From a virus (lineage: Duplodnaviria; Caudoviricetes): 42,512 bases of DNA. Where the stretch lies: positions 1-42,512 of the IMG/VR virus record IMGVR_UViG_3300037467_001543; one strand, given 5' to 3'. A program made the translations under genes and the position numbers. A model generated the notes under the pieces. The model searched no databases. It worked only from the letters and a program-made list of their open reading frames with translations, and had not been told where the DNA came from. Of the stretch, positions 1-42,512 are shown in pieces. Numbering within the stretch: position 1 is the first letter of the stretch; the number at the start of each line of letters is the position of its first letter.

Positions 1-127
1 GCCAGCACCCGCACCAGCTCGGCGATGATTTCGCCCTCGAGCATCACCAGCTGCCGCGCCAGCCCGTAGGGCATCGCCTGGTTGCCTAGTCGCTTCATCA
101 CCGGCTCGAGCACGGCGCGCTCGATCT
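1..127. repeat. Terminal direct repeat, left copy (probable assembly overlap)
   Basis: Identical to 42386-42512; 127 is a common assembler k-mer length. Confidence 0.95.
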
Positions 128-248
128 TCGCCGCCATCTCGGTGTCCACGGTGCTCTGGCGCTGCGCGACGTCACCCACCGGCGGCATCGGCGGCACCTC
201 GTCCGCCCGCGGCGGAAACAACGGGCGCGGCTTGCCGGGATCGCTCAT
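1..248 (-). CDS. Hypothetical protein (~86 aa) spanning the circular junction; continues 42385..42373
   Basis: ATG at 248 overlaps the portal stop (ATGA). It reads MSDPGKPRPLFPP...ELVRVLAQRP to TGA at 42375-42373, which overlaps the GTG of the next gene. Not in the ORF track. Confidence 0.8.
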   Translation of the reverse strand, partial: MSDPGKPRPLFPPRADEVPPMPPVGDVAQRQSTVDTEMAAKIERAVLEPVMKRLGNQAMPYGLARQLVMLEGEIIAELVRVL

Positions 249-2425
249 TGCACTGTCTGCCCTTCTGCACCGGCCGGCTCAGGCGGTGCCATCGCCTGCT
301 CAGCCTCGGCATGCGCGGCCATCACAGGCAGCGCCGGCATCCCCAGCATGCGCGATACCAGCTCACGGACCACCAACTTGACGCTGTCCGGATCAATTTT
401 GCCGACGGTGTCCAGACGCTTCGTTTCGGCGTCGTAGATCTTGTCGGCCAGCTGCTCCTGCAGATGCACGACCTGCGCCTTCAGCGACGACACCTCGGCA
501 TCCGCCTGCTGCGCCAGCTTCTGCCCGTGCGCCGCGACCGTCTGTAGTTGCTGCTGCAACTGCACCACCTGCGGATCCGGCCCATCATCCCTGTATTGCG
601 GCGGCAAGCCTTTTTTCATTCTGTCAGCGAGCTGATCAGCGCCCGGAAAATCGGCGTTCTGCGCCCAGAAATCACCGATCACCTGCCACGCGGCGGGATT
701 GCGCGCCATAATCTGGCTGAACGCGTCGAACGCCTGCTGGCGCTTGGTGGCGTAGCTCGGCCCAACGTCGCTTTCGACCGCGTAACGGCCGACATTCGGG
801 TTCCAAATGGTCCGGATCGCCTGCGCCGGGTCGGCCTGGCCGTCACCGTTCATCGTCGTCGTCGGCGGACGGTTCGGATCCGGCTGCACCTGGTGCGCGT
901 GCTGCGCATTCGGATCGACATGGATCGTCTGCTCGCTGCCGGTTTCGTCCATGATCAGCAGCACACGCTCAGTGTTATACACTTTCGGGATCAGATCGAT
1001 AAGTATTCGCCCAGTAAAACGAATTGCGCTCGCTAAGTGATCAATCACATGATACGTCGCGTTGTCGCCCTGGCGCTGCCTGGCATTGATCGCAACGCCG
1101 GACGTCTCGTTGCTCGGCTGGCCCATCACCGCCTGATACTGGCCAGTGGCCATCATCATCTCGGCCTGCGCCACCTTCAGCCCCTCGATGTAGGCCTGCG
1201 CCATGACCGGCGGCTGCGCCCGCTGCGGCATCGGCAGCGCGGTGCCCGTCTCAGGATCAAACCCCTGATACAGCAGCACCGACGGGTTCGTGGTGTTGGC
1301 TTGCTCCCAGGCCTGCTGATACGGCCCCAGCGCCTCGGCGGTGCCGATGAACGGCGCCTTGCTCTGCAGCGCGACAAACTCGGCGGCGCTGCTGCTATAC
1401 CAATTGTATAGACGCTGTGCATCACGCAGGTGCCGCGTGTGACTGACCCAATCCAGCTTGCCGTCGACGATGATCTCCTCACATGGCACGCGCACGATCG
1501 GCACATACCGCCCAGGCCACGCCTTGCGGTCGATGATCTCGTTGTCGACGATCAGAAACCATTCGATCTCGGGGACGGCAATCTTGCGCGTCCGCCCCAC
1601 CAGGCGGCGCGCCTTCAGCACCGGCAGCACGCCGTCGGGCAGCTCACTGGACCGGATCACGCGCCCGTCCACCAGCTCGAGCAGCTCGTCGTCCCGATCG
1701 CCGCGGCGGTAGTATTCCATCATCGCAACGTGCTTTTCGTCCGTCCGGTGCTCTGGCAGGTCGGCGATCGGCACGTTGGTGTCGGTGTCGTCGTCATAAT
1801 CCGGCCGGTCGTCATCATCACCGCGGCGCGGGTATTTCTCCTTGTAGGTGTTGCGCTCCATCTCCGAAACGATAATGCCCCACGCGGCATCCGACCCGTC
1901 ATACTGCTGGATGTCGGGGTCGAGGTAGACCTTCGTGGGGTCCGGGATGCGCCGGATGAATATATCTTGATCGAAACTCTCCTCGTCGACGTAGTCGGTC
2001 AGCACCCGCCAGTAGCCAATGCCGCCGACGACCTGGTTATACGTCGCAGTCGCATAGGCCAGCTGCGCGTTGCTGATGTATTCGATGTGCCGGCAGACGC
2101 CCTGGTAGATCTGCGCCGCCTCATAGGTCGCACGCTCGCCGGTCGGGCTGATCCGGATCTGCGCCGGGTTTTGTCTCGCGTCGTTAATGACCTGCAGGCA
2201 GTGAATGCGCGCCTTGTTGATCGTCAGGCACGGCCGGTCGACGCGGCTGGTGCGGGTCTTGTCGTCCCACTGGTAGTTGTTGAGGTCGTCACCGTTGGCG
2301 AAACGGACATCCTCGCGGAAATGCTCGTGCGCCTCGTGCTGGTGCTGGCGCGCACGATCCAGCCGCTCGCGGAACTCGTCGATGATCTCTTTGTCGTTGC
2401 GGTCAGCCACTACATGCCCATCCAC
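245..2425 (-). CDS. P22-like portal protein
   Basis: 726 aa directly after terL, with DVRFANG..QW, RPCLTIN, SNETSGVAINARQRQG and GPSYATKRQ motifs and a C-terminal coiled coil. Confidence 0.95.
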   Translation of the reverse strand: MDGHVVADRNDKEIIDEFRERLDRARQHQHEAHEHFREDVRFANGDDLNNYQWDDKTRTSRVDRPCLTINKARIHCLQVINDARQNPAQIRISPTGERATYEAAQIYQGVCRHIEYISNAQLAYATATYNQVVGGIGYWRVLTDYVDEESFDQDIFIRRIPDPTKVYLDPDIQQYDGSDAAWGIIVSEMERNTYKEKYPRRGDDDDRPDYDDDTDTNVPIADLPEHRTDEKHVAMMEYYRRGDRDDELLELVDGRVIRSSELPDGVLPVLKARRLVGRTRKIAVPEIEWFLIVDNEIIDRKAWPGRYVPIVRVPCEEIIVDGKLDWVSHTRHLRDAQRLYNWYSSSAAEFVALQSKAPFIGTAEALGPYQQAWEQANTTNPSVLLYQGFDPETGTALPMPQRAQPPVMAQAYIEGLKVAQAEMMMATGQYQAVMGQPSNETSGVAINARQRQGDNATYHVIDHLASAIRFTGRILIDLIPKVYNTERVLLIMDETGSEQTIHVDPNAQHAHQVQPDPNRPPTTTMNGDGQADPAQAIRTIWNPNVGRYAVESDVGPSYATKRQQAFDAFSQIMARNPAAWQVIGDFWAQNADFPGADQLADRMKKGLPPQYRDDGPDPQVVQLQQQLQTVAAHGQKLAQQADAEVSSLKAQVVHLQEQLADKIYDAETKRLDTVGKIDPDSVKLVVRELVSRMLGMPALPVMAAHAEAEQAMAPPEPAGAEGQTVQ

Positions 2426-3726
2426 GTATTGCCGCGCTCGGCCGGGTGTATCGCCCGCACCGGCATCGCTGCCTTGGCCTTCGGCTCGACCACCTCGCGC
2501 ACGCCCAATGCCAAGTAGCGGAACGCATCCGCGCCATGGCTGGCAAAATCATGCACGGGCGTCGCGCGCCAGGCCTGCGCGCCCTCGTTCCACTCGCGCC
2601 TGTAGTGACGCAGCGCCTTGATCCCTGCCGCGCAGCGCTCGGCGTCGAACCAGCACAGCGGCAGAACCATGCGGACGGCGTTGATGCCGTCAGCGACGCT
2701 GCTGGAGGCCAGCACGCGCGTCGGCGTCAGGCCCAGGCTGTGCAGCGTCTCACGCCGCGACCGCCCGGATCCCAGCTCGCGCACCTCGGCGTCATGCGGC
2801 AGGATGTGCCGCTTGAAACTGGCGAACCGCTTCTCCCGCAGCACGCGCACGTAATGATCGAGCGCCTGACCGCTGTCCTCGATATAGTCGACCAGCCGCC
2901 ACTGCCCGGCCGGCGACAGCTGCAGGCACCAGATGGCGGTGCTGTCGTCGATGCCGAGATCCCACGCTGTATATACAGGCAGCCGCGGATCGTATGGCAC
3001 CTGCGTGATGCGCCCGGCCTTCTCGGCCTGGTCCATCAGCTTGCCGTAGTAGCTGCCGCTATTCGGTGCAGCAAACGAACATTCCAGTTCTTGACTAAAC
3101 TCTTCAGGGCTCATCTCGAGCCGCAGCCGCTCGATCGCCTCGTCGGCCAGCGCCCCAGTGGCGCGATAGTCCAGCAGATAGCTGCTGTATCCCGCCGTGG
3201 TGCGCGCCCGGTCGAATGCCGCCTGCAACACGCCGTTACCCTTCGGCGTGCCAGAGCGCACCAGCGTGCCGCCGCGGTCAGCCAGCATCGGCTCGATTAC
3301 CAGCGGCACCAGCGACGCAGGCGTATCATCGAACTCATCGATGACCACTTCATCAGCGTAACCACCGCGCCAGCTATCCGGATTATCGGCGCCGCCGGCC
3401 TGCCATGTGCCACCGTTCGGCAACCGTATCGCTAGCTCGCTCTTCCAGGCGGACGCACCAGGGATCGCCTCGGCCGCCCGCACCGCCTGGTCCCAGAGCC
3501 CGGTGCGTTTCCACATCACCCCATATGGCAAGATATGTAACGTCCGCGGCGCCGGCTTCGGCTCGAGCAGCGCCCGGCGCAGCCCGCGCCACATCAGCGC
3601 CGTTGACTTGCCGGCACGCCGATGCACCACCGCGACGATGCGCGGCGCCCGGTCATCGATCAGCTGACGCTGCCAGGCCCGCGGCTTGAACGGCAGCCGA
3701 ATGATGGTTTCAGTCGTCGTCATCAT
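2410..3726 (-). CDS. terL: Terminase large subunit
   Basis: Walker A HRRAGKS, Walker B VVIDEFDD, SGTPKG coupling motif, and nuclease motifs AWDLGIDD and SHGADAFRY. Start set at ATG 3726. Confidence 0.95.
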   Translation of the reverse strand: MMTTTETIIRLPFKPRAWQRQLIDDRAPRIVAVVHRRAGKSTALMWRGLRRALLEPKPAPRTLHILPYGVMWKRTGLWDQAVRAAEAIPGASAWKSELAIRLPNGGTWQAGGADNPDSWRGGYADEVVIDEFDDTPASLVPLVIEPMLADRGGTLVRSGTPKGNGVLQAAFDRARTTAGYSSYLLDYRATGALADEAIERLRLEMSPEEFSQELECSFAAPNSGSYYGKLMDQAEKAGRITQVPYDPRLPVYTAWDLGIDDSTAIWCLQLSPAGQWRLVDYIEDSGQALDHYVRVLREKRFASFKRHILPHDAEVRELGSGRSRRETLHSLGLTPTRVLASSSVADGINAVRMVLPLCWFDAERCAAGIKALRHYRREWNEGAQAWRATPVHDFASHGADAFRYLALGVREVVEPKAKAAMPVRAIHPAERGNTWMGM

Positions 3727-3991
3727 CCCAGCGGAAGGCAATCCTCATCGGGTTCGCCGCGTCGCCGGCCACCGTCATCGCCTGGCCAGGCTTACCCCAC
3801 GCGCGATCGAGCAGCGAATTGCTCGCCGCCACGCGCGCCTGTTCGCTCTGCCCGTTATGCATGATCTCAGCTAGCGTCTGCAGTGCTTCGGCCGTGTAGG
3901 CCTGCGCTGCCAGTTTGACGTCGGCGGTGACTTTGTTGAGCGTGCCCTTCTTGCGACCGCCCAGCTTCGGCTGCCCCTTAGGCCGTGCCAA
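3710..3991 (-). CDS. terS: Putative terminase small subunit
   Basis: Immediately upstream of terL; GGRKKGTLNK N-terminus and LLDRAWGKP motif typical of small proteins at this position. Confidence 0.7.
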   Translation of the reverse strand: MARPKGQPKLGGRKKGTLNKVTADVKLAAQAYTAEALQTLAEIMHNGQSEQARVAASNSLLDRAWGKPGQAMTVAGDAANPMRIAFRWDDDDD

Positions 3992-4035
3992 ATCGATACT
4001 ATCCGATACTAAGTGCTACAGCGTTATCCAGGCGA

Positions 4036-4254
4036 CTAATGCAGCAGCGACCGATCGATCCCGACGCGGCCCTGTGCCTCCAACTCGAGCACCAGGCAGT
4101 AATGATGCTTACACAGGCTGACCTCTGTATCGCAGTGCGCGCACACCAGCACCGCAACGACCTCACCATCTCCGCACAGCGGAATGTCGCACCGCCGCTC
4201 GGCCCAGGCCCGCTCCAGCCCGCTCTTCGACGTCCGCGGCAGCCGCTTTGTCAA
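4036..4254 (-). CDS. Small Cys/His-rich (putative zinc-binding) protein
   Basis: TTG at 4254 overlaps the upstream stop (TTGA); CxxxxC...CxxC...CKHHYC. Confidence 0.5.
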   Translation of the reverse strand: MTKRLPRTSKSGLERAWAERRCDIPLCGDGEVVAVLVCAHCDTEVSLCKHHYCLVLELEAQGRVGIDRSLLH

Positions 4255-4490
4255 TCGAGGCTCGCCCGCACGTTGTCGACGATCAGCCGGCCGGCGTCCT
4301 TCGCCAGGCTCAGCCGGTGCTCCGGATCCGCCACCCGGATATACGCCGCGGCCACGCTCAGCAGCGCCGACACAACATCCTCGCACCGCTCCTCGTCCAC
4401 CACAGCCACAGCAATGCGCTCGCACAGCGCCACGCGCCGGGCCTGCTCCAGCTCCTCCTCGAGGACATGCACGGGGACCACGCCGGTCAC
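4251..4490 (-). CDS. Hypothetical protein (79 aa)
   Basis: GTG at 4490 overlaps the stop of the NusG-like gene (GTGA); helical, operon-coupled. Confidence 0.65.
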   Translation of the reverse strand: MTGVVPVHVLEEELEQARRVALCERIAVAVVDEERCEDVVSALLSVAAAYIRVADPEHRLSLAKDAGRLIVDNVRASLD

Positions 4491-5086
4491 GCCTCGACCT
4501 CGTCGGCCGCCATCACCTCGGCCGGGCTGAAATCGGCGATCACCTCGCGCCCCAACAGCTCGAACAGCAGCCGGATCCGCTCGCCCGCGGACATCTTGCA
4601 AACGCCCGCGAGCCCAGCCAGTGGGCCGTCGATGACTGCCACACGCTGCCCGACCACGTAGGGCGGCGGCGCCCACAACGGGTCGTCCACGATCCGCCTG
4701 GGCGACGTGCGGGCCTGCAGATTGCTAATCAGCGCGTCCGGCACCACAGCGGGCTTGCCGTAATCGCTCATCAGCAGCTGCCACACGAACGGCAGCCGCC
4801 GCAGCGACCCCCAGTCGGTGTCGCGGCGCCAACGAACGAACACATAGTTGCTGAACAGCGGAACAATCTTGTCTGGCTGTCGTGCCCGTCGCCGCAGATG
4901 TAACGGGTTGTAGACCGTCCAACCGGCAGCGCTGATGGCGTTTTCGCAGGCGATTTGATGGCCCCAGCAGGTCGCAATGACATGCCACTCAGGCGCGCAT
5001 CCGCTAGGCCGTGCGCGCCTGAGGCTAGACCGGCGCGACGTCCCTTGAGCACCCGTTAGACGTGTAAACCCCGTTACGTCAACCAT
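4487..5086 (-). CDS. NusG/RfaH-family transcription antiterminator
   Basis: NGN domain (WHVIAT...VPLFSNYVFV...PAVVPDALI) and KOW domain (GQRVAVIDGPLAGLAG...RIRLLFELLGRE); ATG 5086 with GGGGA RBS. Confidence 0.88.
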   Translation of the reverse strand: MVDVTGFTRLTGAQGTSRRSSLRRARPSGCAPEWHVIATCWGHQIACENAISAAGWTVYNPLHLRRRARQPDKIVPLFSNYVFVRWRRDTDWGSLRRLPFVWQLLMSDYGKPAVVPDALISNLQARTSPRRIVDDPLWAPPPYVVGQRVAVIDGPLAGLAGVCKMSAGERIRLLFELLGREVIADFSPAEVMAADEVEA

Positions 5087-5126
5087 GGCGTCCCCACTTT
5101 TTTGTGCGTAACGACGAACAACGCGG

Positions 5127-5165
5127 TTGACTGCTGCGCAAAATGCGGAGTAGTGTGTTTTTGCG
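5127..5165 (+). promoter_or_regulatory. Putative sigma70 promoter with overlapping inverted repeat
   Basis: TTGACT(5127)-N18-TAGTGT; CGCAAAA...TTTTGCG inverted repeat brackets the -10; lies upstream of the 5205-6892 operon. Confidence 0.45.
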
Positions 5166-5204
5166 GCGAGGGCATCCCGCCCCGCCAACACGAGGGACCA
5201 CCCG

Positions 5205-5483
5205 ATGAACGACCGAGACCAACAGATCAACGCCGCGCTGACCTATCGGCTCGCGGCGCTCGCCTCCGAGCTGGACCGGTGCAGCCCGGAACTGCGCCGC
5301 CTCATCCTGATGGCCTGCACAGGCGCAAACGCCGAAATCCCAGTGGTCGGCCCGCGCGAGCAGATGATGGCTCGCCAGCGGCTCAACGAGGCCGTCACCA
5401 CCCGCACAAAGGAGGCCAAGGCAGCGCGCCGGGCCGTCACACTCGCGGCCTTCCAGCCTCGCGCCACCCGGCAGGAGGGCTGA
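5205..5483 (+). CDS. Hypothetical protein
   Basis: GAGGGA RBS; first gene of a tightly packed + strand operon. Confidence 0.7.
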   Translation: MNDRDQQINAALTYRLAALASELDRCSPELRRLILMACTGANAEIPVVGPREQMMARQRLNEAVTTRTKEAKAARRAVTLAAFQPRATRQEG

Positions 5484-5486
5484 GCG

Positions 5487-5711
5487 ATGACCTTCCCCAA
5501 CACCCTGAGCGACGCCGAGGCCGCGTGCGTGGCGGCGCTGGCCTGCATGTCGGCAGACGACCCGGCGTTTCGCAATCTTTGTTACGAGGCAGGGCGCGCT
5601 GGCGCCCTCGCCACCTGCCGCACCCTCGGCGACTACGCCCGCGCAATCCTTCGCTACAAACTGGCCGACCTCGAGCGCCTCGAGGCCGAGCGCATCCGGC
5701 TGGAGGGCTAA
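5487..5711 (+). CDS. Hypothetical protein
   Basis: GGAGG RBS, 3-nt gap from the previous gene. Confidence 0.7.
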   Translation: MTFPNTLSDAEAACVAALACMSADDPAFRNLCYEAGRAGALATCRTLGDYARAILRYKLADLERLEAERIRLEG

Positions 5712-5714
5712 CCC

Positions 5715-6263
5715 ATGCGCGTCACCAGGGAATTTGGCTCCTACAACTCCCGCCGCTACGGCCGCCCGTGGATCGCCAAGGTGGTCGCCTGGGAGGTCGG
5801 CAAGCAGCCGGTCCTCTCCTGGGGCAGCAACATCGACGCCCACAACGTCGAGATCGAGGCCGAGGCCGGCGACATCGTCCGCTGGGGCCAGCGCGACAAC
5901 CGCGGCAACAACACCGAGGCCCGCTGGGGCCTCGTCCAGGGCGACGCAACCATCGAGGAGTGCTCGGCCAGCGAAGCCCGTGAGCACTGGCTGGCCCGCA
6001 CCCAGCCGCCGCCGAAGCCCGCGCGCCCGGTCACCGACGACAACATCGCCTACGCGCGCGACACGCTCATCCTGCACCTCGAGGCGATGGCCAAGGAGGT
6101 CGCCGAGGACATCGAGCGCGTCAGAGGCGGCGGCACGCTGATGGGCGGCTACGCCGTCGCTGGCGCCGGCCTCGACGCCGACAACAACCACCTCCTCGAC
6201 CTGCTGGCACGCCGCTTCAACGACGTGTTCGCGGCCAATACCACCCCCGACACCGAGGCCTAA
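5715..6263 (+). CDS. Hypothetical protein
   Basis: GGAGG RBS; SYNSRRYGRPWIAKV motif; GC3-rich codons. Confidence 0.8.
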   Translation: MRVTREFGSYNSRRYGRPWIAKVVAWEVGKQPVLSWGSNIDAHNVEIEAEAGDIVRWGQRDNRGNNTEARWGLVQGDATIEECSASEAREHWLARTQPPPKPARPVTDDNIAYARDTLILHLEAMAKEVAEDIERVRGGGTLMGGYAVAGAGLDADNNHLLDLLARRFNDVFAANTTPDTEA

Positions 6264-6266
6264 CGC

Positions 6267-6476
6267 ATGGTCCCCACAGCCATCCAATCCCCGGCCGGCG
6301 GCTATCTCGCCGCTGTCCGGTTCCACGACGGCCGGATGCACACGCCGGCCTTCACGAGGTTCTCCACCCCCGAGGCCGCCACGGCGTTCGCCGAGGGCTG
6401 GATCCAGACCGCGATCCGCACCCACGCGCAGCTGATGGCCGCCGCCGGCCTCAACCTGCGGCTGGTGGAGCGCTGA
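6267..6476 (+). CDS. Hypothetical protein
   Basis: GAGG RBS, operon packing. Confidence 0.7.
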   Translation: MVPTAIQSPAGGYLAAVRFHDGRMHTPAFTRFSTPEAATAFAEGWIQTAIRTHAQLMAAAGLNLRLVER

Positions 6477-6477
6477 C

Positions 6478-6669
6478 CTGGACCACAAGCCCGCCCTCGA
6501 CGCCCTGCGTGCGGCCATCCGTGCGCAGGGCGTCATCGTCGAGGCCCTGGACCTGCTGGCCCGGGGCACGATGACCGACAGCACCGGCCGGCTCGCCGCG
6601 CTGTCGCTCAACGCCGACATCGCCCGCATGCGCGAATTTGTTGAAATCCCGCGCGACTTGTATGGATGA
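6478..6669 (+). CDS. Hypothetical protein with probable CTG start (63 aa)
   Basis: Open frame LDHKPALDALRAAIRAQG...RDLYG fills the operon gap; GGAG lies 7 nt upstream of CTG. Not in the ORF track. Confidence 0.55.
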   Translation: MDHKPALDALRAAIRAQGVIVEALDLLARGTMTDSTGRLAALSLNADIARMREFVEIPRDLYG

Positions 6670-6673
6670 CGGA

Positions 6674-6892
6674 ATGACCCCGCAGCATTTCCACACCGTG
6701 TTGGACACCATCTGCTGGTCACAGCGGGCGCTCGCCCGGCACCTAGCCTGCAGCGACCGCCTAGTGCGGCGCTGGGCGGCTGGAAGCGATCCGGTGCCCC
6801 CAGAGATAGCCCAGTGGCTGGAGCGCTTATACGAGGCCCACAAAGCGCTCCCCGTGCCCGTCTGGCGGCAGCGGCACCCGCGCCAGTCATAG
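6674..6892 (+). CDS. Small HTH DNA-binding protein (operon-terminal)
   Basis: MTPQHF..LDTICWSQRALARHLACSDRLVRRWAAG..PVP is an XRE-type HTH pattern. Confidence 0.8.
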   Translation: MTPQHFHTVLDTICWSQRALARHLACSDRLVRRWAAGSDPVPPEIAQWLERLYEAHKALPVPVWRQRHPRQS

Positions 6893-7867
6893 CATCAGCG
6901 ACGACGCCGCCTCCAGCTCACGCCGCCTCGAGGGTGGCGGCATGTGAACCCGTCGCGCTGACGCCGGCCGCTCCGCGAAGCGATAGGGGTGCGGTCCATC
7001 GCTCGCCAGATACGCCGTCTCCATCAGCGCCAGCCAGCCGCGCATCTCCTCCAGCGTCTCCTCCGGGTGCCGCATGAGCGGCTCGATCTGCGCCCGCCCC
7101 GGCGCCAGCCCGTAGAACATCAGCGTCGCCCAGTGGATCTTGCGCTCGCGCGTGCCACCGATCCCCTTTCCCGCGATCCGCTTCCACAACGACCCAGTCG
7201 CCCGGCTCATGAGGTCCAGCTCGCCCTGGATCATCGCACCCCACTGCTCGAGCACGTATTGCCCCGCCTCAGGCTGCTGGCAGATTGCCCAGCGCAGGCC
7301 GGCGCCGACCCGCAGCGCGCAGCCGTCGTAGTGCCGCACCCGGCGCCAGCCGGCCGCCTCGCCCAGCGCCTCATGCGCCGGCCGCCACCACGTGGCCATA
7401 TCGCTTTCAACGCCGGTCGGCAGGCGGTTCCACACTAGCTGCCCGGTCAATGCCCCGATCAGGTTCACATCCGACAGCAGCGCCGGATCGAGCCGCGAGC
7501 GGTCCGCCTGCGTCCGCCCCTTGCCGCTGTCGGTGATCGCGAACACCTCCGGGCCGAGCCCGGTGATGACGTTGGCAATGATCGGCACCCCCGACGCGAC
7601 GCACGCCATCAGCCTGTTCTGGCCGTTCAGCAACTTGCCGTCCTTGAAAAACGCCACCGAGTCCGGCGACGGGTGCCAGCCCTGGCGCTTCATCTCGTTG
7701 GCGTAATAACCGATCCGCGACGCCGTCGGGTTACGGTTCACGGTGTTCCGCTCGCGCAGCACGCGTTCCGCCTCGGCCGGCTGGATGCGACAGAACCCCG
7801 ATCGCAGCCGTTCCGGCGTTTTCAGCATTTCCGCCAGCGTCGTCAGGTCCGCTTCGTCAACGTCCAT
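6887..7867 (-). CDS. ParB/Srx-like N-terminal domain protein
   Basis: NRNP...YANEMKRQGW...VAFFKDGKLLNGQNRLMA...DSGKGRT (canonical motif DGQHRL); ATG 7867 with GGAGG RBS. Confidence 0.7.
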   Translation of the reverse strand: MDVDEADLTTLAEMLKTPERLRSGFCRIQPAEAERVLRERNTVNRNPTASRIGYYANEMKRQGWHPSPDSVAFFKDGKLLNGQNRLMACVASGVPIIANVITGLGPEVFAITDSGKGRTQADRSRLDPALLSDVNLIGALTGQLVWNRLPTGVESDMATWWRPAHEALGEAAGWRRVRHYDGCALRVGAGLRWAICQQPEAGQYVLEQWGAMIQGELDLMSRATGSLWKRIAGKGIGGTRERKIHWATLMFYGLAPGRAQIEPLMRHPEETLEEMRGWLALMETAYLASDGPHPYRFAERPASARRVHMPPPSRRRELEAASSLML

Positions 7868-7896
7868 GTTTGCCCCTCCTGCAGTTGAGCCTCCGA

Positions 7897-8085
7897 TCAC
7901 AGCACCACCTCCGGACGGCCCAGCCGCCGCAGCGTCACCAGCACCGCCTCCAGCGCCGCCAGCCGGTGCGTTGCCACCCCGGCGCACAGCAGCCCCTCCT
8001 GCACCAGCCCGGGGTAAGCCTTCTTCCGGGCGCCGATCTCCCGCCGCACCTCGGCGATCTGCACCTCGAGCGGCACGTCGGTCAT
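7897..8085 (-). CDS. Conserved phage hypothetical protein
   Basis: QIAEVRREIGARKKAYP pattern; ATGA-coupled. Confidence 0.7.
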   Translation of the reverse strand: MTDVPLEVQIAEVRREIGARKKAYPGLVQEGLLCAGVATHRLAALEAVLVTLRRLGRPEVVL

Positions 8086-8375
8086 TCGACCCGCCCGCCG
8101 CCCGGCACGGCAAACAGCGACACGTCGGCCCAGTGCTCCAGCGCTCGCTCGATCTGCGCCGCGACGGTGTCGAACACCTCCACCTCACACACCCGGACCA
8201 GCGCATCCGCCGCCACCTCGCGCAGCAGCCCGGCCAGCCGCTCGTCGGACGCGGTGACGCAGTCGATGTGCGCCTCGCCGGCCCCGCCGTGGATGAGGCC
8301 CCAGGCGTAGCTCGGCTGGCCCTGCTCCGAGATGTCGATCACCGGCCCGATCAGCACCAGCCCGTCGAGCGTCAT
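8082..8375 (-). CDS. Hypothetical protein
   Basis: Operon-coupled ORF with plausible composition. Confidence 0.6.
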   Translation of the reverse strand: MTLDGLVLIGPVIDISEQGQPSYAWGLIHGGAGEAHIDCVTASDERLAGLLREVAADALVRVCEVEVFDTVAAQIERALEHWADVSLFAVPGGGRVE

Positions 8376-8388
8376 GCCGACGCTTCCA

Positions 8389-8554
8389 TTTTGCCGAAAT
8401 TTGCCGACGGTTCTGCCGACGGTTCACGCGCCTGCGGGGGTGGTCCTTCGACGGTTATAAACCCCCTAAAGGGGGTTTTAACCGTCGGCACCCCCTCCGG
8501 CGGGCTCGCCGCCGACGCTTTGCCGATGGTTTGCCGACGGTTTGCCGATGGTTT
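8389..8554. repeat. Putative replication origin: 11-bp iteron-like repeats and an AT-cored palindrome
   Basis: TTTGCCGA(C/T)GG occurs three times in tandem at 8519-8551, with further copies near 8400-8424. An imperfect palindrome CGACGGTTA-TAAACCCCCT-AA-AGGGGGTTT-TAACCGTCG lies at 8449-8487. All directly downstream of the helicase gene. Confidence 0.7.
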
Positions 8555-8562
8555 GACACGCA

Positions 8563-9837
8563 TCAGATCGTCGGCCTTTTGGTTGCATTGACGTAGACAC
8601 AACTCAACTCCCGCGAGACTTGCCGGCGATGGTCGAAGTATTTGCCTTCGGTCAAAAGCCCGTTCTTGAGCCAGGTCTTGACCATGTGCTTGGCTTGCGC
8701 CTCGGTGACGTCCAGCTGCTTCATCAGCACCAGCCCAACCCATCGCCCGGACCCTCCCTGCTTCGTCGGCGAGTAGCGCACGCCCGCCTCCGGCCCTGTC
8801 TCGATCTGGTCAAGCACCGCGTTCAACTCCGTCGGCGTGGTGCGCTGCCACACCCCCTCGGGCTTCCACGGCACCACCACCTGCACGCTGTCACCGGCCG
8901 GGTAGAGGGGATTGATGTCACCATTCCCCAGCTGCACCGACTCGAGACGGAACCACCGCGCGGACCGTGCCGCCGCCATGTTTCGTTTCGCGTCGTCGAG
9001 CCGGACGTAGGCGTGCCGCTCGTCCTCATCGATCTCGAACAGCAACGCGTCCTCGTCCGACATCGTGCTCAGCAGCAGCCCGACCCGCGCCGAGTCTGTG
9101 ACCGCCTTCGCCCCGCGCGCCGCATCGATCGAGGTTAGGTCGCCCTTCCTAACATGGTGGATCAGCCACACCGCGCAGTTGGTCGACCGCGCCACCCGTC
9201 GCCAGGCCGCCGCCGCCTTCACCATCTGTGGATTGTTATTCTCTTCTAACGAATGGCTCTCGGCGAACGGGTCGACAATGATCACATCGATGCCGTGCTC
9301 CTGGATCTGACTGATTAGCGCCTCAACATCAGGATAAGCAACGGTATGGCCATCCTTATCCAGCTCCGCGACGGTCAGCCCGCGCGCCTCGCCGCTGTCG
9401 AGGAACAGCTTGCCGTCGAGGTCAATCCTCTTGACATTGTAATGGATTTGCACCGCCGCGACGCGCCGCTCCAGCTCCTCGAGCGGGTCGTCCAGGTTGA
9501 CGATCGCCACCCGCAGCGGGCGGAAAACATGCTCACCGAGGAACCCCTTGCCGGTGATCAGGTCGACCCCGGCGGCGATGGCATACGACGACTTGCCCGA
9601 CCCGCCCGGCGACACCAACACCGTCACGTAGCCGCGGATCAGCTGCGTGCCGTAAAGCCACTCCCGCGGCGGGATCGTCTCCGGGTCCGGCAGCCTGGCA
9701 GGGTGCAACCGGAACGGCCCACGCGCCGGATCCGTGCCGCCGACCACGCCTAGTTTGGGTCCGCCGGCCGTGCGCCGCGTGTCCCACGCCCGATACAGCC
9801 GCTCGCGTTCCTCCTGGCCGTCGTCATCGTCAGCCAT
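8563..9837 (-). CDS. AAA_25 / RepA-like replicative helicase
   Basis: PPREWL, Walker A SPGGSGKSS, Walker B VIIVDP, IHHVRKG, ARGAKA, KRN; ATG 9837. Confidence 0.9.
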   Translation of the reverse strand: MADDDDGQEERERLYRAWDTRRTAGGPKLGVVGGTDPARGPFRLHPARLPDPETIPPREWLYGTQLIRGYVTVLVSPGGSGKSSYAIAAGVDLITGKGFLGEHVFRPLRVAIVNLDDPLEELERRVAAVQIHYNVKRIDLDGKLFLDSGEARGLTVAELDKDGHTVAYPDVEALISQIQEHGIDVIIVDPFAESHSLEENNNPQMVKAAAAWRRVARSTNCAVWLIHHVRKGDLTSIDAARGAKAVTDSARVGLLLSTMSDEDALLFEIDEDERHAYVRLDDAKRNMAAARSARWFRLESVQLGNGDINPLYPAGDSVQVVVPWKPEGVWQRTTPTELNAVLDQIETGPEAGVRYSPTKQGGSGRWVGLVLMKQLDVTEAQAKHMVKTWLKNGLLTEGKYFDHRRQVSRELSCVYVNATKRPTI

Positions 9838-10240
9838 GGCGCAACTCCCTCGGCAACGCCCAGTAAACCTGCTCCGCGACAATCTCCTCGACCTCGCGCT
9901 CGGTCAGCGCGAACCCGGCAGCGCCGTTGATGTCATGCGCAGCCGCCCGCACCTCGTTCGAGGCACGCCTGGCGCGGATCATCTCCCGCGTCCGCCGCCC
10001 GATCCCGCCGCCAACGGTATCGGCAACCGCCTGCTGACGATCGATCTCCCGGCACAGCACCCAGTTCAGGTGCGCGAACCACCCTTCAGGGTCGCCGTCG
10101 CCCGCGAGCTGGCCCTGCCGCGCCAGCCGGTGACAGGTCGCCCGCAGCCCGGCCTGCGCCTGCGGCAACGCCAACAACCCGCGCCGGACAGGCCGGGCGA
10201 GGTCGCGTGCATAGGGAATTGGATTGATCGGCTCAGGCAC
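9830..10240 (-). CDS. Hypothetical replication-module protein (C-terminus PriCT-like)
   Basis: GTG 10240 with GGAGG RBS; ends AAAHDIN...LTEREVEEIV, reminiscent of primase C-terminal helices; overlaps the helicase start. Confidence 0.55.
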   Translation of the reverse strand: MPEPINPIPYARDLARPVRRGLLALPQAQAGLRATCHRLARQGQLAGDGDPEGWFAHLNWVLCREIDRQQAVADTVGGGIGRRTREMIRARRASNEVRAAAHDINGAAGFALTEREVEEIVAEQVYWALPRELRHG

Positions 10241-10305
10241 CGCCGCCTCCACCGGGCAGCGCGCCATCAATGACCAGACTGTCATAAGCACACCCCTTGC
10301 CTTGC

Positions 10306-10422
10306 TGGCCGAGGCGTGCGAAACCGGCGTTGGGATCGGGCCGGTTCGCGCACACCCCGCACCAGGTTTCCGATAATGCGGTCGCCCGTCGGAGGTCACA
10401 GTCCGACGGGCGATCCGCATTA
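10306..10422. ncRNA. Candidate structured RNA/cruciform: two long hairpins
   Basis: 10374-10422 is a 20-bp stem with one bulge; 10306-10364 is a long imperfect stem. Confidence 0.4.
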
Positions 10423-10456
10423 AGAGCCAGATTTCCAACGATGTATAGGGCGGCGT

Positions 10457-10996
10457 TCATGCGGCCGCCTCCGGTGCCCGCAGCCGCTCGGCCGGGATCT
10501 CCTCAACGACGACGCGGAATGTGCGCGCCAGCCACGCATCGAACTGCTTCGCCGACAGCCCCTGCACACCGAGGCCGCCCTCACGCACCAGGCGCAGCAG
10601 CGCCTTGCTGTCGACGGGGATAAAATTGACCGCCGGCCAGCCGCGCACGTCGACAACGACCACTGTCTCGATGCGCTCGAGCGCCGCGATCAGCGCCGCC
10701 AGGTCGCAATCGCGCCCCTTGCCCTGGTCGCCGCTCTCCTGAAACCGGATGTGCTTGACCATGGCGCGGACGCGCACATCGTGCGGCACCTTCGCCGGCA
10801 CCCTGCCGTTGACCGGCGCCTGGCGCGACGACCGCCGCTGGAACCGGTAGACATGGCTCGCCCACAACTCCCCGAACCAGCTCACCGCCCGCCCGTCGGT
10901 GAACAGATCATCGACCTCGCCGCGGGTTAGCTGCAGCACCTCGGCGATCGTATCCGCCGGCAGCCTGGCGCGCAGGATCCGCAGCACCTCCTTCAT
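10457..10996 (-). CDS. Hypothetical protein (possible degenerate restriction-endonuclease-like fold)
   Basis: ATG 10996 overlaps the VRR-NUC stop; DGR..SWFGELW and IRFQES..QGKGR motifs. The fold is a guess. Confidence 0.55.
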   Translation of the reverse strand: MKEVLRILRARLPADTIAEVLQLTRGEVDDLFTDGRAVSWFGELWASHVYRFQRRSSRQAPVNGRVPAKVPHDVRVRAMVKHIRFQESGDQGKGRDCDLAALIAALERIETVVVVDVRGWPAVNFIPVDSKALLRLVREGGLGVQGLSAKQFDAWLARTFRVVVEEIPAERLRAPEAAA

Positions 10997-11403
10997 GCCA
11001 CCCGCGTCCGCCGCGCCCGCGGCACGCCCCAGGCGTCGAGGATCTGCAGCACCTGCCAGGCGTCGTTGGCCACCGCCACCATCACGCCGGACTGCGCCAA
11101 GATCGGCAGCCGCTCGATCTGCGCCTCCGACAGCGAGCCATCGGCCGCCTTCAGCTCGACCGCGCCCGTTCGCCCGCCCCAATGAAACCAGACATCCGGC
11201 AGGCCGGCGACGACGCCGCGCGCAGTGCGCGTGCCGGGAACCTCCCCGTGGTAGTTGGCATGATCGATCGAATACCAGCAGACACCGGGCAGGCTCAGCT
11301 TGCCGGGCGGCGCGATCTCGAGCCTGAGAACCTTAGTCAGCGCCTCCTGCAGCGGATGCTCGCGCACCACAGGCGGCGTCAGCCTGAACGGCGGCTTGGC
11401 CAC
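10993..11403 (-). CDS. VRR-NUC domain nuclease
   Basis: EHPLQ...GVVAGLPDV...AVELKAADGSLSEAQ. Confidence 0.88.
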   Translation of the reverse strand: MAKPPFRLTPPVVREHPLQEALTKVLRLEIAPPGKLSLPGVCWYSIDHANYHGEVPGTRTARGVVAGLPDVWFHWGGRTGAVELKAADGSLSEAQIERLPILAQSGVMVAVANDAWQVLQILDAWGVPRARRTRVA

Positions 11404-11405
11404 GA

Positions 11406-12062
11406 CTACTCGGCCGCGTCGAGCATGTCCCCCTGATCGCGTCGTATCCTGACCGGGCTGCGCTCGCCGGACATCTCCTCGGCCTGGCTCAGCACGATCA
11501 TCACCGGCCCGCCGACCCGGTCCATCAGCTCATGGCGCAGCGGATCCGTCGACGACACGTGGATTGTCATTTCGACACCGTTCCGCGTAGTCAGCCGCAC
11601 CAGCTTACCCGGCGCCGCCTGCAGGCCCTGCGCCGCCACCATGCTGCACAGCTTGTCGACCAGCGCGCGGGCAAATCGCGTGACCCGGTCGACGACCTCT
11701 CGTTGTTTCGCCTCCGTCCTGAACGACCAGGGCAGCGGATCATGATCGTTGCGCAGCTGCTCGAGAATGTGGTCGCGCACATCCCCGACCGCCGTTGCCG
11801 TGGCCAGGGCCAGATAGTCGTCAGCCTGCGCGTCAGTGCTCACGTGATCGTCTCCCTGTTGGCTTATTGTCGCTGGTGGCGGGCAGATGTCCGGGCGCAG
11901 CTCATGGCGCGGGATGCCGGTGACAGCCTCGACCTGCGCGACGCGCTCGGCCGGCACCTGGCGCCATTTCCACACGGCGCCCCGGGTCAATCCGCAAAAT
12001 GTGGCGATCTGGCCTACCAGTCCGCGACGGGCGCGGATGCGAGCCATAGCGTCGTCGGTCAT
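11406..12062 (-). CDS. Cro/YdaS-like HTH fused in frame to a conserved phage protein (internal start at 11843)
   Basis: N-terminal IATFCGLTRGAVWKWRQVPAERV..VEAVTGIPRHELRPD; internal AGGGAG RBS and GTG at 11843; divergent from the CI-like gene. Confidence 0.8.
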   Translation of the reverse strand: MTDDAMARIRARRGLVGQIATFCGLTRGAVWKWRQVPAERVAQVEAVTGIPRHELRPDICPPPATISQQGDDHVSTDAQADDYLALATATAVGDVRDHILEQLRNDHDPLPWSFRTEAKQREVVDRVTRFARALVDKLCSMVAAQGLQAAPGKLVRLTTRNGVEMTIHVSSTDPLRHELMDRVGGPVMIVLSQAEEMSGERSPVRIRRDQGDMLDAAE

Positions 12063-12184
12063 AACCGACGTTTAGCGCACCTCGTGAGCAACGCAATAGC
12101 CGGTAGCGCTCACACCCGTGATTTTTGATTACCGCATTTCACAGTTTATGCAGCCCGTGGTAGACTACAGCGGGAGCGGGCGGG
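12063..12184. promoter_or_regulatory. Divergent CI/Cro control region
   Basis: Lower-GC intergenic region between divergent HTH genes; GTGAGC...GCTCAC inverted repeat. Confidence 0.55.
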
Positions 12185-12601
12185 GTGCAGGCAGTGGATT
12201 TGGGGCAGAAATTGCGTCAATACCGGGAGGAGCGCGGCATAACGCAGCGTATGCTGGCGGACGCGATCGGCTGCACGCAGGGCGCCGTCGGCCTGTGGGA
12301 GGGCGGCCACAAGGTGCCGTCCATTCGCAACCGCCTGCTCATCGCCGAGGTGCTGGGCCTGCGCCCGGCCGACATCATGCCGGAATTTGCCCCCGGCACG
12401 GACAACCGCGCCATCCTGGTCACCGAGCCGGACCTGATCGAGCTGGTGCGGTTTTTCCGCAGCCTGCCAGAGCAGGATCGCCCAACGCTGCTCTCAGGAG
12501 CGAAGGCCTGGTGGGAGGCGAAGACCGAGGCAGCTGATCAACCGAGCATAGCTGATCAACCGAGCATAGCTGATCAATCGACGACAATAGCCGCTGGATA
12601 G
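12185..12601 (+). CDS. XRE-family HTH repressor (CI-like, no peptidase domain)
   Basis: LRQYREERGITQRMLADAIGCTQGAVGLWEGG..VPS; the C-terminus has an 18-bp tandem repeat (ADQPSI). Confidence 0.85.
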   Translation: MQAVDLGQKLRQYREERGITQRMLADAIGCTQGAVGLWEGGHKVPSIRNRLLIAEVLGLRPADIMPEFAPGTDNRAILVTEPDLIELVRFFRSLPEQDRPTLLSGAKAWWEAKTEAADQPSIADQPSIADQSTTIAAG

Positions 12602-12785
12602 CCCAGGCCTCGGCGACGGCGTCCCCCTCGGCGCCAACCTCTTGTTGACCGTCTTGATTACCCCGATTAGACAAACTGCGTGAGCCCAGCATCGGGGAGG
12701 CGGCCACGTGCAGCATGTCATGTATCCTCCGGGTATCCGCGCAGGGGTAAAAAACACCGGCACTCGTATTGCGAGCAATAGCGCG

Positions 12786-13196
12786 ATGACGCTCCTGTCA
12801 TCTGCCGGTCGCATCTTGTTCCGGCCGTTACGAACTCTGTTGCATCATGACCGGGTTGAAGATGAGGAGGACGGCGGGTCGGCCCCAGTCCGTGACGATT
12901 GCGGACTGGACTCAAACTCGCTACTCCGTGATCGACCACAGGCATATCATGCAGTTATTGGTTGCATCCGGGAACGTGACGTCGTCGCCCGCGACAGTCG
13001 CGACATCCGCACCGTCGAGATCCTACGCGACGTCGTCGGATCATGGCTGGAACAAATCCGCGACCTAGAGCCACTGGAGCACCCGGACAGCCGCTGGCAT
13101 CCTGACGACCTGCGCGACGCCCTGCTGGGCGCACAGGTCAGCCTGCAGGCCGAACTGGACCGCCTGCACCGCCAGCCGCTGCTGGTGCTGCTGTGA
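12786..13196 (+). CDS. Hypothetical protein (start uncertain)
   Basis: The 3' half has phage-like codon usage and abuts the Gp157 gene. Confidence 0.45.
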   Translation: MTLLSSAGRILFRPLRTLLHHDRVEDEEDGGSAPVRDDCGLDSNSLLRDRPQAYHAVIGCIRERDVVARDSRDIRTVEILRDVVGSWLEQIRDLEPLEHPDSRWHPDDLRDALLGAQVSLQAELDRLHRQPLLVLL

Positions 13197-13211
13197 ACCC
13201 GGTCGACGCCG

Positions 13212-13685
13212 ATGGGTAGCGGTGCCGCCACCGCCCGCGACACGCTGCACCAGGCCGTCGCCGGGGCTTACAAACACACGCTCGCCGCCGGCAAGGCCCT
13301 AGCCCAGGGCATCCGGGCCGCGGTGGCCGAACCCGACCTCGAACGCTACTACGTCGAAACAGTCCGCGTGATCATGGCGCTGGACCAGCTCGCCGCCAGT
13401 GCCCAGGCCGCGGCCAAGGATGTCCGCACCGCGCTGCAGGCCTCGCTGCAAGACACCGGCTGCCCGCAGGTGACGTCGGAGCAGTTCACCGCCTACCTCG
13501 CCCGCGAGCCGGCGTGGGTCGAAATCGTCGACCCGAAACAAATACCGCCGGATTTGTGGAAACGCCCGGAGGCCGAGCCGGACAAGCGGCGGATCAAAGA
13601 GGCGATCGAGCAGGGGCGGATCATCCTCGGCGCCAGCATCAACATGCGTAACTCACAACGACTCGTCATCAGGCCGAAACAATGA
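13212..13685 (+). CDS. Siphovirus Gp157-family protein
   Basis: C-terminal VEIVDPKQIP..LW...EPDKRRIKEAIEQG..ILGA...LVIR; adjacent to Bet. Confidence 0.8.
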   Translation: MGSGAATARDTLHQAVAGAYKHTLAAGKALAQGIRAAVAEPDLERYYVETVRVIMALDQLAASAQAAAKDVRTALQASLQDTGCPQVTSEQFTAYLAREPAWVEIVDPKQIPPDLWKRPEAEPDKRRIKEAIEQGRIILGASINMRNSQRLVIRPKQ

Positions 13686-14761
13686 ACCAGATAGCCAGGC
13701 TACCCATGCCGGCCGCCGCGCCGGTCGATGTCGAACAATGGCGCGTGCTCACGGACGCCATTTTCCCAGGCGCCAAGAGCGCCGAGGCGATCGTGCTGGC
13801 GCTGAACTACTGCAAGGCGCGCGGGCTCGATGTGTTCAAAAAGCCCGTGCATATCGTGCCGATGTGGAACAGCACGCTGGGCCGCGAGGTGGAAACCGTC
13901 TGGCCCGGCATCAACGAATTGCAGACCACCGCCGCCAGGACCGGGCACTGGGCCGGCATGGATCCGCCGACCTGGGGGCCGATGAAGCGCCGCACCTTTA
14001 CCGGCCTAGTCGGCAGGCGCGGCCAGGAGCGCAACACCTCGGTCGTCGTTGACTTCCCGGAATGGTGCGAAGTCACCGTCTACCGCATGATCAACGGCCA
14101 GCGCTGCGCGTTCAGCGAACCGGTCTATTGGGAAGAATGCTATGCCCGCATGGGCCGCAGCGAGGTGCCGAACGACACCTGGCAGCGCCGCGCCCGCGGC
14201 CAGCTGCACAAATGCGCCAAAGCCGCCAGCTTGCGCGCAGCGTTCCCTGAGGATGGCTCGGCGACAGCTGAAGAAATGGAAGGGCGCGCCATCGCGGAGG
14301 GCGGCATCGTCATCGACCACGACCCGCCACCTCAAACGCCGCCGCAAAACTCTACAGGGCTGCAGGGTGCCAAGCAGGACCATGACGCCAGCCGCGCGCC
14401 GCTCGGCACGCCGGACCACACCAGCGAGCGAAAGCCACTGACCAACGCTCAGTTTTTGCAAGACCTCGACCGCCAGCTGGAGGCTGCGCCGGATAGCGAT
14501 GCCATCGCCGCCCTGCTGCACAGCGAGCGCGTCGCGCTGGCCAAGAAGCGCCTGGTCGGCGACGCCCGCCAGCACCTCGCCCATTGGATCGGCCGCGCCG
14601 AGGGGCGCCTCACCGAACTGCGCAACGCCGAGCAGGCCCAGGCCCAGGCCGACGACGCCGCCGAAGCCGCAATCGAAACCCCCGCACCGCCGACGGACGG
14701 CATGCCGCCCGATATCGACGACTGGCCGATGGTCGGCGAAGACAAACTGGCCGCCGGCTAA
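13682..14761 (+). CDS. bet: RecT/Bet-family single-strand annealing recombinase
   Basis: YCKARGLD.FKKPVHIVPM, PGINELQTTAARTG..AG, W...GQLHKCAKAASLRAAFPE...TAEEM. Confidence 0.92.
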   Translation: MNQIARLPMPAAAPVDVEQWRVLTDAIFPGAKSAEAIVLALNYCKARGLDVFKKPVHIVPMWNSTLGREVETVWPGINELQTTAARTGHWAGMDPPTWGPMKRRTFTGLVGRRGQERNTSVVVDFPEWCEVTVYRMINGQRCAFSEPVYWEECYARMGRSEVPNDTWQRRARGQLHKCAKAASLRAAFPEDGSATAEEMEGRAIAEGGIVIDHDPPPQTPPQNSTGLQGAKQDHDASRAPLGTPDHTSERKPLTNAQFLQDLDRQLEAAPDSDAIAALLHSERVALAKKRLVGDARQHLAHWIGRAEGRLTELRNAEQAQAQADDAAEAAIETPAPPTDGMPPDIDDWPMVGEDKLAAG

Positions 14762-14976
14762 TGTGCCGGCAGCTGCTCCGGTGGTTTCTGTGGCGGATCG
14801 ATCGAGGCAAACAGCATCGGCAGCGCCTCGCACGTCCACCGGCTGCCTGCCAATTTGGGATCGTGCGCAATCATCCGTTTGGCCAGCCGATCGCATTCAC
14901 CGGCATCGGTCAACACCATGCGCGCCGGCATCGCCGCACCCAAAATGATGGTCAGCAGATAGACGATCACCCGCAC
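14758..14976 (-). CDS. Small putative exported protein
   Basis: Hydrophobic signal-like N-terminus and two Cys. Confidence 0.5.
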   Translation of the reverse strand: MRVIVYLLTIILGAAMPARMVLTDAGECDRLAKRMIAHDPKLAGSRWTCEALPMLFASIDPPQKPPEQLPAH

Positions 14977-14985
14977 AGCATACCC

Positions 14986-15147
14986 TCAATCGGGCCGGCG
15001 GACGATGACGATCGGATCCTCGCCGAGATCGAGCACGAGCTGTCGGAGACGCTCGACCAGCGCATCGTATGGCGCGTCCGTGCGCGCCCGCAGCAGCTCG
15101 CGTCGCGCCAGCAGCACAATCAGGTCGGATTGCTCATCGGACAGCAT
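14986..15147 (-). CDS. Hypothetical protein
   Basis: ATG 15147; helical 53-aa ORF. Confidence 0.45.
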   Translation of the reverse strand: MLSDEQSDLIVLLARRELLRARTDAPYDALVERLRQLVLDLGEDPIVIVRRPD

Positions 15148-15336
15148 GATCTCGGCGACCGCCGGCCCGACCGACTGCGCCGGACCCTGAAAGAGAAGCA
15201 TGGATTGCGCCCCCGTGTTGAAACGAGAGCGATATCACATCCACGTGAGCCGACGCCATTCGTAGATCTACGCACTGCCTTGCCAGCTGCCATGCTTTTT
15301 GCAAGGTGAGACATTCGGAAACCAAACGCGGGGTGC

Positions 15337-15690
15337 GTGTTGTTTAGTCTTCATGTTCGGCTGCAAATAGACCGTTCCGGCGCCAATGTATTCTTCGTTT
15401 CGGGTCGTGTAAAAGTTTGGTGGAACGCCAGACGCAAAGACCCGAAAACCGAAGCCGCGCTTTTGTCGGGTTGGTATTGGGCATTGGGCAATGAGGAGCG
15501 TGGGCCGTTTCGCTCGAGATCGGCTGCCGAGCGCGACGTCTACTACCGCGCGGTGCTGCGCTCGCGCCCGCCCGTGCCGAACGCCGGCACGCTGCGTGAG
15601 GCCGAGGCCGACATCCAGCGCATGATCGATGACGCCAACGCCCGCGCCAAAGCTCAGGCCCGACGGCGCCGCCGTGAGGCGGTGGTATGA
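15337..15690 (+). CDS. Hypothetical protein
   Basis: GWYW...GPFRSRSAA motif; ATGA-coupled to the next gene. Confidence 0.65.
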   Translation: MLFSLHVRLQIDRSGANVFFVSGRVKVWWNARRKDPKTEAALLSGWYWALGNEERGPFRSRSAAERDVYYRAVLRSRPPVPNAGTLREAEADIQRMIDDANARAKAQARRRRREAVV

Positions 15691-16220
15691 CGGTCACCCT
15701 CGATCCTAACCTTCAGGAGCAGGCCGACCGCGCCGAGGCGTTTATGGCCGAGCACGGCTGGTCACGCTCCGACCTGGCCCGCGCCATCTACGGCGACAAC
15801 CGCGATGGCAAGGGGGCGCGCAACAGCGCTCTCATCACCCAGATCGCCAGCGGGCGGCATCGGATCTCCCGTTACACTGCGGAAAAATGGCGCGACGCGG
15901 TCGGCCTCGACCTCACCGACCTGGCCACGGACTGGATGCCGACAAACGGGGCGCCGCCACGCGGTGGCCGCGCCGCCACCGCCGTCGCTGCCTACCAAGC
16001 CGAGCAGGCCGCCTCGCCCGCGCTGACGCTGCACCCGGTCGCCGTGCCGCGCCGGCAAGGCCCACCGCGGTTGGCCATGCAGATCAACGGCGCCACCGGC
16101 AACCTGGCGTTCACCATGGCCGACGCGCCGACCGCGGAAATCCTAAGGGCGTTTTCCGTGCTCAGCGCCGCCGGCCTCATAGAGCAGAAGGACACGCCGC
16201 ATGACGACGCCACAGACTGA
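15687..16220 (+). CDS. Putative HTH-containing protein
   Basis: N-terminal FMAEHGWSRSDLARAIYG. Confidence 0.65.
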   Translation: MTVTLDPNLQEQADRAEAFMAEHGWSRSDLARAIYGDNRDGKGARNSALITQIASGRHRISRYTAEKWRDAVGLDLTDLATDWMPTNGAPPRGGRAATAVAAYQAEQAASPALTLHPVAVPRRQGPPRLAMQINGATGNLAFTMADAPTAEILRAFSVLSAAGLIEQKDTPHDDATD

Positions 16221-16509
16221 GCAGCTGATCGAGCGCCTGCGCCAGGACGGCAAACGCATCGAGGCGCAGTGGGTCGATTTCAGCACCACCTGCCTACCCC
16301 TCGGCACGCCGACCGAGTGGCGGGTCCGCCTGCGCGCCGTATTTTTTGCCGGCGCTGTGGCCGGGCTCGACATCCTGTTCCACCAGATGGACCCCGGCGA
16401 CGACGTGACCGAGGCCGACGAGGTCACCCTCGACGCCCTTAACGCCGAGATCAAAGCGTTTCAAGACGAGGTCAATCTTCGTAACGCGCAATCGGACGCG
16501 CGCCAATGA
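16201..16509 (+). CDS. Conserved phage hypothetical protein
   Basis: AAGGA RBS; IEAQW...LRAVFFAGA motif. Confidence 0.7.
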   Translation: MTTPQTEQLIERLRQDGKRIEAQWVDFSTTCLPLGTPTEWRVRLRAVFFAGAVAGLDILFHQMDPGDDVTEADEVTLDALNAEIKAFQDEVNLRNAQSDARQ

Positions 16510-16690
16510 GAGCGAGGATGGCGTCCGCCTTGCTCAGCGCCTGCTGCCATAGGCGGTCAGGCAGCTGCTCGCCGAGCGGATCCATCACCAGCCCCGCGGC
16601 CTCGGCCCATATCGCGCGGGCCAACATTTCCCGCCTGCGCTGCTGCGCCGCCGCCGCGTCCATCACCGTCTGTCGGTCCTTGTCGCTCAT
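16472..16690 (-). CDS. Hypothetical protein
   Basis: 72-aa helical ORF converging on the + strand operon. Confidence 0.5.
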   Translation of the reverse strand: MSDKDRQTVMDAAAAQQRRREMLARAIWAEAAGLVMDPLGEQLPDRLWQQALSKADAILALIGARPIARYED

Positions 16691-16744
16691 CGCTCACCGT
16701 TACCGCTACGCGCGCCTCATCCACCCGCACGCCCCGGGCCGCGC

Positions 16745-16990
16745 TTGACCGCTCGGCCTCGGCGCCTACAGTCCGCCCCGCCGCCGCCATGGCGGTAACC
16801 AGTCAGGCTGGGGAGCCGGGCTGGCGAGAGCGGGCCGGTCGAGGTTGCCCGTTCCTCGGCCGGTTCTCGCACGCTCCGAACCGATCGGGGCCGTTTAGGT
16901 TCGTTGATCGGGGGATCCGCAAACCTGCCGCAAGGCTGCAAACCTGCCGCAAGGCTGGTTCCGTCCGTTAAACACCGTTTGCGGACGGAA
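16745..16990 (+). ncRNA. Candidate small RNA with promoter, hairpins and terminal stem
   Basis: TTGACC-N16-TACAGT at 16745-16772; long hairpin 16824-16870; terminal stem 16959-16990; no convincing ORF. Confidence 0.35.
16919..16956. repeat. 19-bp tandem direct repeat, two copies
   Basis: GCAAACCTGCCGCAAGGCT twice. Confidence 0.9.
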
Positions 16991-17008
16991 CAGAGACAGG
17001 GGTCTGTG

Positions 17009-17257
17009 TTACGCCGTTAGGGCGCGCTTGATTTTGCGATAACAGTCGGCGCCAACCGGGAACAGGCTAACCGCATCGCCACGCTCTTTAGCTTCGGCAT
17101 CAGTAACAAACTCATAGCACTCATGGTCAATAGCCACGAGCAGCGGCTCGCCCTTCAGGGGTTTTTGGCAAAGTTCGCAGGCATCCATTGAATGAAAGCC
17201 GCTTTCAATCTGCCGCTTGGCGGAAGCGCTTCTAAGGTTGCCTACTTTGATAGCCAT
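17009..17257 (-). CDS. Small Cys-containing hypothetical protein
   Basis: GGAGG RBS; CELCQKPL...FPVGADC. Confidence 0.7.
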   Translation of the reverse strand: MAIKVGNLRSASAKRQIESGFHSMDACELCQKPLKGEPLLVAIDHECYEFVTDAEAKERGDAVSLFPVGADCYRKIKRALTA

Positions 17258-17283
17258 CTGTCCGCCTCCGGGGTCTATGATAC

Positions 17284-17613
17284 CTACGCCTCGGGGATCA
17301 CCAAAGACTCATCGTCGCGCCTGTAAGCCTCATCGGTCCCAAGGCGGTAATTGGGATCGGTCGCCTCCCAAACGTTATGCCGCAGCAGGTTTAAGGCGCC
17401 GCGCAACTCGGCCTCCTTCATCTTCGCCTGCTCGACGCGCCAATCATCAGACTGATGAGTATCCTCGGCTAAACGTCTCGCTTGCGCCGCGCGATGGTAG
17501 TCCTTGAGCCAAAGAGATATGGCGTCGGCCAAATCCGCGCGGTTAATGGAGCGGAGGGCTTCTCTGGATGCAAAACCTAATGGATCAGTTCGCGTCGCCA
17601 TTACATCCGACAT
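17284..17613 (-). CDS. Hypothetical protein
   Basis: AGGAG RBS; operon context. Confidence 0.7.
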   Translation of the reverse strand: MSDVMATRTDPLGFASREALRSINRADLADAISLWLKDYHRAAQARRLAEDTHQSDDWRVEQAKMKEAELRGALNLLRHNVWEATDPNYRLGTDEAYRRDDESLVIPEA

Positions 17614-17637
17614 AACGGTTCTCCTATAGGGTCTCTC

Positions 17638-17790
17638 TCAGTCCTCAAGGATCATGCCAGCGGCCTCCATAGAGGCGCGTTCTTCCTCTGGTGTCATTTC
17701 GCGCAGATCAGACGACCCGCAGTCCATGCAATATCCCGAAGCGCCGAAGGTAATGCAGCCGCATTCTTCGCATTTCCAATTTGCTGCCAT
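17638..17790 (-). CDS. Small zinc-ribbon protein (50 aa)
   Basis: AAGGAG RBS; WKCEECG...YCMDCGS. Confidence 0.7.
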   Translation of the reverse strand: MAANWKCEECGCITFGASGYCMDCGSSDLREMTPEEERASMEAAGMILED

Positions 17791-17816
17791 GATCGGCTCC
17801 TTGGCCGGGGTTGGTG

Positions 17817-18191
17817 TTACTCGCAAATCTCGACCGAATGATCGGCATCTATGCCGCTGTTCGAGACATACCACTTGTGGACATCTACCCACGCGGGGAG
17901 CTGCGTATCGGCATCAATCTGGTAGACCTGCCGATAGACATGGACCTCGCCCCAGTAGTCTAGGCCGGCGTCGCAAAACTTCTGTCCATACGCAACGGCG
18001 GCATCCTGCGTCGGGAAGTAGCGCGCCACCTCGAAGTCTTCCGGTTCAAGAAGATCATTGATGCTGTCTTCACTTCCTGGCTTCCAACCCTTCTCGCGAG
18101 CGGATGCCTCCACCGCACTGTAAGGCGTAACCCAGCACACAAAGCGCGTGTCTCCAATGTTCGGCTTACGGCGGTTTGGGTGGTTTACCAT
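17817..18191 (-). CDS. Hypothetical protein (MVNHPNRRK N-terminus)
   Basis: AAGGAG RBS before ATG 18191; acidic 124-aa protein. Confidence 0.75.
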   Translation of the reverse strand: MVNHPNRRKPNIGDTRFVCWVTPYSAVEASAREKGWKPGSEDSINDLLEPEDFEVARYFPTQDAAVAYGQKFCDAGLDYWGEVHVYRQVYQIDADTQLPAWVDVHKWYVSNSGIDADHSVEICE

Positions 18192-18265
18192 GTTGCGCTC
18201 CTTGCCCCTGATCCGCGAGGCGCCGGTAACTGGTGTCTGTGTCTCTGCGCCGTTGCTGACGACTG

Positions 18266-18502
18266 TCAGCAAGAGCGCTCGGGTGTCATTGACAAATCCT
18301 GCTGCGCCGCCTTGGCGCGCTGGATGGTCGCGATGTGCGTCTTCTTCCAGAGAAGCCGCCTCGTCTGGTTCCACGAGTAGCAATCGGCGTCAGCAACGGC
18401 GGCTTCTAGCGCCCGCATGTAAGCGGCCTGTGCCTCGCGCGCCCGCTTCTGCTTTTCGGCGGGCGTCAGCGGGCGTTCCGGGTTAAGGCGCGGGGCTGGC
18501 AT
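18266..18502 (-). CDS. Small putative DNA-binding protein
   Basis: RPLTPAEKQKRAR motif common in small phage regulators. Confidence 0.6.
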   Translation of the reverse strand: MPAPRLNPERPLTPAEKQKRAREAQAAYMRALEAAVADADCYSWNQTRRLLWKKTHIATIQRAKAAQQDLSMTPERSC

Positions 18503-18503
18503 T

Positions 18504-18686
18504 TCAGCCCCCCTGCTCAGCTTGCCGGTTCAGTCGGTCCGCCTCGCGCTCCGCTGCCGTCTTGGCGAACCGCCAGTAACCGTGGTCTTTGTTGCGGAAG
18601 GTCGCGACCGTCTCGCCCGCTTCGCTCTTCACCGCGTAACCGTTTTGCTTGCCGGTCTTGGTGGTGGTGGTGGTTGTGTAGAACAT
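18504..18686 (-). CDS. Hypothetical protein
   Basis: AAAGGGA RBS before ATG 18686; upstream TTGATG-N17-TATGTC promoter-like site with an imperfect inverted repeat (18718-18761). Confidence 0.65.
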   Translation of the reverse strand: MFYTTTTTTKTGKQNGYAVKSEAGETVATFRNKDHGYWRFAKTAAEREADRLNRQAEQGG

Positions 18687-18884
18687 TGTCTGGTCCCTTT
18701 CGATGACCAAGACATAGCATCGGTTACGTCACCCATCAAGGGAAAAGTAACGGCACCGATGATTTTTCAGCCGGCGTTATGCAGCTTTCCCGGCGCGCCC
18801 CAAACGTTCGGTTAACGGAAACTCTCATAGTTTGCATATCGGCCCGCGAGGGCGCACGGAACACTGACGGTGGTCGTTGTCCCA

Positions 18885-19070
18885 TCAGTCGTGTCTGACA
18901 TCGGTATCCTCGGTCGGTAGTGGTGACGGCATTGGCTGTGGTCGTAGGAGGCCGATGCACTGCCAGTTGGCGGGGTGACGTTCCCAGCAGAGAGGGCAAA
19001 GGCCGGTAGGAGCCCAAGGCAGTCCGGTCTGCTTAGCGGTCACCATTGATTCAGGCTTTGTTGGTGACAT
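18885..19070 (-). CDS. Hypothetical protein
   Basis: Overlaps the upstream gene; CPLCWERH motif. Confidence 0.4.
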   Translation of the reverse strand: MSPTKPESMVTAKQTGLPWAPTGLCPLCWERHPANWQCIGLLRPQPMPSPLPTEDTDVRHD

Positions 19071-19266
19071 TGGCTTTTTCCAACTCGATCAGGGTCCGCG
19101 TATAAGCAGCGGCATCGAGCAACTCCTCGTAAAGATGTTGCAACCATTCTGCACGCGACAGGTCCGTGCGCGACAACGGGACGCCATACTTCTTAAGGCC
19201 GCGCTCTGCACGCGCGAGCACGTCGGCAGCAACCGCCGTGGCGATGGGGCAGACGGAGGCGCTCAC
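19051..19266 (-). CDS. Small all-alpha protein, MazG-like nucleotide pyrophosphohydrolase-type motif
   Basis: R..RGLKKYG..L.RTDL...WLQHLYEELLDAAAY (EExxD). Confidence 0.6.
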   Translation of the reverse strand: MSASVCPIATAVAADVLARAERGLKKYGVPLSRTDLSRAEWLQHLYEELLDAAAYTRTLIELEKANVTNKA

Positions 19267-19460
19267 GTCCCCTGCTCGATCCCGTCGGCGACGTGCCGCA
19301 GCAGCTCCGGCAGGTGCGCCCGCAGATCCTCGCCCACAGCCTGCACGCTAAACCCGCTGCCCAAGTCACCCTGCAGCACGATCAGCACGACCGCCCGAGC
19401 GCCCGCCGCCTCACGCGCTGCGGTGCAGATGTCGTCGTATTTGCCTGGGCCTTCCGCCAT
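19263..19460 (-). CDS. Conserved phage hypothetical protein
   Basis: GPGKYDDICT...GSGFSVQA; GAGG RBS. Confidence 0.7.
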   Translation of the reverse strand: MAEGPGKYDDICTAAREAAGARAVVLIVLQGDLGSGFSVQAVGEDLRAHLPELLRHVADGIEQGT

Positions 19461-19466
19461 GCCGCC

Positions 19467-19691
19467 TCACATCGGTTTATCCCAGCCCGGCAGGATATAC
19501 GGACTCGCCGGCCGCCAGTATGGGGTCGGGTGCATGTGCGTCAACGCGCCCCAGATCCACAGCGATATCGCGACGCTGCAGGCCAAAAACAGCACCGTCG
19601 CCAGGCCGACGCTCCCGCCGTAGCGGGTGGCGTGGAGCCCGGCCAGCAGCACCGCGATCAATGGAAGGAATACGCCGGCCAGGAACCACAC
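19467..19691 (-). CDS. Small membrane protein (2 TM)
   Basis: GTG 19691 overlaps the upstream stop; two hydrophobic segments. Confidence 0.55.
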   Translation of the reverse strand: MWFLAGVFLPLIAVLLAGLHATRYGGSVGLATVLFLACSVAISLWIWGALTHMHPTPYWRPASPYILPGWDKPM

Positions 19692-19858
19692 TACGGGAAC
19701 GGCGCATGCCAGGGGATGGCGAACCAGACCAGCACGACGATCAGCAGGATCATAAACGCCCCCACAGGCCACGCCGGGCCGCCATACCGGCTATAGCCCC
19801 AATACCCGCCCCCGGACAGCACCAGCACCAGCAGCAGCAGCACGATCAGCGTGAGCAT
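19691..19858 (-). CDS. Small 2-TM membrane protein, DUF3309-like (55 aa)
   Basis: Strong GGAGGGG RBS; MLTLIVLLLLVLVLSGGGYWGYSRYGG...ILLIVVLVWF. Below the ORF-track size cutoff. Confidence 0.7.
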   Translation of the reverse strand: MLTLIVLLLLVLVLSGGGYWGYSRYGGPAWPVGAFMILLIVVLVWFAIPWHAPFP

Positions 19859-19916
19859 ATTCCCCTCCCCTGTCAGACACCTTGTCAGCCGCCGTCAGAC
19901 ATGGCACCGTTACGCC

Positions 19917-20330
19917 ATGGCAAAAGACGACGACCGAAAAACCATCCGCGGCGTGCCCGACTACGAATGGTCGCAGGCCGTCGCCTCTGCCGGACGGCAC
20001 AGCCAGTCGGTCGGCGAATGGATCACCGAGGCGATCCGCGAAAAGCTTGCGCGCGAGCACGAGCCGATCGACGCGACGCCTGCCCAGGTCAGCGCCTGGC
20101 GCCTGTCGATCGTCGAGCTGCATGCGCTCTGGGAGACGCACCGCTGGGCCGCCGAAACCCGCCGCGGTCGCTACAAAGGCAGGATCCCCGACAAAGCGCT
20201 GGCCCGGCTCAAGCCGGCGCTGGAGGCCGCCATGGACCCGCTGCCGGTGCGTCAGACAAAACGTCTGACGGCGTCGGACACGCCCCCTGGCGCCCGCGAT
20301 GCCGGTGCTGTAGAACCGACCAGCTGTTGA
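19917..20330 (+). CDS. Ribbon-helix-helix DNA-binding protein
   Basis: KTIRGVPDYEWSQAVASA....SVGEWITEAIREKL; ATG 19917; GTCAGAC repeats upstream. Confidence 0.7.
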   Translation: MAKDDDRKTIRGVPDYEWSQAVASAGRHSQSVGEWITEAIREKLAREHEPIDATPAQVSAWRLSIVELHALWETHRWAAETRRGRYKGRIPDKALARLKPALEAAMDPLPVRQTKRLTASDTPPGARDAGAVEPTSC

Positions 20331-20343
20331 CATATCTGGACCC

Positions 20344-20369
20344 TGGCGGGCTTCGGCCCGCCATTTTTT
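20344..20369 (+). terminator. Rho-independent terminator
   Basis: TGGCGGGC-TTCG-GCCCGCCA-TTTTTT between convergent genes. Confidence 0.85.
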
Positions 20370-20698
20370 CAGCGTCGCGCCGGCCGGTCACTCAGCAGCT
20401 GCAGCCGCGTTTCCGTGACCGCGATCCTGGCCTCGGCCCGGTCGACGTCGCGGCGCAGCGCCTCCAGGTTATCCCTGCCGGTGTTCAGCCGGCCATCGAC
20501 GCTCACCATGTCGGCGTGCAGGCCGGCGACCTGCCGCTCGAGGTCGACCAGCCGGTGCTGCGTGTCCGATACCAGCCGCCCGGCGGCGAACAGCCCGCCA
20601 GCTGTGCCGGTCAGGATCCCGACAAGGAACGCGACCACCGCCAGGTTGCCCGACAGCCAGTGCCAGGCGTGGCCGACCTCGGCGCCGTCGTCAGCCAC
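20369..20698 (-). CDS. Membrane-anchored coiled-coil protein (possible holin/lysis accessory)
   Basis: One TM segment followed by a heptad coiled coil; downstream of the RlpA-like gene. Confidence 0.55.
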   Translation of the reverse strand: MADDGAEVGHAWHWLSGNLAVVAFLVGILTGTAGGLFAAGRLVSDTQHRLVDLERQVAGLHADMVSVDGRLNTGRDNLEALRRDVDRAEARIAVTETRLQLLSDRPARR

Positions 20699-20885
20699 CG
20701 CGCGCCAGGTAGGGCCAGGGGATCGGTTGTCGATGACGGTCCATGTGGTCCGCCATCTCGCGCAGCTGCGCCGCGGAGAACTCCCCGTCCAAGATCGCGA
20801 CCGTCTCGCCGGGGATCCATGACACCAGCGGATAGAGGCTCGCCAGGCCGCCGTCGCGGCGCGTGAACCGGCGGATCAGCGACAT
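20691..20885 (-). CDS. Hypothetical protein (64 aa)
   Basis: ATG 20885 overlaps the end of the RlpA-like gene; LDGEFSAAQLREMADHM. Confidence 0.6.
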   Translation of the reverse strand: MSLIRRFTRRDGGLASLYPLVSWIPGETVAILDGEFSAAQLREMADHMDRHRQPIPWPYLARGG

Positions 20886-21241
20886 TGCAGCACCCGCCAG
20901 CCGATCACCTGCGCCCGCACCTTGGCCACGCCGACGTCGATCATGTCCAGCCGCTCGGCCGCGCCAAGCGAAAGATCGAGCTGCCGGCCACGGATGTATG
21001 GACCTCTGTCGTTGACCGTCACCACCACCGCCCGCTCGCCGCGCGACACCAGCAGCACCGTCCCAAGCGGCAGGATCCTGTGCGCCGCCGTCAGCGCCGC
21101 GGCATGGAACGCGCACCCCGACGCCGTCGCCCTGCCCTCCTCGTGCGCGCCATACCAGCTGGCCGTGAGCGTGCTGTCGGCACGCAGCACCGGCATCGCC
21201 GCCAACAGCGACAGGGGGACCAGGATTTTGGGGGACGGCAC
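20876..21241 (-). CDS. rlpA: RlpA-like (DPBB) lytic transglycosylase with signal-like N-terminus
   Basis: ASWYG...TASG...LTAAHR.LPLGT...VNDRGPY..GRQLDLS..AA. Confidence 0.9.
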   Translation of the reverse strand: MPSPKILVPLSLLAAMPVLRADSTLTASWYGAHEEGRATASGCAFHAAALTAAHRILPLGTVLLVSRGERAVVVTVNDRGPYIRGRQLDLSLGAAERLDMIDVGVAKVRAQVIGWRVLQCR

Positions 21242-21278
21242 GGCAGCACCTCACGGGTCCGTGATACTCCGTTCGGGC

Positions 21279-21308
21279 TAGACAATGCAGCATCGGATCG
21301 ATTACAGT
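21279..21308 (+). promoter_or_regulatory. Putative sigma70 promoter upstream of the repeat array
   Basis: TAGACA-N18-TACAGT; same -10 hexamer as the site at 16767. Confidence 0.4.
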
Positions 21309-21406
21309 CTGTGTCGCCGGTCTATAGGGTCGGTAGCTATCGGCCGCAGTGCCTCGTCGTCGGTCTGTAACCGGAGACAGCGGTCGGGACACGCGGCGCG
21401 TGTGGC

Positions 21407-21571
21407 GCACGGACTAGCGCGAGGGCGCGTGTGGGCGCGTGCCGCTCTGCCAGTGAGGGCAGGAGGTCTGCCGTCGCGCCTCGCGCGCGGGCGCGTGTGG
21501 GCACAAGACGATCAGCGATCAGGCGGTGGCGGCGCGCAGTCGCGCCTCGCGCGCGGGCGCGTGTGGGCACA
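21407..21571 (+). CRISPR. CRISPR-like mini-array (2 identical 33-bp repeats plus 1 degenerate, period 66 bp)
   Basis: GTCGCGCCTCGCGCGCGGGCGCGTGTGGGCACA at 21473 and 21539, with a degenerate copy at 21407; unrelated 33-34-nt spacers; 7-bp hairpin as in type I-C repeats but a non-canonical 3' end; no cas genes. Confidence 0.4.
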
Positions 21572-21607
21572 CAAGGAGCTAGACTGTAGGAAACGTGGGG
21601 TGCGGAA

Positions 21608-21826
21608 ATGCTACACATCGCTGCCGGGGTCGGCCTCGGCATATTCGTGGGCGTCATGTTGCTGAACAGCTGGGCCAGCTGGACGACCCGCCGCCAGGTC
21701 AGGCGCCAAATGCGGGCGTGGCGGACGCCAGAGCCGCCGAGGCCGCTCTATCAGCGCGCCGCCGGCTGGGCCGCCTACACGGTGATCGGTGTAACCGTCG
21801 TGGTGGTGATCGCAACCGTCGTCTAG
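21608..21826 (+). CDS. Small 2-TM membrane protein
   Basis: Two hydrophobic helices; converges on the ejection gene. Confidence 0.6.
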   Translation: MLHIAAGVGLGIFVGVMLLNSWASWTTRRQVRRQMRAWRTPEPPRPLYQRAAGWAAYTVIGVTVVVVIATVV

Positions 21827-24276
21827 GGCGCGCCAGTCGCCCCGGCGTTGGTCTGCAGCAGCTGCTCCTTGCGGTCGGCAATGGCGCGCTCGACCTTGCG
21901 CAGCGCAGCCGCCCGCTTGGCTGGCAGGTAGACGTTGGAGTAGGCGCCGAGCGCGGCATTGCCGAGGCCTGCCGCCGGGCTCATGCCGATGCCGACATGC
22001 AGCCCCATGTTGGCCGCGCCGCGCACCGCGACGCCGAGCGGCGTTTCCGGCTGCGGCGCGCCGCGCTGGATCTGCTGGAACGTGTCCGACCCCTTCACCT
22101 TGGCCATCCGGTCCTGCAGGTCCAACGCCGCCAGCTCGTTGCGCACGGCAATGACGTTGTTCACCTGCTCCTCGGTTAGGTTCTTGGCCGGATGGATCCC
22201 GCGCACGCTCTGGCCCTGATAGATGTCGTCGAGCATCTTCTGCACCTTGGACAACTGCAGCTGCCCGCCCTGTCCGGTCAGCTTGCCCGACCCGGTCTGA
22301 TAGCGCTGCAGGAACTCCATCTGGTTGATCGGGATCGACGCGGCGCGATACGCCGGTAGATACACACTGCCATACGTCGGCGCGCCCTCGGTGATGGTGC
22401 GGTCGAGCGTCGGCAGCAGCCCCTCGAGGATGTCCTTGGCCAGCCGGATCGCCGCCGCCTCATCACCCGACCCGCGGCCCTTTTTCAGGTAGTCGGTGAT
22501 GTTCTGCCGGACCCCGTAAAGCAGGCTCGGCGCCTCCTCGAGGTTGCCGTCGCGATCGAACAGCCCGGCGCGGATCCGCTGCAGGATCGGCCGCACCGCA
22601 TCGCGCTTGCCGATGTCCGACTGCAGCGCCTGGTCGATCTCGCGCAGCGTGTCGGCCGCCGATACCGGCTGCTCGTTGTCGAAAACATGCAGCGGGCCAG
22701 GCCGGACGTTCTCTCGGTCCTGGTAGGCGCGATCGAGGGCAATGTCGTCGCGCGCGTCGTTGCGCAGCAGGTCGACCATGATGTTGTTGTTTTCGCGCTC
22801 GATCGCCTCGGCGCGCTGCCGATAGGCCGTGTCCCCTGCGCGGGCCACCTTGTCGTCGAGCGCATGCGGCTGGTTGAAATCGCGCGCCGCCAGCAGCCGC
22901 TGCACGCCCGGGACATAGACGGTGTTGTCGACCATGCCTGGCCCGGCGCGGTCGGTCGCGCTCTGGTTCACCGTCGTCTCGAGGTCGCGCAGCGCCTCGG
23001 CGCGGGTCTTTGGCGGGATCGGCTCGCTGGTCGCCTCGGCGCCGCCCGCCTGCGGCCGCGGCGGTCCACCGGCCGGCGGCACCACCTCGCCCTCGATCGT
23101 CGGCGGCCCCATGCCGGGTCGTGGGCCTGCCGCCGGCAGCGCGCGGCCCGCAGCCGGCACCGGCACCCCTTCAGTCGCCCGCGGCACGCCAGGCACACTG
23201 CCCAGCAGCCCGGTCGCCAGCAGGTTGCCGGCCGTCTCAACGCCAGGCTGCGCCCATTCCGGCACCGATTGGCCGAGCAAATGGCCGACACCAGCACCGC
23301 TCGCGCCGGCCAGTGCCAGCGCCGGACCACCGCCGCCGACCGCCATCTGCGCGCCGCCCGCCGCCATCTTGCGCGCGAGTTGCTCGTTATCCGTCGTCGC
23401 CGGCACGTCCGACGGCGCCGCGCTCTGGCTGCCCGGCAGGTGATAGCCCAGCCAGTTAATGCCGGCGCTGGCCGGCGCACCGACGCCCTGGTCCTCGAGG
23501 AGGTAGCGGCGCAGCTCGTCGGGTATGCCGGGATAGCCCATCGCGCGGCGCACCGCATCGACCGCGGTCACGCCGCCGGTCACCGCCAGCTTGCCGAGCG
23601 CCGCCCCGGGCGAGGCCAGGAAATCGCCCATGCCGCCGACGCCCTCGAGCACGCCGGCCGCCACGTTGCGTGCCACGCCCCGCGCATCCGCCACGACCTT
23701 GTCGGGGGTGTCAGACGGTTTGTCTGACGGTGTCGGCGCGGCCGGCGCCTGGCCGTAGCCCAGGCCTTTCAGCTTGGCCTGCAGATCCTCGACCGACGGC
23801 GCCGGCAACTGGGTGCGCGTCTCTGCACCTAGTTGCGGCCCGGCCGCAGCAGGCGCCCCGCCGCCCAGCCGGCCCAGCCTGGCCTTGAGGTCGTCCACCG
23901 ACGGCGCATCGCCGCCGGCCGCCATCGCCTGGCCGCCGATCGACGTGACTTTGCCGGCATAGCCGGGATCCGCGGTGTTGTAGCCGCCCCGCACCAGCGC
24001 CTGCGCCTGCGCGCCGGCATCGCCACCCCGCGGCACCCCGGCATAGCGCTGGCTGTTCACAAGTGAAACGAACGCCTGGGCCGCATCGCTCACCGACGGG
24101 AACGACGCCACCCGACCCCCGGGGCTGATGCCGAACACGTTGTTGCCGCTGATATGCTCGCCCCAGCCGGTTTCCTGGCCGATGATGCCGAGAACCACGC
24201 CCGGCGCCAGCCCGGTCGCCTTGCTGACGTCCTGCGCCAGCGGGCCGTAGGTGGTGGCAAAATCCCCCTGGTTCAT
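21823..24276 (-). CDS. DNA ejection protein with N-terminal GH73/FlgJ-like muramidase
   Basis: GQETGWG...NNVFGI...F.SVSDA...RY...GGYNTADPGYAGKV; last of three ejection-type genes. Confidence 0.82.
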   Translation of the reverse strand: MNQGDFATTYGPLAQDVSKATGLAPGVVLGIIGQETGWGEHISGNNVFGISPGGRVASFPSVSDAAQAFVSLVNSQRYAGVPRGGDAGAQAQALVRGGYNTADPGYAGKVTSIGGQAMAAGGDAPSVDDLKARLGRLGGGAPAAAGPQLGAETRTQLPAPSVEDLQAKLKGLGYGQAPAAPTPSDKPSDTPDKVVADARGVARNVAAGVLEGVGGMGDFLASPGAALGKLAVTGGVTAVDAVRRAMGYPGIPDELRRYLLEDQGVGAPASAGINWLGYHLPGSQSAAPSDVPATTDNEQLARKMAAGGAQMAVGGGGPALALAGASGAGVGHLLGQSVPEWAQPGVETAGNLLATGLLGSVPGVPRATEGVPVPAAGRALPAAGPRPGMGPPTIEGEVVPPAGGPPRPQAGGAEATSEPIPPKTRAEALRDLETTVNQSATDRAGPGMVDNTVYVPGVQRLLAARDFNQPHALDDKVARAGDTAYRQRAEAIERENNNIMVDLLRNDARDDIALDRAYQDRENVRPGPLHVFDNEQPVSAADTLREIDQALQSDIGKRDAVRPILQRIRAGLFDRDGNLEEAPSLLYGVRQNITDYLKKGRGSGDEAAAIRLAKDILEGLLPTLDRTITEGAPTYGSVYLPAYRAASIPINQMEFLQRYQTGSGKLTGQGGQLQLSKVQKMLDDIYQGQSVRGIHPAKNLTEEQVNNVIAVRNELAALDLQDRMAKVKGSDTFQQIQRGAPQPETPLGVAVRGAANMGLHVGIGMSPAAGLGNAALGAYSNVYLPAKRAAALRKVERAIADRKEQLLQTNAGATGAP

Positions 24277-25838
24277 CAGTGCATGCCCGGCAGGTTCATC
24301 ACGTCGCCATTCTTCTCGATCACGTCGAGCGAGCGACCGAACGCCGCCCGCTCAGATGGCGACATGCCCTGCAGCACCTTGGTGCGCTTCGCGTCGTCCA
24401 GCATGTCGACCACGAACGCCCGCGGGTCATGCGACGTCTGCCAGTCAGACAGGAACGACGACCACTTAGCCGGCGGCAGGCCCTGCGCCCGGAAATCCAG
24501 CATCGCCGCCTGGCGGTAGCGCTCGAGCGCGATCATCGCCGACAGCACATCCTTGTTCGCCAAGGTCGAGATGTGCGTGTTCGGGTTGCCTGACAGCGCC
24601 GACGCCAGTCGAGCGTCAGAACCGCTGCCCATTTTATTGACATACTGCGTCATATACTTTTGCAGTTCTTGGTATTTGTCGACGGCGCCGACCTCCTGCG
24701 GGTTGACCCCGAACGTCGTCGCCCGCGCCTGTAGGAACGCCTTCACATTGTTAAACCACTGCGTGCCAGGCCCGGTCTGCACGCCCGGATCCTTCATTAA
24801 GCTCCAGGCCTGGGCCAGCGGGAACACCCGGTCGTTGTAGGTGCCGGACGCTGCCAGGTCGTCGGTGTAGGCCCTGGCGCTGGCCTCCTGTGTCGGCACA
24901 TCCCCCGGCGCCGGCCCGCTCGTCGTCGTCAGCTGCGGCCTGGCCGGTCCCGGCTGCGCCGCCGGGTTAAGCCGCGGCGGATTGGCCGGCGAGGGGTTGG
25001 ATTGCGGCCCCGGCAGCCCGCCCGTCGGCTGGCCGCCCTGCGGCGTCACCAGGTGACCGAGCCCGCGTTGCGTCATGTATTCGCCGAGCGTCGTCTGCAC
25101 CTCCTTGCCGCTGCCGTCGATGTATTTGATCGGCTGCCCAGCCACGTCCGGCCCGATGCCCAGCTGCGCGCCAGGCTGCGGCGGCGTCGTCACGCCGTAG
25201 CCCTCGCTCGCCGGACGGGTGACCGCCGACTGCGCCACGCCGCCAGGCCCGGTGATCGTCTGCGGCGTGCCGTAGACCTGGCCCTGCTGCATGTCGGGCG
25301 GCAACAGCGCCACGCGCATCTGCTCGAGCCGCGCCCGCAGCTGCCCCTCGTCGTTCGGCAGCATCGACAGCGCCCGCAGCGCGCGCGATTGCGGCAGCAC
25401 TCCCTGGTTAATCAGCATCGCCGTCTGCGCCGCCACGGCATCGTGGAGCTGGCCAGGTGGCGCCTTGAGCGCACCGGTCAGCGCGCCGACCAGGGCGGCG
25501 TTGCCGCGCATGCCCTGGTCCTGCAGCGCACCACCGACGCGCGTCGCACTCTCGACACCAGCGCCAACCGCCAGCGACGCATCCGGCCCCGCCGCCACGA
25601 GATTGCGCTGGAATTTTGCGGGATCGAAATTGCCCTCGCTGTCGATCGCGCCCTGATACGCCTCCCCGGCCAGCTGCTTGGCCTGCGCCTCTCTGAGGCC
25701 CCACGCGCCTGCGCCGACCTGCTGCGCACGCCCCAGCGCACTGAGATAATCGAACTGCGGCGGCACGGCACCGCCCGCGATCTTGTCGAGCAGGCTGCCG
25801 CGGGACAGGGCGGATGTGAGGGCGAGGGTGTCGCTCAT
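24276..25838 (-). CDS. DNA ejection (internal virion) protein, gp20-position
   Basis: Ala/Gly/Gln-rich, 520 aa, between the gp7-like and muramidase-bearing genes. Confidence 0.7.
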   Translation of the reverse strand: MSDTLALTSALSRGSLLDKIAGGAVPPQFDYLSALGRAQQVGAGAWGLREAQAKQLAGEAYQGAIDSEGNFDPAKFQRNLVAAGPDASLAVGAGVESATRVGGALQDQGMRGNAALVGALTGALKAPPGQLHDAVAAQTAMLINQGVLPQSRALRALSMLPNDEGQLRARLEQMRVALLPPDMQQGQVYGTPQTITGPGGVAQSAVTRPASEGYGVTTPPQPGAQLGIGPDVAGQPIKYIDGSGKEVQTTLGEYMTQRGLGHLVTPQGGQPTGGLPGPQSNPSPANPPRLNPAAQPGPARPQLTTTSGPAPGDVPTQEASARAYTDDLAASGTYNDRVFPLAQAWSLMKDPGVQTGPGTQWFNNVKAFLQARATTFGVNPQEVGAVDKYQELQKYMTQYVNKMGSGSDARLASALSGNPNTHISTLANKDVLSAMIALERYRQAAMLDFRAQGLPPAKWSSFLSDWQTSHDPRAFVVDMLDDAKRTKVLQGMSPSERAAFGRSLDVIEKNGDVMNLPGMH

Positions 25839-26644
25839 GTGGTGTAGCCTCCGCTTTGCAGCGGGATCCCGGGATCAAATGCGCCGCCGCCGGTATAGCC
25901 GCCCGTTCCACCGCCACCGCCCGGCAGGTATTTCTGCGCGAGCTGGTAGCCCAGATAGTTGTTGATGCCGCTGTTGACGGCGTTGCCGATGCTGTTAGCG
26001 CCGCCCAGCGCGCCGGCCGCCTGTGCCGTGCCGGCCGCCGTCGTCGCCGACGCCGCGGTGTTGGCCGCATTCGCCCCCACCGCGCCCGTGCCGGCTGCTG
26101 CACTCTCGCCCAGCTGCCCGACACCGGCCAGGCGGCTGTATCGGTTCTGGACGTTGCCCTGCTGTGCGGTGTTCAACTGCAGCAGGTCGGCGAACCGTTT
26201 TTCGTAGTTGCTGTCTGCAAGGCCGGTCGCGAACGTGGCCGCGCCTTTCAGCGCCGCGCCGCTGACGCCGAGCCCGCGCGCCGCCGCCGCCGATTGCGTG
26301 GCTTTGAGGCCTTGTTGCAGCTGAAACTGATACCCCGGCGTGCGCTCGAGCGCCGCCTGCATGTCCGGCCCGGATCCGAGCGCTGCCGCCTGGCTGACAT
26401 AGTCCGGCCCGCCACCCGTGCGCGTCAGCGCCGCATCCGTCAGCGCCGGCAGGATGTTCTGCCCGGTCTGCGTGAACGGCAGCAGGTCGCCGCGCGTCGT
26501 CTGATATTGCTGCTCAGCGATCCGTGCCGCCTCGCGCGAGGCATCCGCTGCCTTGTTGCCCGCGGTCATCGAGCCCAGCAACCCGGCGCCGCCGGAAATC
26601 GCCGAACCGGCAACGATCGCAGCCGGGAGTGAAATGCTACCCAT
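25835..26644 (-). CDS. DNA ejection protein, P22 gp7-like
   Basis: Gly/Ala-rich N-terminus; PGYQFQLQQG...SAAAARG...SGAALK; ATG 26644. Confidence 0.82.
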   Translation of the reverse strand: MGSISLPAAIVAGSAISGGAGLLGSMTAGNKAADASREAARIAEQQYQTTRGDLLPFTQTGQNILPALTDAALTRTGGGPDYVSQAAALGSGPDMQAALERTPGYQFQLQQGLKATQSAAAARGLGVSGAALKGAATFATGLADSNYEKRFADLLQLNTAQQGNVQNRYSRLAGVGQLGESAAAGTGAVGANAANTAASATTAAGTAQAAGALGGANSIGNAVNSGINNYLGYQLAQKYLPGGGGGTGGYTGGGAFDPGIPLQSGGYTT

Positions 26645-27677
26645 TGCCCACGTCCCACAGATAATCGCGCCGATACTCTTTGGCGCCGAGTGCCTCATAT
26701 AGCCGCCCGGCCCGCGCGCCGCGGCCATGCACGGTATGGTGCAGCGTCAGCCGCTGGATCCCCTCGGCGCGGAACAGGTCGCGTGATGCCGTCAGCAGCC
26801 GCCGCCCCAGGCAGTGCCGGGCGAACCCAGGCGCCACGTAGAAGGGGCCATGCACCATCGTCGGCGGCGCATCCGCCTCGACGTTGTGGTCGCGCGTCCA
26901 GAGGCAGTAACCGCCGATCGCGCCGTCGACGCGCGCGATCAGCACGCGCAGTTCGCCACGCCGCGCCAGCTCGTCCATGACATCCCGTTGCAGGCGAAAC
27001 TGCCCCTCGCGCCCCTCGGTCGCCTCGGCATGATGCACCGCGCCCAGCCGCTCGAGCGCCTCGGCCACGTCCTCCCACCGCTCCTCGCCGACCGAGATAA
27101 ACGGCTGTGGAAACGCGAGCCGCACCGACGCCTGGTCTTTCAGGCGCTCGATCGCATCGCGCCGCTCGACCAGGCGCGCCGCGCGTGCCGGCCAGTCCAG
27201 CTGCAGGTTGATGCGGTCGGCCCGCTCCCACGCCCACCAGTTAAACGGTGACTGCAGCAGGTGCTCCTGCAGCGCCGCGGCAGTGCGGCAATCGCTCAGG
27301 TCGTCATATGCGACGCTCATCACCTGCGGCTGCCCGGCCAGCGCCTCGAGCGCCGCGTTGCGCCGCCACAGCGCCTCCCACGGCGGCTCAACGCCCAACG
27401 CCGCGAGCGACGCGCCCACTGACTGCACCGGGCGGCGGATGACGGCCATGCGCAAATCCGGGATCGCCGCGCGAAACAATGGCCACCATTCGGCCGCACC
27501 GGTTTCGACCGAGCCACGAAAGCGCCGAAAAACCGCCTCCAGCAGCACATCCACGCTGTCAGCCTCGATCGCCAGGTCATGCCCGACCGGCCCGACGGCA
27601 GCGATCGACAGCCACTGCGACAGCCACCACGTCCGCGAGCGAGGCAGCGCAAACACGAGGAACGGCGGCGGCGTCAT
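26637..27677 (-). CDS. Sulfotransferase-like (P-loop) + GNAT acetyltransferase fusion
   Basis: N-terminal FLVFALPRSRTWWLS...IRRP..V..SL; C-terminal ARVDGAIGGY...FYVAPGFARHCLGRRLL...RLYEALG. Confidence 0.65.
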   Translation of the reverse strand: MTPPPFLVFALPRSRTWWLSQWLSIAAVGPVGHDLAIEADSVDVLLEAVFRRFRGSVETGAAEWWPLFRAAIPDLRMAVIRRPVQSVGASLAALGVEPPWEALWRRNAALEALAGQPQVMSVAYDDLSDCRTAAALQEHLLQSPFNWWAWERADRINLQLDWPARAARLVERRDAIERLKDQASVRLAFPQPFISVGEERWEDVAEALERLGAVHHAEATEGREGQFRLQRDVMDELARRGELRVLIARVDGAIGGYCLWTRDHNVEADAPPTMVHGPFYVAPGFARHCLGRRLLTASRDLFRAEGIQRLTLHHTVHGRGARAGRLYEALGAKEYRRDYLWDVGNG

Positions 27678-28024
27678 GCCACCGTCGGCGCGTAGAGGAA
27701 CCCATCACCCGCCGACACCGACGCCGCCTTGATGATGATCGTGGTCGTGCCATCGGTCACGCGCAGCGTAACATTGTGCGTCACCGTATCATTATTCCAG
27801 ACCCGCACCTCTTGGATGATCTGCGCCCCGGAGATGGTGCCGGCCAGCAGCGTGACGGCGGTGGTGCCGTTGGTGTGGCCCATCACCAGCGCCGGCTGGA
27901 ACGCGGTCGACGACGACGTGGCGTAGCAGCAGATGATGTCGCATGGCCGCGTCGTGTGCGCCTCGCCCAGCACAATCTCCAGACTGCGCGTGTATTGGTC
28001 GAGGATCACGGCAGGCCCATCCAC
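27674..28024 (-). CDS. Putative virion structural protein
   Basis: Beta-rich 116 aa in the tail operon. Confidence 0.6.
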   Translation of the reverse strand: MDGPAVILDQYTRSLEIVLGEAHTTRPCDIICCYATSSSTAFQPALVMGHTNGTTAVTLLAGTISGAQIIQEVRVWNNDTVTHNVTLRVTDGTTTIIIKAASVSAGDGFLYAPTVA

Positions 28025-28347
28025 AGCCGCGCGCGCGTCAGCGGCGAACCGCCGGCAATCTGCGACGACAGCGCCGCATCCGCCGCCTGGCGCGCCGCCG
28101 CCTCGGCTGATACCGCCGCCTGGCGACCGGCGGTTTCCGCCGTCAGCGCTGACTGCAGCGCTGCATCGCCGGCCTCACGCGCACTGGTTTCCGCCGTCAG
28201 CGCCGCCACCAGGTCAGCCAGGCTGGTGCCGATCGCCCCGCCGGACCGGTTCCACAACGCCAAGAAGAAGCGTTGCCAAACCGGAAACACCAGCCCGGTG
28301 TTGGCATCGACCAGCGGCGCGTTGGGAAACCCGGTGCGATCGGCCAT
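28006..28347 (-). CDS. Tail needle-like (gp26-position) coiled-coil protein
   Basis: PLVDANTGLV.PVWQRFF followed by AETxAR..AD repeats; ATG 28347. Confidence 0.65.
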   Translation of the reverse strand: MADRTGFPNAPLVDANTGLVFPVWQRFFLALWNRSGGAIGTSLADLVAALTAETSAREAGDAALQSALTAETAGRQAAVSAEAAARQAADAALSSQIAGGSPLTRARLWMGLP

Positions 28348-28348
28348 C

Positions 28349-29113
28349 TTAGTTTCCCGTGGCCAACCAATAGAAATGCAGCCCGCCGAGCGACCAGTCA
28401 CCGCCGGCATCAGGGCTCAGCGTGCGCCCGGAGAACCCCGTCGTGGTCGCCGGGGCGCTCAGCTCAACCCACGCACCGATCGTTGCGATAGGCTGACAGA
28501 CGACGGCAAACACCGAGGTCGGAAATGCGGACGGGAACGTAACGGTGAAATTGCCGAACCCGTCGCTCACCGCATTGCCCGTCTTGAACGTTCCGACCGA
28601 CCCGCTGATCGCCGCCTCGGCGGCTTCGGCCCGCGCTGTCTCGGCGGCAATCGCCGCGGCATTGGCTGCCTCGGCCGCCTCGGCGCGGGTGGTTTCCGCC
28701 GTGTCTGCTGCCGCCCTGGCCGCCGCCTCGGCATTGTCGGCCGACACACGCGCCGCCGCCTCGGCGTTGATCGCCGCGGTGATGCCCATCGCATCCCTGG
28801 CCGACGCCAGGTCCGGCGCGATGACCACGGGCGCCATGGCCACCGACACCAGCGTCGTCGACTCGAGGTCGAACACCTGCGCGCCGTTCGCGTCCGTCAG
28901 GATCAACCGATAGGCGCCGTCACCGTAACAGACGCAACTACCGGCATCATCCAGCGCGATCGGATTGGTGTTGGCCGACGTCGCCCCGCTGTCCGACCAG
29001 GTGGTTTTCGGCGTGCTGGTTCCCGGCACGTAGGTCGCCAGGTTGCCGAGCGCGTAGGGCTGGCCATTCGGATCGATGAACTGCAGGACGGGGGTCGGGA
29101 GCAACTCGGCCAT
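28349..29113 (-). CDS. Tail fibre/spike with virion-attachment N-domain
   Basis: QFIDPNGQPYALG...TYVPGTSTPK.TW...NTNPIALDDAG; then a coiled coil and a C-terminal VTFPSAFPT...FYWLATGN domain; ATG 29113. Confidence 0.75.
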   Translation of the reverse strand: MAELLPTPVLQFIDPNGQPYALGNLATYVPGTSTPKTTWSDSGATSANTNPIALDDAGSCVCYGDGAYRLILTDANGAQVFDLESTTLVSVAMAPVVIAPDLASARDAMGITAAINAEAAARVSADNAEAAARAAADTAETTRAEAAEAANAAAIAAETARAEAAEAAISGSVGTFKTGNAVSDGFGNFTVTFPSAFPTSVFAVVCQPIATIGAWVELSAPATTTGFSGRTLSPDAGGDWSLGGLHFYWLATGN

Positions 29114-30381
29114 CAGGATCTCGCTGGCGAAACGTCGAGCCACACGCCCTGCAGGTTGGTCTGCAGGGAGGTCGACCAGGTGATGCGGTAGAGGCGGTCG
29201 CGGGCGTAGCCTAGTCGTTGCCACTGCAACGAGGTCAGGTATTCACCGGTAGCGCCGAAGGTGATCGATACCGGCATGCTCCAGCTGTGGCCGCGATCGT
29301 CGGACCACTCCAGCCACACCAGGTTTTGCGACGTCCTGGCGATCGTCAGCGTGATGCAGGTATGGCTGTCGGACCAGTCGCTGGTGCCGCCCTCGCCGGT
29401 CGCCGACACCTGCCACTGATAGGCAGTGCCGTCCGCCAGGCCGGTGATCTGCAGCCCGGTGTCGGTGGTCGTGCCGGCATCAATCCAGGCGATGTCACCG
29501 GCCTGGCGATACTGCACATCGTAGCTGGTCGCGTCGGTCACCGCGTCCCACTGCGCGGTGATCGAGCCGGTGGTCGAGGTGCCGCAGGTCAGGCCCGAGG
29601 GCACATCCGGGACAGGTGGCGGGGGTGGTGGCGCGGCGGCGGTGTAGCTGAACGACGCAAACGAAACCACCTGGCCATTGGACGATGAGGTGCCGAAAAT
29701 CCCACCCGGCGGCGTGTTGGCCCAGTCTGCCGCAGCGCCAGTGTTGGCGTGCGACGCACCCGTGATGAAACTGCCGTAGAGCGCCACCGGCAGCACGTCG
29801 CCAGAGGTGCCGACCAGGCCCACGATATACCAGGCGAGGTATGTCTCTGCGCTGTCGCCCGAGTTGAACACAACGCCTGTGCGGTCGGCGAAATTGACCG
29901 TGCTGTCGGACTGCGGCGCGGCGCCGTCCACCGTGACCGGCAGGCCGACCGTCGTATCCCACGGGCTCGAGATGTTGCTGCAGCCTTCATAGGCCGCCAG
30001 TGCGGCGCCGTAGCTCCCCGAGATGCTGCTGAAGCCCGCGGTGTAGCCGGCCGAGAGGGTCACCGTGATGACCTGGCTGGTGAGCTGTGCCGCGGCCGGC
30101 GCCCACCAGAACTCTATCGACCCATTGCCGCCCGAACCGTGCAGCTCGTCGGCGTGGTTGCTGAGCGTGAACGGCCCCGCCAGCCGGGTGAACGTGAGCC
30201 CCGGCGAGGTCACCGACGACACGGCCGGGCAGGCCTGGTTGTAGACATCGCCGGCAATCGCCAGCAGCAGCACCCGATCCGTGCCGCCCGTCGAGGTGGT
30301 CAAGGTGAAGGTATGGCCGGCGCCCAGCGGGTAGGGAAAGGCCGAGGTGCCGGCCGCGGTTTCGTAGGTCGGTTGGGCCAT
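29113..30381 (-). CDS. Virion protein with FN3 domain, ending in the C-terminal segment of a gp10-like tail hub
   Basis: Poly-Pro linker; FN3 (PSGLT...ITAQWDAV..ATSYDVQYR...ITGLADGTAYQWQVSA); terminal WLEWSDDRGHSWS...GATGEY...WQRLGYARDRLYRI. Confidence 0.75.
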   Translation of the reverse strand: MAQPTYETAAGTSAFPYPLGAGHTFTLTTSTGGTDRVLLLAIAGDVYNQACPAVSSVTSPGLTFTRLAGPFTLSNHADELHGSGGNGSIEFWWAPAAAQLTSQVITVTLSAGYTAGFSSISGSYGAALAAYEGCSNISSPWDTTVGLPVTVDGAAPQSDSTVNFADRTGVVFNSGDSAETYLAWYIVGLVGTSGDVLPVALYGSFITGASHANTGAAADWANTPPGGIFGTSSSNGQVVSFASFSYTAAAPPPPPPVPDVPSGLTCGTSTTGSITAQWDAVTDATSYDVQYRQAGDIAWIDAGTTTDTGLQITGLADGTAYQWQVSATGEGGTSDWSDSHTCITLTIARTSQNLVWLEWSDDRGHSWSMPVSITFGATGEYLTSLQWQRLGYARDRLYRITWSTSLQTNLQGVWLDVSPARS

Positions 30382-31601
30382 CAGTCGAGCCCGGCCGGCG
30401 CGGTGCCGGCTTCCATATCGGCGATCAGCTGGTGGTGGTAGACGCGTTTGCCCTCATTCAGCAGGTGCTGCAGCACCCGCTGGCGCCGGATCGGCTGGCC
30501 GGCATCATCCCCCGCGTGCGGGTCGAGCTGATACAGCGCGCCTGACCGCCAGTCGCCGACGACGACCTTGCCGTAGGCCGCGGCGGCGCAATTCGCCCGG
30601 TGCCGGTGCTCGAGCCCATTGGTGTCGATCCACGCCAGCTCTGACCACTGCCCGGTCGTGCGGTCCAGCAGCCACGTCTTGTCAGCCTCAGGAAACGTCA
30701 AATGGTAGAAGTAGTGACCGTTGTATTGATAAGTAAAGCCAATCGCATCGTCTATACGACTGTATTTGGCGAGCGCCGTTTCCATGGCATAGGTGCTGAC
30801 CCGTTTCGCGAGGTATCCGCTGCCCTCGAGCACCTGCGTCTGGCCCTGGCGATCCTTGCCTAGCCACAGCACCGCATTGTCATGCAGCGCGACCGAATAG
30901 ACCGCCACGCACCCGTGGTCGATGATCACCGACGGCATCGACGCAAACGGGAAATCCGACGCCCCGGTGTTATACCACACTTCCGTCGTCGACGCGCCGA
31001 GCAGCCATATCTCTCTCTTGGCCACCGCCAGGCTGACCAGCAGGTCGCTGTGCGACTGCTTGTTCGCGAACCACAACGGATCGAACGTCACCGCCAGGCT
31101 GTCCGAGGAGATGAATTGCGGCGTGCCATGGACGTTGAAGAGCAGATAAGTGTCGAGGTAGTCGACCCGGTCGCCGCCGCGGAAAATGCCGCTGCTGTCA
31201 CTGATCTGCGCGAAGGTATTATCCGACAGCGTCAGCTGCCAGCCATTGATCGTGCCGTCGACGACAACCAGCTGCAGGCCGTTGTCGGACATGCTGACGG
31301 GCGTCGTGATCCAGCCGGTGATGGTGCCGAGCGCGCTATAGGTCCAGTCGCTCTCGACGCGGTAGAGCGTGTCACCGCCGACGGCATACAGGATGCCGTT
31401 CGTGGCGGTGTAGACCCCGCGCACCGGCACCGTGGGCAGCATCGCCAGCGTCACCAGGCCTGCCGTGGGATAGAGCGCAAACCGGCTAGGCTCGCCCACC
31501 TCGGCCGGCAGCGGCTCCAGGTAGAGGTTCAAGCACCGCTGCGCCGACGCAACGACAGAGCGGGCCTGGTAGGTGCCGCCCGATATCTGCTGGCGCGCCA
31601 T
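30381..31601 (-). CDS. P22 gp10-like tail hub / DNA stabilisation protein (C-terminally truncated)
   Basis: QRCLNLY.E, SMSDNG, VDYLDTY, TTEVWYNTG, RVSTYAME, GH.FY.LTFP.ADKTW, VGDW; stops after LIADMEAG; ATG 31601. Confidence 0.88.
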   Translation of the reverse strand: MARQQISGGTYQARSVVASAQRCLNLYLEPLPAEVGEPSRFALYPTAGLVTLAMLPTVPVRGVYTATNGILYAVGGDTLYRVESDWTYSALGTITGWITTPVSMSDNGLQLVVVDGTINGWQLTLSDNTFAQISDSSGIFRGGDRVDYLDTYLLFNVHGTPQFISSDSLAVTFDPLWFANKQSHSDLLVSLAVAKREIWLLGASTTEVWYNTGASDFPFASMPSVIIDHGCVAVYSVALHDNAVLWLGKDRQGQTQVLEGSGYLAKRVSTYAMETALAKYSRIDDAIGFTYQYNGHYFYHLTFPEADKTWLLDRTTGQWSELAWIDTNGLEHRHRANCAAAAYGKVVVGDWRSGALYQLDPHAGDDAGQPIRRQRVLQHLLNEGKRVYHHQLIADMEAGTAPAGLD

Positions 31602-32401
31602 CAGGTGATCACCGAGACCTGCGGCTGTGTCGCCGTCACCACGGCAGCCGAGGCCGAGGCCCACTGCTCGATCGCCACCTGCGACAACCAGGCTTGCACG
31701 CCGATCCCAGTCGGCGTCGCCCATTGCTCGACGGCCACACTGGTCAAGCGCGCGGCGGGGTTGCCATCGGCCCATTGCTCGATGGCGGCGGTGGTGACGA
31801 CGGCGTTGAGCGCCAAGGCCGAGGTCGGCCAGCCCGACGTGTAGCCGGCCGGCACGCTGCCGGTGAATGCGGTGTCGCCGAAATTGGCGGTATCCGAGCC
31901 ATTGGCGCTGCTCGCGTTGGCGTAAATTGGCCGCAGCCCGATCAGGCTGTTGGCGATGGATGCTAGGCTGATGCCGCCAGAGCCGCCCGGCGCGTAGGCC
32001 GCATTGGCGTTCCAGTTGCCGGCCGCGCCGATGCGAAACCACACCAGCCCGTTGTCGAGATCAGCGGCGATGCAGATCACATCGCCATTGGCGCGGGCTC
32101 CAAACGATATACCTGTGGAATTACCGTTCAGGTAGATGGCGCCGGTATTGCTCAATACGCCGACGGCGTTCGTCGGCGTGCCCCCAACGGTATTGAGGAC
32201 CGCATTTATATTCGCCAGGCCGTGGATCGCCTGGCTGTTTCCGCCCGATGTTAGGGTTAGTTCAAAATAGTATTTTCCTGAGCGCTGAAGATCGACGGCG
32301 CGCACACCGCTGGCAACAACTGTCGATGTGGCAACAAGATTGCTGCCCGACAGCGTGATGCTGGCGCTCTTATCCGTCGCGCTCCAGGTCGTATTGGCCA
32401 T
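31601..32401 (-). CDS. SPRY/B30.2-like virion protein
   Basis: ITLSGSNL.AT, SGKYYFELT, GDVICIAADLDNGLVWF, ANFG...F...VPAGY. Confidence 0.72.
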   Translation of the reverse strand: MANTTWSATDKSASITLSGSNLVATSTVVASGVRAVDLQRSGKYYFELTLTSGGNSQAIHGLANINAVLNTVGGTPTNAVGVLSNTGAIYLNGNSTGISFGARANGDVICIAADLDNGLVWFRIGAAGNWNANAAYAPGGSGGISLASIANSLIGLRPIYANASSANGSDTANFGDTAFTGSVPAGYTSGWPTSALALNAVVTTAAIEQWADGNPAARLTSVAVEQWATPTGIGVQAWLSQVAIEQWASASAAVVTATQPQVSVIT

Positions 32402-32406
32402 TGTAT

Positions 32407-33942
32407 CTACGCCGACACTTTCGGTCCGAAGATCAGGTTATTGACCGCCGTCGCCGTCCACGCCGCGCTGGTCGCCGGGTCGACCTGGTCCACTTTCCAC
32501 AACCATCCCCAGGTAGTGTTCAGCGCCGTGCTGGTGCCGGTCGAGAGCGTCGCGCCGCTCTGTATCTGCAACGCAATGTTCCTGGTGCCGGCGTCCGTCT
32601 TCAACGCCAGCGCGCGGGTGATGACGGCAACGGTCGTTGATGGCGTAACGGATATCGCGCCCACCGTATAGAAGTCCGCATCGTTTACGGTGCTGTCGTA
32701 AATATACGTTGCGGCGGCGTCCTGCACGATCTCACTGACCATATCGGCGTTGGCGAGCGTCGTCGGCGTGATGTTGGCCGTGAAGATCGGCGCGGAGCCA
32801 GAGGTGCTGGATAGCGTCGGCGTAGACGTCGGGAAACTGGCATAGACCGGGCTGGTGCTGGTGGCGCCCTGGTTTGGATAGGCGCCGGTCGTTGATGAAG
32901 TTGATAAGCTCCAGGCATTCGCCGTCGTGGTGTCGCTGATAAAGCCAATCCAATACTGCGTGCCGCGCACGACGCTGGGCGGCGAGCCAAAGGTGATGGT
33001 ATTGCTTCCGGCGACCGGATTGCTGAGCGTCGTTGCCGATCCGAGCACGGTCCCCGGGGCGCCCGAGCCGGTATCATTGAAAATTGTGCATTTTAGATTG
33101 CCGGTGAAACCGGCATTCAGAGTGATCGAGGCTGTCCCAATGGTGCCCGAGCAGGTCGCGGTAAAAGGTGCATAGCGCGCGGTGTTGGCGCTTATTGTGC
33201 CGGTCGTGCCCTGCACAAACGCCGTGACCGGCGCCGCGCTTCCCGAGCGCGAAAACTGCACGGAGCTGTCAGCCAGCGGCATTCTGGTGTAGCAACGGAT
33301 GTCGCCCACCCAAGGGACCGATGAACTGTCGGAGCGCCAGAGCAGGTCGTCGAGGAACCAGCCGGCGGCGAAGGTGCCGCAACCAACTGAAAGCTTATTC
33401 GCATAATTATTCGCGGTCCCACCCCTAGTATTCAACGAGGTGGCAGAAAAGTCATTTGAGGTATTGCCATTTTTGCGCACGGCAATGGAGCCGGTGGTAT
33501 TGTTGATTACGATTTCGATCTCGAAGGCATACCATGTATTGCTTGCCGTCATCGCCCCCGTATAAGTCGCCAGCGTTGTGCCACTCGATGCGCCCGACGT
33601 TAGCAGGATTGCCCCATCGGAGCGGACCACGATGCTGCATTGCGCGGTTGCGCCGTCGAACAGCGTGAGCCAGGGGCGGGCAATTGTGCCGGTGAGCGCC
33701 GCCGTCGTCATCACAGCGAAGACGATGTGATGGATGCTGTCGTTCGAGCCTGATGATTTAGTCAGGCCGGCGCTCGTCGCGCTGCCGCCGTTGATCACTA
33801 ATCCTCGGCTGCCACTGAAGCGCCCGGCAGCCGATATTTCCAGGAACGTGTTGCTGCCGCTGTCCCAATACGTGCCGCTGCCGTAGGCGTCCGACAGTTG
33901 CGTATATAGGTCGAAACCATCGCCAAAGACCCAGTTCACCAT
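32407..33942 (-). CDS. Ser/Thr-rich beta-sandwich virion protein (putative receptor-binding or decoration)
   Basis: DGFDLY N-terminus, WYAFEIEI, FLDDL, DPATSAAWT..AVN C-terminus; visibly more AT-rich than its flanks. Confidence 0.65.
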   Translation of the reverse strand: MVNWVFGDGFDLYTQLSDAYGSGTYWDSGSNTFLEISAAGRFSGSRGLVINGGSATSAGLTKSSGSNDSIHHIVFAVMTTAALTGTIARPWLTLFDGATAQCSIVVRSDGAILLTSGASSGTTLATYTGAMTASNTWYAFEIEIVINNTTGSIAVRKNGNTSNDFSATSLNTRGGTANNYANKLSVGCGTFAAGWFLDDLLWRSDSSSVPWVGDIRCYTRMPLADSSVQFSRSGSAAPVTAFVQGTTGTISANTARYAPFTATCSGTIGTASITLNAGFTGNLKCTIFNDTGSGAPGTVLGSATTLSNPVAGSNTITFGSPPSVVRGTQYWIGFISDTTTANAWSLSTSSTTGAYPNQGATSTSPVYASFPTSTPTLSSTSGSAPIFTANITPTTLANADMVSEIVQDAAATYIYDSTVNDADFYTVGAISVTPSTTVAVITRALALKTDAGTRNIALQIQSGATLSTGTSTALNTTWGWLWKVDQVDPATSAAWTATAVNNLIFGPKVSA

Positions 33943-33943
33943 C

Positions 33944-35389
33944 CTAACGATCCCCCGCCAGCGTTAGCGCCACGTTGGCAAAGGTGGCATCGGCGCTGGC
34001 CGGGCCAACCACGCGGCCGAGATCACCCTGCGCGAATGACACCGCACCGGTCGTGCTGAATGTGCCGGCATGGCCTGAGGCCGAGACGGTGATGGTGCCG
34101 ACATTCGACCAGCTGCCGCCGCTCGTCGGATCCGACGCCGAGGGGCATTTCTGGATCGTCAACACCGTGCTGCCGGTGGCGTTCGCCAGGCTCGAGCAGT
34201 AGGACGTTTCGCCGCTGTTCGTCGTGCCGAAATTTGACGGGAAGGTCACCGCGGTGCCGAACCGATGCACCAGCAGCACCTGCGACGCGGTCAGCACGCC
34301 CGGCACAAACCCGCCGACGACATAAGGCTCCTTGCCGTTTACCCAGTGCGTGCCGTCATAGTGCAGCCGGTCGCCCGAGGCCGGGCTGGTGATGGCGACG
34401 TCGCTGTCGCCGGCCAGCGTCGTCGGCGCCGTCGCCGTCAGCGTCCCGGTGGAGAGCGACAGCCCGGCCCCCAGAGCCGACACCGCACCAGCGTTCCAGT
34501 TCTGTGACGTGAGGAAGCTACTAGTGGCACTCGCCCAGTCCGTTAGGTCCGAATGCGTGAGCGTCACCGCACCCGTGCGCCCAGCCACCGATGACACCGC
34601 GCCCGTGCTCGACAGCGTGCCGGTCGAGAGCGTCAGCCCCGTGCCCAGGACCGTGACCGCGCCTGCGTTCCAGTCGGCGCTAATCGTGCCGGACGTGCTG
34701 ATCGGCCCGCCCGACAAGCCGCCGCCGGTCGATATCTGCGTGACCGTTCCGCCCGAGGCTCCCGAGACGCCCGACCACGTCCCGTCCTCGCGCAGGTAGC
34801 GCGTCGTCCCGGCGCTCGAGCCAGGATCCGGCACCGCGCCCGCAGCGTGCGACGGCCCGGAGGCGCCCATCACCGGCAGATCGGCCGCCGCCAAGGCCCT
34901 GAACGTCGGCGCCGCTGCCGACCCGCTCGCAGGCCCGGCAAACACCCTGTTGGCGTTCTGGCTGGCCCTGGCGAGCGTCAGCGTGCCGCTGCTGGTGACC
35001 GGCGAACCGCTAACGGTGAACTCGGCCGGCGCCGCCAGCGCAACGCTGGTCACGCCACTGGCCACCACATCCAACGTGCCGGCGGCGAGCGTGACGCCGT
35101 TACCCAGCGCGGTGACGGTGCCGGCGACCCATTGCTCGGACGCCGTCGACACCAGCGTGCCGGCGTCCAGCGAAAGCCCCGATCCAACCGCCGTCACCGT
35201 GCCGGCGTTCCATTGCTCGGACGCAAACACCACGCTCAGCGTCTCGCTGCTCAGCACCAGCCCGTTGCCGAGCGCCGCGACGGTGCCGGCGTTCCATAGA
35301 TTGTTGCCTAACCCGATCGCCTCGGCGATGGCGGCGTTGAGGTCGGCCGCGGTCAGAACCTGGCCAGCGGACCATGGATACCCTGTCAT
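33944..35389 (-). CDS. Fibre-like virion protein with internal repeats
   Basis: Five W(N/V)AG.V..(L/V)G.G..L...TL repeats; VSSVAGRTGAVTL; APTFRAL.AADLP. Confidence 0.7.
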   Translation of the reverse strand: MTGYPWSAGQVLTAADLNAAIAEAIGLGNNLWNAGTVAALGNGLVLSSETLSVVFASEQWNAGTVTAVGSGLSLDAGTLVSTASEQWVAGTVTALGNGVTLAAGTLDVVASGVTSVALAAPAEFTVSGSPVTSSGTLTLARASQNANRVFAGPASGSAAAPTFRALAAADLPVMGASGPSHAAGAVPDPGSSAGTTRYLREDGTWSGVSGASGGTVTQISTGGGLSGGPISTSGTISADWNAGAVTVLGTGLTLSTGTLSSTGAVSSVAGRTGAVTLTHSDLTDWASATSSFLTSQNWNAGAVSALGAGLSLSTGTLTATAPTTLAGDSDVAITSPASGDRLHYDGTHWVNGKEPYVVGGFVPGVLTASQVLLVHRFGTAVTFPSNFGTTNSGETSYCSSLANATGSTVLTIQKCPSASDPTSGGSWSNVGTITVSASGHAGTFSTTGAVSFAQGDLGRVVGPASADATFANVALTLAGDR

Positions 35390-36141
35390 CAGCCGAGCAC
35401 CGACGTTGAGGTGATGAAGACGCTCTGGAACGGCGCCACCGCGCCCGAGATGCCGCCATTACCGGCCCCCATGGGCAGCAGCGCGGCGTCGATCTTCAGC
35501 GGCGCCATCTGCATGTTTGCGGCCCGAATGCGGCTCAGCACGCCGCGCAGCCGCGCGATCATGGCAGGTCGCGGATCCTGCCCGTAGTCCATGGAGATCT
35601 TCGCTGCCAACGCGTAGCGGATCGCCTCCTGATATTCCGGCGGCAGATCGAGCGCATCGGCCAGCGCGGTATAGACCGGCAGCGGCGCCTGGTAGCTGAC
35701 ATGGATCTCGAACTGGTTCTCGGCCGGGATCGGCCAGACGTAGACCGACGGCAGCGGGTAGAGCTGGTCGAGCCAGATACCGCCAGGCCAGGTGGTCAGG
35801 TTTTTCAACGATATCTCGTTGTAGACCTCCCGGCTCGGGATGATCGACAACGGAAAATCCATCTGGCCGGTGCTCGGCGGCATCGGCTGCAGCAGCCGCA
35901 CGAACGCCGAGGCGATCCGGCGCGGCCGATCAGGTAGCTGATACGACGCCGCGCCGGTCGAGGTCACCGAATAGTCTTTCAGAACCCAGGCGAGGCCTGG
36001 ATCCTGCGCCCAGCCGGCGAGCACCTCACGCAGCAGATCGAGCCCCGTCCCAGCGTCGGTCGCACTGGTGCGTTGCCCGATACCCTGCACGCCGCTCGTT
36101 AGCATAGCGGCACGGATGATGTCACCGGCTGTTCGAATCAT
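35389..36141 (-). CDS. Head-to-tail adaptor (P22 gp4-position)
   Basis: TAGDIIRAAM..SGV, VYVWPIP, LPPEYQEAIRYALA; follows the coat region. Confidence 0.75.
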   Translation of the reverse strand: MIRTAGDIIRAAMLTSGVQGIGQRTSATDAGTGLDLLREVLAGWAQDPGLAWVLKDYSVTSTGAASYQLPDRPRRIASAFVRLLQPMPPSTGQMDFPLSIIPSREVYNEISLKNLTTWPGGIWLDQLYPLPSVYVWPIPAENQFEIHVSYQAPLPVYTALADALDLPPEYQEAIRYALAAKISMDYGQDPRPAMIARLRGVLSRIRAANMQMAPLKIDAALLPMGAGNGGISGAVAPFQSVFITSTSVLG

Positions 36142-36617
36142 TACAGCGGCTCAGGCTGGCCCGACCGCAGCGACTGGTCGGCCTGGTTGCTGTTACGAAC
36201 GATCGCCTGCCCGGCATCGTCATGCGCCTGCAATTTCCGCCGCATGTTGTGGTGCTGGGCAATCCAGGCCTCCGACGCGGTCCGCGCCATGTCGGCCTGC
36301 TCTGGCGTGTCGAACCAGTCCCGCCTGGCCTGCAGGCGGCTCTCCTCGCCCGGATCCTTCAGCTCGATCTCGCCATGGACCGGGTGATACAGCCGCTTCG
36401 GGTAGCCACTCGGCTGGCCCGCCGGATCGGCCATAAACTTCGCCGCCTCGGCCGGCGGCTCGATCACCGTCGGGATCAACGGGCTGACCGGGTTCAGCAG
36501 CTGGTCGCCAGGCTTCACGTCGCTGACCGGCGCCGTTGCTGCCTGCGCCGGGGGCTGCTCGGTGTTGACCTCGGCCTCGTGCCGGGAAACCGGCTCGCCA
36601 TCAGGGGATTTTGCCAT
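36141..36617 (-). CDS. Hypothetical virion-module protein
   Basis: YPKRLYHP motif; TAATG coupling. Confidence 0.7.
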   Translation of the reverse strand: MAKSPDGEPVSRHEAEVNTEQPPAQAATAPVSDVKPGDQLLNPVSPLIPTVIEPPAEAAKFMADPAGQPSGYPKRLYHPVHGEIELKDPGEESRLQARRDWFDTPEQADMARTASEAWIAQHHNMRRKLQAHDDAGQAIVRNSNQADQSLRSGQPEPL

Positions 36618-36817
36618 TACACGCTCTCCGCACGGGTCCGGGTCACAGGCATGATCGTTTCGGCGACGGCGCCAGCCGCCTTGCGCAGCGCCTGCGCGTG
36701 CTTGTCGGCGTCGTATTTCTCCGACCAGCCCGCACCCAGCCCTTTCTGTTGTTCCTGGTTACGAACGACAACATGCCGCCCGTCCTCATGGTAAAGCACC
36801 ATAGGGTAGTCAGCCAT
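36617..36817 (-). CDS. Hypothetical protein
   Basis: GGAGGAG RBS; YPMVLYH motif resembles that of the next gene. Confidence 0.7.
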   Translation of the reverse strand: MADYPMVLYHEDGRHVVVRNQEQQKGLGAGWSEKYDADKHAQALRKAAGAVAETIMPVTRTRAESV

Positions 36818-36834
36818 TCACTCCTCCTTCTCCC

Positions 36835-38070
36835 TTAGAGCGCATCTGCAACGACGACAGCCCACTCAGGCCGCACAGCCGCAGCGCCATAGAGCGCATC
36901 CAGGCGGGTCACGCTCTGGTCGTTGACGCCATCGTAGAACGTAATGAGGCGCAGGCTGACGCCCTGGTAGCTTTCACGGTAGCTCTCGATCACACCACGC
37001 GTCGGCATTTCCATTGGAACCATCGCCAGAGTGAACGCAAGCGGGTGAAAGATAAAATTCTTTCTGTAGACCTCGCTGTCGTTCGTCAGCACGGTGATGG
37101 CCGCGCCGTTGGCTGGGCTCGCCGTGACGGTTTCATATGCAACCGGGTTGCCCGACGATGCCGGCGTCAGCGCTGGATAGATCGGGATCGACGTTGCAGC
37201 CGCCGCCACATCGGCGGTGACCACGAACTGCGCCAGCTGCCCGGTCGAGGTCTTCGATGCCCGGTTCACGGCGTAGACCCCAGCGAAGGTGATCACGTCG
37301 CCTTTTTTGAGGGACTTGCCGGACGCCACAGCCGAGGTGGTGATGGTGCTGCCCGTCTGGTTGGCGCCAGACACCGTCGGCATCGTTCCATAGGTGCCGG
37401 TGGTGTGCGTCGGCAAATTCGCGTCCTGCGCCCAGTCCATGCCCAAGACGTCTTTCTTGATCATGGCGGTTTCGTATTGATCGCCGACTTTGCTTTGCTG
37501 ATTGAACAGCCCCGAGAAGCTCGACACCGTGCGCGCCATGGTGATCGGATCGAGGATCGCCTTGCGCTGGCCACGCGGCGTCGACAGCTTGTCGAGCAGC
37601 GCACCGGCCGTCGCCCAGGTGGTCAGCGTCGGCGAGATCGTGTTGTTCGATCCGTCGACGTTATGGACCAGATTGGGGATGGTATTGATGACGCTGGCGA
37701 AGACGTCCGCGGCAATTCCATTCACTATCGTATTGACCGCCGGCTCGATGACCCGCTGGCTGTAGTCCTGCATGGTCAGCGTGCGATCAGCATACGAAAA
37801 GCTGATGTCTACACCGACCTGTTTTGCAACCGTCAGCGTGGTGGTCACTTCGGTGGTGTTCTGCGGCGATGCCGTAGGCCCGCTACGCAGCACGTAGTCA
37901 TTCGGCAGACGGATCTGGATCTGGCTGCCCGGCTTCTGCCCGGCGACCGTTGGATTAGCGAACTGGTCCTCCCACTGCCGATCGATCATCTGCAGGAAGG
38001 GATTCGCATTGCGAAACAACTGGATCGCGCGCCTGACCACCAAGGTCGGCGTAATAAGACTGTTCGCCAC
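36835..38070 (-). CDS. Major capsid protein (P22 coat family)
   Basis: MANSLITP, IQIRLP, QVGVDISF, GDVITFAGV.AVN insertion domain, RLDALYG..AVRPEWA. Confidence 0.95.
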   Translation of the reverse strand: MANSLITPTLVVRRAIQLFRNANPFLQMIDRQWEDQFANPTVAGQKPGSQIQIRLPNDYVLRSGPTASPQNTTEVTTTLTVAKQVGVDISFSYADRTLTMQDYSQRVIEPAVNTIVNGIAADVFASVINTIPNLVHNVDGSNNTISPTLTTWATAGALLDKLSTPRGQRKAILDPITMARTVSSFSGLFNQQSKVGDQYETAMIKKDVLGMDWAQDANLPTHTTGTYGTMPTVSGANQTGSTITTSAVASGKSLKKGDVITFAGVYAVNRASKTSTGQLAQFVVTADVAAAATSIPIYPALTPASSGNPVAYETVTASPANGAAITVLTNDSEVYRKNFIFHPLAFTLAMVPMEMPTRGVIESYRESYQGVSLRLITFYDGVNDQSVTRLDALYGAAAVRPEWAVVVADAL

Positions 38071-38074
38071 TGTA

Positions 38075-38290
38075 AGGCATCCTGTGTCCTCTCGTTACGG
38101 AAGAGGTCCGTCACCGCGATGCGGGTCTTCGGAACACAGGTGGAACCGCCACCAGTCGGCTTGTCGGTCAGTCTCCGACAGGCCGGCGTGGGACGCGTGC
38201 CCCGACGCCAGCCACAGGCGGTTAAGCAGTGCCGCCAGTCACACAGCCGGCCTGCCGGCCGGACACAGGGGGATCACGCCCCCAGTCGGT
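38075..38290 (-). ncRNA. Structured coat-gene leader with three GACU-[5-bp stem-loop]-UGUG units
   Basis: Units at 38264-38287, 38213-38240 and 38135-38157; stems GGGGG/CCCCC, GGCGG/CCGCC and GGUGG/CCACC; additional hairpins between them. Confidence 0.6.
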
Positions 38291-38301
38291 TGTTGCGTCT
38301 G

Positions 38302-39141
38302 TTACCGGTTAGACCAGTTTAGGCTTCGGCTCCAGCGCTCGAACTCCTCCATGCTGCCTTTTTCCGGATCCGGCGCGGCTGGCGCACTGCGCGCAGCCGG
38401 CGGCGGCGTGTGCGGGGGCGGCAAAGGCGAGGCCCGCCGCGGAGGAACAGGGGGAACGGTGCGGCGGGCCTCGAGGCGCGCTGAGAGCTGGCCCAGCGCC
38501 ATCGCTCTTGCGGTCGGCGAGCGCATCTCGACGATCCGCTCCAGCTCTTCCGGCTGTTCGTAGAGCGCGCCCGCGACCCTATGCCCGCCCGGCATCTCCA
38601 CCAACAGCTTTGCCAGCTCCTGGTCCGCGCCCAACTCGATTAGCTGCGAGCGCCGCGTGTCCCAGTCTGGAAATTCCGCAGCGCCGGCCTGGACAAACGC
38701 GCGCACGCGCGCCTCTTCGGCCGCCCGCGCCTCGATATACTGCTGCACCCGCGGATCGTTCATCCAGGCGTCCGGCAAGCCATCGTTCGTCGCCTGGCCG
38801 CCGCCGTTATACTGTGCCCGCAACGCCTGCAGCTCACGCTCGAGCTGGTTCGCCCGCTCGCGCTCCAGGTATTTCTGCCGCGTGATCTGCGCCAGGCGGC
38901 GGTTTGTGCTCGCCCGCTCGCGTTCGATCCGCTGGCTCTCGGTTTCCGCCTCACCATCACCGCCGCCGTCGGCCTGCTGCTGGCCGTCCGCCTGCTGCTG
39001 CCCCTCGGCCGGCTGCTGCTGCTCTGGCTGCGCCTGCTCCCCGCCATCCGGCTCGCTGCTCAGCACATGCTTCGGCTGATACTCTTCGGTCGGCGCGGCC
39101 CCGCCACCGCCGGCCTGTTCCGTCGTTACAGTTTCAGACAT
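38302..39141 (-). CDS. Scaffolding protein
   Basis: Directly upstream of the coat gene; acidic/Gln-rich N-terminus, coiled coil (RRLAQITRQKY), Pro-rich tail ending SMEEFERW. Confidence 0.8.
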   Translation of the reverse strand: MSETVTTEQAGGGGAAPTEEYQPKHVLSSEPDGGEQAQPEQQQPAEGQQQADGQQQADGGGDGEAETESQRIERERASTNRRLAQITRQKYLERERANQLERELQALRAQYNGGGQATNDGLPDAWMNDPRVQQYIEARAAEEARVRAFVQAGAAEFPDWDTRRSQLIELGADQELAKLLVEMPGGHRVAGALYEQPEELERIVEMRSPTARAMALGQLSARLEARRTVPPVPPRRASPLPPPHTPPPAARSAPAAPDPEKGSMEEFERWSRSLNWSNR

Positions 39142-39368
39142 TGCCCTTGCTCATGTGTATTGATAGGCGTCCCCCGGGCCGCCAGCCCGCACGGGAGGCT
39201 GCACCCAGGGTCCGGCCTGGCGGATCGAGTGCCTGCAGGAGCAGCACCGGCCCGCGTGACCTCGTATTCCGCGCCCCCGGGGTTCGTTGCGCATGACGAT
39301 CGCGTCAATGCCCGGGGGCCGGTCCGGCGTGTCGGTGGGGTAGCAGGCCACCGCGCCCCGCCTGACCT

Positions 39369-40148
39369 TTATTGCTGTGGTTGTCCACCTGCTGGGCGGA
39401 TGTTTTCCGGCGAAAACACGATGTATTCGTCGATTGGACGCTGGTCGGTGAAGTCACGCATCCGACTAAATATGATGCCGTCGTGGCCGTTGGCCTTCGC
39501 TTCCTGCCCGAGCAGATACAAGCCGTAATTGTAGTAACCAGATCCCGGCCGATCGAAGGCCTTCACGCTCTGGATGTAGTCCGCGAGCCGCTCGTCCTCG
39601 GGATTGCCCGACCACGCCAGGTCGTTGAGCCACGCGTCCTGCGCGCGTGAAACGTCTTCCTCGTTGATGTGCAGCGGCTTCTCGATCTTGAGGTGATACT
39701 GGCCCACCTTGCCATAACCGGCTGCCGTTTCCGGATCCGGGGTGAAATGAAATCCCATCCCACTATCCGCGTCGTTGTTCCATCGGCCGGTCTTTTCCGC
39801 CGCCGCCTGGTCGAACGCCTCAAAAGGCGCCGCGGCTCGCGTGCCGTGATAGACAACCCGCGGCAGCCCCGCCTCATCCACGATCTTCGATTTGCCGAAC
39901 CAGCCCCGCACCCCAGCCCCACCACCGCCAGGCGCCACACTACCAGCCAGCAGCGCCTGGCCATAGGCCCCGGCAGCGTCCCGCCAGGTCTGCGGGTCGA
40001 GCGCTGCGCGATAGGCGTCGCCCAGGTTGTCGCGGTTCCACGACCACACATCGGCCGGCGTCATCTGGCCCGGCAACGGGTTCGCCGGGTCGGCCGGGAG
40101 CAGCGCGGTCGGCAGGCCGGACGCTAACGGGTTGGGTGCGCGGGGCGT
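39369..40148 (-). CDS. Shared-leader protein with ART-PolyVal-like ADP-ribosyltransferase domain
   Basis: WFGKSKIVDEAG.P.VVYHGT, GFHFT, YHLKIEKPL, GHDGII, EYIVFSPENI. The leader homologous to the 41958 gene extends 24 codons upstream of the track's TTG (40076) to ACG 40148. Confidence 0.8.
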   Translation of the reverse strand, partial: TPRAPNPLASGLPTALLPADPANPLPGQMTPADVWSWNRDNLGDAYRAALDPQTWRDAAGAYGQALLAGSVAPGGGGAGVRGWFGKSKIVDEAGLPRVVYHGTRAAAPFEAFDQAAAEKTGRWNNDADSGMGFHFTPDPETAAGYGKVGQYHLKIEKPLHINEEDVSRAQDAWLNDLAWSGNPEDERLADYIQSVKAFDRPGSGYYNYGLYLLGQEAKANGHDGIIFSRMRDFTDQRPIDEYIVFSPENIRPAGGQPQQ

Positions 40149-40370
40149 CTAGATGTCCCTGAACTGAGGCAGCCGCAGCTGCGGCGGCATCGACATCTCG
40201 ATCTCAGCCGGCACCGGATCCGGCGGGGCGCCGGGCCCGAAGTGCAGATCGAGATAGTCCTGCCGCGTGATGGGGAAGTCCTCAGGATGGAACCTCTCAA
40301 GGACCGGATACCGCCCATGGAGGGAGTTGTATTGGTCCAGTGAGAGAGCGAACGGCGGATCTTGCTTCAT
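40149..40370 (-). CDS. Small acidic partner protein (putative immunity/chaperone)
   Basis: GGAGG RBS; overlaps the 3' end of the upstream gene by 74 nt; PITRQDYLDL...AEIE..MP motif. Confidence 0.65.
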   Translation of the reverse strand: MKQDPPFALSLDQYNSLHGRYPVLERFHPEDFPITRQDYLDLHFGPGAPPDPVPAEIEMSMPPQLRLPQFRDI

Positions 40371-41958
40371 CGGCGGTTGTCCTCCCGGCGGCGTAGTCTG
40401 ACCACACCCCGTTGATGTCCTTCCGCAGACTTATAAGCCGTTTCGCACTGGGACTGAAGAGCCCCCGGCCGGTTTCCCACAGAATGCTCTGCAGCTGCCG
40501 CGGCAGCAGGCCCAGCTCGGACGCCACGCGGCGGTAGGCGTCGGCATAGGCGGGATAGAGCCCCTGCACGCCCGTGACGCCGCTGCTCGAGCCTTCGCCG
40601 CCCAGCCCATGACCGACGATGACGTCGTCCTGGCCCAGCGGCATCAGCTGACCGGCGGCGATGGCGTGGGTGTCATTGGTCAGGTCGCCGAACGGCGCGT
40701 GCGGAGCGACGATGTTGTTGTAGAACGAGCGGACCTTGTGCGCGGCGCCCACACGCTGGCTGATGTTGTAGAGGCTCGGGTCGCGCAGGATCGATATCGC
40801 GTTCTCTATGTGGTCGGTCGGCCCCCAGCTGAACGCTGCCGGCTTGCCGCTCTTGACCGTCACCGGCCCGAGGCTTTGCCCTTCCGGCGAGAGGTTCATC
40901 ACCAGCTGGTCAGGATTGTGAACCTGCTGCAGATAGCGGACGAACCAGGCGGCGTCGCGGTCCGGCAGGTCCGCCAGCCGGGTGCCGTCCTGGTCCAGCA
41001 TGTTCTGGATCTCGCCGGCCAGCCTGATCTGGCCCTTCTTGCCGGTCGCCAGGCGGCTTGCGACGTCCTGCTGGCCATAGGCCCGCATCGCAGGCGTCAG
41101 CGTCGCGCTGCCCTCGTTCAGCAGGCTGTTCAGCGTGACGCCGAACCGGGCGTTGTTCATGTTCCACTCGGTGGCCGGGCTCATCACCGCGATGCCACCT
41201 GCCACCTGGCGCGGCAGCAGGCCGGTCTTGGCGGCAATGTCATCAGCCATCACCCGTGCGCCGTCATACCAGAGCGGTGCCCGCTGCTTGATGATGTCGG
41301 GCGCCTGGTCCCACAGCCAGCGCAGGTTGCCAGCCACATGCTCGACCAGCTGGTCGTGTAGCTCCTGCGGCGTCGAGCCCGGCGCGACCCGCATGAATGG
41401 CGGCTGCTCAGCGTCGCCGATCCGAAACCCGGTGCCGTAGCGGCTGACGATGGCGCCGTTGCGCTCGAACGACACCGGATCCCCGGCCGCACTCGCCAGG
41501 TCGACATGCAGCGTGGCGGTGTTATGGCCGACATCGCCCGCCGCCTTCACCGTCGGCACGCGCGTGCTGACCCGCTCGAGCAGGCCGGGGATACCAAGCT
41601 GCTCGGCCGTCAGCGGCAGGCCGGCGTAGCGCTCGATCCCTGGCAGCGCCGACGCCGGACCACCACCCGAGGCGCCCACGAACGCCCCAGGGAACAACGA
41701 AAACCGCTGCCCCAGCTCGGTCGGCTCGCCCGTGGGCGCGACGAACGCATGCAGCATGTCCATCGTCGACCCACCGGTCGGCCCGGCCGGCAGCACCCCG
41801 TAGGTCGAGGGGTCGGTGCCGGCGCGCCAGGCGTCCAGAGCGTTCTCGCGGTTCCACTCCCAGACGTCCGACGGCGTCATCTGCCCCGGCAATGGCGCAG
41901 CCGGATCGGTCGGCAGCAACGCCGTCGGAAGCCCGAACGAGAGCGGGTTACGCGCCAC
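40297..41958 (-). CDS. Shared-leader protein with C-terminal glycosylase-like (DUF7178-like) domain
   Basis: GTG 41958; LWYDGA, IAVMSP..W..N, HKVRSFYNNI, TNDTHA, YADAYRRVA.ELGLLPRQLQSILW. Confidence 0.7.
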   Translation of the reverse strand: MARNPLSFGLPTALLPTDPAAPLPGQMTPSDVWEWNRENALDAWRAGTDPSTYGVLPAGPTGGSTMDMLHAFVAPTGEPTELGQRFSLFPGAFVGASGGGPASALPGIERYAGLPLTAEQLGIPGLLERVSTRVPTVKAAGDVGHNTATLHVDLASAAGDPVSFERNGAIVSRYGTGFRIGDAEQPPFMRVAPGSTPQELHDQLVEHVAGNLRWLWDQAPDIIKQRAPLWYDGARVMADDIAAKTGLLPRQVAGGIAVMSPATEWNMNNARFGVTLNSLLNEGSATLTPAMRAYGQQDVASRLATGKKGQIRLAGEIQNMLDQDGTRLADLPDRDAAWFVRYLQQVHNPDQLVMNLSPEGQSLGPVTVKSGKPAAFSWGPTDHIENAISILRDPSLYNISQRVGAAHKVRSFYNNIVAPHAPFGDLTNDTHAIAAGQLMPLGQDDVIVGHGLGGEGSSSGVTGVQGLYPAYADAYRRVASELGLLPRQLQSILWETGRGLFSPSAKRLISLRKDINGVWSDYAAGRTTADEARSAVRSLTGPIQLPPWAVSGP

Positions 41959-42376
41959 CCGTGGCGCCTGTGGCCCCCGTCGCACCGGTATCGCCACCGG
42001 TATCGCCGGTCGGCCCGGTGCCGCCCTGATCGCCCGGCTGCTGGCTCGGCGTGTTGGCCTCGACCGCCTGGGCCAGCGCCTGCGTCTGCTGGGCGAGCTG
42101 CGCCGAGAGGTCGTGCAGCTGCTGCAGCGACGCCGGATCGATCCCGCCCTGGCCCTGCGCCGCCGACAGCGCCGCCTCGAGCTGGTCGTGCAGCCCCTGC
42201 AGCAACGTCTCGGCGGACGCCATGACGGTGCCCTGCGCCGCCACCTCATCCTTCAGCGACTGGATCTCAGCCTGTAGCGTGTCACTCATACGTTGGATCT
42301 CCTCCTGTAACGCTTCGATTGCTCCCGCCAACACGCGCGGAAACCAGCCCGGCAACCACTCGAGCACCGACCTCAC
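41948..42376 (-). CDS. Coiled-coil phage protein with Gly/Thr tail (alternative start ATG 42289)
   Basis: GTG coupled to the junction gene; AGGAGG RBS before ATG 42289; DPASLQQL...LAQAVEANT; (GAT)n tail. Confidence 0.7.
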   Translation of the reverse strand: MRSVLEWLPGWFPRVLAGAIEALQEEIQRMSDTLQAEIQSLKDEVAAQGTVMASAETLLQGLHDQLEAALSAAQGQGGIDPASLQQLHDLSAQLAQQTQALAQAVEANTPSQQPGDQGGTGPTGDTGGDTGATGATGATGGA

Positions 42377-42385
42377 GGACGCTGC

Positions 42386-42512
42386 GCCAGCACCCGCACC
42401 AGCTCGGCGATGATTTCGCCCTCGAGCATCACCAGCTGCCGCGCCAGCCCGTAGGGCATCGCCTGGTTGCCTAGTCGCTTCATCACCGGCTCGAGCACGG
42501 CGCGCTCGATCT
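42386..42512. repeat. Terminal direct repeat, right copy
   Basis: Identical to 1-127. Confidence 0.95.

Follow-up and report, generated by a model that had tools for sequence, protein, structure and literature searches.

The window analysed here is the whole of a 42.5-kb virus record (42,512 nucleotides), the ends of which are direct terminal repeats. Read across the join of these repeats, the minus strand carries terminase, a P22-type portal, a 142-aa ORF, gene 1, a small ORF, gene 2, scaffold and the P22 coat, followed 3′ of the coat by tail genes and then by three genes in the ejection slot (Table 1). The 142-aa ORF, which has a homologue in L016 (40% over 92 aa), is the one ORF between the portal and gene 1. 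This P22-like podovirus order bears out the sequence-only reading, which had placed genes 1 and 2 in the portal-to-scaffold slot. No sigma-70-like promoter was found in 38900-42512. The runs with this stretch are soil and rhizosphere metagenomes, and no RNA dataset was found among the listed runs that hold it. Between gene 2 and the scaffold gene, a 227-base gap (39142-39368) contains a 66-aa ORF candidate (39151-39351) that has no family match; this region is retained in strains X5 and X6.

Table 1 Features of the cargo-gene locus and of its surroundings, with positions in the window
Feature	Position	Strand	Remarks
P22-type portal	245..2425	-	PF16510, E 2e-151; upstream of the candidate cargo genes across the terminal-repeat join
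142-aa coiled-coil-like ORF	41948..42376	-	its end overlaps the GTG start of gene 1
Gene 1, 553 aa	40297..41958	-	partial leader and DUF7178 payload
Gene 1 leader	41734..41958	-	Pro-rich start and helix 1 conserved, helix 2 diverged
Small ORF, ≤73 aa, start uncertain	40149..40370	-	sits between both candidate cargo genes
Gene 2, 259 aa	39369..40148	-	full leader and ART-PolyVal payload; likely ACG start at 40148-40146
Gene 2 leader, 74 aa	39927..40148	-	whole family core; predicted helix-turn-helix hairpin
Exchangeable payload segment of gene 2	39394..39946	-	strain contigs match both flanks and diverge within
Head scaffolding protein	38302..39141	-	phrog_8865, E 1e-13
P22-type coat protein	36835..38070	-	PF11651, E 4e-48
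Three ejection-slot genes: gp7-like, 520 aa, 817 aa with glucosaminidase	21823..26728	-	phrog_598 'DNA ejection' (first gene), PF01832

Gene 2 lacks an ATG, GTG or TTG at its start, where an ACG directly follows a TAG (40148-40146). Relatives have TAG-ATG at this position in one case and TGA-TTG or TGA-ATG in others, the ACG is unchanged in the covering contigs of X3, X5 and X7, and all four strain changes upstream of the first gene 2 ATG are synonymous. A sequencing error behind the ACG is rejected by the strain contigs together with these codon changes, and the only alternative TTG, at 40076, becomes CTG in a strain. Translation from a weak ACG start appears likely; alternatively, gene 2 would be reached by readthrough from the small ORF, which lies in the same frame. 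The small ORF itself shows four synonymous changes among five distinct strain codon changes, and searches returned no significant homologue (GenBank matches at E about 1); matches in L040 and L041 turned out to be spurious when L040 was read. It is possibly a partner or immunity protein of gene 1.

Genes 1 and 2 begin with a common gap-free leader, as the sequence-only reading had noted: 36 of 50 amino acids are identical between 41949-41800 and 40133-39984, as are 108 of the 150 bases. The many synonymous third-position changes that it remarked upon are also there, with mismatches distributed 11/10/21 over the codon positions, half of them in the third, and with 14 synonymous and 14 non-synonymous codons (pS 0.49 vs pN 0.21). 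When the window was searched by six-frame tblastn, the two copies scored 84-85 bits against each other and the next match at most 24 bits. The stretch behind these 50 residues had been read as a Gly-rich linker from which the payloads diverge. The payloads do diverge, but the stretch is not linker only: the helix that is best conserved across the family, DAA..YG.ALL.GS.APG, lies within it in gene 2, reaching 39927, and has diverged in gene 1. Against the family profile, the gene 2 leader scored 84 bits over positions 4-72 of 72, and the gene 1 leader 31 bits over positions 8-53 of 72 only. The shared 50 aa are the start of a conserved N-terminal domain of about 65 residues, and gene 1 retains only the first half of the family core. 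The gene 1 leader reached 84 bits to the gene 2 leader versus 52 to the next compared leader, in a comparison that left out P0031, a near-identical relative of gene 1; since its nearest compared leader is that of gene 2, the pair probably arose by local duplication or conversion.

The leader is not confined to these two genes. When 1.84 billion representatives were searched with a first profile, made from 8 leaders, 77 proteins matched; 73 were retained, and four (P0035, P0063, P0072 and P0077) were set aside as unrelated because their matches were internal or lay in repeats. A second profile from 21 leaders matched 96 proteins. Sixty of these had not been found before, which brought the family to 133 proteins, among them gene 2 of the window and a protein nearly identical to gene 1. 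Family members are short (median length 247 aa, longest 545 aa), and in 121 of 124 measured proteins the leader ends no more than 110 residues from the start. In the consensus, a Pro-rich beginning that contains N-x-L motifs is followed by TWADA..W..QNL.D.W.A, DPQTW and DAA.QYGNALLMGTTAPG. For the last 65 residues of the gene 2 leader, AlphaFold models two helices (pLDDT 73), both amphipathic and neither membrane-spanning, and no hydrophobic segment was found in the first ~110 residues of the 133 leader proteins. Helix 2 varies least and is retained even in a second subtype, in which the middle of the leader is replaced. In all 136 leader pairs pN was below pS, and the leader is under purifying selection.

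No significant match to a known domain was obtained for the leader in Pfam, PHROGs, BFVD or PDB: a Foldseek search of the leader model against BFVD gave 0 matches at E ≤ 0.001, and the PDB sequence search chance matches only. The best ESM Atlas clusters are unnamed (0.87-0.88), and P22 gp16 (0.82), MafB (0.78) and PT-TG (0.77) lie at chance level. Among 50,697 GenBank phage records the gene 2 leader had no tblastn match, and the first 60 residues of gene 1, used as a protein query, found none among proteins of 304-968 aa. The idea that the leader was copied from the N-terminus of an ejection protein was rejected, as it had no match among 302 gene products, nor any similarity to a structural or ejection protein among them; the three ejection-slot genes of the window likewise gave no leader match. 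A literature search found no description of the leader; word searches are poorly suited to a motif that has no name, and the leader may figure among unnamed domains in the supplements of Iyer et al.

The two payloads of the window belong to different families. That of gene 1 matches DUF7178 (PF23802, E 9e-18), its sole Pfam match, and had no match in NCBIfam or PDB; the ESM Atlas returned DUF7178 clusters only, and the gene 1 model, built from a 3-row alignment, has a pLDDT of 33. None of these results confirms a glycosylase (HhH-GPD) fold and with it the glycosylase-like label that the sequence-only reading had given this domain, although its conserved K...D-T-H pattern presumably recalls Endo III-type enzymes. 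A search of the literature for DUF7178 found no description, and no loci of DUF7178 relatives were found in viral contigs. One further family member, P0104, joins a full leader to a DUF7178 payload 38% identical to that of gene 1. For gene 2, the payload had been recognized from the sequence as an ART-PolyVal-like ADP-ribosyltransferase, and PF18760 agrees (E 2e-15; 58.3 bits vs a curated cut-off of 31.2). The ART-PolyVal active site is an H-Y-D triad (PMC5512222); by eye, gene 2 has the His in YHGT, GFHF where the family has Tyr, and a Glu in the last strand. Gene 2 is a predicted ADP-ribosyltransferase, the activity of which is not assured.

Across the family the C-termini vary widely. The 124 payloads of at least 60 aa fall into 26 single-linkage clusters, the largest of which (71) is chained via two-domain proteins and hides several families. 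ART-PolyVal is the label of 53 of the 133 proteins at E ≤ 0.01, many under the curated cut-off, followed by GNAT (8), Alt/VIP2-type ART (PF03496; 6) and DUF7178 (2), with one each for SAM methyltransferase, LPD23 with a peptidase, and ParB-like; most other clusters are nameless. Payloads without BLAST similarity were found in 32 of 40 leader pairs with at least 85% identity, a ratio inflated by the de-replication of databases, and 37 pairs showed the reverse, close payloads on distant leaders. One 97-aa protein (P0069) joins the leader straight to a Gly/Ala-rich tail, as an empty cassette that has no payload.

At the gene 2 locus this exchange can be followed among close strains. Contigs from three other soil studies (X5, X6 and X8) match the window through the gene 2 leader to 39946 and then diverge, reading GSTAPGFRAF past this point, and X5 and X6 rejoin the window at 39392-39394 with GLFVAGGAAA and then the common GGQPQQ end (both translated by hand). 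X3 and X4 carry the window's own gene 2 payload. The same locus in other strains retains the leader and continues into another payload, which shows that the payload has been replaced at the leader end. The two boundaries never occur together on one contig, and we infer the joined allele from P0003. This protein of 348 aa has both swap ends, a leader 93% identical and a payload without significant alignment to that of gene 2. Irrespective of locus, P0002 carries a third payload behind a leader 96% identical. In X5, the best-covered strain, 11 of 12 changed leader codons are synonymous.

The genomic context of further leader genes was obtained from pattern scans, which gave 14, 21, 1 and 8 loci, all of them either leader-bearing by profile or duplicates of other loci, that reduce to 25 distinct genes; their slots were assigned by rough gene calls and BLAST to known neighbours. 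Leader fusions had been expected near portal genes, and 23 of the 25 indeed lie in the terminase-to-ejection (head-tail) operon. The slots vary, and the portal-scaffold slot itself accounts for only 7 of these other leader genes. Eight are located between the large terminase and the portal or directly before the portal, 3 further upstream and 5 among coat, adaptor, tail-hub and ejection genes (2 were unplaced), and some stand upstream of the terminase. The leader accompanies at least four dissimilar portal/coat sets (P22-type, SU10-type, phiGT1-like and a fourth). There is one leader gene each in 14 of 14 records, the majority of which are fragments; L062 is a second record with two, bearing different payloads. 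P0004/P0005 (both 34,476) and P0071/P0133 (both 45,963) have same-sized longest contigs and may represent further two-leader genomes. Genome contigs gave one match, on a 15-kb phage-like contig of a MAG. A 1096-aa P22-type portal ORF in one of the loci (L022:1735-5022, minus strand) has an insert of ~340 aa that, by eye, resembles an intein containing the core of a homing endonuclease.

Proteins of other phages connect the payloads, rather than the leader, to virions. Two proteins that are annotated as internal virion or structural, AMP1_38 and RS-PI-1 P5, contain the commonest leader payload, and so does vir555_54, the giant protein in the ejection slot of vir555. DUF7178 is part of the third protein of the zth2-2 ejection slot, of a giant protein of LS06-2018-MD07 and of gp40 of Roseobacter phage CRP-738, which lies between portal and scaffold. 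Sulfitobacter phage phiGT1 gp5, in the portal-scaffold slot, matches P0085 over payload and tail (37.6% over 279 aa). It was detected in virions with 12 spectra and an SC/MW of 0.29, above the authors' contamination level of 0.2 (PMC10386132, Table S3). phiGT1 gp5 lacks the leader, and homology of the leader to the N-terminal head of the phiGT1 and CRP-738 proteins was rejected (hhalign probability 0.15). The presence of gp5 in virions supports the cargo class and not the leader as tag.

The sequence-only reading had proposed a MuF-independent tag that delivers interchangeable effectors; the absence of MuF and the exchange of payloads have held up, and loading into the virion is the part that we infer. 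On balance we think it likely that the leader is an address tag that loads the fusion protein into the virion for injection with the DNA. The cargo proteins would be made late and at low copy, from coupled and often non-ATG starts, and the two amphipathic leader helices would bind an assembly component. The cargo would exit via the ejection apparatus, the three ejection-slot genes being the likely route of delivery, and the payloads, mostly ADP-ribosyltransferase-like but also acetyltransferase, methyltransferase and peptidase, would modify components of the host or of defence systems within minutes of the onset of infection. Conserved leader DNA may double as a recombination anchor for swapping. 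Several points speak against an address tag: no leader protein has yet been detected in any virion, a single specific binding site is difficult to reconcile with a leader that accompanies at least four dissimilar portal/coat sets, gene 1 has lost the best-conserved helix, and the leader resembles none of the structural or ejection proteins among the 302 gene products. Co-folding of portal and leader scored 0.00 in two runs and is evidence neither way.

A different signal would be possible if the cargo is in virions but the C-terminal Gly/Ala-rich tail (KYG[IL]AGL..GGAAA) or the payload directs loading, with the leader as an oligomerisation or unfolding aid. phiGT1 gp5 suggests as much, since it is in virions with payload and tail but with a different N-terminal head in place of the leader; CRP-738 gp40 has a similar tail, and P0069 consists of leader and tail. 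We regard a tail or payload signal as unlikely, as only 43 of 133 members have the tail, which is absent from both window genes and present in the swapped allele, so that it seems to travel with the payload.

Two further alternatives dispense with packaging as an entry route. The proteins might never be packaged and act late in the cell, in superinfection exclusion or host shut-off, the leader being a localisation or stability domain and a recombination anchor. The late-operon position indicates timing only, the slot varies widely, even upstream of the terminase, and the leader lacks a match to structural proteins, all of which would fit such a role; yet the same payloads recur inside internal virion proteins of other phages, the same-slot analogue phiGT1 gp5 is in virions, and fast-exchanged anti-host enzymes would be most useful at entry. 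We give this explanation about as little credence as the tail signal. Still less probable are polymorphic toxins released at lysis to kill neighbouring cells, with the leader as an uptake or pre-toxin domain and the small ORF as an immunity protein. The conserved small ORF after gene 1 completes a layout of conserved N-terminus, variable C-terminus and small ORF that is described for polymorphic toxins (PMC5576092), and MafB and PT-TG are among the nearest named ESM Atlas clusters, at chance level. At 3 of 25 loci, however, the next gene is the portal or tail hub and leaves no room for an immunity ORF, at several others the next gene is conserved whatever the payload, and the gene 2 payload swaps with no downstream gene change at the 39394 boundary. 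The lack of a hydrophobic segment also counts against toxins of this kind, and no tyrosine integrase was found in the window, whereas MuF toxins are tied to temperate phages.

The leader system, for which we favour the address-tag reading, works like the T4 capsid-targeting sequence (CTS) and MuF and is a member of neither family. As in the T4 internal proteins IPI-III, a common N-terminal leader is placed on unrelated variable cargo, with several such genes per genome; the T4 CTS is reported to package foreign proteins, and the cargo to be injected (PMC9026906, PMC12373910). The T4 CTS is a 10-residue propeptide cut by gp21 and carries small-inhibitor cargo in myoviruses, whereas the leader is a predicted two-helix domain of ~65 residues that bears enzyme domains in podoviruses; no prohead protease was found among the window ORFs scanned, and the head is of P22 type. 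MuF polymorphic toxins also combine a conserved N-terminal domain with a variable C-terminal enzyme beside the portal (PMC5576092), and SPP1 gp7 enters the procapsid by binding the portal (PMC6316719). The window shares with MuF and SPP1 gp7 this architecture, a gene close to the portal, here with one ORF in between, and a small ORF downstream of gene 1. It differs in the missing MuF1/MuF2 match, the slot that is not fixed, the presence of two copies in one genome and the lack of a consistent immunity ORF, and MuF is found mostly in siphoviruses and temperate phages, the leader system in podoviruses. That no MuF domain is present had been stated before, and PF04233 and PF06152 indeed had no match in the genome, while both match in control genomes. 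The payload repertoire is that of polyvalent proteins and virion ARTs such as T4 Alt (Iyer et al. 2017, 2022; PMC5512222, PMC9503650), with ART-PolyVal, Alt/VIP2-type ART, GNAT, LPD23, peptidase and ParB-like domains in common. Polyvalent proteins are large and multidomain, whereas leader proteins carry one, rarely two, payload domains behind a short leader.

The principle is known from T4 and MuF; as far as our searches reach, the domain, the phage group and the strain-level evidence for swapping are new. A broader interpretation, to which we assign an even chance, is that the leader is a new MuF-independent virion-loading domain of podoviruses, portable across at least four head modules, and that it defines a mobile one-gene effector cassette able to land anywhere in the late operon. 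The leader would then be a bait for injected anti-host enzymes, about half of them of no known family, and roseophages would draw on the same pool of payloads with another, unrelated tag. The leader bears on how podoviruses select the accessory proteins that they inject. As a short tag with strain-exchanged payloads, it marks a front of the phage-host arms race and singles out many candidates for injected effectors that belong to no known family; if portable, it would lend itself to delivering proteins with P22-like phages.

In the ejection region of the window, the third ejection-slot gene (21823-24276) starts with a glucosaminidase domain (PF01832), which the same-slot genes of G007, G012 and L039 apparently lack, and the gene before the ejection genes (26637-27677) fuses a hydrolase-like domain (phrog_10855) to GNAT and is 57% conserved in L016. 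Like the window genes, phiGT1 gp5 (L052:4674-5837) and CRP-738 gp40 (L042:3678-6185) occupy the portal-scaffold slot and carry the same payload families, with a C-terminal tail like that of the leader family, whereas their N-termini resemble each other and not the window leader. Their common N-terminal motif is weak (13/45 identical, pairwise E 1e-5) and precedes different payloads; it is possibly a second cargo-leader family.
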